A DNA stretch of 64,000 nucleotides from Minisyncoccota bacterium (GCA_036405415.1 DASWXP010000002.1:272351-336350); one strand, 5' to 3'. Shown: positions 1 to 64,000, counted from the stretch's first letter. Translations and numbers: made by a program. Notes: generated by a model not told the origin, from the sequence alone.

Positions 1-11
1 TTTGTCAGCAT

Positions 12-39
12 TTGCATGCTGATTTTGTACTTGTATGAT
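12..39 (+). promoter_or_regulatory. Putative sigma70-type promoter upstream of ftsZ (TTGCAT-N16-TATGAT)
   Basis: Hexamers read directly from the sequence, ending about 38 nt upstream of the ftsZ ATG. No SD is visible. Confidence 0.3.
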
Positions 40-76
40 AAGGCCACGTTATTAGGGGACCCGTTAACAGCTCCAT

Positions 77-1381
77 ATGTCAAAGCGTGTTGAACCAGAA
101 GTCGAGACCTTCGCCCGCATCCGCGTGGTAGGTGTCGGTGGCTCCGGCGGAAATGCCGTGAACCACATGGTGAATTCCAAGGTTAAGGGCGTGGAATTCA
201 TCTCCGTGAACTCCGATGCCCAGGACCTCCACCGCTCGCTCGCCAAGCGCAAGATCCACATCGGCAAGAACCTTACTCGCGGTCTCGGCACCGGTATGAA
301 TCCGGAGCTTGGTAAGCGCGCAGCAGAAGAGACTCGTCAAGAGATCCAGGAGGCGCTCCAGGGTTCCGACATGGTCTTCATCACCTGCGGCATGGGCGGC
401 GGCACCGGCACCGGAGCCGCGCCGGTGGTTGCACGGATTGCTAAGGAAGTGGGCGCGCTCACCGTCGGCGTCGTGACCCGTCCGTTCACGTTCGAGGGTC
501 TTCACCGCAAGGAGCTCGCGGAGCGCGGTCTCCACGATCTCAAGAAGGAAGTGGACGCGTTCATCGTGATCCCGAACGATAAGCTTCTCGCGATCGTCGA
601 GGCGCAGACGTCCGCGAAGAACGCATTCTCCATGGCCGACGAGATCCTCCGCCAGGCGGTCGAGGGCGTCTCTGACATCATCACCACCCCGGGCGAGATC
701 AACACCGACTTCAACGACATCAAGGCCATCATGGAAGGCGCAGGTCCCGCGCTCATGGGCATCGGTATCGCAGAGGGAGACCGCCGCGCGCAGGACGCAG
801 CGGCACAGGCCGTCAATTCCCCGCTCCTCGACGTTTCCATCACGGGAGCCAAGGGCGTGCTCTTCGTGGTCGCAGGTGCCGAGGATCTCGGTATCCTCGA
901 GGTCCAGGAGGCGGCGAAGGTGGTTTCCGATTCCGTGGATCCTTCCGCGAAGGTCATCTTCGGTATCATGCGCGACGAGAAGCTCAAGAAGGGCCAGGTC
1001 CGCATCATCGTCATCGCTACCGGCTTCCCGGAGGGCGAGAGCGCGCATAGCCAGGGAGGTATCGAGCGTTCCCTCTTTGCGATGGCTCCTGTCGAGCAAG
1101 AAGAGGTGCGCGGCAAGATCTACAACGAAGCCGTAGCGCAGCCGCGTCCTGAGCCAACGCCTGCTCCCGAGCCGGCTCCGGCACCTGAACCAGCTCCCGC
1201 ACCGGCATCAAAGCCGCTCATGGAGCGCCGCCGCGAGGAGCCGGTCGTGACCGCGCAGCCCAAGCCGCGTGAGGAGGCGACCATGAAGACCGTAGTCCCG
1301 CCGTCAGCGCAGAACCAGCCTGATGACGAGGACGAGGCATGGGGCGCGATCCCGAGCTTCCTCCGCCGCCACAAGAAGTAG
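77..1381 (+). CDS. ftsZ: Cell division GTPase FtsZ
   Basis: The 434 aa translation carries tubulin/FtsZ motifs (GGGTGTG, NDKLL). A P/A/E-rich C-terminal linker ([15 protein letters not shown]) precedes a conserved C-terminal peptide. Confidence 0.95.
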
Positions 1382-1390
1382 CGCACGCAG

Positions 1391-1422
1391 AAATCCCCGG
1401 GACACCTCGTCCCGGGGATTTT
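1391..1422. terminator. GC-rich hairpin CCCCGGGAC-N7-GTCCCGGGG followed by T-run (rho-independent terminator after ftsZ)
   Basis: Perfect 9 bp CCCGGG-core stem followed by TTTT. Member of a recurring hairpin family in this window. Confidence 0.55.
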
Positions 1423-1436
1423 GCTATACTGCCCTC

Positions 1437-2360
1437 ATGCACGACCTCATCATCATCGGCGGCGGACCAGCGGGCGTCGCCGCTGGCGTCTACGCCTCCC
1501 GCAAGCGCCTCAAGTCCGTCCTCGTCGCCGAAGAGATCGGCGGACAGAGCACCGTCTCAGACGGCATCGAGAACTGGATCGGAACCGTGCGTATCGCGGG
1601 CGAGGACCTCAAGAAGTCCTTCAGGGAGCACCTAGAGGCCTACAGGGGCGACGTACTCGACGTTATCGAAGGAGACCGCGTCGAAAGCCTTACGCGTACG
1701 GGAGAGGGCTTTACGGCCACTACGCGCGATGGCAAATCCTTTACCGCGCGCGCGGTGCTTATCGCGTCTGGCGCGAGCCGCAAGAAGCTTCTCGTACCAG
1801 GCGCGGACAAGTTCGAGAACATGGGCGTCACGTACTGCGCGAGCTGCGACGGCCCCCTCTTCTCCGATATGGATGTTGCGGTCGTAGGCGGCGGGAACGC
1901 AGGCCTTGAGACCGCGGCGCAGCTCCTTGCCTACGCGAAGTCCGTCACCCTCATACATCGCCATCCGGCATTCAAGGGCGAAGCGATCACCGTCGAGAAG
2001 ATCCTTACGCATCCGAACCTAAAGACCGTCATGAACGCGGAGCCGACCGAGGTGCTCGGCGAGAAGTTCGTCTCAGGACTCATCGTCAAGGATCGCACCT
2101 CGGGCGAAGAGACCACCCTTCCCGTTACGGGCGTGTTCGTCGAGATCGGCGTCATCCCGAACACCGGGTTCGCGAAGGATCTCGTGGAGCTCGACGAGGT
2201 GGGTCGCGTCGTAACCAACGCGCGCGACCAGCACACCTCTGTCGAAGGAGTCTGGGCCGCCGGAGACTGTACGGACGAGCTCTATCACCAGAACAACATC
2301 GCGGCAGGAGACGCCGTGAAAGCGCTCGAGGATATCTATCAGTGGCTCGCGAGGAGATAA
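1437..2360 (+). CDS. trxB: Thioredoxin-disulfide reductase
   Basis: Translation starts MHDLIIIGGGPAG (FAD fold), has the CASC redox motif and a second GGGNAG NADPH motif. The ATG lies 6 nt downstream of TGCTATACT. Confidence 0.9.
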   Translation: MHDLIIIGGGPAGVAAGVYASRKRLKSVLVAEEIGGQSTVSDGIENWIGTVRIAGEDLKKSFREHLEAYRGDVLDVIEGDRVESLTRTGEGFTATTRDGKSFTARAVLIASGASRKKLLVPGADKFENMGVTYCASCDGPLFSDMDVAVVGGGNAGLETAAQLLAYAKSVTLIHRHPAFKGEAITVEKILTHPNLKTVMNAEPTEVLGEKFVSGLIVKDRTSGEETTLPVTGVFVEIGVIPNTGFAKDLVELDEVGRVVTNARDQHTSVEGVWAAGDCTDELYHQNNIAAGDAVKALEDIYQWLARR

Positions 2361-2363
2361 GGA

Positions 2364-2393
2364 AAAAGCCGCATCAATCGATGCGGCTTTTTC
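2364..2393. terminator. Hairpin terminator AAAAAGCCGCATC-AATCG-ATGCGGCTTTTT
   Basis: Inverted repeat flanked by A-run and T-run (bidirectional). Confidence 0.55.
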
Positions 2394-2664
2394 CTTTGGT
2401 GCGAGGGGCTTATGCAGCCTCCTCTGCGCCAGTCTCCTCAGGAGCAGCCTCAGCTGCACCCTCGTCCATACCCTCCTCAGGCATCATCGGAGCTGCCTCC
2501 TCTGCGCCATCCTGTGGCTGGTCCATCTCAAGTTCATCCATGTGTGTTGGAGAACGGCTCTATTCTTCGCAGAGCGAAAAATACAGCCATCCAAAGTTAA
2601 TTGGCTGGCAATTCGACCAACCCCTGAATTTTACCAAGCAGCCCTCTGAAAAGGAAATGAAGGG

Positions 2665-3882
2665 TTATCCCCTCTTCCTAGGCTCATTCATGTCCCAGAT
2701 GAGCGCGGCCACGTTGCGCGGCTTCCCTTCGAACGGGAGGTGATGGTTGTCGAAGAACGGCATGGAATTGCATTCGAGGATGCCGAGGCGCTCCTGCTCC
2801 TTCCATGAGCGCGTGATATCAGGGATGATGAAGTCGATGCCTACGATAGGTGCCTTGAGGACGCGGGCTGTCTCCTCGAAGAGTGCGATGTTGTCTTCAT
2901 GCACCTCGTCGGTAACGTCGCAGGTCGTTCCGCCAACGCTCCAGTTTATCTTCTGATGGAGGATCGCCTTCTCTCCTTCGGGAAGCACGCCCTCAAACGT
3001 GTAGCCCTGCCAGGCAAGCTCTTCCTTTGCCGCGTCGTCGAGCTTCATGTGGTGGAAGTACGGGCCCTGACGTCCCGGATGCTTATTGGCTTCCTCGACG
3101 AGTTCCGCGATGGTGCGCTTCCCGTCTCCGATCACGTGTGGCTGGTCTCTGCGAAGCGCTGCCGCAAACTTCCCGTCCACAACCGTCGCGCGGTATACGG
3201 GACCATCCAGTTCTTCTTCGATAACGACGGTTGGTGCTACCTGCTTCGCGACCTTAAACGCGCGTTCAAGCTCTTCTTCGGTATCGATATGGAGGATGGT
3301 GTGGCGCGACGCGGATCCAGATGATGGCTTTGCGATAACCGGGGGCGTGAGCGTCTGATAGAGCTTCTTTGCTGCGCTGAGAGTAGACACAGCGCCGCCC
3401 TTCGCAACCGGAAGGCCGAGCTTTCTAAACTTCTCCTTAAGGACGGCCTTGTCGTCCATCCATGGCACGCGCGCGAGGTCCGCGTCTCCAGGGATTGGGA
3501 TGCCTTCATAGGCGATCTTCCTGCCGTCCGGGTATGTAGCCACGAAGATGTTGCGCGGCAGGTTGAAGAGACGGAACTCGGACACGGACATGCCGCGCTC
3601 CTTGGCTTCGTTCCAGAGCATGAGCGCAAGCAGCTGCGTGTCGTCGTCGGGTTCCATGACGCGCGTCGCCCACCCCAGATTCATCATTCCCTCAAGAAGA
3701 TGCGGCGTTATCTTTCGCTCAATTGCGTACACGATGCCTGCGAATCCGCGTAGGAACGTGCTCGGGCGCGTAAGCGGCTTCATGAGGTCGTCTATCACGA
3801 TACTCACGTACGTGACGCCATGGAAAATGGCGCCGTCGCCGCAGTCCTTGCAAGGCTTAGGGGTTGGGAGCGAAAGAGCCAT
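2665..3882 (-). CDS. Cyanophycin-synthetase-like ATP-grasp protein (N + ATP-grasp domains only; no Mur-ligase-like domain)
   Basis: The 405 aa translation aligns by eye with the CphA ATP-grasp segment (VIGDGKRTIAELVEEANKHP, NWSVGGTTCDVTDEVHEDN, GIDFIIPDIT, GKPRNVAALIWDM). The ORF ends there with no C-terminal half. Confidence 0.7.
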   Translation of the reverse strand: MALSLPTPKPCKDCGDGAIFHGVTYVSIVIDDLMKPLTRPSTFLRGFAGIVYAIERKITPHLLEGMMNLGWATRVMEPDDDTQLLALMLWNEAKERGMSVSEFRLFNLPRNIFVATYPDGRKIAYEGIPIPGDADLARVPWMDDKAVLKEKFRKLGLPVAKGGAVSTLSAAKKLYQTLTPPVIAKPSSGSASRHTILHIDTEEELERAFKVAKQVAPTVVIEEELDGPVYRATVVDGKFAAALRRDQPHVIGDGKRTIAELVEEANKHPGRQGPYFHHMKLDDAAKEELAWQGYTFEGVLPEGEKAILHQKINWSVGGTTCDVTDEVHEDNIALFEETARVLKAPIVGIDFIIPDITRSWKEQERLGILECNSMPFFDNHHLPFEGKPRNVAALIWDMNEPRKRG

Positions 3883-3889
3883 ACGTGTT

Positions 3890-3979
3890 TGGCGGAGAGG
3901 GGGAGATTCGAACTCCCGGTACAGTTTCCCGTACGCCGCATTTCGAGTGCGGTGCCTTCGACCACTCAGCCACCTCTCC
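3890..3979 (-). tRNA. tRNA-Ser (anticodon CGA), type II with long variable arm, CCA encoded
   Basis: Manual cloverleaf: acceptor GGAGAGG/CCTCTCC, anticodon loop CTCGAAA, long variable arm, T-arm GGAGTTCGAATCTCC. Confidence 0.85.
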
Positions 3980-4052
3980 TAAAGGTTAGAAGTCGAGAAC
4001 TCACGCATCCTAGCATTTCTGGCCTCAAAAATGTAGGATTGTCTGTACATAC

Positions 4053-4127
4053 GGCCCTATCGTCTAACGGCTAGGACAGCGCCCTTTCACGGCGTAAATC
4101 GGGGTTCGATTCCCCGTAGGGTCACCA
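4053..4127 (+). tRNA. tRNA-Glu (anticodon TTC), CCA encoded
   Basis: Manual cloverleaf: anticodon stem GCGCC/GGCGT, loop CTTTCAC, T-loop GGTTCGATTCC. Confidence 0.85.
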
Positions 4128-4142
4128 AAAATTCAGGAAAGG

Positions 4143-5492
4143 ATGCTAGTATCGTCCGATACCGTCATGAAAGCTTTCTATGCCATCCTCGCGAACACGC
4201 TTGTCTCGTCCATAACCAACTTTACGGTCTGGTTCGCGATCACCTTCTGGATATACCTTGAGACCGAGTCAGTGTTCGCGACCGGCATGCTCGCGGGCAT
4301 CTACCTCGTGCTTACCGCAGGGACCGGCTTCTGGTTCGGAAGCATCGTGGACCATAACCGCAAGAAGCACGTGATGCTCGCGTCGAGCGTTATCTCGTTC
4401 GCTCTCTATGGGATCGCATTCCTCCTGTTCCAGTCCGTACCCGAATCCGTATTCGCTGACGTTTCAGGCGTACCGCTGTGGGCGTTCGTCCTTCTCATGA
4501 TGATCGGCGTATGTGCAGGCAACCTCCGTACCATCGCGCTCCCGACGCTCGTTACGCTCCTTATTCCTGAAGACAGGCGCGACAAGGCGAACGGGCTCGT
4601 AGGCATGACGACCGGCATCGGATTCCTTGTCACGTCGATGATCAGCGGGTTCCTCGTTGCCTGGGGCGGTATGTTCTACGTGATCGTGTTCGCGCTTTCT
4701 CTCACTGCGCTCGCCTTCCTGCACCTCACGCTCGTAGCCGTGGACGAGACCCGCGCAAGCGAGGACCCGGAGGCACCTAACGAACCGAAGCGCATCGATA
4801 TCAAGGGCACGGTCCGCGTGATACGCGGAGTGCCTGGTCTCATGGCGCTCATCCTGTTCGCTACTTTCAACAACTTCCTCGGCGGCATCTTCATGGCGCT
4901 CATGGATGCGTACGGCCTCTCACTGGTATCGGTACAAACCTGGGGCGTGCTCATCGGCGTGCTCTCGACCGCCTTCATCCTCTCGGGGATCATCATCGCG
5001 AAGACCGGACTCGGCAAGAATCCGCTCCGAACCCTCCTTACGGTTAACGTGATCACCTGGACCGTCTGCATGTTCTTCACCATTCAGTCCTCGATAATCC
5101 TGCTTGCGATCGGCTTCTTCATCTGGATGCTTCTGGGCCCGTACGCCGAAGCCGCAGAGCATACGACGCTCCAGAAGGTGGTGCCGTTCGAGCGCCAGGG
5201 CCGCGTGTTCGGGTTTGCGCAGAGCGTGGAGCAGGCTGCGTCGCCTTTGACCGCGTTCCTTATCGGTCCCCTGGCCCAGTTCGTGTTCATCCCGTTCATG
5301 ACTACCGGACTCGGAGCGGCAGCCATTGGCAGCTGGTTCGGCACGGGGCCTGAGCGCGGCATAGCGCTCGTGTTCACAGTTGCCGGAGCGCTCGGGCTCT
5401 TCATGACGATCCTCGCCTTCAACTCGAAGTACTACCGCCAGCTCTCCACGAGGTATCAGGAGTCTTCTCAAGCAGTTCCGGAGGCGGCTTGA
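4143..5492 (+). CDS. MFS-type transporter (12-TM permease)
   Basis: The 449 aa translation is highly hydrophobic with multiple TM segments and MFS-like loop motifs. An alternative start lies at 4167. Confidence 0.75.
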   Translation: MLVSSDTVMKAFYAILANTLVSSITNFTVWFAITFWIYLETESVFATGMLAGIYLVLTAGTGFWFGSIVDHNRKKHVMLASSVISFALYGIAFLLFQSVPESVFADVSGVPLWAFVLLMMIGVCAGNLRTIALPTLVTLLIPEDRRDKANGLVGMTTGIGFLVTSMISGFLVAWGGMFYVIVFALSLTALAFLHLTLVAVDETRASEDPEAPNEPKRIDIKGTVRVIRGVPGLMALILFATFNNFLGGIFMALMDAYGLSLVSVQTWGVLIGVLSTAFILSGIIIAKTGLGKNPLRTLLTVNVITWTVCMFFTIQSSIILLAIGFFIWMLLGPYAEAAEHTTLQKVVPFERQGRVFGFAQSVEQAASPLTAFLIGPLAQFVFIPFMTTGLGAAAIGSWFGTGPERGIALVFTVAGALGLFMTILAFNSKYYRQLSTRYQESSQAVPEAA

Positions 5493-5525
5493 ACCCTGTC
5501 CCCTGATGCGGTATCGTGCGAGCAC

Positions 5526-5601
5526 GCGCGGTTAGCTCAGTTGGTAGAGCGCGTCATTGACGTTGACGATGTCGGGGGTTCGAATCCCTCACCGCGCACC
5601 A
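5526..5601 (+). tRNA. tRNA-Val (anticodon GAC), CCA encoded
   Basis: Manual cloverleaf: GCGCGGT acceptor, D-loop AGTTGGTAGAGC, anticodon loop TTGACGT, T-loop GGTTCGAATCC. Confidence 0.85.
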
Positions 5602-5606
5602 AGAAT

Positions 5607-5640
5607 GGAAATGGCTCGCATGTGCATGCGGGCCATTTCC
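5607..5640. terminator. 16-bp stem hairpin GGAAATGGCTCGCATG-TG-CATGCGGGCCATTTCC
   Basis: Near-perfect palindrome immediately after tRNA-Val. Confidence 0.5.
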
Positions 5641-5682
5641 CATATTAGGCGGTGCTAGCATGAATACTGGAAGGAGAAAGAG

Positions 5683-5823
5683 ATGCTGAAGCCTGAATGG
5701 TTCAACCGAATTCCGGAGGTCGACCTACACCCGCTCCACATAATGGCAGGCTGCCTTGTTATCGCAGCTGCAGGTTGGGCGTGGTGCCAGATATTCCCAA
5801 CGAATTCAGGAGGCCGCCGCTGA
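5683..5823 (+). CDS. Small ORF (46 aa) encoding a single-TM peptide, missing from the ORF track (<60 aa)
   Basis: A strong SD (AAGGAG) sits 8 nt upstream of the ATG. The translation MLKPEWFNRIPEVDLHPLHIMAGCLVIAAAGWAWCQIFPTNSGGRR has a TM core, and a hairpin overlaps the stop. Confidence 0.3.
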   Translation: MLKPEWFNRIPEVDLHPLHIMAGCLVIAAAGWAWCQIFPTNSGGRR

Positions 5824-5865
5824 GGCGGCCTCGCACTAGATATCCAAATGCGCTATAACGGACCC

Positions 5866-6732
5866 ATGAACCGGACTATCGTCTTTTACCATGGCAGCTG
5901 CCCGGACGGCTTCGGCGGCGCGTACGCAGCCTGGAAGAAGTTTAAAGACTCTGCGGAATACATACCGCTTTCCCGGTCTGAAGACGCGCTTCCGGACGTC
6001 TCTGGAGCCGACGTGTACTTCATCGACTTCGTATACGAGAAGGAGCGTATGGATGCGATCGCAGCTGAGGCGAATAGCCTCATCGCGCTCGACCACCACG
6101 AAGGCGTCCGCGACGTAACTGAATCGCTTCCGGGTTCCGTCTTCGACAACGACCGCTCAGGCGCCTCTATCGCCTGGAACTACTTCCATCCGGACGCTCC
6201 CCTTCCGAAGCTCCTCTCGTACGTCGAGGACGACGACCTATTCCGCTTCGCGCTTGCTGATACCCGTGCCGTCCTCTCATACATAGCCATCCGCCCATAC
6301 ACGTTCGAAGCGTGGGACGAGCTTGCAGCAACGCTCGAGAATTCTGAAGAAGCTGGAGCGTTCCTTATGAAGGTACGCACCTACGCGGAGTACTTCGAGC
6401 TCCTTGCCGCGTATGCGGTCGAGCATGCCAAGCTCATCGACTTCGAAGGACATCGCGTCTACTTCGCAACCGCGCACCCGTTCAAGCCGATGAAGTCGCT
6501 CGTCGGGAACCTGCTCGCGAAGAAGCGTGGGCCGTTCTCCCTAGTAGTGGCAGCGCACCCCAACGGGTACGGCGTCTCCATCCGCGGAGACGGCACCATC
6601 GACGTGTCAGAGATCGCGCGCAAGTATGGCGGCAACGGACATAAGAGTTCGTCAGGGTTCCTCATCCCGGCCGGCGGCCCGATGCCCTGGACGCTCGTAG
6701 AAGACGATGACGATTCTCTCAATCGAGACTAG
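5866..6732 (+). CDS. DHH/DHHA1 family phosphoesterase (NrnA-like)
   Basis: The translation has DHH motifs (FYHGSCPDGFGGAYAAW, DHHEG) and a C-terminal GGNGHKSSSGF (DHHA1). The ATG lies 6 nt after TATAAC. Confidence 0.8.
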   Translation: MNRTIVFYHGSCPDGFGGAYAAWKKFKDSAEYIPLSRSEDALPDVSGADVYFIDFVYEKERMDAIAAEANSLIALDHHEGVRDVTESLPGSVFDNDRSGASIAWNYFHPDAPLPKLLSYVEDDDLFRFALADTRAVLSYIAIRPYTFEAWDELAATLENSEEAGAFLMKVRTYAEYFELLAAYAVEHAKLIDFEGHRVYFATAHPFKPMKSLVGNLLAKKRGPFSLVVAAHPNGYGVSIRGDGTIDVSEIARKYGGNGHKSSSGFLIPAGGPMPWTLVEDDDDSLNRD

Positions 6733-7888
6733 CTGCGACGAGACCGCCATAACGGTCCTCGAAGCGTCAGGCGATGAGCATGCCGCGGAATTTCGCATCC
6801 TCGGGAACGCGCTCCTTTCCCAGATCGACATACACCGCGAGTTCGGTGGCGTGTACCCTGCAGTCGCAAAGCGTGAGCACGCGAAGAACCTCGTGCCGAT
6901 ACTTGCCGCTTCGCTTGAGGAAGCAGGCATGCTTAGAGAAGCATCCGCAGACATTCCGGAAGAGCTCCGTACAGAGCTCGCGTCAATCCTTGAGCGCGAG
7001 CCGGGATTGAGCGATGCGCTTCTCGCGTTCCTTGGTGCGTACGGTGTCCCGGATATCGATGCGATCGCCGTGACGCACGGCCCGGGACTTGAGCCTGCGC
7101 TCTGGGTTGGCGTTAATTTCGCCAAGGCGCTTTCCATCGCCTGGCAGAAGCCGGTTACCGGTATCAATCACATGGAAGGACATCTCCTCTCTGCGCTAGC
7201 CGTGGCGAGCGAGGACGATGCGTCGCGCTTCTCTATCGCGGATACCGAGCTTCCCGTGCTCGCGCTTCTCATCTCCGGAGGACACACCGAGCTCGTATCG
7301 ATGGATTCCTGGCTTTCTTATAAGCTCATAGGGCGCACCCGGGATGACGCGGTGGGAGAAGCGTTCGACAAGGTAGCGCGCATGCTCGGGCTTCCGTATC
7401 CGGGAGGGCCCGAAGTCTCGAAACTCGCGGAAGCTGCCAGAGATCGGAACAACTCGGAACAACCCCAGCTTCCGCGTCCCATGCTCGGAGACGGGACCTG
7501 CGACTTCTCGTTCTCGGGACTCAAGACCGCGGTCCTCTATCTCGTCAAGGGGCGCGAGCTTTCGGAGAAGGATAAGGAAGAAGTGGCACATGCGTTCGAG
7601 GACGCCGTGGGAGACGTACTCTTCGGCAAGGCGTCGCGTGCGCTCGTTCAGACCCGCGCAAAGACGCTCGTGCTTGGAGGCGGCGTGTCTGCGAACACGC
7701 ACGTGAAGCGCGTCTTTGCTGAGCGCATGACCAAGGAGCACCCGGAGGTTGCTCTCAGGATCCCCGCGTTCAGGTTCACAACCGACAACGCCATCATGAT
7801 AGGCATCGCGGGATACTATCGCGCGCTCAGGCAGGATTTCCTTGATCCCCATACCCTTCGCGCTGACGGGAACCTCTCGCTTACTTAG
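6707..7888 (+). CDS. tsaD: tRNA N6-adenosine threonylcarbamoyltransferase TsaD
   Basis: MTILSIETSCDETAI N-terminus and Kae1/TsaD family conservation. Overlaps the DHH gene by 26 nt. Confidence 0.9.
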   Translation: MTILSIETSCDETAITVLEASGDEHAAEFRILGNALLSQIDIHREFGGVYPAVAKREHAKNLVPILAASLEEAGMLREASADIPEELRTELASILEREPGLSDALLAFLGAYGVPDIDAIAVTHGPGLEPALWVGVNFAKALSIAWQKPVTGINHMEGHLLSALAVASEDDASRFSIADTELPVLALLISGGHTELVSMDSWLSYKLIGRTRDDAVGEAFDKVARMLGLPYPGGPEVSKLAEAARDRNNSEQPQLPRPMLGDGTCDFSFSGLKTAVLYLVKGRELSEKDKEEVAHAFEDAVGDVLFGKASRALVQTRAKTLVLGGGVSANTHVKRVFAERMTKEHPEVALRIPAFRFTTDNAIMIGIAGYYRALRQDFLDPHTLRADGNLSLT

Positions 7889-7894
7889 CTCCAA

Positions 7895-7919
7895 GGAACG
7901 GTACTGAAAAGTGCCGTTC
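7895..7919. terminator. Hairpin GGAACGGTAC-TGAAAA-GTGCCGTTC after tsaD
   Basis: Inverted repeat followed by T-rich tract. It contains the GTG at 7911 that the ORF track used as the valS start. Confidence 0.45.
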
Positions 7920-7940
7920 TTTGCTATATTCGACCTATAT

Positions 7941-10091
7941 ATGGACGACAAATTCCTTAAGCCCTACGACCCTCTGGAGACCGAGCCCCGGATATACCAG
8001 GAATGGGAGGAGAGCGGGTACTTCAACCCTGACCGGATGATCGCGGACGGCCTGACCGACAAGGATGCCGAGGCGTTCAGCATCATCCTGCCGCCCCCGA
8101 ACGTCACAGGACGCCTTCATATGGGTCACGCGCTCATGCTTGCGGTTGAGGACGTGTTCGTCCGGGCAAAGCGCATGCAGGGATACCGGACGCTCTGGAT
8201 CCCCGGCACGGACCATGCGGCAATCGCTACGCAGTCCGTGGTTGAGAAAGAAGTGTCGAAGAAGGAAGGCAAGAGCCGCTACGACCTCGGACGCGAGGAG
8301 CTGCTTCGTCGCATCGAGACGTTCGCGAGCGAGAGCCATGACACGATCGTAGGACAGGTGAAGACGATGGGGGCGTCCCTCGACTGGTCGCGCGAAGCCT
8401 TCACGCTTGATGAGACCCGCACCCGCGCCGTGCGCGAGGTATTCAAGCGCATGTACGACGCAGGGCTCATCTATCGCGGCAACCGCATCGTGAACTGGGA
8501 CCCGAAGGGACAGACCACGATCTCTGACGATGAGATTGTGCACGAGGAACGTACCGCAACTCTCTACACGTTCAAGTATGCGAAGGACTTCCCGATTGCC
8601 ATCTCCACCACGCGTCCTGAGACCAAGGTGGGAGACGCCGCGGTCGCAGTGCATCCGGACGACGCGCGCTATAAGGAGTACGTAGGCAAGGAATTCTCCT
8701 TCACCTTCTGCGACGTACCGGTAACGGTACGCGTGGTTGCTGATGCGGAAGTGGATCCTGCGTTCGGTACCGGCGCGCTCGGCGTGACGCCTGCGCATAG
8801 CCAGATCGACTGGGAGATCGCGGATCGCCATGACCTCCCGCGCCCGCAGGTCATCAACGAGTATGCGAAGATGACGGTCGAAGGCCGCCTCTCGGGCAAG
8901 AAGACCGCGGAAGCGCGCGAGATGGTGGTCGCGTGGCTTCGCGAGGAAGGCCTTCTCGAGAAGGAGGAGCAGGTCGCGCAGAACATCTCCACCGCAGAGC
9001 GCACGGGCGGCATCATCGAGCCCTTGCCGAAGCTCCAGTGGTTCATCGACGTGAATAAGGAGATTCCCGGCCGCGGCAAGTCCCTCAAGCAGCTCATGCT
9101 CGAGCCGGTGCGCGACGGACGTATCACGATAGTCCCGGAGCATTTCGATAAGACGTACTTCCACTGGATCGAGAATCTGCGCGACTGGTGCATAAGCCGC
9201 CAGATCTGGTACGGGCACCGCATTCCGGTGTGGTACCAGGGCGAGGAGATGGTCGTTGGCGAAGCGCCCGAAGGAGATGGCTGGACCCAGGACGAGGACA
9301 CGCTCGATACCTGGTTCTCCTCGGGGCTCTGGACCTTCTCCACGCTCGGCTGGCCGGAACAGACCGAAGACCTCAAGACCTATCATCCGACGGCGATCCT
9401 CGAGACCGGATACGACATCCTCTTCTTCTGGGTGGCGCGCATGATCCTCATGACGGGCTTCGCGCTCGACGAAGTGCCGTTTAGGACCATCTACCTGCAC
9501 GGTCTCGTGCGCGACGCGCAGGGACGCAAGATGTCGAAGTCGCTCGGCAACAACATGGATCCGCTCGATATCGCGAGCAGGTTTGGCGCGGACGCAGCGC
9601 GCATGGCGCTCATCGTCGGCAACACGCCTGGAACCGATACGCGCATCAGCGAGGACAAGATCAAGGGCTATAAGAACTTCGCAAACAAGCTCTGGAACAT
9701 CACGCGCTACGTTCTTACGGAGACCGAAGGCGTAGATGAGAACGCGGCGCTCACCGAGCCTGATGCCGCAATTCGCGCGGAACTCGATGCGCTCATCGCG
9801 GACGCAACCAAGGATATCGACGAGTACCGCATCTACATGGCCGCGGACAAGCTCTACCATTACGCGTGGGATCGCCTCGCATCCGAACTCCTCGAAGAGT
9901 CAAAGACAATCTTCCAAAGCGAAGACGAGGCTGCAAAAGTTTCCCGAAAGGCACTTCTTATCTCGCTCTTGCGCGATGTGATTACCACGCTTCATCCGTT
10001 CATGCCATTCGTGACGGAAGAGATATGGAAGAGCATCCGTCCTGCCGACGGACTCCTCATGACGGCAAAGTGGCCGGGAAAGACAGTGTAG
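7941..10091 (+). CDS. valS: Valine--tRNA ligase
   Basis: Class I aaRS HIGH (PPPNVTGRLHMGHA) and KMSKS motifs, with ValRS-specific editing and anticodon-binding regions. The real ATG is at 7941, downstream of TGCTATATT. Confidence 0.9.
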   Translation: MDDKFLKPYDPLETEPRIYQEWEESGYFNPDRMIADGLTDKDAEAFSIILPPPNVTGRLHMGHALMLAVEDVFVRAKRMQGYRTLWIPGTDHAAIATQSVVEKEVSKKEGKSRYDLGREELLRRIETFASESHDTIVGQVKTMGASLDWSREAFTLDETRTRAVREVFKRMYDAGLIYRGNRIVNWDPKGQTTISDDEIVHEERTATLYTFKYAKDFPIAISTTRPETKVGDAAVAVHPDDARYKEYVGKEFSFTFCDVPVTVRVVADAEVDPAFGTGALGVTPAHSQIDWEIADRHDLPRPQVINEYAKMTVEGRLSGKKTAEAREMVVAWLREEGLLEKEEQVAQNISTAERTGGIIEPLPKLQWFIDVNKEIPGRGKSLKQLMLEPVRDGRITIVPEHFDKTYFHWIENLRDWCISRQIWYGHRIPVWYQGEEMVVGEAPEGDGWTQDEDTLDTWFSSGLWTFSTLGWPEQTEDLKTYHPTAILETGYDILFFWVARMILMTGFALDEVPFRTIYLHGLVRDAQGRKMSKSLGNNMDPLDIASRFGADAARMALIVGNTPGTDTRISEDKIKGYKNFANKLWNITRYVLTETEGVDENAALTEPDAAIRAELDALIADATKDIDEYRIYMAADKLYHYAWDRLASELLEESKTIFQSEDEAAKVSRKALLISLLRDVITTLHPFMPFVTEEIWKSIRPADGLLMTAKWPGKTV

Positions 10092-10101
10092 AATACAAGG
10101 G

Positions 10102-10815
10102 ATGCTCTCTACAGAGACCCTTTTCTACGCCTTCCTCGGCGGGATCCTTCCCGCGCTGATCTGGCTGTACTTCCTCCTGAGAGAGGACCGTCGCTGTCCC
10201 GAGCCGCGCTCTATGATTGCACTCGCGTTCCTCGCAGGCATTCTCTCCGTCCCGGTCGTGCTTCCGCTCGAGCGCCTGTCGGTGCTCGCGCTCCCGGCCG
10301 GCATCCCGGTCATCCTCGCATGGGCGTCGATCGAAGAGACGGTGAAATACCTTCTCGCGGCCCTTCTCGTGCTGTGGCGTCGCGCCGTGGACGAATCGGT
10401 AGACCTCGTGGTCTACATGATCACGGTCGCGCTCGGGTTCGCCGCGCTCGAGAACATGCTCTTTCTTATCGCGCCGTTCTCAGGCGGCAACATGCTCGAA
10501 GGATTCCTTACCGGAAACCTCCGCTTCATCGGCTCCACCCTGCTGCACGTGGTTGCGAGCGCCGTCATCGGATTCGCGCTCGCGTTCTCCTTCCGCAAGG
10601 GACTCATCGTGCGTACACTGCTCGCGACACTCGGACTTATCCTTGCGATCGCGTTGCATGCCCTTTTTAACTTCCTTATAATCGATGGAAGCGGTTCGTT
10701 TACGCTCCTTGCGTTCTTCATGGTCTGGAGCGGAGCCGTCGTCGTCTTCGCACTCTTCGAAATACTGAAGTACCTGCGTTATCACCGATTACCAAAGAAC
10801 ACTTGCGAAATCTAG
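10102..10815 (+). CDS. PrsW-family intramembrane protease-like membrane protein
   Basis: Multi-TM translation with an EE..K motif, FAALEN and HALFNF motifs typical of PrsW/CPBP-type proteases. Confidence 0.55.
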   Translation: MLSTETLFYAFLGGILPALIWLYFLLREDRRCPEPRSMIALAFLAGILSVPVVLPLERLSVLALPAGIPVILAWASIEETVKYLLAALLVLWRRAVDESVDLVVYMITVALGFAALENMLFLIAPFSGGNMLEGFLTGNLRFIGSTLLHVVASAVIGFALAFSFRKGLIVRTLLATLGLILAIALHALFNFLIIDGSGSFTLLAFFMVWSGAVVVFALFEILKYLRYHRLPKNTCEI

Positions 10816-10822
10816 TACGCGT

Positions 10823-11326
10823 ATGAAAAAACGATCCTTCTTCGACCGCCTCTCGGGCTCCGCAACGGCGGATGATGCGTACGACTCCTTTGACGACGAC
10901 TTCCCGATGCAGCAGGGCATGCAGACCCCTGTCATGGTGCAGACGCAGGCGACTCAGACGCGGACCTTCGCGAACCTCGTCGAGGAGGATCAGAGCGAGG
11001 GTCAGCTCCCTGTAGACGTGTACCAGACCCCGAACGAGATCGTCATCCGCACGTTCGTCGCAGGCGTGCGCCCGGACGAGCTCAATGTCTCCATTTCGCG
11101 CGATATGGTGGTCATCGAAGGCTCCCGTGAGGAGCGCGACTCGGTCACCGATTCTGACTACTTCACCCGTGAGCTCTTCTGGGGCACGTTCTCGCGCACC
11201 ATCCTCCTGCCTCAGGAGATCGATGTCGACAACTCTTCTGCTGGCTCGAAGGACGGACTCCTCTCCATCATCCTTCCGAAGCTCGACAAGGCGCGACAGA
11301 CGAAACTGCGCGTTAAGGCAGGATAA
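10823..11326 (+). CDS. Hsp20/alpha-crystallin family small heat-shock protein
   Basis: Alpha-crystallin domain signature (GLLSIILPK) in the 167 aa translation. Confidence 0.85.
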   Translation: MKKRSFFDRLSGSATADDAYDSFDDDFPMQQGMQTPVMVQTQATQTRTFANLVEEDQSEGQLPVDVYQTPNEIVIRTFVAGVRPDELNVSISRDMVVIEGSREERDSVTDSDYFTRELFWGTFSRTILLPQEIDVDNSSAGSKDGLLSIILPKLDKARQTKLRVKAG

Positions 11327-11328
11327 CG

Positions 11329-11354
11329 AAAAAGGCCCCATATGGGGCCTTTTT
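11329..11354. terminator. Bidirectional hairpin AAAAAGGCCCCATATGGGGCCTTTTT
   Basis: Perfect palindrome flanked by an A-run and a T-run, between convergent genes. Confidence 0.6.
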
Positions 11355-11356
11355 CG

Positions 11357-12430
11357 TTAATGGGTCTCCTCGTGGAGCGCTGGGTGCGCGTATGAGCGGA
11401 TCGCCGTGAACCTAACTTGCCCTATCACCTGCCCGTTCTCCGTCTCTACCCGCACGCGCCATTCGCCAGGAACCACGCTGCTCACCTCTGAGTATCCGCG
11501 ATATCCGTCCGTCCGTCCGCCTGCTATCGGGAACGCGATCCTGCTCTGTGTCACCCACTCGCGGCTGGTCTCGTCATAGCGTTGCCAGCGATGCACAACG
11601 GTTGCGCCGAAACGTATCGGCGCCTGCACCGCGCTGAACGCGTAGAGCGGACTCCCTGCAGCTACCTGGATGGTATCCGGACGCGGATCCCACCATTCCC
11701 TGCCTTCCTCTGCCATGACTACGTACCGGTCTCCTTCGCGCACGAGGCTATGGAAGACGCCGCTGTCCTTGAGCGCAAGCGGGATAGGCGGCACGAGCCC
11801 CGTGAAGTACGCGCCTATGACGAGCGCGACGATGGCAAGACAGGAGGCGATGATAGGCGCGAGCGTGCGTCCGAGCTTTGCTACCCTCCCCAAAAGCATG
11901 AGGTATATGCCAAATATTGCGAGCGCACATGCCGTGCTTGCGAGGAATACCCAGGGACCGAGGGTACGCAGGAAGAGCGGGATCGCGAATATCGCATACG
12001 CGTACGCGGCGAAGAAGAGGAGTACCGCGATGAAGGCGATGCGGTCCTTGTACTTCCTGAACCACTCGTTGCCTATGAACACGAGGAGGAATAGGAGCAG
12101 GAACGGCCAGCTCGCCTCGAGCGCCGCGCTCTTCGTGTAGAAGATAAGGAACCAGGAAAGCAGGTTGCCGATGAGGTACTGCGCGACAAGCGGCAGGATG
12201 ACCGCGATGGAACGCTTGCGTACGGACGGCTCCGACCGCCAGCCGGAGAGCGCATGCGTAAGGAATACCGCAAGCGCTGCAAGCGCAAGGTAGGTACCTG
12301 AGGCTGCAAGCACGAACGACACGTCGAGCAGCACGAGCGCGATGACGTCGGTTATGAATCCAAACAGGAAAACGAACGCGCCGAGGTGCCGTTCGTTTCT
12401 CTGTGCCCAGGCAAGTACCCTGCGGATCAT
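11357..12430 (-). CDS. Hypothetical polytopic membrane protein with C-terminal soluble domain
   Basis: 357 aa with about 8 TM segments followed by a roughly 130 aa hydrophilic tail. No family recognised. Confidence 0.55.
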   Translation of the reverse strand: MIRRVLAWAQRNERHLGAFVFLFGFITDVIALVLLDVSFVLAASGTYLALAALAVFLTHALSGWRSEPSVRKRSIAVILPLVAQYLIGNLLSWFLIFYTKSAALEASWPFLLLFLLVFIGNEWFRKYKDRIAFIAVLLFFAAYAYAIFAIPLFLRTLGPWVFLASTACALAIFGIYLMLLGRVAKLGRTLAPIIASCLAIVALVIGAYFTGLVPPIPLALKDSGVFHSLVREGDRYVVMAEEGREWWDPRPDTIQVAAGSPLYAFSAVQAPIRFGATVVHRWQRYDETSREWVTQSRIAFPIAGGRTDGYRGYSEVSSVVPGEWRVRVETENGQVIGQVRFTAIRSYAHPALHEETH

Positions 12431-12460
12431 GCCTTAACTATACGCCATTGAGGGCGTTGC

Positions 12461-12537
12461 TGGTGCTTGGGGGCGGGCTCGAACCGCCGACCCTTCGCTC
12501 TTCAGGCGAATGCTCTACCAACTGAGCTACCCAAGCA
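12461..12537 (-). tRNA. tRNA-Phe (anticodon GAA), CCA encoded
   Basis: Manual cloverleaf: anticodon loop CTGAAGA, D-loop AGTTGGTAGAGC, T-loop GGTTCGAGCCC. Confidence 0.85.
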
Positions 12538-12577
12538 AGTGAGGAGATTCTAGCATATTGGGCCCCGGTTTCCAGGG

Positions 12578-12886
12578 CTACTGATACTCAGCCTGATACT
12601 GCTCGATGAGGCGATTCAGCTGGTCCTCGCTCGGAACGCCGAAGAGTCCGGACGGCAGCTGCCCGTTCTGGGTGCCAGAAATCGCGTCCATGATGGGACC
12701 CAGGTACGAGGAGAGGAAGAAGAGCGGGACGCCGAGGATGATGAGCCAGAGGACGATCTTCGCGATAAGGCCGAGGATGGCGTTGCGCCGCATCTCGCGC
12801 AGGAGACGGTTATTATCCTTCGCTACCGCGAGGTTCTCCTCAAGGAGCTTCTCAAGCTCCTCATGAGTATCGTGTTCCGGAGGCAT
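12578..12886 (-). CDS. Hypothetical small membrane protein (102 aa)
   Basis: Host-like codon usage. Coiled-coil N-terminus plus one TM segment. Confidence 0.45.
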   Translation of the reverse strand: MPPEHDTHEELEKLLEENLAVAKDNNRLLREMRRNAILGLIAKIVLWLIILGVPLFFLSSYLGPIMDAISGTQNGQLPSGLFGVPSEDQLNRLIEQYQAEYQ

Positions 12887-12913
12887 GGTGTCCTATGAAT
12901 TATAACAGCTACA

Positions 12914-12985
12914 TGCCCCCGCCAGGAGTCGAACCTGGATTTAAGGTTTAGGAAACCTTCGTTCTATCCATTGAACTACGGGAGC
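12914..12985 (-). tRNA. tRNA-Arg (anticodon CCT), no encoded CCA
   Basis: Manual cloverleaf: acceptor GCTCCCG/CGGGGGC, anticodon stem AAGGT/ACCTT, loop TTCCTAA (U33, A37), T-arm CCAGGTTCGACTCCTGG. Confidence 0.8.
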
Positions 12986-13624
12986 TTAGGCAGATAGTAC
13001 CCTTTTGGATGCTTCTTTTCCAATCAGCTGGATTGCACTTTGGATTACTAATCTCTCACGGATACCGGACCGAACACGAATCCTGCACATACCATACTGA
13101 AGCTTTCCTTTCTTTTTCCCTTTAATTATTTCAACTCTATTAATCCTGCTAGCTGGGACATTAAGGGTGCGCGACCAGAATTGGCACGCATGTGGTTCCG
13201 AGATATCTGCATGTAGACGCAGTGACAACGAGATTCTTTCTCGAGGGATTCCCATGTCATCTAGACAGCCCAAGAATGCCACCAGCAGGTTCGGATCAGA
13301 GTTAATTACAGAGAAATCCTTCTTAGTACCTTCGCCCCAATAGAGACCAATTAGCAGGAAGAGAGTGTCACGTGTATTAATCTCGCCGATGAGACCTTTT
13401 GCCCTTTCTAGCGAGTTCTCTCTTAATCCCAAAGCGCGCTCTTTTCCGCCGCCTTGCTTCTCCCGCAGTAACCTCCGCGCTTCCTGGGAAATCGGAACAT
13501 GCTTCACGTAGCGTTGTATGGTGGTCTTTGCCATTCCTGTCTCTCGAGAGATTTCAGGAATACTCATGCCTTGGAGCCTGCGCGCAACTATCATCAGTCT
13601 CGCCTCCTCAGACATCCTTTTCAT
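12986..13624 (-). CDS. Low-GC HTH-domain protein with degenerate LAGLIDADG-like motifs (possible freestanding homing endonuclease or mobile gene)
   Basis: About 47% GC against about 62% background. N-terminal HTH (ARRLQGMSIPEISRETGMAKTTIQRYV), then LIGLYWGEGTK and FLGCLDDMG motifs. The stop codon abuts the 5' end of tRNA-Arg. Confidence 0.5.
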   Translation of the reverse strand: MKRMSEEARLMIVARRLQGMSIPEISRETGMAKTTIQRYVKHVPISQEARRLLREKQGGGKERALGLRENSLERAKGLIGEINTRDTLFLLIGLYWGEGTKKDFSVINSDPNLLVAFLGCLDDMGIPRERISLSLRLHADISEPHACQFWSRTLNVPASRINRVEIIKGKKKGKLQYGMCRIRVRSGIRERLVIQSAIQLIGKEASKRVLSA

Positions 13625-13678
13625 TTGGATATTCTAACAGGATACTGGGAAATAATATTAATATCCACACATTAATAT

Positions 13679-13709
13679 GGAAAACGACGCCCAGAAGACG
13701 CCGTTTTCC
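13679..13709. terminator. Imperfect hairpin GGAAAACGACGCC-N-GACGCCGTTTTCC
   Basis: 13-position stem with 2 mismatches between convergent 3' ends. Confidence 0.35.
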
Positions 13710-13725
13710 ATATTATGAGGCTCCT

Positions 13726-13968
13726 TTACGCAGCAACGCCGAGAAGCTCGTCGAAGCGCTTCTTATCGAAGCCGACGATCATCTCGTCGCCGATGAACAC
13801 GACCGGAACGCCCATCTGGCCGCTCTTGTCGATCATCTCCTGGCGCTTCTCCATGTCAGAGGCGACATTGAATTCGGTGTAGGAAACGTTGTTCGCCTTG
13901 AAGTACTCCTTGCTCATCTGGCAGAAGTGGCAGGTCGGGGTGGTGTAGATGGTGACAGTAGTATCCAT
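13726..13968 (-). CDS. Glutaredoxin-like protein (NrdH/Grx family)
   Basis: 80 aa with a CHFC redox motif in a thioredoxin-fold context (IYTTPTCHFCQ). Confidence 0.8.
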   Translation of the reverse strand: MDTTVTIYTTPTCHFCQMSKEYFKANNVSYTEFNVASDMEKRQEMIDKSGQMGVPVVFIGDEMIVGFDKKRFDELLGVAA

Positions 13969-14009
13969 ACGATGTTGTTTATGTCCCTAGTATAGCAATT
14001 TCGAACCGG

Positions 14010-14080
14010 TGCGGGTACGGGGAATCGAACCCCGATCTCAACCTTGGGAAGGTCGCATTCTGCCACTAAACTATACCCGC
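14010..14080 (-). tRNA. tRNA-Gly (anticodon CCC), no encoded CCA
   Basis: Manual cloverleaf: acceptor GCGGGTA/TACCCGC, anticodon loop TTCCCAA, T-loop GGTTCGATTCC. Confidence 0.8.
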
Positions 14081-14085
14081 TTCTC

Positions 14086-14451
14086 TTACCAGATCCCGAA
14101 GAACCCGAGGATCCGCTTGTACCACGGAAGGTGCGGCTCGAGACCGTCATCCTTCGGCGGTAGGACGATGATAACCTCTTCTCCGGCCTTCGCAACGCCA
14201 TGATTCTGACGGAGGGTCGCCTCCTGTCCGCGCTCGGTGGAAAGCTCCTCGAGGTTCGTTTCGAGCTTCTCTTTCCGCTCCTGAAGCATCGCGAGCTCCT
14301 CCTTCTGGTCTTCCACGGCTTTCCGGGCTCGCTCCTCCTTTTTCGCGATCCCCCAGACCGCCCAGGCGAGTATGAGCACCACGACGGCCAAGAACGCGGC
14401 GAGCGCGTACTCTCCTGCCTTCTGGACATGCTTCTTCGAGGAGCGAGGCAT
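14086..14451 (-). CDS. FtsB/DivIC-like septum formation initiator family protein
   Basis: N-terminal TM, coiled coil and a C-terminal motif (GVAKAGEEVIIV) typical of the FtsB/DivIC family. Confidence 0.5.
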   Translation of the reverse strand: MPRSSKKHVQKAGEYALAAFLAVVVLILAWAVWGIAKKEERARKAVEDQKEELAMLQERKEKLETNLEELSTERGQEATLRQNHGVAKAGEEVIIVLPPKDDGLEPHLPWYKRILGFFGIW

Positions 14452-14471
14452 GCGCCCAGTATAGCAAGCGG

Positions 14472-16259
14472 CTAGCGCTCGCTATCCTGCACCATCTTCA
14501 TGAACACATCCTGCGGAATGTCCATTTTCGCGTGCTCGCCGCGGCGCTTCTTTCCCTTCTTCTGCTTCTCGAGAAGCTTCATCTTTCGCGTGATATCGCC
14601 TCCGTAGAGATAGCCCGTAACGTCCTTACGGAAGGCGGAGAGGGACTTCGAAGCGAGGATGCGGCCCATGGCATGCGCCTGGATCTTGGTTACGAACTGC
14701 TGACGCGGAAGGACTTCGTGGAGCTTCTCTACCATGCGCTCGCCTTCCTCAGTGACGCGACGGCGCGACACGACACGTGCGAACGCCGGAACCGGCTCCT
14801 CGGCAACGAAAATCTCAAGCTTCACCACGTCCGCAGGGCGCTCATCAAGGAGCTCGTATGAAAGCGAGGCGTATCCCGAGGACGCATTCTTCACCTTGTC
14901 GAAGAAGCCGCGCATGAGTTCGCGAAGCGGCATCTCCACCACGAGCTCGATGCGGCCGTCCACATGCGTCTCCGTCTCAAGCACATTCCCTTCGTGATCA
15001 TGGAAGAGCTGGATCATCGATGAGAGCGTGTCGGCAGGTGTAATGAGCACTACCTTCACCCAGGGCTCCGAAACTGATTCGGTATCGCCATAGGCAGGGA
15101 ACTTGGACGGCGTGTACACCACCTCCGTATGCCCTTTCTTGTCAGTCACGGTGTAGGCGATGGTTGGAATGGTAACCACGAGCTCGAGATCGAACTCACG
15201 CTTTAGTCGCTCGATGATGATCTCGAGATGGAGCATGCCGAGGAAGCCGCAGCGGAAGCCGCGTCCGAGCATGCCTGAGGACTCTTCCTCAAACGCGAGC
15301 GACGAGTCCGAGAGGCGCAGGCGCTCGAGGGATTGGCGCAACTCCGTGAGGTCGTCCTGACTCTCCGGATACACTGAGGCCCAGACAACCGGGCGCGGGC
15401 GGGCGAATCCTTCAAGTCCTGCTGCGCCGCCGGTCGAGGCGATAACCGTGTCTCCCACGTTCACCACGCCTGCCTGCTTCACGCCCGTCACGAGGTATCC
15501 GATCTCTCCTGCTGAGAGACTCTCCGTTGGTACCTCGTCCGGCATGAAGATGCCGGTCTCAAGCGCCGTAAAACGCTCGTCAGCGGCTGCAAAGCGCAGG
15601 AGGTCCCCCTTCTTGAAGGAGCCGTCGAACACGCGCATGAACACCGTGATGCCGCGGTGCGTCGAGTATGAGAAATCGAAGATGAGTGCGCGTGCGCCTC
15701 CCTCACCCGGACGCGGCGCAGGCACGCGCTCGATGAGCGTTTCAAGAAGATCTTCAACGCCTTCTCCGGTGCGTCCTGACACCGAGAGTACGGTGTCAGG
15801 GTCTATGGAAAGGAGTTCTGCGATCTCAAGTGCCACGTCGTCAGGGCGCGCCGCAGGGGAGTCGATCTTCGAGAGCACCGGGATGATCACGCAGCCCGCG
15901 TTCTTCGCCATCTCGAGCGTGGTGAGCGTCTGCGCCTGCACGCCCTGCGTCGAGTCGACGAGGAGGATGACGCCTTCAACCGCAGACAAGGCACGTGACA
16001 CTTCGTACGAGAAGTCGATGTGTCCTGGCGTGTCGATGAGATTCAAAACGTATTCCTTCCCGTCCTTGGCGCGGTACTTCATGCGCGCCGGCTGCATCTT
16101 GATCGTAATGCCGCGCTCGCGCTCAAGGTCCATCTTGTCGAGCACCTGGTCGCGCATCTTCCGGGCCTCGATGGTGCCGGTACGCTCAAGGAGCCGATCC
16201 GCGAGGGTCGACTTTCCGTGATCGATGTGGGCGATGATTGAGAAGTTACGTATGTCCAT
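14472..16259 (-). CDS. lepA: Elongation factor 4 (LepA)
   Basis: The GTPase motif AHIDHGKST and LepA-specific C-terminal domain. The real start MDIRNFSIIAHIDHGKSTL is at 16259; the ORF-track N-extension is spurious. Confidence 0.9.
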   Translation of the reverse strand: MDIRNFSIIAHIDHGKSTLADRLLERTGTIEARKMRDQVLDKMDLERERGITIKMQPARMKYRAKDGKEYVLNLIDTPGHIDFSYEVSRALSAVEGVILLVDSTQGVQAQTLTTLEMAKNAGCVIIPVLSKIDSPAARPDDVALEIAELLSIDPDTVLSVSGRTGEGVEDLLETLIERVPAPRPGEGGARALIFDFSYSTHRGITVFMRVFDGSFKKGDLLRFAAADERFTALETGIFMPDEVPTESLSAGEIGYLVTGVKQAGVVNVGDTVIASTGGAAGLEGFARPRPVVWASVYPESQDDLTELRQSLERLRLSDSSLAFEEESSGMLGRGFRCGFLGMLHLEIIIERLKREFDLELVVTIPTIAYTVTDKKGHTEVVYTPSKFPAYGDTESVSEPWVKVVLITPADTLSSMIQLFHDHEGNVLETETHVDGRIELVVEMPLRELMRGFFDKVKNASSGYASLSYELLDERPADVVKLEIFVAEEPVPAFARVVSRRRVTEEGERMVEKLHEVLPRQQFVTKIQAHAMGRILASKSLSAFRKDVTGYLYGGDITRKMKLLEKQKKGKKRRGEHAKMDIPQDVFMKMVQDSER

Positions 16260-16287
16260 AGAGATGCGGGAGCCCTTCCCGCTCCTC

Positions 16288-17970
16288 TTAGGCGTCCGTA
16301 CGGTCTGAGAGGACCTGTCCGGACGGCTTGAGGGCGGTGGAGAGCCTGAGTCGCTTGAGGGAGTCCATGAGGTCCTTGAATTCCTTGTTCGCAAGGAGCG
16401 CGAGGACCGCCGCGGATACCGCTAGACCTACCATACCAGCCAGCAGGGCTTCGGTGAATACGTAGGCCAGGGTCGTGGCCGGAGCGAGGTTCCCGAGGAA
16501 CGAGAGCACGCCGTAGGCGCTCGCGCCCCCGAGGATAGCCGCAGCCGCGCCCTCGAGCATGGGGCGCGCGAGCGACTTCGATACGCCCGGAGCGACATTC
16601 TGAAGCGTCACGAGCGCAAGCACGCCTGTAGCAACCTGTCCGAGCATTGCGCCCGTAGCGATAAGCAGCACGTCCGTGCCTGGCACGTCCTCAACACGAA
16701 GGAGCGCCTCGATGAAGTAGCGGATGCCAGGGAACGTCGTGGCAAGCGAGAGAAGACCGAGCGCGCCCGCAACCGACACCACGAGCCCTGCGACCTGGAT
16801 CAGGAGCGGGTTCCAGGACTTCTTCGCCGCATAGAACGCACGTGACGCGAGCAGCACGAGACCCTGCGCCATGAGCCCTACGATAAGGAGCGCGAGGATC
16901 GCGGCCGTGAGCCTCGTCGCGTCCCAATCGAACGCGCCGGTACCGAGCACGATGCGAACGATATGGGCACGCATGACGAGGATGAGCACCGAGAGGATCG
17001 CGGACCAGAACACGATGTGCCGCGCAGCCGCAGACAACGTCGCCTTGAACGCGTCATAGCGCTTCGATTCCATGGTCTCCGACAGGACCGGGAACGCGGC
17101 GGTAGCGTACGACGCGGCGATCAAGGAGAGCGGGACCGCTTGGAGGTTCAAGGCGAGCGAGAGGACGGCGATGCTTCCCTCGCCGGTACGCGCCGCAAGG
17201 ATGGTGAGGATGAGCGCGGTTACCGAACCCATAGCAAGCGCCAGCGATCGCGGCACCGAGTCTCGCATAACCTCCCACAGCACCCCCGGAGACGGGAACG
17301 TGAGCTGCGGCAGCATGTGCTCGGCCGCGAGCACCGGGATATGGATCACGAGGTGCGCAAGCGCGCCTGCTACGACGCCGATGCCGATACCCGGAAGCCC
17401 GTACAGCGGGTACAGGAACACCGTACCTGCGATGATGCCGAGGTTATATAGCACTGGCGAGAGCGCGAATAGCACGAAGCGTCGCTTCACCTGCGTCACG
17501 CTCGTCGCGATGCCTGAGAGTCCAAGCAATATCGGCTGGATGAGGAGTATCTGCGCGAGGAGCACGAAGCCGTCAGCGTCCGCTGACGCGATTGCGTCCG
17601 GGAAGAGCGCAAACAGGATCGGACGCGCATGAATCGCAAGCACGGCACAGAGCATTCCTCCTGCGATAACGAGGAACGACGCAGTCTGCGATATGAGCCG
17701 CTTCGATTCCTCGCGCTTCCCTCCTGCAATGCGCGGGATGAGCACGTACGCGGACACGAGGGACGCCACGAGCGCGAACACGAGATCCGGGACCTTGAAC
17801 GCCGCGTAATAGAGGTCGAGGACGTCGCTTGCACCGAAGCTGTGGGCGAAGATGCGGTCGCGGAGGAGCGCGAGCGCTTGGGACGCGAGCGTGAGTCCAG
17901 CAAGCACGTACGCGGCCTGATGGAGGCCGCGTACCGGTGCTGTTATGGAACTGAGTATCCTGCCGACCAT
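16288..17970 (-). CDS. murJ: Lipid II flippase MurJ (MviN family)
   Basis: 560 aa with 14 TM segments. The N-terminal AAYVLAGLTLASQALALLRDRIFAHSFGASDVLDLYYAAFKVPD is characteristic of MurJ. Confidence 0.85.
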   Translation of the reverse strand: MVGRILSSITAPVRGLHQAAYVLAGLTLASQALALLRDRIFAHSFGASDVLDLYYAAFKVPDLVFALVASLVSAYVLIPRIAGGKREESKRLISQTASFLVIAGGMLCAVLAIHARPILFALFPDAIASADADGFVLLAQILLIQPILLGLSGIATSVTQVKRRFVLFALSPVLYNLGIIAGTVFLYPLYGLPGIGIGVVAGALAHLVIHIPVLAAEHMLPQLTFPSPGVLWEVMRDSVPRSLALAMGSVTALILTILAARTGEGSIAVLSLALNLQAVPLSLIAASYATAAFPVLSETMESKRYDAFKATLSAAARHIVFWSAILSVLILVMRAHIVRIVLGTGAFDWDATRLTAAILALLIVGLMAQGLVLLASRAFYAAKKSWNPLLIQVAGLVVSVAGALGLLSLATTFPGIRYFIEALLRVEDVPGTDVLLIATGAMLGQVATGVLALVTLQNVAPGVSKSLARPMLEGAAAAILGGASAYGVLSFLGNLAPATTLAYVFTEALLAGMVGLAVSAAVLALLANKEFKDLMDSLKRLRLSTALKPSGQVLSDRTDA

Positions 17971-17987
17971 CGTCTCGCTAGGGAGAA

Positions 17988-20525
17988 CTAGCGCTGAGCA
18001 GGTCCGGTTGCGCTTTCGTTAAGCGGTCCCTGTGGGATGCCGAGCGCCCCGAGGCGCGATGGCGGGAACGGATTGCGTCCTGCCCGCACTGCGGCGAGAT
18101 CCGCCGCGACAGACTGCGCGTTCTCCGGAGAGAGCGCCGCCACCTGCTCGAGCTCCGCTGCCGCCTGCGGGAACTGGCCAGCGATCGCGTACATGACGCC
18201 GAGGAAGAAGCGGGCGTTCGCGTACTGCGGATTCGCCGATACCGCCCGCGAGAGCGCGTCAATCGCGCCCTGGGTATTGCCGTTCGCAGAGCGGAGGATG
18301 CCGACCTGGAAGAGTACTACCGGATCGTTCGGCGCGAAGTACGCCGCAGCTTCCGCTGCCTCGAGCGCTTCGCGCGCACGGCCCTGCTCCGCCTCGAGCT
18401 GCGAGAGGAGGAAGATTGCCTGAGTGTAGTCACGCTTGAGCGCGATCGCCTGCATCAAGGCTTCGCTCGCTGCCTGGTTGTTGTCGCGCGCGATCTCAAG
18501 CTGCGCTACGACGTAGGGAAGCGCAGGGCTCGTCGGATGGAGCGCAATCGCCTGGTCGTACGCGGTCTTCGCGTTCTCGTAGGCGCCCTCGATGTTGAGC
18601 GGCACGACGGTCTGGTACACGTTTCCGAGCATCGCCCAGTTCTGGTACTCATTCGGTCCGAGACGGGTAGCCGCGAGCGCTGCTTCGATGGAGCCTGAGA
18701 GCGCGCCCTGGAACTGCGCCTGCGCATCTGCCTGCGAGAGCGTGGTGTCTCCTGCGATCTGGTTCATGCGTGCGATGCCGATTCCTGCGATGAGCTCGTA
18801 CACGCGATCGCTCTCGCCGAACACGAGCGCGCGGTTAGCAGCGGCAAGCGAGTTCTCGACGTTCCCAGCAGCTAGCTCGTTGGCAGCTTCGGCGTACGCG
18901 ACGCTTCCGAGATAGCGCTCGATAGCGACGTATGCCGCGAGGATCGACGCGAGGAGGAGGAGTGTGAGCGCGAATACGATCACGAATCCAACCTTCGGGC
19001 TGCGCGCGAAGATGATGCCGAGCTCACGCGCGTCGCGGCCGTAGCGCATCGACGAGACGAAGATACCCATCATGAGGAACCCGGCGAGCAGTACGAGCGG
19101 GCCCGGGACCGCGAACACCATAAGCGCGAGCGCGTAGAGGGAGCCTACGAACGAGGATACCGATACGAAGCGCACGAACGGGTCCTGCGGGAGGCGTGCG
19201 AGGAGGAAGCGTCCGCCTACGAACAGGAAGAGGCCTGCGAACGCGAGCCATGCGAGCGCTCCGGCAAGGCCGGTAGTCACGAACGAGGTCGGGATGTAGC
19301 CGATACCGGTCGTGAAGTCGACATTCCAGAAGATGGTGTCGTTGAGGCTGCGGTCCTTGTGGCGCGTCCACTGCGTGTCGAAGGTTCCGGGACCCGAACC
19401 GAAGAGCGGCGAGGATGCGTAGGTGTGGCTACCGATATCGAACGTAGACTGCCATGACGGACGGACATCGATCACATTCACGCCGAGCGCGGTCGCGAAC
19501 GAGCTGCCGATAGTGCTGCCGCCTACGAGGAAGAGGAGCGATACCGCGAGGGTCGCGAGCGGAATGCCGAGGAAACGGTTCCCAGTAGAGATCTCTTCCG
19601 GTTCTTCAGCAAGAAGGAGCGCGACGCCATCGAGGTCGCTCTCTTCGCCTGAGCCGCGGTTCTTCATGATGGCCTCGATGAAGAGGGCGAGCGATACGAG
19701 CGCGATGAGTACCCAGACGACGACCGAGTTCACGAGGGCAAGCACGAGGAGCGCTACCGCGCCGCCGACGAGAAGCAGCGTGCGGGTGCGGGAGGACAGC
19801 GTGAGGAGACGGAGCGCGAGAAGGCCGGTTACGACCGCAAGGCCGAGGAACATGCCAAGGTCCACGAACGAGCCAACGAGATTGACCGTCGGCGAGATCA
19901 CGGACGGCGCGACACGGCCGACGAGCACGATCAGGACCTGAGCCGCGAGCACTACGCCCGTAACAACCGCGCCAGCCCCGAAGAAGAGGCGCAGGCTATT
20001 CGTGCGGCGGAACGAGAGTGCGGTAAGGGTCGCGAATGCCGAGAGCATGAGCACGAACCCGAACGTATCGGTCTCAAGCTCCGTACCGAAGAACGAGTCC
20101 GTGATTCCCGCGCCCGAGAACAGGGACGATAGGAGGTACGCTGCCGGTACGAGCCACAGGGCGCCAAGGAGCGGCAACGGCGGCACGATCACGTTTCCGC
20201 GTGAGAGGCGAGCGAGGATAAAGAGCACGAGGGTCACGAGCGCGCCGAGCGCGAGCACCGTCACCTTGGTGTAGAGAAACGGAATTGTTGCGGACGGGAT
20301 AAGAGCGAACGCGCCGAGCGCGAACGAGAGCACGACGGCCCATGTGGTGGCCATGTCGAAGGAAAGGCGTCGCTTGCCTCCCTGCGCACGGGTAACGGTC
20401 TCCTGCATAATAGGTAATTCCAAAGCTGCCCTGGTAATAGGTTCCAGTATAGCTCGCTTGCCTGTCCGTTTCCGGAAGGCATGTGGAAGAAACGTTGATT
20501 TTCTCTCCATATGTCGTATTATCAT
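17988..20525 (-). CDS. O-antigen-ligase-like polytopic membrane protein with C-terminal TPR-repeat domain
   Basis: 845 aa: about 12 TM segments including a Wzy_C-like region, then about 300 aa of TPR-like repeats (AYDQAIALHP, AIALKRDYTQA). Confidence 0.6.
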   Translation of the reverse strand: MIIRHMERKSTFLPHAFRKRTGKRAILEPITRAALELPIMQETVTRAQGGKRRLSFDMATTWAVVLSFALGAFALIPSATIPFLYTKVTVLALGALVTLVLFILARLSRGNVIVPPLPLLGALWLVPAAYLLSSLFSGAGITDSFFGTELETDTFGFVLMLSAFATLTALSFRRTNSLRLFFGAGAVVTGVVLAAQVLIVLVGRVAPSVISPTVNLVGSFVDLGMFLGLAVVTGLLALRLLTLSSRTRTLLLVGGAVALLVLALVNSVVVWVLIALVSLALFIEAIMKNRGSGEESDLDGVALLLAEEPEEISTGNRFLGIPLATLAVSLLFLVGGSTIGSSFATALGVNVIDVRPSWQSTFDIGSHTYASSPLFGSGPGTFDTQWTRHKDRSLNDTIFWNVDFTTGIGYIPTSFVTTGLAGALAWLAFAGLFLFVGGRFLLARLPQDPFVRFVSVSSFVGSLYALALMVFAVPGPLVLLAGFLMMGIFVSSMRYGRDARELGIIFARSPKVGFVIVFALTLLLLASILAAYVAIERYLGSVAYAEAANELAAGNVENSLAAANRALVFGESDRVYELIAGIGIARMNQIAGDTTLSQADAQAQFQGALSGSIEAALAATRLGPNEYQNWAMLGNVYQTVVPLNIEGAYENAKTAYDQAIALHPTSPALPYVVAQLEIARDNNQAASEALMQAIALKRDYTQAIFLLSQLEAEQGRAREALEAAEAAAYFAPNDPVVLFQVGILRSANGNTQGAIDALSRAVSANPQYANARFFLGVMYAIAGQFPQAAAELEQVAALSPENAQSVAADLAAVRAGRNPFPPSRLGALGIPQGPLNESATGPAQR

Positions 20526-20529
20526 CCAT

Positions 20530-20844
20530 GGACCCTGGCCTGACGACCGCTGCCCTAGGCAGAGGAAAGTCCGAACACAGGCTCACCTTGTGTGAGCAGT
20601 CTGGTAGCAGGTAACGCCTGTCCGCCGTAAGGCGCGAGGTGCGAACAGAAACGACGGATGCCGAAAGGCTACGTACTCTCCTTTGGAGAGTGTCCTAAGG
20701 GCGACCTTAGGCTGAAACGGCTAAATCCTTACCGCTGTGCAAGGCCGTGCCCATCATTGTGTGGGAGCGCCGCTCGAGGTGCGTGGCGACACGCATCCCA
20801 GATAGATGGTCGTCCGCGACAGAATTCGGCTTATGACCAGGATC
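20530..20844 (+). ncRNA. rnpB: RNase P RNA, bacterial type A (rnpB), compact form
   Basis: Conserved AGGAAAGTCCG (P4 5' strand), GGTAACGCC, AGGGCG and the 3' ACAGAATTCGGCTTAT (P4 3' strand). P1 pairs GGACCCTGGCC with GACCAGGATCC. A terminator follows at 20853. Confidence 0.7.
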
Positions 20845-20852
20845 CGCTTACA

Positions 20853-20880
20853 TGAAAGAACCCGCTCGCGCGGGTTCTTT
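20853..20880. terminator. Bidirectional hairpin GAAAGAACCCGC-TCGCGC-GGGTTCTTTC
   Basis: Perfect 11 bp stem between rnpB (+) and the DUF192 gene (-). Confidence 0.55.
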
Positions 20881-20884
20881 CATA

Positions 20885-21343
20885 TTAAAGTTTCGGAAGC
20901 GGCACGCGTGTTCCCACGTCCCATCCCTGCCTACGCATCTCGCCTGCTCTCGTCTCAAGCACGAGACGCACCGGACGCGGCGGATAGAACACCGCAGGGA
21001 ACGTGTCCGGAGAGACGTTCTCGTCGATTTTCAGAACCGTCCCGTCCTCGGAAAGCCATGCGATATCGATCGATACGCGCATGTCCTTCATCCAGAACCC
21101 GTACGAGCCTTGGGCAGGGAAGACGAAGAGGAGTCCGTAGTCTTCGGGCACATCCGTGCGTCCAGAGAGTCCTTGCACGCGTTCCGCGTCAGTGTCCGCG
21201 ATATCAAACACAAAGTCGCTCTTTGCGATCTCCGTATACGTACTAACCGTTTCCCTTTCAGAGTGCGGGATAAGGAAGTACCCCAGCGCGCCGATGACCG
21301 CGAGCGCGACGATGCTTGAGATGATCGCGGTCCTGATTTTCAT
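20885..21343 (-). CDS. DUF192 domain-containing protein
   Basis: 152 aa with a signal/TM anchor then a DUF192-like core (YGFWMKDMRVSIDIAWL). Confidence 0.65.
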   Translation of the reverse strand: MKIRTAIISSIVALAVIGALGYFLIPHSERETVSTYTEIAKSDFVFDIADTDAERVQGLSGRTDVPEDYGLLFVFPAQGSYGFWMKDMRVSIDIAWLSEDGTVLKIDENVSPDTFPAVFYPPRPVRLVLETRAGEMRRQGWDVGTRVPLPKL

Positions 21344-21346
21344 GAG

Positions 21347-21433
21347 CGGAGGCGGAGAGATTCGAACTCTCGAGAGCCTTTCGACCCTGCCACCTTTCCA
21401 AGATGGTGCACTAGACCGCTATGCGACGCCTCC
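21347..21433 (-). tRNA. tRNA-Ser (anticodon GGA), type II, no encoded CCA
   Basis: Manual cloverleaf: acceptor GGAGGCG/CGCCTCC, anticodon stem CCATC/GGTGG, loop TTGGAAA, long variable arm, T-arm GAGAGTTCGAATCTCTC. Confidence 0.8.
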
Positions 21434-21461
21434 GTGCGTGGCTGTTATACCACGAATCAAT

Positions 21462-22361
21462 CTATTTCGCTCCCTGACCGAGAAGCGCCGCGACGCGTGC
21501 CTCAACCGGCGGATGTGTCGCGAAGATGCGATTCATGAACTTTCCTGCCTGCGCACCGAACGGGTTCCCGATGAACAGGTGTGCAGTAGCGTGGTTCGCG
21601 CGGCGCATCGGGCGGCCGTCCTTGGCGATCTTCTGGAGCGCAGACGCGAGACCCTCAGGATAGCGCGTAAGCAGCGCGCCTGAAGAGTCCGCAAGAAATT
21701 CCCTCCTGCGTGAGATCGCGAGCTGGATGAGCTGGGCTGCGATAGGCGCAAGCACGATCGCAACCACCGCGAGGATCGCGAGTATGGCGCCTGCCTTGCT
21801 GTCATTATCGCGAGAGCCGCCGCCAAAGAGCGACATGCGCAGGAAGATATCCGCGACGATCGCCACGAACCCTGCGAGCACGACCGCTACCGTCATGACG
21901 AGCATGTCCTTGTTGCGGATATGAGAGAGCTCGTGCGCAATCACGCCCTCGAGCTCGGTGCGATTGAGGATCTGTAGGAGTCCGGTAGTAGCCGCGACCA
22001 CCGCATGCTTCTCATCGCGTCCGGTAGCGAAGGCGTTCGGCGCCGGGTCCTCGATTACGTAGAGCTTCGGCATCGGCATACCCGCCGTTATAGAGAGGTT
22101 CTCCGTGACGGTATAGAGGTCGAAGAACTCCTCGCGCGATGCAGGACGCGCGCCGTTCATCGTGAGCGCGATCTTGTCGGAGAACCAGTAGCTCCCCACG
22201 TTCATGAGTACCGAGAAGATGACCGCGCCCCAGAGAATGGCAGGGGAACCGTAGTACCAGGAGATGGCCCAGCCTATTGCGGTGACCACCAGGAAGAACC
22301 CGGCCATGAGGACCCAGGTCTTCATCACGTTCTTCGAGCGCTCCTGATAGAGGTTAGCCAT
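21462..22361 (-). CDS. htpX: Zinc metalloprotease HtpX (M48 family)
   Basis: HELSH zinc motif, N-terminal TM pairs and C-terminal IFATHPP. SD AAGGAAA upstream. Confidence 0.85.
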   Translation of the reverse strand: MANLYQERSKNVMKTWVLMAGFFLVVTAIGWAISWYYGSPAILWGAVIFSVLMNVGSYWFSDKIALTMNGARPASREEFFDLYTVTENLSITAGMPMPKLYVIEDPAPNAFATGRDEKHAVVAATTGLLQILNRTELEGVIAHELSHIRNKDMLVMTVAVVLAGFVAIVADIFLRMSLFGGGSRDNDSKAGAILAILAVVAIVLAPIAAQLIQLAISRRREFLADSSGALLTRYPEGLASALQKIAKDGRPMRRANHATAHLFIGNPFGAQAGKFMNRIFATHPPVEARVAALLGQGAK

Positions 22362-22407
22362 GTGGTGTTTCCTTACCTACTAAGACGCACGACCGCGCCT
22401 GCCCTTT

Positions 22408-22968
22408 CTAGAACGAGACCTTCACCGGCTCGCGTGCTGCTTCCTCGACTTCGGAAAGCTCGAACAGTGCCATCTGCGAGAAGCCGAACGGCTTCGCGAT
22501 CACGTTGCCTGGGAACTGCTCAACCGCGGTGTTAAGGGTCTGCACCGTGGTGTTGTAGAAACGGCGGCTCGCCATGATCTTGTTCTCCGTGTCAGAGAGC
22601 TCGCGCTGGAGCTCGAGGAAGTTCGTGTTGGCCTTAAGGTCCGGGTATGCCTCGGAAACCGCAAAGAGGGACTTGAGCGCGCCCGTAAGCATGTTCTCCG
22701 CTTCTGCGTGCTCCGTTACGGTCTGCGCGCCCATAGCCTGCGTGCGCGCCTGCGTCACGCTCTCGAGCGCCTGGCGCTCATGCGCAGCGTACCCCTTCAC
22801 CGTCTCGATGAGGTTCGGGATGAGGTCGTAGCGGCGCTTCATCTGCACCTCGATATCGGACCATGCCTCCTTCGCGCGGTTGCGCATCGAGACGAATCCG
22901 TTGTATGCGAACACAACCCAGAGCACGAGTACGGCAACGATGCCGAGCACGATCCAAAGAGTCATCAT
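22408..22968 (-). CDS. lemA: LemA family protein
   Basis: LemA domain conservation (RYDLIPNLIETVKGYA, FYNT). The likely start MMTLW is at 22968. Sits beside htpX as in many genomes. Confidence 0.8.
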   Translation of the reverse strand: MMTLWIVLGIVAVLVLWVVFAYNGFVSMRNRAKEAWSDIEVQMKRRYDLIPNLIETVKGYAAHERQALESVTQARTQAMGAQTVTEHAEAENMLTGALKSLFAVSEAYPDLKANTNFLELQRELSDTENKIMASRRFYNTTVQTLNTAVEQFPGNVIAKPFGFSQMALFELSEVEEAAREPVKVSF

Positions 22969-23280
22969 ATATAGATATTGTAGGATTTCTGCGCATCCGC
23001 GCAAGGAAGGGAATTCATATCCCCTTCATTGCCGACGGGGCGTTCCGGAGGTATGGTCGAAGCAGAAACGGAGGATGCACACCATGAGCTTATCTGCATA
23101 CGAACTGGCCGCCCTGCTCGGCGCGGCTCTGCTCGTTCCCAAGGTCCGCGAGTTCTGTTCGGGCTTCTGTTCCGGCCTGTTCGGCTGGGATGGCTACGAC
23201 TCAAGCGAACGCTGACGGCCCGAAGCGAAAGCGAAAATGCCGCGGCTTCTCAGTCGCGGCATTTTTCATTTCAGAATTTC

Positions 23281-24924
<1,644 letters not shown>

Positions 24925-24943
24925 TTAGAGAGGGAAGTAAGAC

Positions 24944-25252
24944 TTAGGAAAGGATCGCGAGCACGTTGGACTCGGAGAGGATGTAGTACTCTTGTTCGTC
25001 GACTTTGACCTCGTCGTATCCGTACTTGGAGAAGAGGACAGTATCGCCAACTTTTACTGTCATAGGAATGAGGTCGCCGTCCTCGTAGCGTCCGCCACCA
25101 ACCGCGACCACGGTCCCCTTCGAGGGCGCATCTTGTTTCGCCGAGTCCGGGATGATGATGCCGGAAGAGGAGACCTCCTCCTTCGCTTCGGGCTTCACGA
25201 CCACACGGTCGTTGAGCGGCGTAATAGAAAGGCTGTTCTTTGGCGTAGCCAT
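24944..25252 (-). CDS. groS: Co-chaperonin GroES (10 kDa)
   Basis: 102 aa with the canonical LNDRVVVKP...GIIIPDSAKQ GroES sequence. Confidence 0.95.
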   Translation of the reverse strand: MATPKNSLSITPLNDRVVVKPEAKEEVSSSGIIIPDSAKQDAPSKGTVVAVGGGRYEDGDLIPMTVKVGDTVLFSKYGYDEVKVDEQEYYILSESNVLAILS

Positions 25253-25293
25253 AGGAAAATGATTCGCTTATGCGGTTACTAAGAATGGCCCGT

Positions 25294-25320
25294 TTCTAGG
25301 CACGATTCCCCTGCCTAGAA
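25294..25320. promoter_or_regulatory. Perfect 9-N9-9 inverted repeat TTCTAGGCA-N9-TGCCTAGAA in the groESL leader (CIRCE-like architecture, non-CIRCE sequence)
   Basis: Perfect palindrome arms with a 9 nt spacer, a few nt downstream of the predicted groES transcription start. Confidence 0.45.
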
Positions 25321-25329
25321 GTTATCCAC

Positions 25330-25358
25330 AGTATAGGAATGAGGGTTTAGAGCGTCAA
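25330..25358 (-). promoter_or_regulatory. groESL promoter, TTGACG-N17-TATACT (minus strand)
   Basis: -35 at 25353-25358 and -10 at 25330-25335 on the minus strand, upstream of the IR and groES. Confidence 0.5.
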
Positions 25359-25380
25359 ATCAATCTAAAACTCCCAGCTA

Positions 25381-25410
25381 TTGACAAATGTGCATTTATG
25401 TATGTATAGT
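25381..25410 (+). promoter_or_regulatory. Consensus sigma70 promoter TTGACA-N18-TATAGT, divergent from the groESL promoter
   Basis: Perfect -35 TTGACA with a near-consensus -10. An SD (AAGGAA) precedes the downstream ATG at 25452. Confidence 0.5.
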
Positions 25411-25451
25411 TATATGCAGAGTTAACCCCTGGCCCCGGAAAGGAACCAGCC

Positions 25452-25739
25452 ATGAACGTCGTAATCCCCTGCCTCGCCTACCTCCTGATCGCGCTCGCCA
25501 TGAGCTCGTATCTGGTGGTCAGGTTCATCCGCCTACCAGCTTCGGTCGATCGCGACGACGCGATGTCGACCTTCATCGGCTATGCGCTGACCGCGCTGGT
25601 CGGCCTGTTCCTGCTGTCGACCGCGCACTACCAGTTCGGCCTGGGCGGCCTGTGGGCCGGCGTCGGTGCGCTTGCCGCGCTGACCGCGCTCGTCGGCTGG
25701 TCGTTCCGTCAGGAGAAACGCTCCTTCCAGCTGGCCTGA
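25452..25739 (+). CDS. Islet gene 1: hypothetical small membrane protein (95 aa, 2-3 TM)
   Basis: CTG/GGC-rich codon usage unlike neighbouring genes (which prefer CTC). Hydrophobic translation with its own promoter, SD and terminator. Confidence 0.6.
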   Translation: MNVVIPCLAYLLIALAMSSYLVVRFIRLPASVDRDDAMSTFIGYALTALVGLFLLSTAHYQFGLGGLWAGVGALAALTALVGWSFRQEKRSFQLA

Positions 25740-25760
25740 GCGTGCCGTGCCGCTGATCAG

Positions 25761-25790
25761 GCCCCCGGGAAATCCGTCCCGGGGGCTTTT
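25761..25790. terminator. Hairpin GCCCCCGGGA-AATCCG-TCCCGGGGGC + TTTTGCATTCC
   Basis: 10 bp GC stem plus T-run. Near-identical to the hairpin at 27370. Confidence 0.6.
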
Positions 25791-25862
25791 GCATTCCCCA
25801 CTCCTTGACTTGATGAAATTTATACGTGCTACCATTTCCTCATACAACTTACTGAAGCATTC

Positions 25863-26567
25863 ATGAAAGAAGGAAGTCCATTTACAGTGGTAAGCGAACC
25901 AAAGCGTTTTTCACCCGAGGATATGGTTGCGGCAGGAGAAGCTTTTGCTACTAACCCAGTTCAGTCAGAATCAGAGCCTGCCGAGATGTTTGATAGAAGC
26001 GGCATGGCCACACTTGGCGAAAAACTTGCTTCAGAGACTGCGGAATCAGTTTCAGCGGCAAACGAAGCTACCGTAGTACAGCTTAGCGAGGTCAGAGAGC
26101 GACTACGAGGACATGTCGAAACAGCGGTGGAAACGGCACCTTCCGCTCCCGAGACTTATGCAGAATCACCGGAAGCCACTCCAGAACAGATAGATACGTT
26201 CCTCCGTAAGGCATATGGCAGTGATGGATACAAAAACCATTCAGGCATCTACAGTGACAGCACGCCTGCAGAAAAGTTCGCGCACGTGATGCAGTCTCGC
26301 GAAAGCCTAGCAAGCTCAAGCAGGAAATCGACATCATGGTTCGCAGGTATTCTGAGCTCGGGAGCTGGCTTGGGTGCCGTAGCGGCTTTGGGTCTCACCG
26401 CGATTCCCGCTGCAGTTGCTGCGCCACTGCTTGCTGGACCTGCAATCGGCTATGGAGCTTACAGACTCTTGAAGTGGAACTTTAATCGGCAGCAGCGCAA
26501 ATTTGCTCGAGAAGCAGAGGAGCTCGGAATCACGACTGCAACCACTCAAACACGACTCGCTGCGTAG
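25863..26567 (+). CDS. Islet gene 2: hypothetical protein (234 aa), acidic disordered N-region plus C-terminal TM hairpin
   Basis: About 50% GC against 62% background and no SD. C-terminal WFAGILSSGAGLGAVAALGLTAIPAAVAAPLLAGPAIGYGAY is hydrophobic. Confidence 0.5.
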   Translation: MKEGSPFTVVSEPKRFSPEDMVAAGEAFATNPVQSESEPAEMFDRSGMATLGEKLASETAESVSAANEATVVQLSEVRERLRGHVETAVETAPSAPETYAESPEATPEQIDTFLRKAYGSDGYKNHSGIYSDSTPAEKFAHVMQSRESLASSSRKSTSWFAGILSSGAGLGAVAALGLTAIPAAVAAPLLAGPAIGYGAYRLLKWNFNRQQRKFAREAEELGITTATTQTRLAA

Positions 26568-26591
26568 CAGAATCACTACTTTCTCATTTTT

Positions 26592-26619
26592 AAAACTCCG
26601 GTTTGATTCCGGAGTTTTT
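26592..26619. terminator. Hairpin AAAACTCCGG-TTTGATT-CCGGAGTTTT
   Basis: Perfect stem with a T-run, directly after islet gene 2. Confidence 0.55.
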
Positions 26620-26630
26620 GCTATCATAAT

Positions 26631-26659
26631 TTGACACATATATTAGGATTATGTTATAT
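26631..26659 (+). promoter_or_regulatory. Consensus sigma70 promoter TTGACA-N17-TTATAT
   Basis: Perfect -35 with 17 nt spacing to an AT-rich -10. An SD (AGGAG) sits 7-8 nt before the ATG at 26721. Confidence 0.45.
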
Positions 26660-26720
26660 TAATTTCCAGAGCACCTTGATAGTTGCTTTGTTTCAGCCCC
26701 GAATCTCGCAGGAGTCCCCA

Positions 26721-27356
26721 ATGCTCGACTACGCTTTTCCGCTCGGCATCATGGCCACAGCGGCCATCGTCACCCTGGCGTTCTGGCTGCAGCGGAGCGC
26801 CTTTTTCCGCTTCAATCACGAGCGCCGGAAGGATGACCCCAAGGTCAATACGCACGAGCCGAGCTGGGATTCCTTCAAAAGCTTCGTGCAATTCGCCATG
26901 ATCGCCATGCTCGGCGCCTTCCTGGGCTCCGGCGAACCGATCGTTCTCGACTATCTGCAGCGGGAGCCATTCCTGCGCACGGCCGCCGTCAGCATCATCG
27001 TCCTCTGGTACGGGTGCTATGCGCTCGTGCTGTCGGCAAGGAGCCTGATTTCGGCGTTCCACCTCTTGATCCACTTCTACAACGTGGAAGCGAAAAGCTC
27101 TGAAAGTCTCCAACAAGAGCATCAGCGCTTCCGCGATCAAGCCGATGCCGCCGCCTTGCAACGAGCCAACGAGGCCGCAGCCTCCGCTCGCGCCGAAGCC
27201 GCGGCGCTACGCGCTGAGCTCGAGGCCGAGCGGGCAGGTCGTTCGGCGGAGTCCACTCCGACCGTGGGAGACGCTCCGCCGGTCGAGCAGCCCGCCCCGG
27301 AGGCATCGGCCGATGCCGGGGTCGTCCGAATCGACAACCGTCGCCAGGCTGGCTGA
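26721..27356 (+). CDS. Islet gene 3: hypothetical membrane protein (211 aa), 3-4 TM plus Ala-rich coiled-coil tail
   Basis: N-terminal TM segments and C-terminal AAALQRANEAAASARAEAAALRAELEAERAG. The ORF-track N-extension is spurious; the ATG at 26721 follows the SD. Confidence 0.6.
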   Translation: MLDYAFPLGIMATAAIVTLAFWLQRSAFFRFNHERRKDDPKVNTHEPSWDSFKSFVQFAMIAMLGAFLGSGEPIVLDYLQREPFLRTAAVSIIVLWYGCYALVLSARSLISAFHLLIHFYNVEAKSSESLQQEHQRFRDQADAAALQRANEAAASARAEAAALRAELEAERAGRSAESTPTVGDAPPVEQPAPEASADAGVVRIDNRRQAG

Positions 27357-27369
27357 ACGAAGGCAACCA

Positions 27370-27397
27370 CCCCCGGGACTCGTGTCCCGGGGGTTTT
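27370..27397. terminator. Hairpin CCCCCGGGA-CTCGTG-TCCCGGGGG + TTTTGCATTTCC
   Basis: Same CCCCCGGGA family as 25761, with the same TTTTGCATT trailer. Confidence 0.6.
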
Positions 27398-27435
27398 GCA
27401 TTTCCTCCCCTATTTTGGTATAGTCCGCCTCACAG

Positions 27436-27666
27436 ATGGAGACTCTCTCGGCAGCATTGCCCTACATTCAGATAGCACTCTCCCTTCTTCTTATCGCGGG
27501 GATCGTCCTTCAGAACCGAGGGGCGTCCTTGGGTGGAGCCTTCGGAGGCGACAACTTCGCGTCTACCTTCTACAAGCGCCGCGGCGCTGAGAAGTTCCTG
27601 TTCAACGCGACCATCGTCATCGCTATCCTCTTCGTAGCCGCTGCGGTCGCAGGCCTCTTCTACTAG
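27436..27666 (+). CDS. secG: Preprotein translocase subunit SecG
   Basis: 76 aa with two TM segments and the SecG motif LLQNRGASLGGAFGG. The ATG lies 11 nt after TGGTATAGT. Confidence 0.75.
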   Translation: METLSAALPYIQIALSLLLIAGIVLQNRGASLGGAFGGDNFASTFYKRRGAEKFLFNATIVIAILFVAAAVAGLFY

Positions 27667-27703
27667 CCTGCTCCGGGGCGCCATCTGTGCCCTAATTCCG
27701 CCT

Positions 27704-29401
27704 ATGCGGCCCTCCCCTTTTTACGTACCTGAAAGCAGTGACTCGCCTCTCATAAAGGCGCAGCGCTTCCTTCGTTCCCTCTCGCCAGGAGACCGCGCGA
27801 TCGCCGCAGTGCTCGGGCTCTTGCTCGTTACGTCTCTCTTTTCAGGTCTCGTAGCGCTCATCCGCGCGTACCAGGTGACGGTACCCGCGTATGGCGGAAG
27901 TCTTACGGAAGGCGTGATCGGGTCACCTCGTTTCATCAATCCCCTGCTCGCGCTTTCTGACGCGGACCGCGACCTCACGTCCTTGGTCTATGCGGGGCTC
28001 ATGGGCGTGGACGGAGACGGGAACATGGTGCCCGTGCTTGCGGAGCGCTATCTCGTGTCTGAGGACGGGACCGAATACACGTTCCTCCTCCGGGAGAATG
28101 CGAAGTTCTCGGACGGCTCTCCGGTAACAGCTGAGGACGTGGTGTTCACGGTAGAACGCGCTCAGGATCCGGCGCTCCGCTCACCGGAGCTCGCGAACTG
28201 GGCGAACATTCGGGCTGAAGCGGTAGACGCGCGCACCGTGCGCTTCACGCTTCCCCAGCCGTACGCGCCGTTCCTTGCGGACACCACGCTCGGCATCCTT
28301 CCGGCGAAGCTCTGGAGGAACGTGCCCGTGGACGAGTTCTCGTTCTCGCCGCAGATGACGGAGCCGGTGGGAGCAGGGCCGTTCAAGGTGTCGCGCGTGA
28401 CGAAGGACAAGGCCGGGAAGATCACCTCGATGGAGCTTTCCGTGTTCAAGGCCTACGCGCCGGGACGCGCGCATCTCAACCGGATCACCATGAAGTTCTA
28501 TCAGGACCAGGAAGCGCTCAAGGACGCATACGACAGCCGGCAGATCGAGAGCGCGTACGGCATCCTCGCGAAGGACATGCTCCGCGCTCCGTACTCCCGC
28601 GTATTCGGCGCATTCTTCAACAGCGACGAGAACCCGGTGTTCGCGAAGCTCGAGGTGCGCAAGGCGCTCTCGTTTGCGGTTAGTCGCGCCCGCATCACGC
28701 AGGACCTTCTCGGAGGCAACGCGACGCCTTTGATGGGCCCGGTTCCTCCGGGAAGCGGCGTGACTCCTTTCCCTGTCCCTGAGGGCGATCCGGTTACGCT
28801 TGCGACCGAGGTCCTTACGGACGCCGGATGGGAGCGCGACGAGGAGACCGGACTCTGGGGAGACGGCGAGACGATCCTTTCATCGGTCACGCTCAAGACC
28901 GCGAACGTGCCCGAGCTCAAGGCGATCGCGCTTTCTATCGAAGCGGACTGGGAGGCGCTCGGCGTACCTACGGAAGTCGAGCTCTACGAGCCCGGAGACC
29001 TCGCGAGCTCCGTGATCCGCCCGCGCGCGTACGAAGCCTTGCTCTTCGGCATGGTTATCGGCCGCGATCGCGACCTCTACGCGTTCTGGGACTCGGGAGA
29101 GCGCTCCGATCCTGGCCTTAACATCGCCGCGTACGCGAACCGCGCCGTGGATCAGCTCCTTGAGAGCGCGCGTCAGGAGCTTGATCCTGAGATCGCGCGC
29201 AAGGATCTCGAGGAGCTCTCTACCCTGATCGCAGAAGACTACCCTGCTGCCTTTACGCACGCACCGGACTTCCTGTATGCTATCCCTAACAGCGTCCACG
29301 GCGTACGTCTCCCCCAGATAGCAGCACCGTCGGACCGATTCGCGACCGTCGCGCATTGGTACCGGAACACGGAGGAGGTGTGGCCCGTCTTCGCGAAGTA
29401 G
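27704..29401 (+). CDS. ABC transporter substrate-binding protein, family 5 (peptide/nickel type)
   Basis: 565 aa with an N-terminal signal/anchor and SBP_bac_5-like conservation (YTFLLRENAKFSDGSPVTAEDVVFT, ILPAKLW). Confidence 0.8.
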   Translation: MRPSPFYVPESSDSPLIKAQRFLRSLSPGDRAIAAVLGLLLVTSLFSGLVALIRAYQVTVPAYGGSLTEGVIGSPRFINPLLALSDADRDLTSLVYAGLMGVDGDGNMVPVLAERYLVSEDGTEYTFLLRENAKFSDGSPVTAEDVVFTVERAQDPALRSPELANWANIRAEAVDARTVRFTLPQPYAPFLADTTLGILPAKLWRNVPVDEFSFSPQMTEPVGAGPFKVSRVTKDKAGKITSMELSVFKAYAPGRAHLNRITMKFYQDQEALKDAYDSRQIESAYGILAKDMLRAPYSRVFGAFFNSDENPVFAKLEVRKALSFAVSRARITQDLLGGNATPLMGPVPPGSGVTPFPVPEGDPVTLATEVLTDAGWERDEETGLWGDGETILSSVTLKTANVPELKAIALSIEADWEALGVPTEVELYEPGDLASSVIRPRAYEALLFGMVIGRDRDLYAFWDSGERSDPGLNIAAYANRAVDQLLESARQELDPEIARKDLEELSTLIAEDYPAAFTHAPDFLYAIPNSVHGVRLPQIAAPSDRFATVAHWYRNTEEVWPVFAK

Positions 29402-29502
29402 TGTGAACAGTCGATAGCCTAGAGGCCCATATCGGCATACAGGCTGCCTACTGCGCATACGTGCGCTTCATTGAAAAAACTATCAGATAACAATCATTCA
29501 TT

Positions 29503-31419
29503 ATGTCAGCAGCACCCGCGCCGGCTCCGGCGCCAAGCTCCCGCCCGAAGCCAGATGCTCGTCCGACGCGTCCTGAGGGCGCACCATCGCGCCCGCGCGG
29601 CACCCGCTCTCGCGGCACCCGCGGCGGACAGGGTCGTGCTCGTGGCGGTCGCGCATCGCGCGATATCCGCCGCACGCTTGGACGCCCCGGCGCAAACGAA
29701 GCGCCGCGCGAGAAGAAGCAGGCGGAATACCTTCCGCAGGCGCCAGGAAAGGACACGGTACGCATCGTGCCCCTCGGAGGCGTCGAGGAGGTGGGACGCA
29801 ACATGTTCACCGTCGAGACCAACGGCGATATCTTCGTATTCGACGTGGGCTTCCAGTTCGTGTCCGAGGACACGCAGCCGGGCGTCGACTACGTACTTCC
29901 GAACACTAAGTACCTTGAGGTGAACAAGGACCGCATCCGCGGCGTATTCATCACCCACGGCCACCTCGACCACATCGGCGGCATCCCGTTCCTTATGGAG
30001 CGCATGGGCAACCCGACCATCTACACCCGAACCCTTTCGGCGACAATGATCAAGAAGCGTCAGGAGGAATATCCGGACCAGGCTCCCCTTAACATCGTCG
30101 AGGTGGAGGCAGGCCAGCAGATGACCATCGGTTCTACCAAGGTCCGCTTCTTCCAGGTGACGCACTCGATCCCTGACTCCATGGGTATCGCGGTCGAGAC
30201 TCCGTACGGAGACGTCGTCGCTACCGGAGACCTCAAGCTCGATCACGACAATGGCATCCCGACCGATCGCGAGATCAAGGTCTGGGGCGAGCTCGGAAGC
30301 CGCAAGAACCTCTTCTTCATCGCCGACTCCACCAACGCGGAGCGTGACGGCTTCTCGGTCCCTGAGAAGAAAGTGCACGAGACTCTCGAGGAGATCGTGC
30401 GCACCGTGAAGGGCCGCCTTATCATCGGTACCTTCGCGTCTCAGTTCGAGCGCATGGTCCGCATCATCGAGATCTGCGAATCGCTCGGCAAGAAGGTCAT
30501 CACCGAAGGACGCTCCATCAAGACGAACCTCGAGATCGCCCAGAAGACGGGGCTTCTCAAGGTCAAGAAGGAGACGATCATCTCTTCCCAGGAGATCGGC
30601 GACTATCCTCCGGACAAGGTGGTTATCCTGTCGACCGGCGCGCAGGGCGAGGAGTTCGCCGCACTCATGCGCATCGCGACCAAGCAGCACAAGTCGATCA
30701 CGCTCACCCCGCGCGATACCGTGGTCCTCTCGTCCTCGGTCATTCCGGGCAACGAGATCTCAGTGCAGCGACTCAAGGACTGCCTCTACCGCAACGGCGT
30801 GACGCTCATCCATTACAAGTCGTCCGACGTGCACTCGACCGGCCACGGAAACACGGGCGAGCTCGTATGGATGAACAAGCAGGTCAACGCGAAGTACTTC
30901 ATGCCGGCCTACGGCTACTACTCCATGACCTACTCGCACGCGAAGGCGGTCGAGCAAGCTGGCAGGCCCCGTGAATCCATCGTCGTGGCGGATAACGGTA
31001 CCGTCATCGATATCGGTCCAGACGAGAAGCTCAACGTGCATAAGCAGAAGGTGCCGTCTTCCCCGCTCGTCGTGGACGGGTACTCGATCGGTGACTTCCA
31101 GGAGGTCGTGATGCGCGATCGCCAGATGCTCGCGAAGGACGGCATGTTCGTGATCATCGCGACCGTGAACCTCAAGACCGGAAAGCTCCGCAAGTCTCCG
31201 GACATCATCTCCCGCGGATTCGTATACCTGCGCGAGAATCAGGAGATGCTCAACCAGGCGCGCCTCCTCATCAAGAAGACCGTGGAAGACACCACGCAAG
31301 GCATGAACCCGGTCGATCTCGACGAGGTGAAGAACGCGCTTTCAGACACCATGGCCGGCTTCCTCTTCATGAGGACCAACAAGGCGCCGATGGTGATCCC
31401 AGTCCTCATCGGGGTGTAA
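29503..31419 (+). CDS. rnj: Ribonuclease J (metallo-beta-lactamase/beta-CASP RNase) with Arg/Gly-rich N-terminal extension
   Basis: HGHLDHIGG zinc motif, beta-CASP and C-terminal domains. The first roughly 90 aa are P/A/R/G-rich (RGTRSRGTRGGQGRARGGRASRD). Confidence 0.85.
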   Translation: MSAAPAPAPAPSSRPKPDARPTRPEGAPSRPRGTRSRGTRGGQGRARGGRASRDIRRTLGRPGANEAPREKKQAEYLPQAPGKDTVRIVPLGGVEEVGRNMFTVETNGDIFVFDVGFQFVSEDTQPGVDYVLPNTKYLEVNKDRIRGVFITHGHLDHIGGIPFLMERMGNPTIYTRTLSATMIKKRQEEYPDQAPLNIVEVEAGQQMTIGSTKVRFFQVTHSIPDSMGIAVETPYGDVVATGDLKLDHDNGIPTDREIKVWGELGSRKNLFFIADSTNAERDGFSVPEKKVHETLEEIVRTVKGRLIIGTFASQFERMVRIIEICESLGKKVITEGRSIKTNLEIAQKTGLLKVKKETIISSQEIGDYPPDKVVILSTGAQGEEFAALMRIATKQHKSITLTPRDTVVLSSSVIPGNEISVQRLKDCLYRNGVTLIHYKSSDVHSTGHGNTGELVWMNKQVNAKYFMPAYGYYSMTYSHAKAVEQAGRPRESIVVADNGTVIDIGPDEKLNVHKQKVPSSPLVVDGYSIGDFQEVVMRDRQMLAKDGMFVIIATVNLKTGKLRKSPDIISRGFVYLRENQEMLNQARLLIKKTVEDTTQGMNPVDLDEVKNALSDTMAGFLFMRTNKAPMVIPVLIGV

Positions 31420-31440
31420 GCAAGGACGCTTCATGCACAG

Positions 31441-31466
31441 AAAATGCCGCATCGCTGCGGCATTTT
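31441..31466. terminator. Hairpin AAAATGCCGCATCGCTGCGGCATTTT
   Basis: Perfect stem with a T-run after rnj. Confidence 0.55.
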
Positions 31467-31494
31467 CTCTTTACCGGATGCTAGAATTCCTTCG

Positions 31495-32649
31495 ATGCAT
31501 CCCCGTCTCGTTCTTTCTACAGGCAACTTCTTCAGCGCGATGTACTTCGCGCTCGTGCTTGTCATCGCGGCGCCGTACCTCGCGCTCTTTTTGCCTGAAT
31601 CGCAGGTAGGGCTCGTGATATCGTTCGGCGCGCTCCTCACGCTCTTCGTGTTCCCGTTCGTGCCGCGGCTCGTGCGCAGATGCTCTTCAAGGACGCTTGC
31701 CATAACGTTCGCGTTCTCGCAGGCAGTGCTCCTTTCCGTGCTCGCCGCAGCGCCTGCGCCGTTGTTCGCGATCATCTGCATCGCGCTCATATTCGCCATC
31801 GCGCCCTTCATCTCCTATCAGCTCGACCTTCTCCTTGAGTGCGCGAGTACCGATGAGAGCTCTGCGGGCAGGGTCCGTACGCTATTCATAACGGCCGCGA
31901 GCCTCGCATACGTGGCTGCGCCGCTCCTGGTCGCGTTTCTCATAGACGGCACCGATGCGTACTGGAAGATTTTCCTTGCTGCGGCCCTCTCGCTTACCCC
32001 GTTCATCGCGCTTCTCATGTTCGAGAAACTCCCTGAGGGTGAGCCGCCCGAGCTGCACGCGATGCTCGCCACCTGCTCGTGCCTCTGGAAGGATAAGGAC
32101 CTAAGGGCCGCGACGCTCGCGGGCGCAGTACTGCAGTTCTTCTTCCACCTTGCGCCCCTCTATATCCCGCTCTACCTCCACACGGTCCTCGGGTTCCCCT
32201 GGGACGAGCTCGGCTGGATATTCGCGCTCATGATCGTACCGTTCCTGTTCGTAGAGTACCCTGCCGGCTATATCGCGGACCGCTGGATCGGAGACAAGGA
32301 GCTCCTCATCGCAGGGATCGTGATCATGGGTGCCGCATTCGCAGCTATCGGATTCATCACCGCGACGACGCCGCTCTTCGTTATCGCGGCGATACTGTTC
32401 GTAAGCCGCATCGGTGCGGCGCTCGTGGAAGCCATGACCGAAGGCCACTTCTTCAGGAGGGTCTCGGGGCAGGACGTGACCACCATAAGCCTGTTCCGCA
32501 TGACGCGTCCTTTCGGCGCGCTTGTCGCTCCCCTGTTCGCGAGCGCACTTCTCCTCAGCGGGAACTTCCTTCTCTTCTTCCTCGTCTCAGGTGCGCTCAT
32601 AGTCGCGCTCGGCATCGTGTTCACGATTCCGCTTAAGGACGTGCACTAG
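31495..32649 (+). CDS. MFS-type transporter
   Basis: Polytopic hydrophobic translation. The start is placed after the rnj terminator at MHPRLVLS, with the ATG 7 nt after TGCTAGAAT. Confidence 0.7.
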   Translation: MHPRLVLSTGNFFSAMYFALVLVIAAPYLALFLPESQVGLVISFGALLTLFVFPFVPRLVRRCSSRTLAITFAFSQAVLLSVLAAAPAPLFAIICIALIFAIAPFISYQLDLLLECASTDESSAGRVRTLFITAASLAYVAAPLLVAFLIDGTDAYWKIFLAAALSLTPFIALLMFEKLPEGEPPELHAMLATCSCLWKDKDLRAATLAGAVLQFFFHLAPLYIPLYLHTVLGFPWDELGWIFALMIVPFLFVEYPAGYIADRWIGDKELLIAGIVIMGAAFAAIGFITATTPLFVIAAILFVSRIGAALVEAMTEGHFFRRVSGQDVTTISLFRMTRPFGALVAPLFASALLLSGNFLLFFLVSGALIVALGIVFTIPLKDVH

Positions 32650-33455
32650 CTCGGGAGCCTATAGATTCCTCGTACCTTTTCTATAAGCCCTTCCTTAAAG
32701 AGCTTTTTCAGCTGTTCCGCTACCTGCTCCTTCCGGTCCGGACCGAGGATGCCAGCGAGGTACGCTTGTTTCTCGGGTTTCTTTGCAAGCGCACGCAGTA
32801 TCGCGCCACGAGCTTCGCGTCCTGAACCGCGGAACGTTGGTTGCTTCGCATAGGTCGCGCTCTTCGCGTTTATGCGCACGCCCGTGCGCTTGAGGTATGA
32901 TCCGTAATCCATGAGCGCTGCGTACCATCTGCGCGCTTCTCCCTCAGGAAGCGCTTTCTCAAGTATCGCGAGCACCTCGGCATCTCGTACTTTTTCCTCG
33001 TTCGGGAAGAAATGGTGCATCACCGCGGTACGCAGGTTCGTCTCCACGAACACTACGTCCTGGTTCCAGGCGAACGCGGCGACGGCGCGCGCGGTATAGT
33101 GCCCGATGCCCGGCAAAGACTCCAGCTTTGCGATGTCTTTGGGAATCTTTCCCTCGTATTCGCGAACCACGGCCTTCGCCGCTCCATGCAGCATCTTCGC
33201 CCTGCGGTTGTACCCGAGTCCCTGCCACTTCTGTAGCACGCGTGACAGCGGAGCGCTTGCAAGCGCTGAAACGTCCGGGAACGCTTCGAGGAACGCGTCA
33301 TAGAACGGGATCACCCGCTCCACCTGCGTCTGCTGGAGCATTATCTCGGACACGAGGATGCGATACGGGTCGCGCGACTTGCGCCACGGCAGGTGCGTCC
33401 TGCCGTCTTTCTCGTACCAGCCGAGTACGTGGTCCCTAAACCGCTTCGGCGTCAT
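32646..33455 (-). CDS. MutY-like HhH-GPD DNA glycosylase lacking all Fe-S cysteines
   Basis: N-terminal WYEKDGRTHLPWR, SEIMLQQTQVERV and HhH LPGIGHYTA motifs of the MutY/EndoIII superfamily. Zero Cys in 269 aa and no C-terminal NUDIX-like domain. Confidence 0.7.
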   Translation of the reverse strand: MTPKRFRDHVLGWYEKDGRTHLPWRKSRDPYRILVSEIMLQQTQVERVIPFYDAFLEAFPDVSALASAPLSRVLQKWQGLGYNRRAKMLHGAAKAVVREYEGKIPKDIAKLESLPGIGHYTARAVAAFAWNQDVVFVETNLRTAVMHHFFPNEEKVRDAEVLAILEKALPEGEARRWYAALMDYGSYLKRTGVRINAKSATYAKQPTFRGSGREARGAILRALAKKPEKQAYLAGILGPDRKEQVAEQLKKLFKEGLIEKVRGIYRLPS

Positions 33456-33675
33456 CGTTCCCCTTCTCTGCTGCCGGCGCTACGAGGGCAGCCTCAGGGA
33501 CGATTATGACCGCAAGCACGTATCCGACGATTCCGGGAACGAAGCCGGTGAAGACCGTGAGGATGAGGTACCCGAGGCGTAGCAGCACCGGGTCTACCCC
33601 GAAGAATTCGCCGAGTCCGCCCATTACGCCGGCGATCATGCGATTCGTGCGGCTCCTGTAGAGTTTCTTTTCCAT
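33436..33675 (-). CDS. PspC domain-containing membrane protein
   Basis: RSRTNRMIAGVMGGLGEFFGVDPVLLRLGYLILTV is the PspC signature. The ATG is 8 nt after TTTTGCTATACT. Confidence 0.7.
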   Translation of the reverse strand: MEKKLYRSRTNRMIAGVMGGLGEFFGVDPVLLRLGYLILTVFTGFVPGIVGYVLAVIIVPEAALVAPAAEKGNDDAEAV

Positions 33676-33960
33676 ATGTAGGAAGTATAGCAAAACCCCC
33701 TCCAGGCCGGAGCCAGGAGGGGGAGGTCGTAGTTCCATGGGAACGAAGCGACGGGTGGTTTAGCTAGGGATCAGAGCAACTAAAGAGGGTGCCCCCTCAA
33801 ACCGTAGGGTACAGCCTGTGAGGCCTTCACCACATGGCGTTGGTTGTTTTGTGCAGCTTAGGCGCGGACGCCTTCACATGCTCCCTTCTCGAGAAACCAA
33901 GCTACGCCCGCACGGAACCAGGACCAGCAGCACTTTACTAGTTTCAGAAAGGTACGTCAA

Positions 33961-34632
33961 TTACTTCGCCTTCGGCCACCTCCCTGCCGCAGGAGGCCAG
34001 AGCTTCGTGAGCGGATGGTCCTCGCAGGGATGCGGGAGCGCTGGGCACACGTACCGGCCGTAGAGCACCAGGCCGTTGTTCACGTACTTCCAGTCCTTCT
34101 TCGGGATAAGCGCTTCCAGGTCCTTTGATATCTTCGTGAGCTCGGTCCGGTCTGTAAGGTCGAACTTGAGCGCGAACCGGCGTACGTGCGTATCCGTGGG
34201 GATTCCCTCCCATACGTCATGAAGCTCTCCTAATATCACGTGGGCAGTCTTATATGCGATTCCCGGAAGCGTCACGAGCTCAGCCTCGGTCTTCGGTATC
34301 CTTCCCTTGAATTGGTCCCGGACTATCTTCGCTGTCGCGAGGATGTGCCGCGCCTTGTTCTGATAGAACGTAATCGAGGATATCTGCTTCGTGAAGGTCG
34401 CAAGGTCCGCGTCCGCGAAATCATTCACGCTCTTGTACTGCTTGAAGAGGCTCTCCGTTACCAGGTTCACGCGCTTGTCGGTAGACTGCGCTGACAGCAT
34501 CACGGCCGTAACGAGCTGGAACGGGGTCTTGTAGCTGAGTTCCGTCTCAGGAACCGGATAGGTCTTCTTGAGATATGAAAGTATCTTCTTGGCGCGTGCC
34601 GTGCGCTCTTCGCGGATTGAGGCCTTAGGCAT
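33961..34632 (-). CDS. nth: Endonuclease III (Nth) family glycosylase/lyase with degenerate Fe-S motif
   Basis: HhH-GPD core (LPGIAYKTAHVIL, catalytic region), but the C-terminal cluster region keeps only C-X6-C. Confidence 0.75.
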   Translation of the reverse strand: MPKASIREERTARAKKILSYLKKTYPVPETELSYKTPFQLVTAVMLSAQSTDKRVNLVTESLFKQYKSVNDFADADLATFTKQISSITFYQNKARHILATAKIVRDQFKGRIPKTEAELVTLPGIAYKTAHVILGELHDVWEGIPTDTHVRRFALKFDLTDRTELTKISKDLEALIPKKDWKYVNNGLVLYGRYVCPALPHPCEDHPLTKLWPPAAGRWPKAK

Positions 34633-35092
34633 GGCTCTTGAGGTACAGGAGCACCTCGTCGGCATGCTTCTCGGGCTTCACGTTCTCGAACACGGTCTCG
34701 ATGTTCCCGTCTCGGCCGATAAGGAACGAGGTGCGGAACACGCCGTCGTACTCGCGACCCATGAACTTCTTCCTGCCCCAGACGCCGTACGCGTCAGCAA
34801 CCCTATGTCCTTCGTCCGCAAGGAGCGTGAACGGAAGCCCGTACTTCTCTGCGAACTTCTTGTGGCTTTTGACCGAGTCCGGCGATATCCCGAACACGAT
34901 GGCGTCGAGCTTAGCTAGATCCGGCATCGCGTCACGCAGCGCGCACGCCTGCTTCGTGCAACCTGGCGTATCGTCTTTTGGATAGAAATAGAGGAGCACT
35001 CGTGTTCCTGTGTGCGTCGAGAGTGTGTGCGATACGCCGTCCTGGTCGAGGAGCGTGAAATCAGGCGCCGAGGTCCCAGGTGCAGGCAGCAT
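34625..35092 (-). CDS. bcp: Thiol peroxidase Bcp (peroxiredoxin, AhpC/TSA family)
   Basis: PGCT peroxidatic Cys motif (FYPKDDTPGCTKQACA), 155 aa. Overlaps the nth start. Confidence 0.85.
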   Translation of the reverse strand: MLPAPGTSAPDFTLLDQDGVSHTLSTHTGTRVLLYFYPKDDTPGCTKQACALRDAMPDLAKLDAIVFGISPDSVKSHKKFAEKYGLPFTLLADEGHRVADAYGVWGRKKFMGREYDGVFRTSFLIGRDGNIETVFENVKPEKHADEVLLYLKSHA

Positions 35093-35093
35093 G

Positions 35094-36293
35094 TTAGAGG
35101 CTTTCCGTATCAAGCGCATCGGTGCGCGAGAACGCGAAGCGGTACGCGATAGCGACGATGGCGCCCGTAGCCGCAAGGAACAGGACGAAGAGTATGAGCT
35201 TGCCAATAACCGGCACCATACCTACGAGGCTGAGCACGAGCATGCCGAGGATCGCGAGCTTCCAGGTAACCTGCTCCTGCTTCAGGAGCCCCCTGCTGAG
35301 CGCTGCGCCCGCGATCACGCCCGCGTACAGGTATCCGAGCATAAGGAGGAGCAGATACGCGACAAGAATCAGGAACGCAACCGCCATGCCCACGAACGAG
35401 ACCAGGAGCAGGATGATGAACACGGGTGCAGCGAATACGACCGCAAACCCGAGGAGCGCCAAGAGCGCGAACTTGCCCGGAGAGCGCGCGAGCGTGCGAT
35501 CCGCCACCCGCTGCGAGAACTCAGGGAAGAGGCCCGCAAGGAGCGCTGTACCGATAAGGAGCGATATGATGCGCACGACGAGGAACACTCCTGCGCCTGC
35601 GATCGCGAATGTCTGCGCTTCTTCCACGCTTGGAAGGTATGAAGACGCGCCCGTATAGAAAACGCCTCCGGTAACGGTCGCGGTCGCGGGGATACCCGCT
35701 TCCTGCGGCGCGTCGTACCGGAGCTCACCTGCGATAACCGTACCTTCCGCTAGCGTGAGCCGGTCGGTCGCGAGCACCTCGACGTCACCCTGAAAGATTC
35801 CGGAGAGCTGGATGTCCGAGCCGTAGACAACGGTCTTCGCGCCGCCACCGTTCATGCGCACGGTGCCGCCGAGGATGCGCGTCTCCAGAGCTGAGGAAGA
35901 CGCTATTACGGTTCCTCCTGCAAGGACGAGGTCTCCGGTTACCGGACCGGTTACGGATACCTGCGCGCCGAGCGCACGAACATCGCCCTGAACCGGGCGC
36001 TCGATTGTTACGGTGCCGCCCGCGACAAGCACGTCCCCTTCGACAGGACCCGCGACAGTAAGCGTGCCGGCAGCGCCCACGATATCCGCCGAAAGCGGAG
36101 CTACGACCGCCACATCGGTCCCTGCCACATAGGCATTGCCTTCAGGAACCTCTGAAATGACGAGGGAGCGGGCGTTCCAGAACGTGGCTGCGGATACGTC
36201 CGCCGGGAAAAGCGCGCTTACGAGGAGGATGACCGCGAGGAATCTGAAGCAGGCCATGATGCCGCCATCATACCACGGGGCCCCAGGCGTCAA
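35094..36293 (-). CDS. Membrane protein with N-terminal beta-helix (bactofilin-like G-x-V repeats) and C-terminal multi-TM region
   Basis: Signal peptide, then repeats such as VAGPVEGDVLVAGGTVTIERPVQGDV, then about 6 TM segments. Confidence 0.5.
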   Translation of the reverse strand: MTPGAPWYDGGIMACFRFLAVILLVSALFPADVSAATFWNARSLVISEVPEGNAYVAGTDVAVVAPLSADIVGAAGTLTVAGPVEGDVLVAGGTVTIERPVQGDVRALGAQVSVTGPVTGDLVLAGGTVIASSSALETRILGGTVRMNGGGAKTVVYGSDIQLSGIFQGDVEVLATDRLTLAEGTVIAGELRYDAPQEAGIPATATVTGGVFYTGASSYLPSVEEAQTFAIAGAGVFLVVRIISLLIGTALLAGLFPEFSQRVADRTLARSPGKFALLALLGFAVVFAAPVFIILLLVSFVGMAVAFLILVAYLLLLMLGYLYAGVIAGAALSRGLLKQEQVTWKLAILGMLVLSLVGMVPVIGKLILFVLFLAATGAIVAIAYRFAFSRTDALDTESL

Positions 36294-36294
36294 C

Positions 36295-36753
36295 CTAGAG
36301 CACCGGAATGAGCTTCACGGGCGCGTGCCGGGTCCAGAGGACGTGGACTGCGGCAAGGACAAGGAACGCGATGAGCGCCGAGAAGAGGCAGTAGATGCAG
36401 AGCGCCTTGATGAGCGCGAACTGGATGAACACGAACACGAGTGATGCTGCGGCCCCGAACCAGGCGAGCGCGTACAAGGCGCTGAACAAGATGCGCTTCG
36501 GAAGGATGAATATGCCGAGCGCGAGCGTGAACATGAGCGCGAAGAACCCGACGCCATACAAGGCGAGCGGGAGCCCGAGGAGCTGCGAATACGGGCTCTG
36601 CGCGACGATATTGCAGCCGTCGAGCGCGCCGCCGATGTCGCAGGTGAGCGCAGTGTCGGTAACCGCGCTCTGGAAGAGGTACCAGGAGTCCGCCATGCCA
36701 AGGAACGAGAGCGCGATCACGATCGCAAGCAAGGTGGTGCGGTTCATGGTCAT
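36295..36753 (-). CDS. Vitamin K epoxide reductase (VKOR) family protein
   Basis: 4-5 TM segments, a loop Cys pair and a CIYC (CXXC) active-site motif. Confidence 0.75.
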   Translation of the reverse strand: MTMNRTTLLAIVIALSFLGMADSWYLFQSAVTDTALTCDIGGALDGCNIVAQSPYSQLLGLPLALYGVGFFALMFTLALGIFILPKRILFSALYALAWFGAAASLVFVFIQFALIKALCIYCLFSALIAFLVLAAVHVLWTRHAPVKLIPVL

Positions 36754-36813
36754 AATCCTACCCCGCCCCCGCCCGTACCGGCAACCTTCATATAAAGGCG
36801 CTACTATGAGCCT

Positions 36814-37200
36814 ATGGAAAAGACCGAACAGGAATGGAAAGAGACGCTGAGCCCCGAGGAATACCGGGTGCTCCGGGAATCAGGCACCGAGGCGCCGTTC
36901 GCAGGAAAATACGTGGACAATCATGAGGATGGCACATACCGCTGCAAAGCGTGCGGCACTGTGCTGTTCTCTTCAGAAACCAAGTTCGATTCAGGGAGCG
37001 GCTGGCCGTCGTTCACAGACCCCGCCGTAGCGGAGAACGTCGGGACCCGTGAGGACGAGAGCCTTGGCATGCGCCGCACGGAAGTCTTCTGCAGGAACTG
37101 TGGGAGCCATCTGGGCCACGTGTTTGACGACGGCCCTAAGAAAGCGGGCGGAAAACGGTATTGCATCAATTCCATCGCGCTCGATTTCGAGAAGCAGTAG
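36814..37200 (+). CDS. msrB: Peptide-methionine (R)-S-oxide reductase MsrB
   Basis: SelR domain with two CxxC zinc pairs (CKACG, CRNCG) and catalytic RTEVFC/GHVF motifs. Confidence 0.9.
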   Translation: MEKTEQEWKETLSPEEYRVLRESGTEAPFAGKYVDNHEDGTYRCKACGTVLFSSETKFDSGSGWPSFTDPAVAENVGTREDESLGMRRTEVFCRNCGSHLGHVFDDGPKKAGGKRYCINSIALDFEKQ

Positions 37201-37428
37201 CTTCATGAATGCTCCATGCGGTATCTGCGAAGATGCACGAGTAGCAAGTAACCCTGACATTTCGTATGGCTGATGCAGATGAGCTTGAGCGTGACGCGGA
37301 TCGCGAAGAGGAACGGGCCGGCGCGCACACCGAGAGCGCGGAACTCCTTCGCAGGCAGGCTGAGGAGCAGCGCGAGGACGAGAGGCGCGAAGAGGAAGCG
37401 CACGAAGATTAAATATAAAAAGATGTGA

Positions 37429-37455
37429 GCCCGACCGGAATCCGGTCGGGCTCAT
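37429..37455. terminator. Hairpin GAGCCCGACCGG-AAT-CCGGTCGGGCTC
   Basis: Perfect 12 bp stem between convergent msrB and the gcrA-like gene. Confidence 0.55.
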
Positions 37456-37462
37456 CTTGGTC

Positions 37463-37981
37463 TCAGACGTATCGCATCGCCGAGTGCTCGAGACTCTTCG
37501 CAGCGGAGCGGACCAGCGGCTGGAATGCCACTCTCCCATGCTCGATGCAGTAGGGTCCGTGGTCCGATTTCCGTCCGCAGAACGAGAAATCGCTGCTTGC
37601 CGGATCGCCGATAGGCCACCTGCACATATGCTTGCTCAACGTGCCGAGCACAGCGGTGCCAGACAGGTCCGGAAGCACGGGCTCATCCTCGACTCTCGGC
37701 GCAGGATCAGAAGAGGTCGCAGGCGGTCGAGTGGCCGCTTTCTGAGCAGGCCGATTCTGTGTGCTTTTTTTCACGCGCGACCTTCCATCACTGAAGGTTG
37801 TGCGAGCCGGCTGTGACGGAGTAGCGCGCCCGGAAAGCCCGAGGCGATGCACTTTTCCGATAACGGCGTTACGCGTTATGCCTGCGCCGAGCTGCCTGGA
37901 GATCTCAGTCGCAGACTGGCCCTCAAGCCAGAGCTTCTTCAAAGTCGAGACACGATCCTGGGTCCAGCCATCGTTTACCAT
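37463..37981 (-). CDS. GcrA-family cell-cycle regulator-like protein
   Basis: N-terminus W..DRVSTLKKLWLEGQSATEISRQLGAGITRNAVIGKVHRLGLSGRA and C-terminus CRWPIGDP...FCG...PYC.EH closely match alphaproteobacterial GcrA. Confidence 0.8.
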   Translation of the reverse strand: MVNDGWTQDRVSTLKKLWLEGQSATEISRQLGAGITRNAVIGKVHRLGLSGRATPSQPARTTFSDGRSRVKKSTQNRPAQKAATRPPATSSDPAPRVEDEPVLPDLSGTAVLGTLSKHMCRWPIGDPASSDFSFCGRKSDHGPYCIEHGRVAFQPLVRSAAKSLEHSAMRYV

Positions 37982-38057
37982 ATCAATGTCCTCCTTCGGG
38001 CGTGGTGCCCATCCTAATGGCTAGTATAGATGCAACCTCAACCTTAAGGCCAGGGTT

Positions 38058-38387
38058 CTAGAGAGTAGAGGGAAAGGACCTTGAAAGATGATATTGGCAG
38101 GGTGCCCGGCACCCTTCCCCGTTCGTGCGTATTATCCGTTCACGCATTCGCCTATGGCATTTACGAAAGCCATCGGACTCGGGGTCGCCATACTCGTCCT
38201 CAAGCTCCTCCTCCCTGGAGTTCTCACCGAAATAGAACGTACGGCCGTAGCATTCCTCAAGGGAGCTACCACTTCCGCAGAAGTCGCGACGCAGCTTGCC
38301 GCAAGCGCAGGCAGCATACAGATCTCGAACGAACCGTTTGAGCTCCCGCGCGCTCCTGAAGCGAAGTACCCGTACTAATTGATGCAA
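38058..38387 (-). CDS. Hypothetical small Cys-containing acidic protein (109 aa)
   Basis: Minus-strand frame shows host-like GC3 codon bias and an acidic tract (EEELEDEYGDPESDG). Preferred over the overlapping plus-strand ORF. Confidence 0.4.
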   Translation of the reverse strand: MHQLVRVLRFRSARELKRFVRDLYAACACGKLRRDFCGSGSSLEECYGRTFYFGENSREEELEDEYGDPESDGFRKCHRRMRERIIRTNGEGCRAPCQYHLSRSFPSTL

Positions 38388-38435
38388 GCCGGATCCTGGG
38401 GTCCGGCTTTGTTGTTTTCTGCTGGAAGATTAGGT

Positions 38436-38846
38436 TTAAAACCGATTCGTCTCCTCCCCTTCCCGCTCGTTGATGCTGTGCTCGTCCAGTCCGAAGTAGT
38501 GACCAACCTCGTGCCATATCGTCTCGCGCACTACGATCCGAACCGCATCCCGGAACGCGCGATCCATTTCGCTAGCCTCTTCAAGTATCGGCAGCCGGTA
38601 TAGCGTTATGGTGTCAGGAAGCGTCACGCCGTTCCCGTACTCGCTCCCGCGCTCCGTGAGCGGGATGCCGCGATAGAGTCCGAGCAGGCTCTCGCCCTCC
38701 TCAAGACCCTCGAGCTTCCGGATCTCGTCATCGACATCGTCCTCGATAAGGAGCGCGACGTTCTTCACGCGCTCCCGGAAGCGCTCCGGTATGCGCACCC
38801 ACTCTCCTTCGGCGATCTGCTCGAACTCTGCTTCGCTCATCTCCAT
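38436..38846 (-). CDS. Zincin-like metallopeptidase family protein
   Basis: HEVGHYFG (HExxH) near the C-terminus and a DUF1025-like layout. The ORF-track start at 38876 is TTG, so a downstream ATG is used. Confidence 0.65.
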   Translation of the reverse strand: MEMSEAEFEQIAEGEWVRIPERFRERVKNVALLIEDDVDDEIRKLEGLEEGESLLGLYRGIPLTERGSEYGNGVTLPDTITLYRLPILEEASEMDRAFRDAVRIVVRETIWHEVGHYFGLDEHSINEREGEETNRF

Positions 38847-38848
38847 AC

Positions 38849-39355
38849 CTAGAGCTTCCTGCTGTCGTATGCCCAATGGAGGAGCGCCTGCCTCTGGCGC
38901 GGCCTGCAGGTGTGGTCACCCTTACGGCATCCGTACTTCACCTGCGCTACGTGCCGCACCATCTGCTTCCAGCGCTTAATCTGGCGCTTGTCCTCCTCCA
39001 GGATGCGCCGGCCGCTATAGTATCGGCAGTACCACTGAAACCAGCCGCGCGGATCTTCCTCGTATATCCATCCCTTCGCGCGCCATACCGAGAGAGGCTG
39101 CGACGCGTTCACGCCGAAGTAGTTGAGTTCCTTCACATGCCGCTCGTGGCAGAGCGGAACCCCGTCGTACCAGTCCGGAAACTCGTCCTTACAGTCGGTC
39201 ATGTACTTGCCGCCGAACGCGCCGAGCTTCAATACCTCGTACGGAGTGAGGTCCGGCGTGAACTCAGGGTCGAAGTTCTTCCCTTCCGGTTCGGTGCGGA
39301 CATAGCTATACCCCTGCTGCATGAGGTCGTTCACGACCACTCTCTTTCCCGTCAT
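38849..39355 (-). CDS. Hypothetical conserved Cys/His-rich protein (168 aa)
   Basis: Motifs GWFQWYCRYYSGRR and C..C.H..H. The ATG is 6 nt after TGGTACTAT. No family assigned with confidence. Confidence 0.55.
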   Translation of the reverse strand: MTGKRVVVNDLMQQGYSYVRTEPEGKNFDPEFTPDLTPYEVLKLGAFGGKYMTDCKDEFPDWYDGVPLCHERHVKELNYFGVNASQPLSVWRAKGWIYEEDPRGWFQWYCRYYSGRRILEEDKRQIKRWKQMVRHVAQVKYGCRKGDHTCRPRQRQALLHWAYDSRKL

Positions 39356-39417
39356 GTCCCTATAGTACCAAAGCCGCTCCTTAAGGGAGCGGCTTTGGTC
39401 TCAACCGGTGCGAAGAG

Positions 39418-40107
39418 CTACTTGCCGAGCTCTGCCTCGATGAGTGCCTGCACGTTCGCGAACGGCTGCGCTCCTGCGAGAAGCGAGGTGCCGATGATGG
39501 TGCCCGGGGTACCGGTGATGCCGAAGGCCTGACCCTCTGCACGGCTTGCATCGATGATCTCCTGGTACTCGCTTGCCTTATCAGTGCGGAGCTTCTCTAT
39601 GCGCGCGGTATCAAGGCCGAGGCGCTGCGAGAGCGCGTCCATGCCCGCTACGTCGAGCGTACTCTCCTCATCGCCCTCGAACATGCCTGCGAACCACTCG
39701 TCCCAGCGGTCCGGGTACGCCTCCCATACGGCATGCGAGTAGAGAGCTGCATCGTTCGATGCGACACCGAGGAACTGGAAGTCCTTGTAGACGATCTTCA
39801 CGCGGTCGCCATAGGTGTCGATGACCTGCTTCAAGGTCGTCGTCTCGAACTGCTTGCAGAAATGGCACTGGTAATCGAACCAGACCACGACTACCGCCTT
39901 GGCGTTCTTGTCGCCTACGTACGGAGCATCATCGAGATTAACGTCCTTGATATCTACCGCGACAGGCTCAGCCGGCTGGCCAGCGCGGTCGCCGCCCTGG
40001 CCGAACGCGAATGCGCCGCCGATGATGAGCGCGCCTACGAGCACTGCGAGCGCGGTGCCGTACTTCTCGAAGAAGGCGCCTGTGCCAGCATTTTCCTTGG
40101 TTTCCAT
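39418..40107 (-). CDS. DsbA-like thiol:disulfide oxidoreductase (thioredoxin fold, CHFC)
   Basis: N-terminal TM anchor, Gly-rich linker and WFDYQCHFCKQF active site. Confidence 0.8.
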   Translation of the reverse strand: METKENAGTGAFFEKYGTALAVLVGALIIGGAFAFGQGGDRAGQPAEPVAVDIKDVNLDDAPYVGDKNAKAVVVVWFDYQCHFCKQFETTTLKQVIDTYGDRVKIVYKDFQFLGVASNDAALYSHAVWEAYPDRWDEWFAGMFEGDEESTLDVAGMDALSQRLGLDTARIEKLRTDKASEYQEIIDASRAEGQAFGITGTPGTIIGTSLLAGAQPFANVQALIEAELGK

Positions 40108-40149
40108 AAGATAAGTATCTGCCCTTAATGCTATGCCCCTAAGTATACC

Positions 40150-40180
40150 AAAACCCCGGGACAGGCTGTCCCGGGGTTTT
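40150..40180. terminator. Hairpin AAAACCCCGGGACAGG-CTGTCCCGGGGTTTT
   Basis: CCCGGG-family hairpin terminating the helicase gene. The TGGTATACT box of the dsbA-like gene abuts it. Confidence 0.55.
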
Positions 40181-40192
40181 GGCTCCTTAGTA

Positions 40193-41593
40193 TTAGTTAG
40201 GGATGAAGGTGAGGGCCTGGCCCGCCTTCCCCGCGCGGCCGGTGCGGCCGATGCGGTGGGTGTAATCCTCGTACGTAGACGGGAGATCGTAGTTGATCAC
40301 GTGCGACACGCCCGAGATGTCGAGGCCGCGCGCCGCGACGTCGGTCGCGACCAGCACGTTCACCTCGTTCTTCTTGAAGCCGATGAGGGCCTTCTGGCGC
40401 GCGCCATGGGTCTTGTTGCCGTGGATGGACTCGGCCTTCACGCCTGCGCGACGGAGATCCTTCGCGAGACGCTCCACGCCGTGCTTGGTGCGGCCGAACA
40501 CGAGCGTCTTCTCGAAGTGCGGCTGCTTCAGGAGCTCGACGAGCTTGTCGAACTTCTCGTGATGCCCTACCGGGACCACGTCCTGGTCAATGGTGTGCGA
40601 AGTCTCGCGAGTCTTGACTGACACATGCACCGGGTCGTTGAGGAAGTCTCCGATCAGGCGCTGGATGTCCTTAGACATGGTCGCCGAGAAGAAGAGCGTG
40701 TGACGCTCCGCGCGCATCTTGCCCATGATGAAGCGCATGTCCTCGATGAAGCCCATGTCGAGCATGCGGTCCGCCTCGTCCAGCACCACGGTGCCGAACG
40801 CAGAGAGATCGAGCTCTCCACGCTCCATGAGGTCCTTGAGGCGTCCTGGCGTTCCGATGACGAAGGCTGGGTTCCTGCGGAGCACGCGGATCTGCGGCAC
40901 GATGTTCGCGCCGCCCACGCAGGTCACGCTCGTGACGTTGAGACGCTTCGCGAATCCGAAGAACTCCTCCTCGATCTGTATAGCGAGCTCGCGGGTCGGG
41001 ACCATGACGAGCACGCGCTCCTCCTGGCCGAGCGCGCGGAACTTCAATACCTTGTCGATGAGCGGGATGAGGAAGGACGCGGTCTTTCCGGTACCGGTGT
41101 TCGCGATGCCTACGACATCCTTCCCGAGAAGCACGTGCGGGATCGACTGGTCCTGGATAGGGGTCGGGATGCTGTATCCCTTCGCGCGGATGTTCTCCTT
41201 GAGACGCTCATCCACGGCGAAGCCGTCGAACGCGTGCTGCGGTACGTACTCCTCAGGCTTCTCTTCAGGCTTCGCCTTGTTGATGAGCTTCGAGAGGTCT
41301 ACCGGCATCTCCTGGTAGTTACGGCCGCCAGAGCGTCCGCCGCCGCGAGAACCGCGCTCAGGGCGCTGGCCGCGTGCGGAAGGCGCGCCACCCTTGCGAG
41401 AGCCGCCAGAGCGAGCACGGGAGCGCTTCGGCTCGACCGCAGCCGTAGCCGGGCGCTTCCATCCGTTATCGAGCGCGAACTTCATGCCTGCTTCGAATGC
41501 AGGACTTACAGGCGCAGGACGCCCACCGCGACCGCGGCTCATAGGTGCGCCGCCGCGATTGCCGCGGGAGCGCGAATTCTTTTTCTGATCCAT
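40193..41593 (-). CDS. DEAD-box ATP-dependent RNA helicase with Arg/Gly-rich N-terminal extension
   Basis: Q-motif, AxTGTGKT, DEAD, SAT and HRIGRTGR motifs. The N-terminal roughly 100 aa is RG-rich (SRGNRGGAPMSRGRGGRP, RGGGRSGGRNY). About 200 nt leader. Confidence 0.9.
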   Translation of the reverse strand: MDQKKNSRSRGNRGGAPMSRGRGGRPAPVSPAFEAGMKFALDNGWKRPATAAVEPKRSRARSGGSRKGGAPSARGQRPERGSRGGGRSGGRNYQEMPVDLSKLINKAKPEEKPEEYVPQHAFDGFAVDERLKENIRAKGYSIPTPIQDQSIPHVLLGKDVVGIANTGTGKTASFLIPLIDKVLKFRALGQEERVLVMVPTRELAIQIEEEFFGFAKRLNVTSVTCVGGANIVPQIRVLRRNPAFVIGTPGRLKDLMERGELDLSAFGTVVLDEADRMLDMGFIEDMRFIMGKMRAERHTLFFSATMSKDIQRLIGDFLNDPVHVSVKTRETSHTIDQDVVPVGHHEKFDKLVELLKQPHFEKTLVFGRTKHGVERLAKDLRRAGVKAESIHGNKTHGARQKALIGFKKNEVNVLVATDVAARGLDISGVSHVINYDLPSTYEDYTHRIGRTGRAGKAGQALTFIPN

Positions 41594-41805
41594 TTTGTAT
41601 GTTTCTCTAGATGCGCAGCGTGCTGCGCGATCCTCGCATAAAAGAGCCCGAGGATATTGGCTCAAACGTTCTCGAGCGTGTTAGAGGAGGCGCGATTCGC
41701 GCTCTTCCTTCGTCCTGAAACTACGCTTCAAGACGACGTACGTGGAGAAACCGTTGTGGCTGCAATATACCAGAATCTGGAGAATAGCGCAATGCAGAAG
41801 TGTAG

Positions 41806-41832
41806 AAAGGCCCGGCATGCACCGGGCCTTTC
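41806..41832. terminator. Hairpin GAAAGGCCCGG-CATGCA-CCGGGCCTTTC
   Basis: Perfect stem downstream of the small minus-strand membrane-protein gene. Confidence 0.5.
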
Positions 41833-41861
41833 AGAACATATCGGAAGCTTCCTATAAGTAG

Positions 41862-42014
41862 CTACGCTATAGGATTCTTGCCTTGGATAAGGCGGACGAG
41901 CACGACGATGATGGCGATGACGAGGAGAAGATGCAGGAAGCCGCCAAGCGTGTATGAGGATACGACGCCCACGAGCCAGAGGATGAGGAGTATCGCCGCG
42001 ATAGTGTAGAGCAT
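41862..42014 (-). CDS. Small membrane protein (50 aa), DUF1328-like
   Basis: MLYTIAAILLILWLVGVVSSYTLGGFLHLLLVIAIIVVLVRLIQGKNPIA, with the ATG at 42014. The longer ORF-track version is an N-extension. Confidence 0.5.
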   Translation of the reverse strand: MLYTIAAILLILWLVGVVSSYTLGGFLHLLLVIAIIVVLVRLIQGKNPIA

Positions 42015-42102
42015 GTGCAAAGGATTAGCGTGTAACGGTATCCACCGTACACTTCCCTGTCTGGAGCTTGCATGAAGAAAGCCGCGATGCCGCGGCTTTC
42101 TT

Positions 42103-43890
42103 CTAGGACCTGCGCGCCTTCGCGCGATCGCTCTCGGTGAGCTGCTGCTTTCGCAAGCGTACCGATTCCGGCGTGATCTCGAGGTACTCGTCCTCTGCCA
42201 TGACTTCGAGACCGCGCTCGATGGTGAGCTCGTACGGCGGGAAGAGCGTGATCGCCTCGTCGTTGCCCGACGAGCGAACGTTCGTGAGGTTCTTGCCCTT
42301 GGTCGGGTTCGCAACCATCTCCTCGCCCTTGGAGGTGTTTCCGATGACCATACCTTCGTACACCTCGGTCGCCGGCGTGATGTAGAGCGTGCCGCGATCC
42401 TGGAGGCCCCAGAGCGCGTACCCGAGCGCCTTGCCGGTCGCCATGGAGATCATGGAACCTACCTGGCGCTTCTTGATCTCGCCTGCGTACGGCTTGAAGC
42501 CGATCACGCGCGAGGAGAGGATGCCTTCGCCCTTCGTGTCGATGATGAACTGGTTGCGGTAGCCGAGGAGGCCGCGGGTCGGACCCTCGAACGTGAGGCG
42601 CACGGTGTCGCCGTCCTGCACGAGGTTCTGCATGACGAATGCGCGGGTGCCGAGGCGCTCGATGATGGCGCCCTGGTACTCGGTCGGGGTGTCGATGATC
42701 ACCTCCTCGAACGGCTCCTGCTTCACGCCGTCCTCCTCGCGGATGATTACCTGCGGCTGAGAGACCTGCATCTCGTAGCCGGCGCGGCGCATGTTCTCAA
42801 GGAGGATCGCGATATGGAGCTCGCCGCGTCCGGAGACCTTGAACGCGTCCGGGGATACGAAGTCCACCTTGAGGCCCACATTCACCTCGAGCTCGCGCTC
42901 AAGGTATTCGCGGAGCTGGCGGCTGGTCACGTACTTCCCTTCGCGACCTGCGAACGGCGAGTTGTTCACGAGGAAGTTGACGGTGATGGTCGGCTCGTCG
43001 ATAGAAATTGCCGGCATCGCCTCAACCGACGCGTCGGTTGTGATGGTCTCGCCGATGAAGGCATCCTCGATGCCAGCGACGATCACGATGTCACCTGCGA
43101 CCGCTTCCGGCACGTCCACGCGCTCAAGACCCTTGAAGGTGAACACCTTCGTGAGCTTCGCGTTGCGACTGGTGCCGTCCGCCTTCTTCACGATGACGTT
43201 CTGCCCTGCCTTCACCACGCCCTCGTACACGCGGCCGATCGCGAGACGTCCGAGGAAGTTGTCGTACGCGAGGTTGAAGGTCTGGAGCTTGAGCGGCTTC
43301 GATGCGGACTCGTCGCTCGAAGTCGGCGGCACCTGCTCGAGCACGACATCCAGGAGGGGCGTGAGGTCCTTGCGCTCATCGTCGAGCGTGCGCATCGCGA
43401 CGCCCTCGCGGCCGATAGCGTACACCGTCGTGAAATCAGACTGCTCGTCTGAGGCGCCGAGCTCGAGGAAGAGCTCGAGCACCTGCTCCTCAGCACGTGC
43501 CGGATCTGCCGCCGGCTTGTCGATCTTGTTGAGCACTACGATCGGCTTCAATCCGAGCTCCAAGGACTTCTTGAGCACGAAGCGCGTCTGCGGCATCGGG
43601 CCTTCCTGCGCGTCCACAATAAGGAGCACGGAATCGATGGAACGGAGCACGCGCTCCACTTCCGAACCGAAGTCGGAGTGGCCCGGGGTATCCACGATGT
43701 TGATCTTGGTTCCCTTGTACTCGATGGAGGTGTTCTTCGAGTAGATGGTGATGCCGCGCTCGTGCTCGAGCGCGTTCGAGTCCATGGATACGCCTTCAGG
43801 AGCAGCTCCGGTGAGCTTCATGATGGCGTCGGTGAGTGTGGTCTTGCCGTGGTCCACGTGCGCGATGATGGCGATGTTTCGAATTTCCAT
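42103..43890 (-). CDS. typA: Translational GTPase TypA/BipA
   Basis: MEIRNIAIIAHVDHGKTTL G1 motif and a TypA domain architecture of 595 aa. Confidence 0.9.
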   Translation of the reverse strand: MEIRNIAIIAHVDHGKTTLTDAIMKLTGAAPEGVSMDSNALEHERGITIYSKNTSIEYKGTKINIVDTPGHSDFGSEVERVLRSIDSVLLIVDAQEGPMPQTRFVLKKSLELGLKPIVVLNKIDKPAADPARAEEQVLELFLELGASDEQSDFTTVYAIGREGVAMRTLDDERKDLTPLLDVVLEQVPPTSSDESASKPLKLQTFNLAYDNFLGRLAIGRVYEGVVKAGQNVIVKKADGTSRNAKLTKVFTFKGLERVDVPEAVAGDIVIVAGIEDAFIGETITTDASVEAMPAISIDEPTITVNFLVNNSPFAGREGKYVTSRQLREYLERELEVNVGLKVDFVSPDAFKVSGRGELHIAILLENMRRAGYEMQVSQPQVIIREEDGVKQEPFEEVIIDTPTEYQGAIIERLGTRAFVMQNLVQDGDTVRLTFEGPTRGLLGYRNQFIIDTKGEGILSSRVIGFKPYAGEIKKRQVGSMISMATGKALGYALWGLQDRGTLYITPATEVYEGMVIGNTSKGEEMVANPTKGKNLTNVRSSGNDEAITLFPPYELTIERGLEVMAEDEYLEITPESVRLRKQQLTESDRAKARRS

Positions 43891-43943
43891 GGTCGGTAAA
43901 ATAAAAATGCCCCGAGGGCGATAAAGACAGCCTTAAAATACCT

Positions 43944-44294
43944 TTATATAGGTGATGCGTCAATTACGTATTGCTCGGGCGTCCATGCGGGCGTGCATGC
44001 TATCACGAGCGTAAGTTCGCCCTCCCAGAACACCGCCTCTCCCTTCTCTATCGTAACCACGTCTCCTTGCGAAAGCTTGCTTTCGATACCGTTTACCGAA
44101 ACGACGCCGCTGCCCTCAGTTACGTACACGAGCTCCCGAACCGCTTTATTTATCGCATTCCCCTCAACCGGATATCGTCCTCGTATCTCAATCCGTGCGA
44201 CGTTGATATCGCTTCCTCCGGTCTCGTACTCGAACGCCGTGCAGGTGCCCGCGTTCTCAAACCTTCCTGCTTCGTTCTTCCGGATTATCTTCAT
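43944..44294 (-). CDS. Cupin domain protein
   Basis: 116 aa with a small beta-barrel pattern. Overlaps the def stop by 4 nt, suggesting an operon. Confidence 0.65.
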   Translation of the reverse strand: MKIIRKNEAGRFENAGTCTAFEYETGGSDINVARIEIRGRYPVEGNAINKAVRELVYVTEGSGVVSVNGIESKLSQGDVVTIEKGEAVFWEGELTLVIACTPAWTPEQYVIDASPI

Positions 44295-44827
44295 GCCTTT
44301 TCCTTTAGAAGCTTTCTGAGCTCCTTCTGCGTTACCAAGGTCTTAATGTCCGTCATGCGGTCGACATACACAACACCGTCTAGGTGATCAAGCTCGTGCT
44401 GGAAGATGCGTGCCCAGAACCCCGAGAGCTTCTCGCGTATCTTCTCGCCGTTCTCATTCACGTATTCAACCTGGATCCATTTGGCGCGAGGCACGCGGCC
44501 GAACGGCCCCCTGAAGCTGAGACATCCTTCCCAGTCCGTAACGCTCAAAGGTGAGCGTTCAAGGATTCTGGGATTGATGATGGTGAGCGGACCCATACGC
44601 TCCGTTTCAGGTCTTCTCTTTATAGGCCGCATCTCCATAACTGCTACCCGCAGAGGCCTCCCTACCTGCGGTGCGGCGATACCCACGCCGCCCGTACGAC
44701 GCATGGTGTAGATCATCTGCTTGATGAGACTCTGGAACTCTGCCGAGCGAATCGTTCCAAGCGGCACATTCTTGGTCCTGGTCCTCAGGATAGGGTTCCC
44801 GAACTCGGTACGCGGGAGCACTTTCAT
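44291..44827 (-). CDS. def: Peptide deformylase
   Basis: GVGIAAPQVG, GCLSFRG and HELDHLDG motifs. The ATG is 6 nt after TGGTATACT. Confidence 0.9.
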   Translation of the reverse strand: MKVLPRTEFGNPILRTRTKNVPLGTIRSAEFQSLIKQMIYTMRRTGGVGIAAPQVGRPLRVAVMEMRPIKRRPETERMGPLTIINPRILERSPLSVTDWEGCLSFRGPFGRVPRAKWIQVEYVNENGEKIREKLSGFWARIFQHELDHLDGVVYVDRMTDIKTLVTQKELRKLLKEKA

Positions 44828-44913
44828 GCGGAAAGTATACCAGCGTTAAATTAATAATTGACTCGATGTATCTAAGGCATTAGGCTTTAGCCGGATCAAA
44901 AAGGAGTAATGCG

Positions 44914-45507
44914 ATGTCAGAGGAATATGCCTATAAGGGCGATCCTCTGGGATCGCCAAAAAGATACTGCCGTGTTTGTGGAAAGACTCTTTCTGCATAC
45001 AACAGGAACAAGCAATGCTTTCATCATGCCGTCGACGAGACGGTTCGTCAGGAGCGGAAAATCACAACATCAGTAGCTATCCTTCCGGTTGTGCGCACTG
45101 CCGTTCGTTCAGGGCCGCCGAAGGTGAAACGTATCGTTCCAAAACCTGCAGTTCAGCAGGCGGCGCGACAAACGGCAGTGACGAGCGCGAGTGCACTTGA
45201 GCTTCCGAAGCGGAGATTCCCGTCTCAGAAAGCGATCGCCAGCGTTGTGTGTACCTGGTTTGGCGTTGAATTCGAAGATGTGGTTCGCGAGGATAAGCAC
45301 GCACGAATCTCGCACATACGAAACATCCTCATGTATCTCCTGTATAAGGACTCAGCGGGTTCGTATCAATCTGTCGTGGAATTCCTGAATCGGAAAAACC
45401 ACACAACCGCAGTAGCTGCGGTTAAAAAGATCGAGACCCTGTGTTCTTATGACAGACGGCTCCGCTGCGAACTGTGGCTTATGCGGAGGAAATACAGAAT
45501 CAAATAG
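44914..45507 (+). CDS. Standalone DnaA domain-IV (Bac_DnaA_C) HTH protein with N-terminal zinc ribbon
   Basis: C-terminus (ARISHIRNILMYLLYKD...SYQSVVEFLNRKNHTTAVAAVKKIE) matches the DnaA DNA-binding domain. N-terminal CRVCGK...CFHH. About 50% GC, with an SD AAGGAG. Confidence 0.65.
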   Translation: MSEEYAYKGDPLGSPKRYCRVCGKTLSAYNRNKQCFHHAVDETVRQERKITTSVAILPVVRTAVRSGPPKVKRIVPKPAVQQAARQTAVTSASALELPKRRFPSQKAIASVVCTWFGVEFEDVVREDKHARISHIRNILMYLLYKDSAGSYQSVVEFLNRKNHTTAVAAVKKIETLCSYDRRLRCELWLMRRKYRIK

Positions 45508-45533
45508 CCGGTAATCTTCGGATTGCCGGCTAT
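45505..45533. terminator. Bidirectional hairpin ATAGCCGGTAATC-TTCG-GATTGCCGGCTAT
   Basis: 13 bp stem with 1 mismatch between convergent genes. Confidence 0.5.
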
Positions 45534-45543
45534 TGCTACTTTA

Positions 45544-46560
45544 CTAGCGCAAATATCGCTCGACATTTGCCCGATGCCCAGCATAGGTCGCTGCGCAATG
45601 TATCTCGCCTTCGTTGTCATGCAGATAGTAGAGGCAATCCGTATCCTCAGGATTCAGAGCCGCTTCGATCGATTCGAGCGATGGGTTCGCGATCGGGTGC
45701 GGCGGGAGCCCGCTATTCCTATACGTATTGAATGGCGAATCGAGGTCCTTGTCTTCCGGGCGCGGTACCGGCCACCAGTCCCCTTCCTGTCCGCGGATGT
45801 ACTGTAGCGATGCGTCCACCTGCAGCCGCATGCCGTCATTAATGCGGTTCCAGAGGATGCCTGAGACGAGGCGCTTGTCGTTCTTCGCGGCCTCGCGCTC
45901 GATCAAAGACGCCATGATAAGGGTCTCGGTCCAGGTCACGTTCTTCTCAACAGTCTGTGACGCGAGCGGCGCGAACACTTCGTTGAACCGATCGCGCAGG
46001 CGCGCCGCTACCTGTGCGGGATCCTGGTCCGATGGGATGAGATAGGTATCTCCGTAATAGACACCTTCGATGAGCTCCTGAGACGGCGCCGTGTCGATCT
46101 CTATGAAATGCCGCTTCTCCTCAGGGTCCCAGTTGAGCTTCTTCGCGAGATAGTCTGCTATCTGTTCCTTGCGCCACCCGGGCGGGAACGTGATCCACGC
46201 GAGGTATGGAGGACGGGACAGGAGTTCCGCAACCGTCCACGCGTCCATGGAAGCGCTCAGCATGTATCCTCCCTCGCGGATATCGCGCATGCCGCCTGAG
46301 CTCAGGTACGCGATGCGGAATGCCGTCATGCTCTTGATGTAGCCGAGTTCCTTCAGCTCTCTGGTCACGATGTCGAAGTCCGCGTCCGGCGGAACGATGA
46401 ACTCGGTCGCCGGCTGCGCGGTAGCGGAGACCGGACCGAAATACCGGGCGTACGCAAGCAGGGATCCTGCGAGCACGAGGACGAGCGCGATGCCGCCGAT
46501 GATAAGCTCGCGCCGCGTGAAGCGGCGCATGCGGACGGACTCGAAATACGGAACGATCAT
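45544..46560 (-). CDS. mltG: Endolytic murein transglycosylase MltG (YceG family)
   Basis: N-terminal TM, YceG-like domain and a C-terminal motif (GEIHCAATYAGH). Confidence 0.8.
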   Translation of the reverse strand: MIVPYFESVRMRRFTRRELIIGGIALVLVLAGSLLAYARYFGPVSATAQPATEFIVPPDADFDIVTRELKELGYIKSMTAFRIAYLSSGGMRDIREGGYMLSASMDAWTVAELLSRPPYLAWITFPPGWRKEQIADYLAKKLNWDPEEKRHFIEIDTAPSQELIEGVYYGDTYLIPSDQDPAQVAARLRDRFNEVFAPLASQTVEKNVTWTETLIMASLIEREAAKNDKRLVSGILWNRINDGMRLQVDASLQYIRGQEGDWWPVPRPEDKDLDSPFNTYRNSGLPPHPIANPSLESIEAALNPEDTDCLYYLHDNEGEIHCAATYAGHRANVERYLR

Positions 46561-46581
46561 GTATGCGGTATTGTACCAGCC

Positions 46582-48240
46582 CTATCCCACGTAGAGCGCT
46601 CGCGCGAGCTTCAGCTCGTCGAATGAGTACTTCCCCTTTAGGAACGCATGCACCGGCGTGAGCTTGCTTGCGCCGAGCGCATCGAACGCTTCGTGTATCT
46701 TCGGGAGCGCGCCGCGCAGCCTTCCGGGAAGCTGCTCTTCTAGACTCTCCGTATCAAGACGGCCCGCTTCGATGAGCTTGCCCACATGATCCGCGATGGT
46801 GCCGAGCGTAAGCGCGCGGGCTTTCGCGATATCCATCAGCGAGCGACCCTCCTCGAGGAGCGCGAGCGTCTCGTCATAGGTCGTACGCTTCTCGGGACGC
46901 TCTCCAGGAGCGGCGGCCTCGAGCGTTCCGCCCATTGCGGTTATGAAGTTGTGCTCGAGCGTTATCCGCTCTCCGGACACTTCGAGCGCTGTAAACGCGC
47001 GACGCGCCGCTTCTGATGCGTCCTTGAGCTCCTTATCAAACGCGGCGACGCGCGGGTGTATCGCAAGCGCGTTCTCGCTCCATCCGAGAAGATGTACGCC
47101 CGAGAGCGTGCGTACGCGCGAGAGCGCGACGTATCCTTGTCCGTATTCGAAGGCACGCGAGAGATCCATTGCTGCGGCATCAAGGCTCTGTCCCTGACTC
47201 TTATGCACCGTGATGGCCCACGCAAGCCGCAGCGGCACCTGGCTTATCTTTGCGCGTACCTTCCCGCCCTCCTCGACCGCCCAGTCCTGAGGCGCGATTG
47301 CGATCTCGCGCCCGTCCCGCGTCTCGATGATCGGATAGCCCGTACCGCGCTCGAATCCGATGACGGTGCCGAGCGTTCCGTTCGCGTAGCCGGCGACGGG
47401 ATTATTCTTCGTCGCCATGACGACCGCTCCTTCCTTGAGCACCAAGGATTCAGGCGAAAGGCAGCCGCGCTTCAGGGACTCGATGAGCACCTTCCCGCCC
47501 GCGCTTTCCATGACGAACGTGTGCGGCGACCCCGGAAGCTTGGCGAGCTCGGTCTGGTTTATCCGGTCCACGTCGGCGTTATGCGTAAACAGCTGCGGGA
47601 CGCCTTCAGCGAGCTCGTCGTACTCTGCTTCGCGCGCCGTTATGAGCGACACGTGCGTGTGGTCCCATTCACCCGCCCTAATCGCGCTCAAGACTGAGAG
47701 GAATGTCGTATCGTCCTGGCGATGCTGCTCCTCGAGATAGCAGACGACCGGGTTGAGTGCCTTCCATGCGGATGCGTCGAACGCGAACGACACTTCGCCG
47801 CGCGACACGGGCGGAAGCTGGAAGAAGTCGCCTACGAGCACCACCTGAAGCCCTCCGAACGCCCGGTCGCTATGCCGTACCGTGCGCAGCACCTCGTCTA
47901 CCATCGATAGCACGTTCCCTGAGAGCATCGATATCTCGTCGATGATAAGCACCTTCGCCTTCTGGAGGCGCTTGGCTACGTGCTCCTTGCTCGCTATCGC
48001 GTCGAGCAACTCTTCAGACATGCGCTCTGCGATGCCGATGCCGCTCCACGCGTGAAGCGTCATGCCGCCCACATGGGTCGCAGCGATACCGGTGGACGCG
48101 GTTATGGAGGGCTCAATGCCGCGCGCACGGAGCCACGCGACATATGTGTTCACGGTATGAGTCTTGCCGCTTCCGGGCTCTCCCGTAAGGAAGACGTTCG
48201 CGCCCGTCTGCAATATGGAAAGCGCGTCGGACTGCGTCAT
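46582..48240 (-). CDS. PIF1/RecD-like AAA ATPase DNA helicase with C-terminal helix-hairpin domain
   Basis: Walker A GEPGSGKTH, Walker B LIIDEISM, QLPPV and a helicase C-like region, 552 aa. Confidence 0.8.
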   Translation of the reverse strand: MTQSDALSILQTGANVFLTGEPGSGKTHTVNTYVAWLRARGIEPSITASTGIAATHVGGMTLHAWSGIGIAERMSEELLDAIASKEHVAKRLQKAKVLIIDEISMLSGNVLSMVDEVLRTVRHSDRAFGGLQVVLVGDFFQLPPVSRGEVSFAFDASAWKALNPVVCYLEEQHRQDDTTFLSVLSAIRAGEWDHTHVSLITAREAEYDELAEGVPQLFTHNADVDRINQTELAKLPGSPHTFVMESAGGKVLIESLKRGCLSPESLVLKEGAVVMATKNNPVAGYANGTLGTVIGFERGTGYPIIETRDGREIAIAPQDWAVEEGGKVRAKISQVPLRLAWAITVHKSQGQSLDAAAMDLSRAFEYGQGYVALSRVRTLSGVHLLGWSENALAIHPRVAAFDKELKDASEAARRAFTALEVSGERITLEHNFITAMGGTLEAAAPGERPEKRTTYDETLALLEEGRSLMDIAKARALTLGTIADHVGKLIEAGRLDTESLEEQLPGRLRGALPKIHEAFDALGASKLTPVHAFLKGKYSFDELKLARALYVG

Positions 48241-48244
48241 GCAG

Positions 48245-49081
48245 CTAGCGCGTCTCTACGCGGAATGAGAATCGGTACGCCGCGTCTTCGGTCGGCTGGC
48301 TCGCCATCGGATACGGCTCGACGCTCTCAAGCCATACGGTCGCGATCTCGCTCGTGACCGGCTCGCCGGAAAGCTCGATCGGCATGACGCTCTGTCCCAT
48401 CCCGTCCGCGATCCGAATCTCGACGCGTGCCGTTCCCTGCCACACGCACATCGCGTCCATCGGGCAGCGACTGTCCTCGATGACACGAACAGGGGTTATC
48501 GATACGCCTGAGAGCGTCTGCGTCTCGCCGAGCGCGAGAGTTGCGCGACCTTCAGAGACGACCGGCACCGGATCGCTCGTGCCTTCTGCGTACGCCGTGA
48601 TGCGGTACCCGTGCTCCGTGTTCGCAACCGTAAGGAATACCGGGATGCTTCCCGCGTCTCCGGTGCTTGCCATGAGCATGATTCGTCCTGAGACGTCGTA
48701 CGCCTCCGTGTCGTTCATGGTGACACGCTCGACTTCTATATGGTCAGGCCACGGGCTCGATGTCTCGCGCCCTGGCGCCAGGCTGGGATCTGCAACCCAT
48801 GCGGCCAAGAGTTCCTCTGAGACGTACGGCCCGTATGCGGCGCGTATCTGCTCCTGGGCGTCCGGCGACAAAAGGGACACTGCGCTCAGCTGATTCCCGA
48901 ATGCCGCGACGGTGGAGCGAACATCGCCCTCATGCTGTCCGTCGATGATTCCTGTCGGGTGCGAGGCTGTATAGGACCAAATGAGCCCTCCAAGGACGAG
49001 CATGGCACCGACGACCCAGAGATACATGAAAGAATGGTGCGAGGAGACGTGCTTATGGAAGTTCTTCATACCCGTAAGCAT
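48245..49081 (-). CDS. Hypothetical secreted/membrane-anchored protein (278 aa)
   Basis: N-terminal TM anchor then a soluble domain. Its stop is 4 nt from the helicase start, suggesting an operon. Confidence 0.5.
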   Translation of the reverse strand: MLTGMKNFHKHVSSHHSFMYLWVVGAMLVLGGLIWSYTASHPTGIIDGQHEGDVRSTVAAFGNQLSAVSLLSPDAQEQIRAAYGPYVSEELLAAWVADPSLAPGRETSSPWPDHIEVERVTMNDTEAYDVSGRIMLMASTGDAGSIPVFLTVANTEHGYRITAYAEGTSDPVPVVSEGRATLALGETQTLSGVSITPVRVIEDSRCPMDAMCVWQGTARVEIRIADGMGQSVMPIELSGEPVTSEIATVWLESVEPYPMASQPTEDAAYRFSFRVETR

Positions 49082-49150
49082 AGCATTCCTTAAGGCTCGT
49101 TTGACCGCAGATTATTGACATGGCGTAGTTTGTGTTATAATCTTGTACCT

Positions 49151-50698
49151 ATGAATATCGATGCACTTATAAAGCGTCTCCGGGCGCTCGCTTCCCTCGT
49201 TTCCATACGTTCAAAGACGCTCTGGCGCCGGTACCGCGGCCTCAAGCGCTGGCAGCAGATCGTGATCGCTGTGGTGCTCGCGACGCTTTTGATCGGCGGT
49301 ATCGCGCTTGCCCGCAGCGGCGCAAAGCCTGAGACCCTCCCGGACGGGCGCGTCGTGTCGCTCGCTACCGTCGGCGAACTCTCCGGTACCGGAGGCTCGG
49401 TCGACCTCATCGGCTCCGTGCGCTCGATTACCGAAGCGAACATCCTCGCGAAGAACGGCGGCACCGTGACGAACGTGCGCACCCGCATCGGTGCAGGCGT
49501 TCCGGCCGGATTCGTGATCGCAGAGCTCGAGAACGCTGCTGAGCGCGCGGCGGTACTTCAGGCGGAAGGCGCGTATGATGCGGCCGTAGCGGCGCGCAGC
49601 GCACAGTCTCTTCCGGACACGCAGGCATCCGCTCGCGACGAGTACCGCGACGCGTACACGACGCTTGATACGATCGTCGAGAACGACATCGATACCTTCT
49701 TCGGTGGCCCTACGGCCGTAGGTCCTGACCTTCTCATCTACCCGAACGCGAACACCGCGACGCGCCTTTCGCGCGAGCGCGCACGCATCGACTCGCTCAT
49801 GCGCTCGTTCGAGGCGAACCTCGCGACCGCCAACTCACGCAGCCCGCAGGCGCTCCTTGACGAGGCTGAGTCCGTCGCGCGCCAGGTCCAGGCCTTCACC
49901 AACGAGCTCGCAGCCGCAGCCAACGAGCGCGACTCGCGCGCTACCGCAGCTCAGCTGAGCGCGCTCGCATCCGCGCGCACCGGCGTGAACGGCGTGCTCT
50001 CAAGCATCGCGAGCGCGCGTGCAGGCCTTCGAAGCGGCACCGTATCCGCGACCGCAAGCGCCGACGCGAGCGTGAAGCAGGCACTCGGCTCCCTGCGCGC
50101 AGCACAAGCGGCGCTCGAGCGCACCGTAGTGCGCGCACCGATCGGCGGCACCGTGAACTTCCTCCCTATCCGCGTCGGCGACTACGTCACTCCGATGCAG
50201 CACGTAGCGACCGTAGCCCAGAACGGCGCGCTCGAGATCGTCGCGTACGTGTCTGAGGACAACCGCGACCTCCTGGTTGCAGGCGGACAGGTCATGATCG
50301 ACGGCGCCTACGAGGGCATCGTCACGTCCGTTGCTCCTGCGCTCGATCCGACCACCAAGCAGATCGAGGTGCGCATCGCGGTAACAAGCGAGACCGAGCT
50401 CGTAAGCGGCCAGTCCGTGCACATCGCGCTCCCGGATCTCGCACCAACCGAAGCTGCTGCGCCTGAGGGTCCAGTGCTTCTTCCACTTGCGGCCGTGAAG
50501 CTCCGTGCCGGAGACCGCATCGTGTTCTCCGTAGGAGAGGACAGCCGCCTCGTCGCGCATCAGGTCGAGGTCGGCGAAGTGCGCGGCGATCGCATTGAGA
50601 TACGTACGGACCTTCCGAAGGACCTGCGCATCGTCGAGGACGCGCGCGGACTCTCCGAGGGCGAAGCGGTGCGTATCGAGTCTGAGACCGGCATCTAA
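49151..50698 (+). CDS. RND efflux periplasmic adaptor (HlyD/membrane fusion protein family)
   Basis: TM anchor, long coiled-coil and a C-terminal beta-barrel (RTVVRAPIGGTVNFLPIRVGDYV). Promoter TTGACA..TGTTATAAT with the ATG 9 nt downstream. Confidence 0.8.
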   Translation: MNIDALIKRLRALASLVSIRSKTLWRRYRGLKRWQQIVIAVVLATLLIGGIALARSGAKPETLPDGRVVSLATVGELSGTGGSVDLIGSVRSITEANILAKNGGTVTNVRTRIGAGVPAGFVIAELENAAERAAVLQAEGAYDAAVAARSAQSLPDTQASARDEYRDAYTTLDTIVENDIDTFFGGPTAVGPDLLIYPNANTATRLSRERARIDSLMRSFEANLATANSRSPQALLDEAESVARQVQAFTNELAAAANERDSRATAAQLSALASARTGVNGVLSSIASARAGLRSGTVSATASADASVKQALGSLRAAQAALERTVVRAPIGGTVNFLPIRVGDYVTPMQHVATVAQNGALEIVAYVSEDNRDLLVAGGQVMIDGAYEGIVTSVAPALDPTTKQIEVRIAVTSETELVSGQSVHIALPDLAPTEAAAPEGPVLLPLAAVKLRAGDRIVFSVGEDSRLVAHQVEVGEVRGDRIEIRTDLPKDLRIVEDARGLSEGEAVRIESETGI

Positions 50699-50703
50699 TC
50701 CCT

Positions 50704-53700
50704 ATGACGAAGTTCTGGACGTTCTTCCTCGCGAAGCACCATTTCACGATCCTCCTTGCGGTCGTGCTCATATTCGGCGGGTTCTATGCCGTGCTCGCGA
50801 TCCCGAAGGAATCATCGCCTGAAGTGCAGATCCCGATGGGTGTCGTCACGACCGTGCTTCCGGGCGCGTCAGCAGAGGATATCGAGACCCTCATCACGAA
50901 CAAGGTGGAAGACCGCGTCCTCGGCATCGAGGGCGTCTCGAAGGTCACGTCGTCTTCCGGAGACGGCGTCTCCTCGGTCACGGTTGAGTTCAACGCGAAC
51001 GCGGATATCGATAAGTCCATCCAGCTCCTTAAGGACGAAGTGGACACGGTGCGCCCGGAGCTTCCTGAGGAAGCGAATGACCCGGTGGTGTCTGACGTGA
51101 ACTTCGCGGACCAGCCGATCCTCATCATCTCTATCGCGGGCGAGCTCGCTCCTGCTGAGCTTACCGAACTCGGTGAGACCGTAGCGGATGAGATCGAGCG
51201 CGTACGCGGCGTATCCTCCGTCTCGGTGTCGGGCGTCCGTGAGCGCCAGGTACAGGTAATCGTCGAGCAGGCGAAGCTCCGCCAGTACGGTATCTCGATC
51301 AGCGACGTCACGAATGCGCTGCGCGCTTCGGGCGTCGCTGCTCCTGCAGGCGCCATCACCGTGGACGGCGTCCGGTACTCCGTGCGCCTTGAAGCGGGCC
51401 TTACGGACACCGCGCAGGTAGGCGCGATCGCGCTCGCAGGCCCGGGCGGCACCCCGATCCGCATCGCGGATGTCGCTACGGTCGTGGACGGGCTCGCCGA
51501 TCCTGCGACCTATTCGCGCGTATCAGTCGACGGAGCGCCGAGCGCCCCTGCGCTTACCCTTTCCGTATTCAAGAGCCGCGGCGGCAACATCCTTGAGACC
51601 GGCAGCGATGTTAAGAAGCTGCTCGAGGAGCTCGAGTCCGGACCGCTCTCGGGAACCGAGACCGTCATCACCTACGACGCTGCAGACGATATCGCGCACG
51701 ACCTAGCAGAGCTCTCGAAGGTCGGCCTTGAGACCGTGGTGCTCGTCATGATCATGCTCTTCCTCACGCTCGGCTGGAGGGAGTCCTTGGTTGCGGCCGC
51801 TTCGATCCCGCTCTCGTTCCTCATCGCGTTCATCGGCCTTGCCGCAAGCGGCAACACCATCAACTTCATCTCGCTTTTCTCGCTCATCCTCGCGATCGGC
51901 ATCCTCGTGGACTCCGGCATCGTGGTGGTCGAGGCCATGCACACCCGCCTAATGCAGACGGGCGACAAGTACAAGGCGGCCGTGGCTGCGATCAAGGAGT
52001 ACGCGTGGCCGCTCATCGCCGGCACCATGACCACGGTCGCGGTGTTCGTACCGCTCTTCTTCCTCTCGGGCATCGTAGGCAAGTTCATCGCTTCGATCCC
52101 GTTCACGGTCATCTTCGTGCTCATCGCCTCGATCTTCGTAGCGCTCGGCCTCGTGCCGCTCTTGGCGCTCTACGTGATCAAGAAGGAGCCGTCCGCGCTC
52201 GAGAAGCGCCAGGAGGAATATAACGAGCGCGCGAAGGCGTGGTACGAGAAATACCTGCGCTCGATGCTCGGCAATCGCCAGAAGGAGAACAAGTTCCTCT
52301 GGACCATGGCCGGCCTCTTCGTGCTCTCGCTCCTGCTTCCTATCACGGGCCTCGTGAAGGTCGTGTTCTTCCCTGCCGAAGACATGGAATTCGTCACGAT
52401 CGCGATCGAAAAGCCGCAGGGCACCGCCCTTGCGGACACCGATCTGGCGGTCCGCGAGGTGGAAGAGCTTCTATACGAGGATTCCCGCGTCGAGTCCTTC
52501 GTTTCCGATGTCGGCACCGCGAGCTTCTTCAGCAGCACGGGCGGCGCAGGCTCGCATATCGCGAACATAACCGTGAACCTTGCTGAGGACCGGAAGCAGA
52601 CCAGCGGCGAGATCGTGACGGATCTGCGCAAGACGCTTTCGTCCGTGACGTCTGCACGTATCATCGTCTCTGAGCCTGCGGGAGGCCCGCCTACCGGCGC
52701 CGCTATCTCCGTTACCTTCGTCGGCGACGACCTCGCGGCGCTCGGCACGGCAGTCGACCAGGGCGCGCGCGCTCTCTCAGAGGTTCCCGGAACTACCAAC
52801 GTGGACACGTCCATGAAGGATGACGGCGCTGAGTTCGTGGTGCGCCTCGATTCCGCGAAGGCGGCTGAGCTCGGCGTATCTCCGCTCGCGGTCGCAGACA
52901 CGCTCCGCAGCGCCCTCTTCGGCACGGATGCGACCGATATCCGCGCAGGCGGAAATGATATCGAGGTACGCACGAAGCTCGACCTCAACCCTGGCTTCCG
53001 CGATCCGTCCGAGACTACGGACGCGACCATTGACGCGGTCCGCAGCCTCACGGTCCCAGGAGCGCGCGGTCCGGTTCCGCTCTCGTCGGTCGCGACCATC
53101 GCGTACGAACCTGCGAACGCGGTTATCCGCCACGAGGACGGCACGCGCATCGCGACTCTCACCGCAGACGCCGCAGCAGGCGGCAACCCGCTCCAGATCG
53201 CTTCCACCTTCACTGAGAAGATGCAGGATGTGGAGCTTCCTGAAGGGGTCGAAATGAAGATCGGCGGCGAGAGTGAGGACGTCAACCAGTCATTCGCTGA
53301 GATGGGCCTCGCGCTCCTTGCCGGCGCGGCGCTTATGCTCGCGATCCTCGTGCTCGAATTCAACTCGTTCCGCCATTCGCTCTACCTGCTTCTTATCATC
53401 CCGCTTTCCTTGGTGGGCGTGCTCGCCGGGCTCTTCATCACGAACTCAGCGCTTTCCTTCCCCTCGATGCTCGGCATCATCGCGCTCGCGGGTGTGATTA
53501 TCAATCACGCGATCATCCTCATGGACTCGATCGCGCGAATCGGAAACGAGCGCACGGACGCGTCCCTCACAGACGTGGTGGTCGAGGCAGCATCGACGCG
53601 CTTCCGCCCGATCATCCTTACGACCGTAGTCACGGTGGTGGGCATGGTCCCGCTCTCCTACGCGTCAGGCATCTGGGGACCGCTCGCGTTCTCCATCATG

Positions 53701-53799
53701 TTCGGCCTTGCATGGTCCATGATCCTCACGCTCGTCCTCATCCCGATCCTGTACCATCGCTGGCCAGGAAAGGAGGTGCGCGCCAAGTTCACGAAATAG
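50704..53799 (+). CDS. RND superfamily efflux permease (AcrB/MMPL-like, 12 TM, two large periplasmic loops)
   Basis: 1031 aa with AcrB topology and conserved TM4/TM10 regions. Starts 5 nt after the adaptor gene. Confidence 0.9.
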   Translation: MTKFWTFFLAKHHFTILLAVVLIFGGFYAVLAIPKESSPEVQIPMGVVTTVLPGASAEDIETLITNKVEDRVLGIEGVSKVTSSSGDGVSSVTVEFNANADIDKSIQLLKDEVDTVRPELPEEANDPVVSDVNFADQPILIISIAGELAPAELTELGETVADEIERVRGVSSVSVSGVRERQVQVIVEQAKLRQYGISISDVTNALRASGVAAPAGAITVDGVRYSVRLEAGLTDTAQVGAIALAGPGGTPIRIADVATVVDGLADPATYSRVSVDGAPSAPALTLSVFKSRGGNILETGSDVKKLLEELESGPLSGTETVITYDAADDIAHDLAELSKVGLETVVLVMIMLFLTLGWRESLVAAASIPLSFLIAFIGLAASGNTINFISLFSLILAIGILVDSGIVVVEAMHTRLMQTGDKYKAAVAAIKEYAWPLIAGTMTTVAVFVPLFFLSGIVGKFIASIPFTVIFVLIASIFVALGLVPLLALYVIKKEPSALEKRQEEYNERAKAWYEKYLRSMLGNRQKENKFLWTMAGLFVLSLLLPITGLVKVVFFPAEDMEFVTIAIEKPQGTALADTDLAVREVEELLYEDSRVESFVSDVGTASFFSSTGGAGSHIANITVNLAEDRKQTSGEIVTDLRKTLSSVTSARIIVSEPAGGPPTGAAISVTFVGDDLAALGTAVDQGARALSEVPGTTNVDTSMKDDGAEFVVRLDSAKAAELGVSPLAVADTLRSALFGTDATDIRAGGNDIEVRTKLDLNPGFRDPSETTDATIDAVRSLTVPGARGPVPLSSVATIAYEPANAVIRHEDGTRIATLTADAAAGGNPLQIASTFTEKMQDVELPEGVEMKIGGESEDVNQSFAEMGLALLAGAALMLAILVLEFNSFRHSLYLLLIIPLSLVGVLAGLFITNSALSFPSMLGIIALAGVIINHAIILMDSIARIGNERTDASLTDVVVEAASTRFRPIILTTVVTVVGMVPLSYASGIWGPLAFSIMFGLAWSMILTLVLIPILYHRWPGKEVRAKFTK

Positions 53800-53800
53800 C

Positions 53801-53828
53801 AAAAGGCCCGCATCGCGCGGGCCTTTTG
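53801..53828. terminator. Bidirectional hairpin AAAAGGCCCGC-ATCG-CGCGGGCCTTTT
   Basis: Perfect stem immediately after the RND permease stop. Confidence 0.6.
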
Positions 53829-53843
53829 CTACCTGAAGCTCTC

Positions 53844-54544
53844 TTAGGTGCGAGCTTCTGCGCTTCCCTGCGCGTACAGGGACGAACGGAGACGCTCGAC
53901 GATGAGCGCCATGCGGCGCGAATCGTTCATCGGGACGGTCTGCACGTTCGCTCCCGAACCGATCTCGATGTCCTCAGAGAGGTCGTCCGCAATCACGTCG
54001 AGGTCATGATTCAGGCGCGCCTCAAGGTCCGCGCGGCTCTCAGCCTTTGCCATGAGGAACGCGTACCACGGATAGGACACGCGCACCTCGCCCTCAGGAG
54101 ACACTTCCGCGCGTATGGTGATGCTGCCCGGGATGAAGCCGAGGAACTTCGCCTCCGCCTTGTAGCGGATCATGAGCTCGCCGTCGGCTAGCTCGATCTC
54201 CTCTACGCGGTCATCGCGCTCGACGAGCGAACCGACGTACGCTTCGAGGCTCGCCGGCGTCATGACGTCTTCAGCGCGGGTTACGGAGTATACGGTGCCT
54301 TCCTTGAGGTCGTTGCGGTCTATGGAGAATTCGGCCATCGTTGCGCTTCCCGCCTCGGTCGACGTGCCGGCATCGCTCGAAAGACTTGTCTCGGTATCGG
54401 CCATTACATCAGCATCCATCATGGAACTGGTGGCGGAGACGTCGATGCCGGTTCCGACATCGAGGTTTACGCCCTGGGCGTGCACGGCACCAGCAGCACT
54501 GAATCCGAACGCTGCTAAGAGCACGAGAGTACTGAATTTTGTCA
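53844..54544 (-). CDS. Hypothetical secreted protein (signal peptide, Ser/Asp-rich region)
   Basis: MTKFSTLVLLAAFGFSAAGAVHAQG signal peptide. The ORF-track N-extension is discarded. Confidence 0.5.
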
Positions 54545-54680
54545 TGATTTCTAGGAAGTTAAGGCGGCCGCTATGCCCGCCGCTACGGAAGAACCTTCTC
54601 ATGGTACCGATTAAGGCCTCATGAAGAAAATTCCCCACATGGAAATCCGGGGATAGAGGCCTGGTGGTACACTTTCAACC

Positions 54681-55058
54681 ATGAGTACGCCCAAGAAAGT
54701 CCTTATCGTAGAGGACGACACGCTCCTTCTCGTCACGCTCACGCATCAGTTCGAAGACGCAGGATACACGGTGCTTTCCGCAAAGAACGGCGAGGACGGG
54801 GTCTCGACCTACCTCTCTGAGAAGCCCGATGCGGTGGTCATGGACGTGATGATGCCGCGTAAGGACGGCGTGGAGATGCTCGAAGAGATCCGGGAGAAGG
54901 CTCCTGACCACAAGGCTCCGATCATCGTGCTCAGCAATGCAAACGATATGGAGTACGTCGCGCGTGCAATGAGCCAGGGAGCGGTAGCCTATCTGCTCAA
55001 GTCGGACCGCCAGATCGACAGCGTCGTGAAGCTCGTCGACGAGCGCCTACGCGCATAG
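54681..55058 (+). CDS. Single-domain response regulator (CheY-like receiver)
   Basis: The translation has the receiver motifs (VLIVEDD acidic pocket, phospho-acceptor Asp in VVMDVMMP) and a conserved Lys. The ATG is 7 nt after TGGTACACT. Confidence 0.85.
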   Translation: MSTPKKVLIVEDDTLLLVTLTHQFEDAGYTVLSAKNGEDGVSTYLSEKPDAVVMDVMMPRKDGVEMLEEIREKAPDHKAPIIVLSNANDMEYVARAMSQGAVAYLLKSDRQIDSVVKLVDERLRA

Positions 55059-56405
55059 TGGCAGCGATAGCGTGAACGTAGAACCCTCTCCCTCGACGGA
55101 AGAGACGGTTACGGCGCCTCCATGCAGCACCGCTGCTTTCTTCACCAGATAGAGTCCGAGCCCGGTACCGTATTCTCCCGAGCGAATCGCTTCCTTGGTG
55201 CGATGGTACCCTGCGAATATCTTCTCCTGGTCCTCCGGAGCTATCCCCTTTCCTTGATCGGTTACTGAAAGCTGGTGCATGCCTGCCGCTCTCTTGTAGC
55301 TGATTCTGACCGCGCTTCCCTCGCGCGTGTACTTCACCGCGTTCGTGAGGAGATTGAAGAGCGCATGATGGAGCATCTGGCGGTCTGCACTCAGGGTGCC
55401 TGCATCTGCGAACAAAGGATCCACGTCGATCGATACGTGCCGCTCTTGTGCAGAAAGCGCGAGACTGTCGGCGATGTCTTCCACGAAGTCGCGCAGGTCG
55501 ATCTCCTCAGGACGCAGCCTTGCGGTAGTGCCACCCTCCAGCGCGGTCAGGTCGAGGAGATTGTTCACGCGCCCGATGAGTCCGAGGCAGCTCTCATGCA
55601 CGAGAGCGAGCACGGTCCTAGTCTTCGGATTAAGAGGCGGGTTCTGTCGCTTCAGCAGCCCTTCGATCGCCCAGCGGATGCCGGTAAGCGGCGTGCGAAT
55701 CTCATGCGAGGCGATCGAGAGGAATTCCGATTTCTGCTCAAGGTACGCGGTCTCGCGCCTGCGGGTACGCTCCGTAGCGATGATAACGAGCACGAGAAGG
55801 AGCGAGACGAGCACCGGGAGCGACGCATAGGCTATCGCGTCGCCGAGATACCGGTTTGCCGGAAGGTCCATGCCGAGCATGGCGACCACCGTCCCCGCCT
55901 CGTCTATAACCGGCGCGTATCCTGAGATCCAGAGCCCCCAGCGGTCCTGGTCAGGCCCTTCCGTGCGGCGCCTGCCATCTTCAAAGAGCGCCTGCATCGC
56001 CGGGGTCGCCTCGTAGTAGACCTGGCCAGGCGGCGAGTAGTCAGCGGACTCTGCCGGCTCTGAGTCCGCGTAAAAGAAGAGATTTCCCTCTGCATTCTTT
56101 CCGATCACATATAGGAATCGTGCATCCCCGTTAACCGACCGCATCTTCGTAAGGAAGAGCTTGAGCGACTCGTACGGCGGCGTGCCGAGGTCATTCTCGG
56201 TTCCCGAGAGTTCTTGCAGCTCTTCCTGCGGCACCGCTACGGCTATGGTGGCGACACGCTCGAGGATATGCTCGCGTCCGGCGCGGTCTACCTGAGAGAA
56301 GACATAGAAGGCTGACACCGCGCCGATGAGCAGCACGAGCACTGCAAGGAGTATGGGTGCCAGACGCATGCGTCCGAATCTCTTGTTAGCCTCTGGGGTG
56401 AACAT
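55047..56405 (-). CDS. Sensor histidine kinase (2 TM, periplasmic domain, HisKA + HATPase_c)
   Basis: H-box SHEIRTPL plus N, G1 and G2 boxes. The real start MFTPEANKRFGRMRL is at 56405. Confidence 0.85.
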   Translation of the reverse strand: MFTPEANKRFGRMRLAPILLAVLVLLIGAVSAFYVFSQVDRAGREHILERVATIAVAVPQEELQELSGTENDLGTPPYESLKLFLTKMRSVNGDARFLYVIGKNAEGNLFFYADSEPAESADYSPPGQVYYEATPAMQALFEDGRRRTEGPDQDRWGLWISGYAPVIDEAGTVVAMLGMDLPANRYLGDAIAYASLPVLVSLLLVLVIIATERTRRRETAYLEQKSEFLSIASHEIRTPLTGIRWAIEGLLKRQNPPLNPKTRTVLALVHESCLGLIGRVNNLLDLTALEGGTTARLRPEEIDLRDFVEDIADSLALSAQERHVSIDVDPLFADAGTLSADRQMLHHALFNLLTNAVKYTREGSAVRISYKRAAGMHQLSVTDQGKGIAPEDQEKIFAGYHRTKEAIRSGEYGTGLGLYLVKKAAVLHGGAVTVSSVEGEGSTFTLSLPLCA

Positions 56406-56464
56406 GGTCTCAGTATAGTACGAGCGCGGAACCTTCGTTCCGCGCTCGTAGAGGAAAGCGGTCC

Positions 56465-57259
56465 CTAAAGGGCCCGGATGCTCTCGACACTGACCACGCC
56501 CTTCACGTCGTACTTCATCCACCAATCTGAGCTCAGTATCTCGATCGGCACGAGCGTACCGGTCACCTCGATACGAGCATCTCCGGACGCCGTCATCCGC
56601 TCCTCGTCCGAGAGCAATGCCAGGTCGAGCGCGTAGTTTGATCCGTCGTCTGTGCGGAGGCCCTGCGCGCACTCCTTGGTCTGCGGGCCGGTCGTGTCCT
56701 TGTGCGGAAGGCAGATTATGGTTCCGGCGAGCGTTGCCGGGTTCGGGAGCACGGCCGCTGAAGCGCCTTCTGCAACGAGTTCGAGGTCGTACGGGAGGCC
56801 TGATTCGATGTCGTTACCATTGATATCGAGTATGCGGATCGTGTCGGCATCGACACGGATGAAACGCTGCGATACTTCCCCGTCGCCTTTATAAAGCGCG
56901 TATACCGTCGCGTCAGGATTCGTTCCTGTTCCGCGTTCCGTGGTCCAGCGACCGGACTCAACGAACGGCTCCACATCCCGCTCGAGGTACGTGAGGGAAA
57001 GCTCGTACGTTCCCTCGGCGCTATAGGCGCTGTCCTGCATGAGCGTTAGGCGCTGCACGATGCCCGGGCAGTCCGCGCACGGAGTCGTACCTTCGAAGGT
57101 GCCGAGCAGCACGCCTTCTGATACGGACCGTTCCGTAAGGGATGCCGGCGGCGGCACAAACGCGAGCACGGCAAGGGCGAGCACTATGAACGCGCCGAGC
57201 GCGATGATCTGGTTCTTGGTCATATGCTTTAAGGATAGCAAGGTCGCGAATGCGTTCAT
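56465..57259 (-). CDS. NlpE N-domain-like lipoprotein/secreted protein
   Basis: Signal/anchor, then GTTPCADCPGIVQRLTL resembling the NlpE N-terminal CXXC region. Directly upstream of the histidine kinase. Confidence 0.5.
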   Translation of the reverse strand: MNAFATLLSLKHMTKNQIIALGAFIVLALAVLAFVPPPASLTERSVSEGVLLGTFEGTTPCADCPGIVQRLTLMQDSAYSAEGTYELSLTYLERDVEPFVESGRWTTERGTGTNPDATVYALYKGDGEVSQRFIRVDADTIRILDINGNDIESGLPYDLELVAEGASAAVLPNPATLAGTIICLPHKDTTGPQTKECAQGLRTDDGSNYALDLALLSDEERMTASGDARIEVTGTLVPIEILSSDWWMKYDVKGVVSVESIRAL

Positions 57260-57278
57260 CCCACCCCCTGCATAACCT

Positions 57279-57638
57279 CTAGCGGAACCCACGGATGATG
57301 AGATCGCTGAATCCCCAGAGCGATAAGAGCGCGGTGAGCACTACGATCATACCGGTAAACGGAAGCGTTACCGGCATGCCGAGACCGTAGTGCCAGTACG
57401 CGGCACAGAGGAACCCTGTGATACCAATCACGATGTCGAGAACGACGTTCGGAGTGACCTCGATGATCTTGAGGAGCCATTCATACACTTCCCAGAGGAT
57501 TACAAGCACTATGGCGATACCGAACGCCCATGCAAATGAGAATCCGAGCCAGAAGAGCCCGGTACCGATGAGAATCCCTGACAGGAAATGCACCACGGAC
57601 CAGAGGTCCACGTACCGGCCGTGCTTCCAGGTATCCAT
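57279..57638 (-). CDS. Hypothetical 4-TM membrane protein
   Basis: 119 aa, hydrophobic, with host-like codon usage. Confidence 0.45.
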   Translation of the reverse strand: MDTWKHGRYVDLWSVVHFLSGILIGTGLFWLGFSFAWAFGIAIVLVILWEVYEWLLKIIEVTPNVVLDIVIGITGFLCAAYWHYGLGMPVTLPFTGMIVVLTALLSLWGFSDLIIRGFR

Positions 57639-57673
57639 AGGGTGAGTGTAGCAGGTATGCTATACCTACATCC

Positions 57674-58327
57674 ATGTTCCACCAGATAGAAGCGCTCATA
57701 CTCTCCTACGCTCCCCTACTGCCTTTGCCTGCGTTCGCAGCGCTCGCATCGTTTGCGGAAGAGATCGTCGCGCCGATACCGTCGGGCCCCGTGATGCTTA
57801 TCACCGGCACGCTCGCGCAGGTGCAGGGCTATACACTTCCCCTTCTCGTGGGTCTCGCGCTCGTCGCAGCCGTAGGCAAGCTCGCAGGATCGCTCGTCGT
57901 GTACTTCATCGCCGACAAGGCCGAGGACGTGTTCGCGGCGCGCTTCGCGAAATTCGTCGGGGTCTCGCATGAAGAGCTCGAGCGGTTCGGTTCGAGGCTG
58001 GGCAACGGCTGGAAAGACTACATGCTCCTCACGCTCCTGCGTACGCTTCCGTTCGTACCGAGCGTCGTTGTCTCGTTCGGGGCAGGCATGCTCAAGGTGC
58101 GGCTGAAGCTGTTTATCTTCGCGACCTTCATAGGCTCAATACTTCGCGATTTCACATTCCTCTATGCCGGCTACGCCGGACTCGCGTATGCGGAGCAACT
58201 CATGGAGCAGTTCTCGACGCTCGAATCCATCGGCCAGGTAGCGATAGCAAGCGCTGTCGCGCTCGCGCTCTTCGTATTGATATTCGTTCGCTACCGGAAG
58301 CGTCGCGCTACCACCACGTCCCGCTGA
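57674..58327 (+). CDS. DedA/SNARE-associated (VTT domain) family membrane protein
   Basis: DedA-family pattern (FIGSILRDFTFLYAGY plus re-entrant loop motifs), 217 aa. Confidence 0.75.
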   Translation: MFHQIEALILSYAPLLPLPAFAALASFAEEIVAPIPSGPVMLITGTLAQVQGYTLPLLVGLALVAAVGKLAGSLVVYFIADKAEDVFAARFAKFVGVSHEELERFGSRLGNGWKDYMLLTLLRTLPFVPSVVVSFGAGMLKVRLKLFIFATFIGSILRDFTFLYAGYAGLAYAEQLMEQFSTLESIGQVAIASAVALALFVLIFVRYRKRRATTTSR

Positions 58328-60659
58328 CGCCGAGCGCTTTCATCTTCGCGCGCGTGAGCGGACCGAAGTATCCGACGGACGGAGAGATGCCGTTCGCGGC
58401 CTGGAAGCGTGCGAGCGCGCTCCTGGTGAGTGCTCCGAAGAACATCGTCTCGCTTCCTGGAGCCCCGAGTCCCTCGGCTGCGAGCGCGAAGCCGTTTCCG
58501 TTCAGGAGCTTCTGGAGCATCCGCACGTCCTCCCCATCCATGGAGGTCTCAAGGTCTCGGACCTGAACCGTCCCGGACGCAGCTACCGCGCTCGGGAAGA
58601 GGCGCGGCCACTCGGCCTTAAGCGCATCCGCTTCCGCTACCTTGCCCATGTCCGCGAGGTTCCTCACGCGGGACGCGATAGAGCCTCCGCTGCGGCTTCC
58701 GGTTGAGCCGGACTCGGCCGCCGGCACCGTGCCGAATATCGCGAAGATCGAGAAGTTCGGCGTGTCGCAGGTTATGGTGTTGGCTGCCATGTCGAGACTG
58801 CAGCCTGAGAGCTGTTCCCACGCATTGTCATGATAGTGGTGCATGGTGAGCGTGCGCTCATCGAGCCCCGCGATATCCTCGTCGGTATAGGTGTAGGTGA
58901 TCGTCACCGGATGATCGAACGAGTCGAGCACGGTGGTGGAGTTCACGAGCGCCGTCACGTTGAACGCGACTGCTGCTGCGCTATAGAGGCTCCCGGGAAG
59001 GCCGATCTCCGTGAGTATCGGTTCAGATTCCTGCGCATGGATCTGGATCACTACCGTAGAGCTCGTGGCGGTGAAGTTCGCGGGAGTAGCGACGGAGATC
59101 GAGCGTCCTGAATCGGTAAGAGTTGTGGTGGTAGTAGCGTTCGCGGCAACCGAGTTGGTGGTCGCAAGCCGCGGCTCTGCCCCTACGCAGCCAAGCGTCG
59201 TGAAGCTTGCGGGGGTCGAGGTAGCGCGATTCCCCGCAGCGTCTGCCGAGGTGACCTTGTACGCATACGTGGTGCAGGACGAGAGGCCGGAGAGCGACGC
59301 GGTATGGCTCGTGACGCGCGAGCTCGTGTCGGTCTCGCTGGTGGTGCTTGCGTATCCGGTGCCTACCGAGTACACCGCCTTGGTCGAGGACTGCTCGTTC
59401 GTCGTCCAGGTGAGCGCTGCGGTCGTGGTAGCAGCGCTCGCTGAGACGCTCGAGATAACAGGCGCGGTCACGTCCGCGGTCGTGAAGGACCAGGTAGTCT
59501 TGCTGCTGATGCCTGCAAAGAAATTGTTCGATCCGTCACGGAACGCCGTGTTCGGTACGAGCACGTAGTACTGGACGCCTTCTTCGAGCGTGACGCTTGG
59601 GTTGATCGTGATGGACGATGAGCCGCCGCCAGACACGAGGTTGCCTGCCACATCTATGGACTCTACGATGCTGTCATCCGAGGATTTCCTTATGGTGATT
59701 GCGCCGGTGCTCGTGCTCACTGACTTGCTGAACCCGATCACGAGGTTCGCTGTGACGGACGCGGACGTATTGCCGTTCGTTGGGGAGAGCGAGGTTACGG
59801 CAGGCACGTCGGCCGTCACCACCGAGATGTTGGCTGCGACCACGGTCGGGTTCGCGCCAGGCGCGCCGAACTCTGCTACGTATCCCGGAAGGCTGAACCC
59901 TGAACACGGGAGGTCGTTCCACTTTCCAGTACCTCCCGTGAGGTACTGCGCGCAATCCTCGCCACCGGCATCATTCGGCTCCCCGGTACCCCAGTTCGCG
60001 TAATTGCCGCCGACGGTGCTTCCGCCTGACAGTCCGCTCCAGAACTGCGTGCCGTTCTCAGGTCCCGTCACCCATCGCCATGCTCCTTCCGAGGCGCTGT
60101 CGCTCGCACCCATCCACCCGGCGTTCGAGAGGCGCGCCGTAACGAAGCTGTTCTCGTTCGCAGACGAGATAGTGGCGAGATAGCCGGTAGCGCCGTAGAG
60201 CGTGAGCGCTTCCGCTTTCGTCTTGGCGGCGTTCCAGTCGCCCGCATCAGATATGTACTTGTAGAGGTGGCCGTTGTCCTCGAAGAAAACCTCGCCAGCT
60301 TCCACGAGCGATACCTCGAGCGTGTCGGTGCCCGTGCTTGCACGCGTGTACTTCAAGGTCGCGAGCGCCGCATTGATGTTCGCCACGGTACCGGTGAAAC
60401 TAACGCTCGTGCCTGAGGAACTCCCACTGAACGTGAGTCCCGTGGTGGTGGTCATGGAGAGCGTTCCGCTCGTAGCACGCAAGCGGACCGGAGTCGTAGA
60501 AGCTGCAGGTCCCACGATCTGGAAGCCGGTTATGGATGTCGCGACGTTCGGCGTGGTGGTCGCATTGTTGCCCGTTGTAAGCGTGAGCGCTGCGTGCGCC
60601 GAAGGTGCATACGAAAGGAGCGCCCCAAGTGCGAGGAAGGAAGCCAGGAACAGTTTCAT
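58308..60659 (-). CDS. Large secreted cell-wall-associated protein: signal peptide, C-type lectin domain (EPN/WND), Ig-like/FN3 repeats, C-terminal peptidoglycan-binding domain
   Basis: CTLD signature GWMGASDSASEGAWRWV...WGTGEPNDAGGEDCAQYLTGGTGKWNDLPCSG. Ser/Thr-rich beta-sandwich repeats. C-terminal PG_binding_1-like VRMLQKLLNGNGF...FQAANGISPSVGYFGPLTRAKMKAL. The ATG is 7 nt after GGTATACT. Confidence 0.8.
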   Translation of the reverse strand: MKLFLASFLALGALLSYAPSAHAALTLTTGNNATTTPNVATSITGFQIVGPAASTTPVRLRATSGTLSMTTTTGLTFSGSSSGTSVSFTGTVANINAALATLKYTRASTGTDTLEVSLVEAGEVFFEDNGHLYKYISDAGDWNAAKTKAEALTLYGATGYLATISSANENSFVTARLSNAGWMGASDSASEGAWRWVTGPENGTQFWSGLSGGSTVGGNYANWGTGEPNDAGGEDCAQYLTGGTGKWNDLPCSGFSLPGYVAEFGAPGANPTVVAANISVVTADVPAVTSLSPTNGNTSASVTANLVIGFSKSVSTSTGAITIRKSSDDSIVESIDVAGNLVSGGGSSSITINPSVTLEEGVQYYVLVPNTAFRDGSNNFFAGISSKTTWSFTTADVTAPVISSVSASAATTTAALTWTTNEQSSTKAVYSVGTGYASTTSETDTSSRVTSHTASLSGLSSCTTYAYKVTSADAAGNRATSTPASFTTLGCVGAEPRLATTNSVAANATTTTTLTDSGRSISVATPANFTATSSTVVIQIHAQESEPILTEIGLPGSLYSAAAVAFNVTALVNSTTVLDSFDHPVTITYTYTDEDIAGLDERTLTMHHYHDNAWEQLSGCSLDMAANTITCDTPNFSIFAIFGTVPAAESGSTGSRSGGSIASRVRNLADMGKVAEADALKAEWPRLFPSAVAASGTVQVRDLETSMDGEDVRMLQKLLNGNGFALAAEGLGAPGSETMFFGALTRSALARFQAANGISPSVGYFGPLTRAKMKALGVSGTWW

Positions 60660-60688
60660 GAAGAAAAGTATACCCCACCCAAGTGGTG

Positions 60689-61234
60689 CTACACGAGCAG
60701 TACCTTCAGTGCGAGCAGCATTATAACGAGCGCTCCCGCTATCTCGAGCTTGGTGCCGATCAGGTGCTTGATATGCCTTCCAACGTAGATGCCGCAAAGG
60801 CAGGCAGCAAACGTGACGAGACCGATGGCAAGCACGGCGAACGAGAGTGACACCGGGATGAACGTGAACGATATGCCCGCGACAAGCGCGTCGATGCTCG
60901 TCGCAACCGCAAGTGCGATGAGGGTCTTGGTACGGAGTATGTTCCGTTCTTCATCTTCACTCTCAGGACCGAGCGCTTCCTTGAGCATCTTGAGTCCTAC
61001 GAGCATGAGGAGCGTGAAGCCGATAAGGTTCCCGTATGCAGCAAGCGGGCTCTGGAACGCGAGTCCTCCGGCCCAGCCGATGAGCGGCATCATTCCCTGG
61101 AACAGGCCTAAGACGCCCGCGATATAGACCGCGCGGGTATGCGTGATGCGGTTGAGCGCTCCGGCACCGACCGCAACCACTACCGCATCGAGCGACAGCC
61201 CGACGGCAAGAATAAGAATCTCTACAGGAGACAT
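60689..61234 (-). CDS. mntP: Manganese efflux pump MntP
   Basis: Duplicated DUF204 repeats and 6 TM segments in 181 aa. SD present. Confidence 0.8.
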   Translation of the reverse strand: MSPVEILILAVGLSLDAVVVAVGAGALNRITHTRAVYIAGVLGLFQGMMPLIGWAGGLAFQSPLAAYGNLIGFTLLMLVGLKMLKEALGPESEDEERNILRTKTLIALAVATSIDALVAGISFTFIPVSLSFAVLAIGLVTFAACLCGIYVGRHIKHLIGTKLEIAGALVIMLLALKVLLV

Positions 61235-61261
61235 GTGGTCTTCCCTTCTGTACTACAGTCT

Positions 61262-61627
61262 CTACTGCGCGTACCAGGCCTGCATCCAGTCTTTCATCAT
61301 CTGGATCTCTGAGGCCTGCGCGGAGAGTATGGCCTGTGCGAGATCCTTGATCTCCTGATGCTTTGCGCTCATGAGCGCCGCCTCTGCCATCTCAATAGCA
61401 CCCTCATGATGCGCGATCATCTCTTCGAGGAACGCCTGATCAAACGCGTCTCCGGTCTTTCCCTCTAAAGACTGCGTCATGTGTTCCATCTCGGCATGCA
61501 TATCACGGGAGCCATGCGACATAGGCGCATCATCTCCCACTTCTTTCCCGGTAACGGCCATGACGGCTCCAGCACCGATAACAACACCTATTGCGCCCAC
61601 GACGATGGTTTTGACGGTTTCGTTCAT
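61262..61627 (-). CDS. DUF305 domain protein (periplasmic, four-helix-bundle type)
   Basis: HHEGAIEMAE and MMKDWMQAW motifs with an N-terminal anchor. Likely co-transcribed with mntP. Confidence 0.7.
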   Translation of the reverse strand: MNETVKTIVVGAIGVVIGAGAVMAVTGKEVGDDAPMSHGSRDMHAEMEHMTQSLEGKTGDAFDQAFLEEMIAHHEGAIEMAEAALMSAKHQEIKDLAQAILSAQASEIQMMKDWMQAWYAQ

Positions 61628-61676
61628 GCGGAAAGTATACCAGCGTGGGTCAAAAGTTCCTGCTTAAGGCTCTGGA

Positions 61677-62387
61677 TCAGCGCATGGGCACCTCGATGAG
61701 GATTACCGAAGCAGAATCTGTTGCAGAAAGAGTTATCGACTCAAACTCTGATACCCCTAGGCCGTCTCGTGCGCCAAATTCTATATCTCCGACCGTGACG
61801 CTTCCCCCAACCACAAACACATAAACCCCGTGCTCTTCGGTGCGCAGAGCATATGACAAAGGATGCGCGGCATCGATTCTTGCATAAGAGATATAGGCAT
61901 CTTGCTGAATGGGCAGCGAACCCTCGCGCCCTCCCTCGCTCGCTAAAAGCGCTATGCCCGGAGCCTGCTCTCCAAGATTAAATGCCTTCTGCGCGTAGTT
62001 GGGTTCGCTGTTGGGCTTATTGGTCTCTATCCATATCTGAAACAGCGTCAGCGGTTCTTCCTCTGACTTATTCTCTTCTGCGTGTGTCACTCCCGTCCCC
62101 GCAGACATAACCTGTACGTCGCCTGCCGGAACGTCAAAAGAATTTCCGAGGCTATCGGTATGCGTAACCGTTCCGCCCGTTACGATGGTAATGATCTCCA
62201 TGTCCCTATGGGAATGCGCACCGAATCCCGTTGAGGGCGCGATCTGGTCGTCGTTCAATACGCGCAGCTTGCCGAAGCCCATCCGGGTTGGATCGTACCA
62301 GTTCGCAAAGCTGAAGCTATACCTAGTTGATAGCCATCCGTAGTCTCCCCCGCCTCGTGTGGTTGATCGATGTAGTAGCGTTTTCAT
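61677..62387 (-). CDS. Pirin family protein (bicupin)
   Basis: HSHRDMEIITIV metal-binding motif and bicupin length (236 aa). Confidence 0.85.
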   Translation of the reverse strand: MKTLLHRSTTRGGGDYGWLSTRYSFSFANWYDPTRMGFGKLRVLNDDQIAPSTGFGAHSHRDMEIITIVTGGTVTHTDSLGNSFDVPAGDVQVMSAGTGVTHAEENKSEEEPLTLFQIWIETNKPNSEPNYAQKAFNLGEQAPGIALLASEGGREGSLPIQQDAYISYARIDAAHPLSYALRTEEHGVYVFVVGGSVTVGDIEFGARDGLGVSEFESITLSATDSASVILIEVPMR

Positions 62388-62423
62388 ACTCTGATTGTTT
62401 AGATAGTATTCGAGCTAACCTGA

Positions 62424-63266
62424 CTATTTGATGCCGTAGAAATCGTAGAAATCCTGGATATTTCCATGAGCCGTTCGAGGCGGCATTGGGAGCGCATCGG
62501 CAAGTCTGTCTAGCGGCACCTCCCTCGCTTTCTCAAGGAACTCGTCTGCGAGTTCCTGTTTGAATCCATACTCACCGGGCTTCTTATCTTTTCCTCCGAG
62601 GAATTGGCCCCATATGGCAAGTCCCCGATCCCAACGCTTGGGCTGGTAGTCTATTCCTCCAACAATAAAGGTATCTGGATAGAGACGCCGATATGCTTCA
62701 AGATTATAGAGGTTCGTGCATCCTCGAACGTATCTTGCGTCAGGATGCTTTTCTTTTACTTCGCGGAACATTTGTGCGAGCTCGCTTTTCCTGCGTTCTA
62801 GTTTTTCTTTACTGAGCGGCCCTGTTGAGACGAGTTCCCCATCCTTCCATTCCTCATCGGCCTCACCGTTAAAGAAGTGCACGCGCACAGTCTTTGTGTC
62901 CTCCTCATAATCATAGGAAGAGCAGCCAAAACGTCCGTCCTCTTCATTCCGATATGGCACACCCTTCATGCCATAGCTCTTTCGACGCTCGAGCTGCTCT
63001 GCATACCCGGCCTCAAGTGCGTTCTCGTCAGTTATGCCTGGCAGGAGCTCTTTCTTGCCATCTTCAGTACGTATAGCAGCGTTAAGGAGCGGCGCGTACT
63101 GCTTGATAGCTTCGATAAGCGGCAAGTCTTGACGCTCTGCCATGAGCTTCGCGAACGCGAATTGCGTATCAAATAACCCCTTTGGATAAACAAATTGGAG
63201 ATTGTCTTTCCAGTACTCGGGCGTCTGAATCGATTCAGATTTATGGAGCTGTGGTGAGTGTTCCAT
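62424..63266 (-). CDS. Hypothetical protein (280 aa), lower GC (about 50%)
   Basis: Long ORF with coherent coding periodicity but atypical composition. No family recognised. Confidence 0.5.
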   Translation of the reverse strand: MEHSPQLHKSESIQTPEYWKDNLQFVYPKGLFDTQFAFAKLMAERQDLPLIEAIKQYAPLLNAAIRTEDGKKELLPGITDENALEAGYAEQLERRKSYGMKGVPYRNEEDGRFGCSSYDYEEDTKTVRVHFFNGEADEEWKDGELVSTGPLSKEKLERRKSELAQMFREVKEKHPDARYVRGCTNLYNLEAYRRLYPDTFIVGGIDYQPKRWDRGLAIWGQFLGGKDKKPGEYGFKQELADEFLEKAREVPLDRLADALPMPPRTAHGNIQDFYDFYGIK

Positions 63267-63398
63267 GCCACCTAATTAGAGCACAAGATCTTCGAGCTGG
63301 TTGTTTGGGGCGGTATTAGAACTATTCTGTCCTTTCGCTTATTGATTTACTAGATAAGTGTGATATAAAATAAACGAACCCTGAATTGGAGAAGTTCA

Positions 63399-63803
63399 TT
63401 GGAAGAAAGCACACTAGCCATCCTGACTGAAACCCAGAGTCGACTTTCGCGGCTCATATCGGAGGAAGAGCCCCGCTACCCTCCGAGACAACTACGACTT
63501 CAATCGCCTGGTGCCGTTATTCTCGGCAGGGCATCGAGGGAGCAGCAGGCGATCGCAACGCTCTATGGACAGATCTGCACAGAGCATTGGGAAGCCCATA
63601 AAGCTTCCGGGCTCCCTGAGAAAATCACTCCTCGTGTGAGCTTCGATCATCATTACAACCATGTGGCGGCTCCCATGCTGTCCGAGTTGCTGATATGGTC
63701 GGCGCACAGGGATTACCCAGATATCTCTGAGACGATGTCCATCGGCGCAATTCAGATCGATAACGACTGGAACATGTACGCGATACCAAGAATTGCGTCA
63801 TGA
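63399..63803 (+). CDS. Hypothetical protein (134 aa), lower GC
   Basis: ORF with atypical composition adjacent to tRNA-Gln. Weak support. Confidence 0.35.
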   Translation: MEESTLAILTETQSRLSRLISEEEPRYPPRQLRLQSPGAVILGRASREQQAIATLYGQICTEHWEAHKASGLPEKITPRVSFDHHYNHVAAPMLSELLIWSAHRDYPDISETMSIGAIQIDNDWNMYAIPRIAS

Positions 63804-63871
63804 CCGCTCGAACAAAAAGGAACTGCCCGTTCCTTTCGGTTCGGGCGGTTTCTTTTTTATAAATCTACGAG

Positions 63872-63942
63872 CTGCCGGGCAGGGACTCGAACCCCGATTG
63901 ACGGTGCCAGAAACCGCTGTCCTACCTTTAGACGACCCGGCA
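63872..63942 (-). tRNA. tRNA-Gln (anticodon CTG), U1-A72, no encoded CCA
   Basis: Manual cloverleaf: acceptor TGCCGGG/CCCGGCA, anticodon stem GCGGT/ACCGT, loop TTCTGGC, T-arm CGGGGTTCGAGTCCCTG. Confidence 0.8.
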
Positions 63943-64000
63943 ATACCGAGGAGCGGCCGAAACCGCTCCCGGTTCGCACACAATACCTGGAAACCCAGGC

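Follow-up and report, generated by a model that had tools for sequence, protein, structure and literature searches.

The response regulators CtrA, Spo0A and MtrA bind replication origins and antagonise the initiator DnaA. The use of the DNA-binding domain of DnaA outside the initiator is already known, since standalone DnaA_C proteins are annotated in phages and some TnpA_REP/TIRYT transposases carry DnaA_C as an add-on; a literature search found no functional study of the standalone phage proteins. In E. coli DnaA, Arg399 reads the TTA part of the DnaA box in the minor groove, helix 434-451 reads TnCACA, and box binding is lost in the R399A and T435M mutants (PMC5742627). In the Y1 transposases TnpA_REP and TIRYT (subclass 2.1.2), the added part forms a Bac_DnaA_C-like C-terminal extension (bioRxiv 10.1101/279083).

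The control of replication and transcription in CPR/Patescibacteria is almost unexplored, and their small genomes contain few recognisable regulators. Here, a stretch of DNA of 64,000 nucleotides (the window) from this group was analysed, in which one gene encodes a DnaA domain IV joined to an N-terminal module with four putative zinc ligands (hereafter Zn-DnaA_C). The GroEL encoded in the window is 100% identical to a Candidatus Paceibacterota GroEL, and the next matches (83-99%) are from Paceibacterota, Patescibacteria or Parcubacteria where named, a sequence match by which the host is assigned to Paceibacterota, CPR. The literature on standalone domain IV, Bac_DnaA_C, Patescibacteria DnaA and phage DnaA-like proteins was searched, and the fusion family was not found described in it. 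The family is rare and apparently undescribed, and the zinc module is its most novel element.

Gene and domain architecture of Zn-DnaA_C

The Zn-DnaA_C coding sequence (44914..45507, + strand) starts with ATG and encodes a protein of 197 aa with a pI of 10.1. The Shine-Dalgarno sequence AAGGAG (44901..44906, + strand) is separated from the ATG by 7 nt. Of 60 genes called crudely in the window, this one alone has the 6-nt core, and a core of at least 5 nt is present in 7 of the 60, in agreement with an earlier note on this DNA that had singled out the canonical Shine-Dalgarno sequence as unlike those of most neighbours. A strong hairpin with a 14-bp stem and a UUCG loop (45503..45534) overlaps the stop codon, at the point where the Zn-DnaA_C and mltG genes converge. 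With folding energies of -26 kcal/mol on the + strand (z=-6.15) and -22.1 kcal/mol on the - strand (z=-3.88), this hairpin is a candidate bidirectional terminator, which a terminator scan left unflagged because it has no clean U-tract. Of the two hairpin terminators by which the gene had been said to be bracketed, only the downstream one therefore stands, as the upstream hairpin is no better than those of shuffled sequences (z=0.11). With its own Shine-Dalgarno sequence and the strong downstream hairpin, the Zn-DnaA_C gene is an independent transcription unit.

The def gene (Pep_deformylase) lies 86 nt upstream on the opposite strand. A weak possible promoter, read by eye as TTGACT (44858-44863), a 17-nt spacer and TAGGCT (44881-44886), may be located at 44858..44886 on the + strand, inside the 86-nt divergent intergenic region common to def and the Zn-DnaA_C gene; a consensus promoter scan gave no promoter-like site at these positions. 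The GC content of the gene is 0.51 compared with 0.60 for the window, so that the earlier estimate of about 50%, below that of the host, holds on measurement. Its GC3 is 0.54, while that of most window genes is 0.70-0.86 (about 0.76).

The C-terminal part of the protein (aa 101-197; 45214..45504, + strand) is predicted by Pfam, NCBIfam, PDB sequence comparison, AlphaFold2 (AF2) and Foldseek to have the fold of DnaA domain IV, with a helix-turn-helix and a basic loop. Bac_DnaA_C (PF08299), the sole Pfam domain of the 197-aa protein, matches aa 107-173 at 47.4 bits (gathering cutoff, 31.5; E-value, 2e-12), and this Pfam check bears out the previous assignment of the C-terminus to domain IV; the string NRKNHTTAVAAVKKIE quoted at that time is present in the protein. 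The recognition helix starts with H163-T164-T165, the loop residue is K128, and R136 is invariant. Of the NCBIfam DnaA equivalog models, only the last ~90 positions are aligned, with scores far under the cutoffs (for TIGR00362, 52 bits vs 343.9, model positions 344-435 only), which indicates that domain IV is the only part of DnaA present. Neither the AAA+ ATPase domain III (Bac_DnaA, PF00308) in the protein nor DnaA domain I/II (DnaA_N) in aa 1-100 at E<=10 was matched by Pfam. In the PDB, the nearest entry by sequence is A. aeolicus DnaA (1l8q/2hcb, E=1.7e-7), and the family profile matches B. subtilis 8btg (5.5e-25) and the E. coli complex of domain IV with the DnaA box, 1j1v (1.6e-22). An AF2 model built from a 38-sequence alignment has a mean pLDDT of 82, with ten-residue block means of 91-98 for aa 101-197, 81-92 for aa 11-40 and 58-70 between them. 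In Foldseek, the modelled C-terminal domain superimposes on the DNA-bound DnaA domain IV of M. tuberculosis (3pvp) and E. coli (1j1v) with a TM of 0.90 and an rmsd of 1.1 A, and the C-terminal 95 aa are thus modelled as a DnaA domain IV.

Three related identities were considered and rejected. A chromosomal initiator DnaA has domain IV, but also the AAA+ domain III and domain I/II that are absent here. Hda and HdaA have the reverse content, being AAA+ proteins without domain IV, whereas Zn-DnaA_C has domain IV only. A frameshifted or truncated dnaA does not fit a locus with def on the other strand 86 nt upstream, a conserved N-terminal domain and no AAA+ signal. The protein had been proposed to be standalone rather than the end of a frameshifted full-length dnaA, and the opposite orientation of def and the N-terminus with its own conserved domain agree with that proposal.

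The N-terminal module (aa 15-42; 44956..45039, + strand) is defined by invariant columns, a leave-one-out HMM and the AF2 model. Its motif CRVCGKTLSAYNRNKQCFHH begins at aa 19 and follows C19-x2-C22-x12-C35-x2-H38. Across 38 aligned relatives, C19, C22, N30, C35 and H38 do not vary, so the two-knuckle pattern CxxC...CxxH is invariant throughout. Because the conserved histidine is H38 and H37 varies, the ligand set would be CCCH, with C19, C22, C35 and H38 as the four putative zinc ligands. The zinc ribbon CxxC...CxHH of the earlier note is thus upheld in its motif (invariant, n=38), and its double histidine is not, as only the second histidine is conserved. The joining of domain IV to an N-terminal zinc-binding module, the central point of that note, is in turn supported by the PF08299 match together with the invariant CCCH motif. 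A module HMM built without the window protein scores that protein at 54.6 bits, and the best of 2000 shuffles reaches 9.4. In the AF2 model, short beta bridges form at residues 18 and 25, and residues 36-38 make a helical turn (pLDDT 81-92). No Pfam or NCBIfam model matches the module, and a PHROG family whose function is unassigned (phrog_1321) is its recurring weak match (E 0.0014-0.05).

An HNH endonuclease was considered from weak PHROG matches and from the terminase-adjacent context of the zinc module elsewhere. In HNH enzymes, a catalytic His is expected between the first CxxC and the conserved Asn, where the zinc module carries L-S-x-Y. This candidate was rejected, as the PHROG matches are non-significant (E 0.14-0.17), no Pfam HNH match was found, and the 20-residue module has L-S-x-Y.

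The two domains are connected by a basic linker predicted to be disordered (about aa 43-100; 45040..45213, + strand), as judged from an AF2 pLDDT of 58-70, from composition and from gappy alignment columns. The linker has no secondary structure in the AF2 model, and aa 43-104 have a pI of 12.0 with 13 K/R vs 2 D/E. Across the fusion family, the distance from the zinc module to the R407 equivalent is 50-172 aa, and the window protein lies inside this range.

Distribution, genomic context and probable horizontal acquisition

A word-indexed protein search returned only the window protein itself. When 1.84 billion cluster representatives were searched exhaustively with phmmer, 383 matches were obtained at E<=1e-3, and many of the best of these are proteins of 150-220 aa aligned over their full length (P0003, P0004 and P0006 among them). 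Among the top 150 representatives of 50%-identity clusters, at least 47 combine the zinc motif with DnaA_C, and the relatives share the N-terminal motif C-x2-C-G-x2-L-S-x-Y-N-x4-C-F-x-H. The window protein has the features of this fusion family, namely the zinc module, a variable linker and a single C-terminal DnaA_C in 197 aa (family about 150-220). All taxonomically placed fusions are from Patescibacteria (CPR). Other architectures are the zinc module with two DnaA_C domains (P0026, P0089), the zinc module followed by sigma-70 region 4, DnaA_C and NUDIX (P0051), and two DnaA_C domains attached to a complete sigma-70 (P0036).

The zinc motif was also searched for at the DNA level with a back-translated pattern, which is unique in the window and recovers 25 of the 47 fusions known. 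It matched 44 stretches among GTDB contigs (one genome per species) and 27 viral contigs in IMG/VR. Of these 71 pattern-matched ORFs, all are hit at E<=0.01 by the HMM of the fusion zinc module (window protein excluded), and two, both from Patescibacteria (L045, L050), carry DnaA_C. By this pattern, which catches 25/47 family members, the fusion occurs in 2 of 185,579 GTDB species representatives, which makes it rare in the sequenced species, as far as such matches can tell, despite the diversity of its sequences.

The pattern-matched ORFs without DnaA_C are mostly 50-130 aa long, with little beyond the zinc module. In Mycobacteriales/Frankiales MAGs (Actinomycetota), the module is typically an ORF of ~58 aa, some calls being longer, and this ORF lies between a Caa3_CtaG gene and trpD, near a dihaem cytochrome c gene. 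In viral contigs (IMG/VR), it is found directly upstream of the genes for the small and large terminase subunits and the portal protein (TerS, phrog_309, 1.5e-22; TerL, phrog_2, 7.6e-42; portal, PF12236, 2e-82), and none of the 27 zinc-motif viral contigs has the DnaA_C fusion. BFVD contains 40 viral proteins (about 80-290 aa) with the DnaA_C fold at E<=1e-3. Curated collections gave one weak match in phages, to the DnaA_C half only, and none in plasmids. The zinc module is a conserved domain that also occurs independently, and since it stands alone elsewhere and AAA+-less DnaA_C is common in phages, both halves are independent, mobile modules.

The genomic context of the family varies. In one clade (P0057, P0152, P0115, P0151), the Zn-DnaA_C gene is part of a conserved block, which consists of RNase III, a sigma-70 region-4 protein, ParB, a 378-aa protein, a sigma-70 factor, Zn-DnaA_C, a 109-aa protein and a convergent 610-aa helicase. 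In three of these four loci (L080, L082, L083), Zn-DnaA_C directly follows the sigma-70-type gene, and the intergenic DNA that separates the two genes in that clade contains a terminator, followed by promoter-like sequence and a strong Shine-Dalgarno sequence. A gene context conserved family-wide was rejected, as the sigma-70/ParB/helicase block occurs in one clade only and the contexts of L045, L050 and the window all differ. Genes for a serine recombinase, SMODS and PIN lie ~3.6-8 kb downstream of one family member.

In the window, Zn-DnaA_C lies in a variable cargo slot between typA and mltG (43891..45543), delimited by comparison with relatives and by GC, together with a cupin gene (43944-44294, - strand) and def (44291-44827, - strand). 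The GC content of each of the three genes is under the window average. Relatives were recovered by searching metagenome contigs with the window MltG, and the slot could be inspected in six, whose MltG is 71-90% and TypA 91-97% identical and in which orf278-pif1-mltG and typA are kept. Four of them (L085, L086, L090, L092) have unrelated small ORFs in a slot of 514-704 bp, one has the cupin gene only (L089), and one has def and the cupin gene (L091). Neither the zinc module nor DnaA_C is present in the mltG-typA interval of any of the six. Because the contents of this interval differ among relatives and the gene is absent from all six, Zn-DnaA_C is regarded as cargo in a hypervariable slot. The identical protein was found only on 10 Logan contigs, all from one sample series (SRR11449178-88) and with the gene order of the window, and two very large protein searches returned no relatives above ~40% identity. 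The absence from six relatives, the lack of a homologue above ~40% and the atypical GC3 and translation signals suggest that the gene is probably a horizontally acquired, strain-specific accessory gene, consistent with the possible horizontal acquisition raised before.

DNA recognition and proposed function

Recognition residues were numbered as in DnaA from the 1j1v alignment and counted over 46 family members. R399, P423, D433, H434, T435 and H439 are, presumably, the base-contacting residues of the 1j1v complex, and all six of these assumed contact positions are kept in the family consensus. The equivalents of R399 and R407 are retained in 43/46 and 46/46 members, P423 in 29/46, D433 in 40/46 and H434 in 43/46, with T435 as T or S in 44/46 and H439 as H or Y in 44/46. 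The family overall therefore probably reads DnaA-box-like 9-mers, to judge from its consensus. The window protein keeps R136, H163, T164 and T165. It differs from both E. coli DnaA and the family consensus at R399 (K128), P423 (Q152), D433 (N162) and H439 (A168), and the K at the R399 column and the A at the H439 column are unique to it among the 46 members. Since four of the assumed contact positions differ in this way, the window member probably reads a site related, not identical, to the TTATNCACA DnaA box, or binds more weakly. The four substitutions could also mean weakened rather than re-targeted binding. Six-frame HMM scans of the 64-kb window match only the Zn-DnaA_C ORF and detect no dnaA and no second DnaA_C, and no oriC was found in the window. 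The window contains one consensus DnaA box, at 25322, against a chance expectation of 0.9, and DnaA-box-like motifs are not enriched near family genes in the loci examined.

Zn-DnaA_C would be a small, very basic protein that binds double-stranded DNA through its helix-turn-helix and basic loop, with the zinc module, tethered by the basic disordered linker, providing a second contact to a protein partner or nucleic acid. The absence of AAA+ and of domain I/II implies that the protein would form no ATP-dependent filament, melt no origin and load no helicase, and so would act by occupying DNA sites rather than by initiating replication. We consider that there is about an even chance that it is a site-specific DNA-binding protein serving as a horizontally acquired, accessory transcriptional regulator and not an initiator. 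This reading is favoured by the synteny and fusions with sigma-70 and by the fact that the domain generally serves as a DNA-reading head. The links to transcription are the sigma-70/ParB block in four members and the DnaA_C-sigma-70 fusions P0036 and P0051, and the transcription machinery may be the best-hinted partner of the zinc module. The sigma-factor synteny belongs to another clade than the window, and the context varies across lineages (L045, L050). The zinc module beside phage terminase genes is no specific pointer to transcription.

A more far-reaching reading, which we think quite improbable, is that CCCH and domain IV make up a new class of regulators, so far in Patescibacteria, that would read DnaA-box-like sites and couple them through the zinc module to another machine. 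Candidates for this machine are RNA polymerase/sigma, from synteny and fusions, or a phage packaging/replication complex, from terminase adjacency. If this were true, the family would form a link between origin-type DNA signals and transcription, or would consist of tools derived from phages for taking over host replication, and the zinc module would be a new widespread domain across CPR bacteria, Actinomycetota and phages.

Other explanations place the protein in replication control or in a mobile element. Domain IV might occupy DnaA boxes at oriC or at titrating sites and block DnaA assembly, so that the protein would regulate initiation negatively. The box-contact residues are almost intact in the family consensus, the modelled fold of the window protein lies at an rmsd of 1.1 A from DNA-bound domain IV, and binding without initiating is the default outcome for a protein without AAA+. 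Genes for ParB, which are often found near origins, are close to Zn-DnaA_C in one clade. However, K128, Q152, N162 and A168 replace R399, P423, D433 and H439 in the window protein, and R399A abolishes box binding in E. coli (PMC5742627). Neither dnaA nor oriC is present in the window or the family loci examined, and a gene missing in close relatives does not belong to the core replication control of the lineage, so that competition at oriC appears rather unlikely. Such competition suits the family consensus better than the diverged, dispensable window member. The fusion could instead be cargo or a remnant of a CPR phage or integrative element and not a host regulator, which we likewise regard as fairly unlikely; it would then bind an element-specific site in replication, packaging or late-gene control, or interfere with host DnaA, a role that seems similarly unlikely. 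The 40 BFVD viral proteins sharing the DnaA_C fold, the solitary zinc module directly upstream of TerS, TerL and portal genes in IMG/VR contigs, and the hypervariable slot with its atypical GC and Shine-Dalgarno sequence are in line with a mobile origin. So are the rarity of a fusion that is yet diverse (2/185,579 GTDB representatives, with a pattern that catches 25/47) and the serine recombinase, SMODS and PIN genes ~3.6-8 kb downstream of one member. By contrast, the fusion occurs on 0/27 zinc-motif viral contigs, the curated phages hold one weak match to the DnaA_C half and the plasmids none, and the gene is flanked in the window by def, cupin, mltG and pif1, with no integrase, terminase or other phage gene. 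In one clade, moreover, it is found in a block with housekeeping-type genes (RNase III, sigma-70 factor).

The gene might also be a recent acquisition in decay, its ORF intact with specific DNA recognition lost and no role in the host. Four substituted contact positions, the detection of the protein in only one strain and sample series, and codon usage not adapted to the genome would fit such a state. Against it, the ORF is uninterrupted, the family-invariant residues C19, C22, N30, C35, H38, R136 and M140 are all kept, the AF2 fold is confident, the Shine-Dalgarno sequence is optimal, the downstream hairpin is strong, and the sequence is identical on 10 Logan contigs of one sample series. With no invariant residue lost and with strong expression signals, decay is highly improbable. 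Of these readings, the accessory transcriptional regulator is the one favoured here.

Significance and comparison with known systems

The family reuses the DNA-reading head of the initiator without its motor, and its members are small, soluble-looking and accessible targets for experiments. Its consensus suggests a predictable site, a DnaA-box-like 9-mer, and the family could reveal the use of the DnaA-box signal outside initiation. The CCCH module, which has no Pfam or NCBIfam model and occurs in phage-like contigs, at an actinobacterial locus and in CPR, deserves description as a domain of its own. At the level of the window the significance is modest, the gene being strain-specific, probably acquired and accessory, with diverged recognition residues.

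Compared with DnaA domain IV (1j1v, 3pvp, 8btg), Zn-DnaA_C is alike in its predicted fold, in the H-T-T start of the recognition helix, in R136 as the equivalent of R407 and in the basic loop. It differs from DnaA in having no domains I-III, in the four contact positions and in the added zinc module, which DnaA lacks. The standalone DnaA_C proteins of phages (A0A6J5KJ76; R9ZYA9 of Cellulophaga phage phi19:1; A0A8E4ZDG8 of Tenacibaculum phage Gundel_1) are likewise small (about 80-200 aa) and little more than a domain IV fold without AAA+, and their aligned part is the C-terminal domain only, about 86-120 columns. The standalone CCCH proteins of Actinomycetota (58-aa ORFs) and of IMG/VR contigs and CPR (57-130-aa ORFs) have the same motif as the fusion, but without DnaA_C and in other contexts. 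In TnpA_REP/TIRYT, the helix-turn-helix of domain IV is similarly reused outside DnaA as a DNA-targeting module; there, however, it extends a HuH endonuclease core, whereas the window protein has no catalytic domain and its partner is the zinc module. To CtrA, Spo0A and MtrA, the likeness is in the proposed mode only, that is, the occupation of sites in or near DnaA boxes without initiating, as these regulators have folds unrelated to Zn-DnaA_C and are regulated by phosphorylation.

Sigma-factor fusions and the surroundings of the family loci

Cluster representatives were searched exhaustively with the sequence of the zinc-module–DnaA_C protein (44914-45507, + strand, 197 aa), and two of the matched proteins carry sigma-factor domains. 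P0036 (806 aa) contains a complete sigma-70 factor (regions 1.2, 2, 3 and 4) joined to two DnaA_C domains, and P0051 (379 aa) combines the CCCH module, sigma-70 region 4, DnaA_C and NUDIX in one protein. In both proteins, sigma-factor domains are physically and directly linked to the DNA-binding domain of DnaA.

One family member is followed, at a distance of ~3.6-8 kb downstream, by genes for a large serine recombinase and a SMODS (CBASS-type) nucleotidyltransferase (10422-14445 in locus L083; 4436-7646 in locus L084), with a PIN-domain gene also present in this region of L083. The region resembles a mobile or defence island adjoining the conserved block of RNase III, sigma-70 region-4 protein, ParB and sigma-70 genes. 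In the Paceibacterota relatives that keep mltG and typA (L085-L092), the mltG-typA interval holds in each a different small ORF (~120-180 aa) or a different cupin/def subset; the interval is a gene-turnover hotspot.

Low-GC genes, the DnaA box and gene starts in the window

Other low-GC genes are present in the window. A 212-aa ORF (12986-13624, - strand), which starts with a helix-turn-helix domain (Sigma70_r4_2 / HTH_23), has a GC of 0.48 and a GC3 of 0.48, below the target gene. It is directly adjoined by a tRNA-Arg gene (12914-12985), and may therefore be what is left of a mobile element or a further regulator gained by horizontal transfer. A 234-aa ORF without a Pfam match (25863-26567, + strand) has a GC3 of 0.43, and in a low-GC3 cluster (61677-63803; GC3 0.52-0.59) a pirin-like gene is accompanied by two ORFs that match no Pfam family. 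The sole perfect DnaA box in the window, TTATCCACA (25322-25330, + strand), is intergenic and lies 5' of groES, with one found against 0.9 expected by chance. A class A bacterial RNase P RNA (20530-20849, + strand) scores 106.6 bits in Rfam, barely above the gathering threshold of 100.

Most genes in the window lack an upstream Shine-Dalgarno sequence, and in many of them an extended -10 box resembling TGGTAnnnT is found instead, 6-8 nt 5' of the ATG, for example in the upstream stretches 44828-44847 (def), 46561-46580 (mltG), 39356-39375 and 61628-61647. This arrangement suggests that leaderless mRNAs are widespread. The 20-nt upstream stretches of def and of gene 61262-61627 are identical at 19 of 20 positions.

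Standalone CCCH modules

The CCCH module is also found without DnaA_C. In Mycobacteriales, Frankiales and Actinomycetota MAGs (L007-L047), the module (CAVCGERLSAYNPGPNCFVHS) makes up a conserved, very basic ORF of ~58 aa (some calls are longer; e.g. 7666-7842 of L012, reverse-complement coordinates), which is flanked by a Caa3_CtaG gene and trpD, with a dihaem cytochrome c gene nearby. The ORF seems to encode a small conserved protein of Actinomycetota that has not been described before.

In a further set of contigs, mostly viral ones from IMG/VR (L019, L055, L058-L060, L062, L065, L069 and L072-L074), a standalone CCCH-module gene lies directly 5' of the genes for the terminase small subunit (phrog_309), the large subunit (phrog_2) and the portal protein (PF12236). 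One of these contigs, L019, comes from a Syntrophobacteraceae MAG, and its zinc-module and TerL-like ORFs have exactly the same sequences as their counterparts in viral contig L055. Genes in this position, directly 5' of terminase genes, often encode late regulators or accessory factors for packaging.

Follow-up and report, generated by a model that had tools for sequence, protein, structure and literature searches.

A canonical C-type lectin domain with a predicted calcium site in a putatively wall-tethered surface protein of Paceibacteria

The minus strand of the 64-kb stretch of DNA that was analyzed (the window) encodes, at positions 58308..60659, a protein composed of a Sec signal peptide, an N-terminal β-domain, a C-type lectin domain (CTLD), a Big_5 domain, an fn3-like domain, a third β-sandwich, a linker, and a PG_binding_1 domain. 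The modeled CTLD adopts the fold of the animal carbohydrate-recognition domains (CRDs), and every residue predicted to ligate Ca2+ is conserved among its orthologs. The protein is probably a Sec-exported, non-covalently wall-tethered, Ca2+-dependent lectin, whose most likely role would be to attach the small Paceibacteria cell to a conserved glycan carried by a polysaccharide matrix or by the cell of a partner or host. As an adhesin, it is a good candidate for how Paceibacteria stick to sugars on other cells.

The reading frame spans 58308..60797 when opened at an upstream TTG, and the ATG at 60659 gives a product of 783 amino acids (783 codons and a stop, from the ORF list and its translation), hardly the "giant" protein described in the earlier note. 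The choice of this ATG matches 121 aligned orthologs, all of which open with a hydrophobic signal peptide of ∼23 residues and an AxA↓A site, and an identical protein is present on Logan contigs, where the gene is called the same way. The signal peptide (residues 1–23, 60591..60659), read from the sequence as MKLFLASFLALGALLSYAPSAHA followed by A, is helical over residues 2–16 in the AlphaFold model and is poorly conserved among the orthologs except at the AxA↓A site. The 121 full-length orthologs are 50–92% identical to the protein and come from metagenome genomes named Paceibacterota or Minisyncoccota; the sources of the closest relatives call them Paceibacterota, Minisyncoccota, or Patescibacteria, in agreement with the small-genome lineage that had been proposed. 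Databases automatically name the orthologs "lectin-like protein," "Ig-like domain-containing protein," or "peptidoglycan-binding protein" (e.g. P0022, P0030, P0041, and P0102), and these proteins are members of the same orthologous family with the same end-to-end architecture and no substantive difference. No paper describing this family, and no experimental study of it, was found in the literature on prokaryotic canonical C-type lectins.

Three of the domains are recovered by Pfam above the curated cutoffs, as the earlier note had anticipated: Lectin_C (PF00059, residues 157–253, 44.3 bits versus a cutoff of 22.6), Big_5 (PF13205, residues 286–394, 42.5 bits versus 23.6), and PG_binding_1 (PF01471, residues 709–773, 39.7 bits versus 23). 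In the full-length AlphaFold (AF2) model, which has a pLDDT of 91, the signal peptide is followed by a β-domain with one short helix and no Pfam family (residues 24–120, 60300..60590) and by the canonical long-loop CTLD (residues 121–268, 59856..60299), which is identified by Pfam Lectin_C, a phmmer search of the PDB, and Foldseek. The stalk begins with the bacterial Ig-like Big_5 domain (residues ∼275–395, 59475..59837), which is all-β in the model. The second stalk domain (residues ∼400–490, 59190..59462) is fn3-like, with a Pfam score below threshold for an fn3/Pur_ac_phosph_N-like domain at residues 405–488 and Foldseek matches to fn3 strings, and the third (residues ∼495–645, 58725..59177) is a β-sandwich assigned from AF2 secondary structure, with a weak, sub-threshold NCBIfam match to PGF_pre_PGF. 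A pair of cysteines is invariant among orthologs in each of these last two domains (C462 and C491; C620 and C631). The β-sandwiches noticed earlier as Ser/Thr-rich repeats are three different domains and not repeats of one unit. A flexible Gly/Ser linker with two short helices (residues 646–705, 58545..58724), in which pLDDT is low at 650–659 and 691–695, is the least conserved region apart from the signal peptide. The protein terminates in the PG_binding_1 domain that the earlier note had proposed, modeled as a three-helix bundle (710–721, 743–755, and 767–775), and in a G-x-W-W tail (58311..58544); 66 of the 121 orthologs end in WW.

The lectin motifs that had been read from the DNA, GWMGASDSASEGAWRWV, GEPNDAGGEDC, and KWNDLPC, are found where they were placed. 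The mannose-type motif, E227-P228-N229 followed by E234-D235-C236 (59952..59981, with EPN at 59973–59981), contains predicted principal Ca2+ ligands and the first cysteine of a disulfide, and the WND motif, W247-N248-D249 followed by the second cysteine, C252, lies at 59904..59921 (WND at 59913–59921). D187 and E191 of the sequence DSASE (60087..60101) are the predicted ligands of an auxiliary Ca2+ site. All of these residues (D187, E191, E227, P228, N229, E234, D235, C236, W247, N248, D249, and C252) are invariant in the 121 orthologs; position 230, directly after EPN, is D, Q, or N. Given that the mean column identity of the ortholog alignment is only 32%, this invariance suggests that the binding-site residues are under purifying selection.

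Comparison with proteins of known structure leads to the same assignment. PDB sequence matches of the CTLD obtained with phmmer include DC-SIGNR, DC-SIGN, CD23, and MBP, and the listed orthologs all carry PF00059. In the alignment with DC-SIGNR, the EPN..EDC and WND..C segments of the two proteins fall on one another in register, and D187 and E191 align with the D and E of the DC-SIGNR stretch SDLNQEG. By analogy to the DC-SIGN and MBP structures, D187, E191, and D235 presumably belong to Ca2+ site 1. The AF2 model (pLDDT 86–97 over residues 121–268) and Foldseek together indicate a double-loop α/β fold with a long loop, and the model overlays on MBP-C, MBP-A, CEL-I, and the aggrecan CRD with target TM scores of 0.73–0.89. 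The best of these scores, 0.86–0.89 with an rmsd of 2.3–3.6 Å, are with MBP-C and MBP-A (PDB entries 1kza, 1rdi, and 1bv4 for MBP-C and 2msb for MBP-A). No prokaryotic structure is among the 50 Foldseek matches or the 60 PDB sequence matches listed. The earlier claim of an EPN/WND C-type lectin is thus upheld by the Lectin_C profile, by the EPN-to-EPN and WND-to-WND alignment with PDB lectins, and by the superposition of the AlphaFold model on MBP-A, MBP-C, and CEL-I.

Similar to the animal CRDs (MBP-A and MBP-C, DC-SIGN and DC-SIGNR, SP-D, and CEL-I), the Paceibacteria domain belongs to Lectin_C and has the double-loop fold, the long loop, a WIGL-like motif (WMGA), the EPN, E, and WND elements, both sets of Ca2+ ligands, and the C2–C3 disulfide (C236–C252); its sequence is 23–29% identical to theirs. 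The main differences are the absence of the C1–C4 pair, with A149 (invariant) and A/V262 at the two positions; a conserved 13-residue insertion in the long loop relative to DC-SIGNR; the lack of a coiled-coil neck or collagen stalk; an extra β-domain before the CTLD with bacterial Ig-like domains and a peptidoglycan anchor after it; and the location of the gene in a Patescibacteria genome. The loss of C1–C4 is a subfamily deviation that leaves the profile and fold matches unaffected, and the missing disulfide and the insertion mean that specificity could depart from that of the animal domains. Most CTLD superfamily members bind no sugar, and these same two deviations would suit a scaffold that binds protein or retains a purely structural Ca2+ site, like many animal CTLDs. 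CTLDs that do not bind sugar, however, have typically lost EPN, WND, and the Ca2+ ligands, all of which the 121 orthologs retain without exception and the 77 distant relatives almost universally, and a sugar-independent scaffold is therefore quite improbable.

[quoted passage not shown] The variable proteins of DGRs (Mtd, TvpA, and the CPR and archaeal targets) belong to another subclass without EPN/WND or a Ca2+ site, are hypervariable, and work together with a reverse transcriptase and a template repeat, none of which is seen for the lectin gene in the window. The lectin gene has no template repeat in the 64-kb window, where the best secondary match is 22–30 nt, and no paralog; hypervariability is not seen in the 121 orthologs, the ligand-binding residues being invariant; and the matches of the protein are to Pfam Lectin_C and animal CRDs rather than to the Mtd or FGE-sulfatase type. 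The absence of a template repeat from the 64-kb window, the lack of a paralog, and the invariant binding residues effectively refute the reading as a DGR target.

The CTLD is paired with an N-terminal domain that, when modeled alone, has a pLDDT of 88.9. In the PDB, its fold matches only that of the N-terminal domain of human B4GALNT1, a likeness that a profile search backs marginally (E = 0.007). At E ≤ 1e-30, the head formed by the two domains is present in at least 590 GTDB species representatives and at least 631 clusters at 50% identity, and the remark of the earlier note that C-type lectins are rare in bacteria is overstated for this cassette; canonical domains of this type are uncommon in prokaryotes but not very rare. 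The head occurs in Bacteroidota, cyanobacteria, planctomycetes, proteobacteria, and archaea, fused there to lineage-specific anchors. EPN is retained in nearly all of the 77 prokaryotic CTLDs from other loci and phyla, as are the Ca2+ and sugar motifs, and many of the non-CPR relatives are without even the C2–C3 disulfide. A recent transfer from animals is not supported, because identity to animal CRDs is only 21–29%, compared with 35–50% for the head among the many prokaryotic phyla that have it in common. Textbooks treat Ca2+-dependent carbohydrate-recognition domains as a metazoan invention. A more speculative proposal, which we put forward tentatively, is that the B4GALNT1-like domain and the EPN lectin constitute an ancient prokaryotic glycan-recognition cassette continuous with metazoan-type CRDs, which in Paceibacteria might serve as the primary lectin for a universal microbial glycan (e.g. 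GlcNAc- or mannose-bearing wall polymers) in episymbiotic attachment.

The octamer GGTATACT (60667..60674, with TATACT at 60667–60672), a −10-like box and putative leaderless promoter, lies 7 nt upstream of the ATG of the lectin gene; no Shine-Dalgarno sequence is found in the 13 nt preceding the ATG, and no −35 match is found upstream of the box. An identical octamer precedes the ATGs of def (44827) and DUF305 (61627) by 6 nt, and the 64-kb window contains 4 copies versus 0.53 expected. TAnAnT-N6/7-ATG sites in the window open ORFs of at least 80 amino acids in 12 of 14 cases, other spacings give 1–2 sites, and the orthologous loci have a similar TGnTATACT/TATAAT box 6–9 nt before the ATG. 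The putative promoter module that had been proposed as common to def and DUF305 is found at all three genes. Its −10 spacing, of the kind expected for leaderless genes, is statistically real in the window and conserved in the orthologs, and the TATACT box of the lectin gene fits this pattern as a putative promoter. A generic σ70 scan of the upstream region passed over the box for want of a −35 match and picked an alternative TATAAT 60 nt upstream, inside mntP, that occurs at chance frequency.

Neighboring genes provide little indication of function. In the window, the lectin gene is flanked by genes for MntP, DUF305, and a DedA-family protein. All-against-all ORF clustering of 84 loci and the window region gave no recurrent neighbor family adjoining the lectin gene in the 43 loci tabulated, and generic response-regulator, histidine-kinase, and ABC clusters reach at most 7–8 loci; a conserved operon was therefore rejected, and there are no partner genes pointing to function. 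These observations also bear on nutritional glycan capture, in which a cell-bound, CBM-like protein would retain environmental or host polysaccharides for degradation and uptake. C-type domains with EPN have weak affinity for terminal monosaccharides and do not hold polysaccharide chains in the manner of CBMs, which counts against such a role, as does the lack of a recurrent neighbor. The gene for the ortholog P0030 is immediately followed by one for a GH6 glycoside hydrolase, and a dependence of Patescibacteria on external polymers has been proposed (PMC12911398). The GH6 linkage is seen only in the contigs of P0030 (L003 and L004), however, and glycan capture is on balance unlikely.

Conservation varies along the protein, with mean identities to the orthologs of 74% for the N-terminal domain, 64% for the CTLD, and 52% for the anchor; the head is the most conserved part and its N-terminal domain the highest of all. 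This pattern argues for a conserved ligand and not for a host-specific one, as diversifying pressure on a host-specific adhesin would be expected to produce the opposite. A universal ligand, or a function directed at the producer itself, thus appears to explain the conservation of the head better than host-specific adhesion does.

The other end of the protein is modular. In Patescibacteria relatives with the same head and stalk, the C terminus consists of two PG_binding_1 domains, fn3 and LysM, or a TM helix, and the Bacteroidota relatives of the head end in CHU_C type IX sorting domains. Because the C-terminal module is always an envelope anchor or a sorting module, the C terminus would lie at the envelope of the producer, with the lectin exported and facing outward. 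The interchangeability of PG_binding_1 with LysM, tandem PG_binding_1, and a TM helix also makes it a putative binder of the producer's peptidoglycan, and the genome has a wall, as FtsZ and MltG/YceG are encoded in the window.

A protein attached in this way could alternatively organize the envelope of its own cell, the head binding the producer's glycans (those of a glycosylated S-layer or a secondary wall polymer, or peptidoglycan GlcNAc) while PG_binding_1 binds its peptidoglycan, so that envelope layers are cross-linked or spaced. The conservation of a full-length, apparently orthologous gene across many Paceibacteria at 50–92% identity would be consistent with this role, as would a head more conserved than the anchor, which is expected with an internal, co-evolving ligand, a gene that stands alone with a strong −10 box, and a Ser and Thr content of 26%, comparable to that of many envelope proteins. 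The same head is found, however, in unrelated phyla whose envelopes differ, on very different giant adhesin-like proteins and with sorting signals, which suggests an outward-facing recognition module, and in the model the ∼60-residue flexible linker and the three-domain stalk project the head away from the wall. We therefore regard an envelope organizer as possible but doubtful.

In the preferred reading, as an outward-facing lectin, the signal peptide would be cleaved at AHA↓A and the PG_binding_1 domain would hold the protein on the producer's own peptidoglycan. The linker and the three β-sandwiches (the third sandwich, the fn3-like domain, and Big_5) would form a stalk displaying the distal head, that is, the N-terminal β-domain and the canonical CTLD. 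The principal Ca2+ site of the head (E227, N229, E234, N248, and D249) would bind sugars with equatorial 3- and 4-hydroxyls, such as mannose, GlcNAc, glucose, or fucose.

This arrangement resembles several known surface proteins. As in the intimin and invasin adhesins, an Ig-like stalk on a bacterial surface protein displays a head of the CTLD superfamily. The heads of intimin and invasin bind protein, are C-terminal, and rely on an N-terminal outer-membrane barrel as their anchor, whereas the Paceibacteria lectin has the reversed polarity and a canonical CTLD. Intimin/invasin-type heads are "compact" CTLDs that lack both the long loop and the Ca2+ site (PMC9630629). Among the Ca2+-dependent lectin modules of bacterial fibrillar adhesins, MpPA14 of the Marinomonas ice-binding adhesin, for which fucose and GlcNAc are the strongest ligands (PMC8092209), works on the same principle: placed at the far end of a long repetitive stalk, it ligates vicinal sugar hydroxyls through Ca2+. 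It differs in its unrelated PA14 fold, RTX/T1SS export, and megadalton size.

Within Paceibacteria, genes for secreted proteins with PGBD and Ig-like domains rank among those most strongly expressed by cultured methanogen-parasitizing members, and the proteins were proposed as attachment factors (PMC10936435). The Paceibacteria proteins of Kuroda et al. 2024 share with the lectin the organism class, a signal peptide, Ig-like and peptidoglycan-binding domains, and a proposed role in attachment. Among the table entries of that study that the analysis covered, PMX_810_sub_00350 (2079 nt) has no Lectin_C annotation, the word "lectin" is absent, and orthology with the highly expressed PGBD proteins is not established. 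For attachment organelles, experimental evidence in the phylum extends only to type IV pili and comes from the Saccharimonadia isolates TM7x and TM7i (PMC13293708), which counts against the preferred reading.

Canonical long-loop C-type lectin domains with a predicted Ca2+ site are widespread in prokaryotes, and the picture of bacterial CTLDs given in reviews is still one of "compact," loop-less domains (PMC9630629). In the protein described here, such a domain is part of a conserved, single-gene, modular lectin with a predictable sugar class. Such a lectin would offer a testable handle on partner recognition in Paceibacteria, the largest class of CPR/Patescibacteria.

The lectin gene (58308–60659, minus strand) is listed as an ORF at 58308..60797 that opens at an upstream TTG; translation from the ATG at 60659 gives a product of 783 residues, and this start matches the starts of the 121 full-length orthologs in alignment A1. 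At this length, "giant", the term of the earlier note, is an overstatement. The identical protein is also called on independent Logan contigs. All 121 aligned orthologs carry a poorly conserved N-terminal hydrophobic stretch of ~23 residues ending in AxA↓A, directly followed by a nearly invariant mature N terminus, ALTLT.G.NATTTPNVATSITGFQIVG. A Pfam search recovers Lectin_C (residues 157–253; 44.3 bits against a cut-off of 22.6), the C-terminal wall-binding module PG_binding_1 (residues 709–773; 39.7 bits), and Big_5 (residues 286–394; 42.5 bits). A match to fn3/Pur_ac_phosph_N at residues 405–488 is below threshold, and the sole addition from NCBIfam is a weak PGF_pre_PGF-like match at residues 598–643. 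Serine and threonine make up 26% of the mature protein. Given the ortholog alignment, AlphaFold2 models the full-length protein at a mean pLDDT of 91.1, and in Foldseek comparisons with the PDB the protein outside the C-type lectin domain (CTLD, residues 121–268) matches strings of fn3/Ig domains. The earlier finding stands, and its reading of the domains is correct. The final four residues, GTWW (58311–58322, minus strand), fall outside the Pfam PG_binding_1 envelope; G-x-W-W-COOH is the terminus in 66 of the 121 orthologs (GLWW in 39 of those) and could be a wall-binding or sorting motif.

The matches listed from a phmmer search of PDB sequences are all animal carbohydrate-recognition domains (DC-SIGNR, DC-SIGN, CD23, MBP-A/C, SP-D, and langerin; E values down to 3e-8), with WMG, EPN, EDC, WND, and the subsequent Cys in register. 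The CTLD model superposes on CEL-I, the aggrecan CRD, MBP-C, and MBP-A with target TM scores of 0.73–0.89 and rmsd values of 2.3–5.0 Å (Foldseek, PDB). Neither the 50 fold matches nor the 60 sequence matches listed from the PDB include a prokaryotic lectin-domain structure. Mean column identity of the 121-sequence alignment is 32%, and every residue of the EPN/WND signature singled out previously is invariant in it; the invariant positions include W182, D187, E191, W194, W196, G199, P200, W223, E227, P228, N229, E234, D235, C236, W247, N248, D249, and C252. From the MBP-A and DC-SIGN structures, we take the ligands of the principal Ca2+/sugar site to be the Glu and Asn of EPN, a Glu, and the Asn and Asp of WND, and those of the auxiliary Ca2+ site to be the Asp and Glu of the long loop and the Asp preceding Cys2. 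Whereas animal CTLDs have a C1–C4 disulfide, the window lectin has invariant A149 and A/V262 instead, and its family carries a conserved 13-residue insertion (WSGLSGGSTVGGN) that is absent from the long loop of DC-SIGNR. In 77 CTLDs extracted from related loci, EPN, WND, and D..E are nearly universal, the exceptions being one QPD and a few degenerate cases; the C236–C252 pair is frequently missing outside Patescibacteria.

The unnamed domain that precedes the CTLD (N-domain, residues 24–120; 60300–60590, minus strand) is the most conserved part of the protein. Modeled alone (pLDDT 88.9), it forms a β-sandwich with one short helix (VANINAAL), and the PDB offers a single convincing fold match, to the N-terminal, non-catalytic domain of human B4GALNT1, the GM2/GD2 synthase (9h6j/k/l; Foldseek E 9e-4, query TM 0.65–0.75, identity 20–22%). 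In a search with a profile of 18 N-domains, B4GALNT1 is once more the top match, with a marginal E of 0.007. The bacterial head, comprising N-domain and CTLD, therefore joins two "animal glycobiology" domains.

The best 120 database homologs are all full-length (identity 50–92%, coverage 96–100%) with an identical Pfam string and, where the source is named, come from Candidatus Paceibacterota/Pacebacteria, Minisyncoccota, or the "Patescibacteria group"; they are entered as "lectin-like protein", "Ig-like domain-containing protein", or "peptidoglycan-binding protein". The window lectin is a member of a conserved Paceibacteria family, visible in databases and apparently unstudied. Several MAGs with full-length orthologs (L006–L008, L011, L012, L015, L018, L020) bear unreliable-looking automated taxonomic labels, "Candidatus Saccharibacteria" or "Gammaproteobacteria", and one ortholog record with such a doubtful label is a 1.6 Mb "chromosome". 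When one genome per GTDB species was scanned, at least 590 genomes had a relative. Among the matches listed, end-to-end matches are confined to Patescibacteria-type MAGs, and residues ~40–290 alone match at 35–50% identity in Flavobacteriia, Cytophagia, cyanobacteria, planctomycetes, proteobacteria, Chloroflexota, and the archaea Methanolobus and Methanosarcinales. In an exhaustive phmmer search of 1.84 billion cluster representatives with residues 24–270, 631 clusters reach E<=1e-30 and 3,908 reach E<=1e-10. Certain giant proteins contain 8–9 CTLD copies; in others, P0123 (6674 aa), P0188 (4587 aa), and P0190 (4891 aa), 27–31 stretches match the head query, mostly as N-domains, which therefore also serve as a tandem repeat unit of fibrillar proteins. 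Given this wide distribution, the statement that C-type lectins are rare in bacteria holds only in relative terms. The head is part of a clade of canonical EPN CTLDs that is widespread among prokaryotes, and it contradicts a 2022 review in which bacterial CTLDs are described as compact, loop-less domains (PMC9630629).

The head is fused to CHU_C type IX sorting domains with Ig_7 or PKD in Bacteroidota, to DUF4347 with FG-GAP in cyanobacteria, and to PKD in Methanolobus. In Patescibacteria with the same head and stalk (Big_5, fn3-like domain, and third β-sandwich), the C terminus is one PG_binding_1 (window, L012), two PG_binding_1 (L016, L017), an extra fn3 with LysM (L015, L018, L020, L021), or a hydrophobic, transmembrane-type helix followed by basic residues (L030, L033). 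This swap of the C-terminal anchor among three solutions is a natural experiment on anchoring in Patescibacteria. Since the C terminus is always an envelope anchor of the producer or a sorting signal, it would lie at the wall, with the N-terminal head distal. The window encodes FtsZ and the MltG/YceG peptidoglycan transglycosylase, and the organism therefore has a murein wall available for binding. Compared with the window protein, the orthologs average 74% identity in the N-domain, 64% in the CTLD, 64% in Big_5, 57% in the fn3-like domain, 55% in the third sandwich, 52% in PG_binding_1, 32% in the linker (residues 646–705), and 22% in the signal peptide. Constraint is strongest at the recognition end. 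This pattern favors a conserved ligand, be it a glycan common among microbes or glycans of the cell itself, over a fast-evolving, host-specific receptor. It is mainly for this reason that a head directed at the producer's own envelope is retained, as an unlikely alternative.

The putative promoter box GGTATACT is present in four copies in the window, against an expectation of 0.53. Three of them are located 6–7 nt ahead of the ATGs of def, DUF305, and the lectin gene, so the box is indeed common to these genes, as had been noted. The fourth (in the region 40142–40185, minus strand) follows a perfect GC-rich hairpin and T-run (ccccgggacagcctgtcccggggtttt) and, being 34 nt ahead of the next ORF (ATG 40107), would yield a leadered transcript. 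More generally, TAnAnT precedes an ATG by 6–7 nt at 14 window sites, 12 of which open ORFs of at least 80 aa (for example, ATGs 1437, 31495, and 54681 on the plus strand and 12430, 13624, 14451, 44827, 56405, 57638, and 61627 on the minus strand), and other spacings from 0 to 30 give 0–4 sites each. TGnTATACT or TATAAT is kept 6–9 nt before the start of lectin orthologs in divergent Paceibacteria loci (L003, L005, L013, L016, L022, and others). The lectin gene has no Shine–Dalgarno sequence between box and ATG, and its box has no −35 match. A generic σ70 scan finds TCGAGA-16-TATAAT at 60720–60747 (minus strand), in the 3′ end of mntP and ~60 nt upstream of the lectin ATG, a candidate for an alternative, leadered promoter that occurs at chance frequency. 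Box counts, spacing, conservation in orthologs, and the lack of a Shine–Dalgarno sequence support leaderless expression as a lineage habit, and, judged from sequence, many mRNAs of this lineage appear to be leaderless.

Upstream of the lectin gene are mntP (same strand, 28-nt gap) and, further away, the DUF305 and pirin genes; downstream is a convergent DedA/VTT gene (20-nt overlap), followed by genes for a small membrane protein, an NlpE-like protein, a histidine kinase, and a stand-alone receiver. ORF clustering of 84 related loci (43 tabulated) gave no conserved neighbor. The sole carbohydrate-active neighbor among tabulated loci is a GH6 glycoside hydrolase directly downstream of ortholog P0030 (L003 8645–10405, L004 5406–7166). 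The NlpE-domain protein (56465–57292, minus strand) adjoins the histidine kinase, with the start most likely at ATG 56405 (minus strand), beside the 125-aa receiver (54681–55058, plus strand); together (54681–57292) they may form an envelope-stress module, and L022 and L038 likewise have a kinase/regulator pair close to the lectin gene. Elsewhere in the window, a class A bacterial RNase P RNA (20530–20849, plus strand) is barely above the Rfam threshold (106.6 vs 100 bits) and short (320 nt vs a 367-position model), which fits a reduced RNA in a lineage with small genomes. The literature on CPR C-type lectins is dominated by the DGR, a system of variable protein, template repeat, and reverse transcriptase, some targets of which adopt the CLec fold. 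The window contains neither a paralog nor a template repeat of the lectin gene, which effectively excludes its reading as a DGR target.

The lectin protein, for which architecture, fold, invariant predicted Ca2+/sugar ligands, and swappable C-terminal envelope anchors are established, would be exported by Sec, cleaved at AHA↓A, and tethered to the producer's own peptidoglycan, displaying its head outward on three β-sandwich domains and a flexible linker. The head would bind Man/GlcNAc/Glc/Fuc-type sugars in a Ca2+-dependent manner, because the EPN motif specifies equatorial 3,4-diols, and the protein may thereby mediate adhesion to a partner surface. A report on cultured archaea-parasitic Paceibacteria places secreted PGBD/Ig-like proteins among the most expressed genes and proposes them as attachment factors (PMC10936435); their likeness to the window lectin is one of domain description, not of established orthology. 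Discussion of CPR surface lectins has so far concerned concanavalin-like ones (PMC12911398), and in the phylum it is type IV pili whose role in attachment has experimental support (PMC13293708). The family shows that long-loop Ca2+-type CTLDs also occur outside animals, and the window lectin, being tractable in experiments, is a useful candidate for the recognition of glycans by CPR bacteria.
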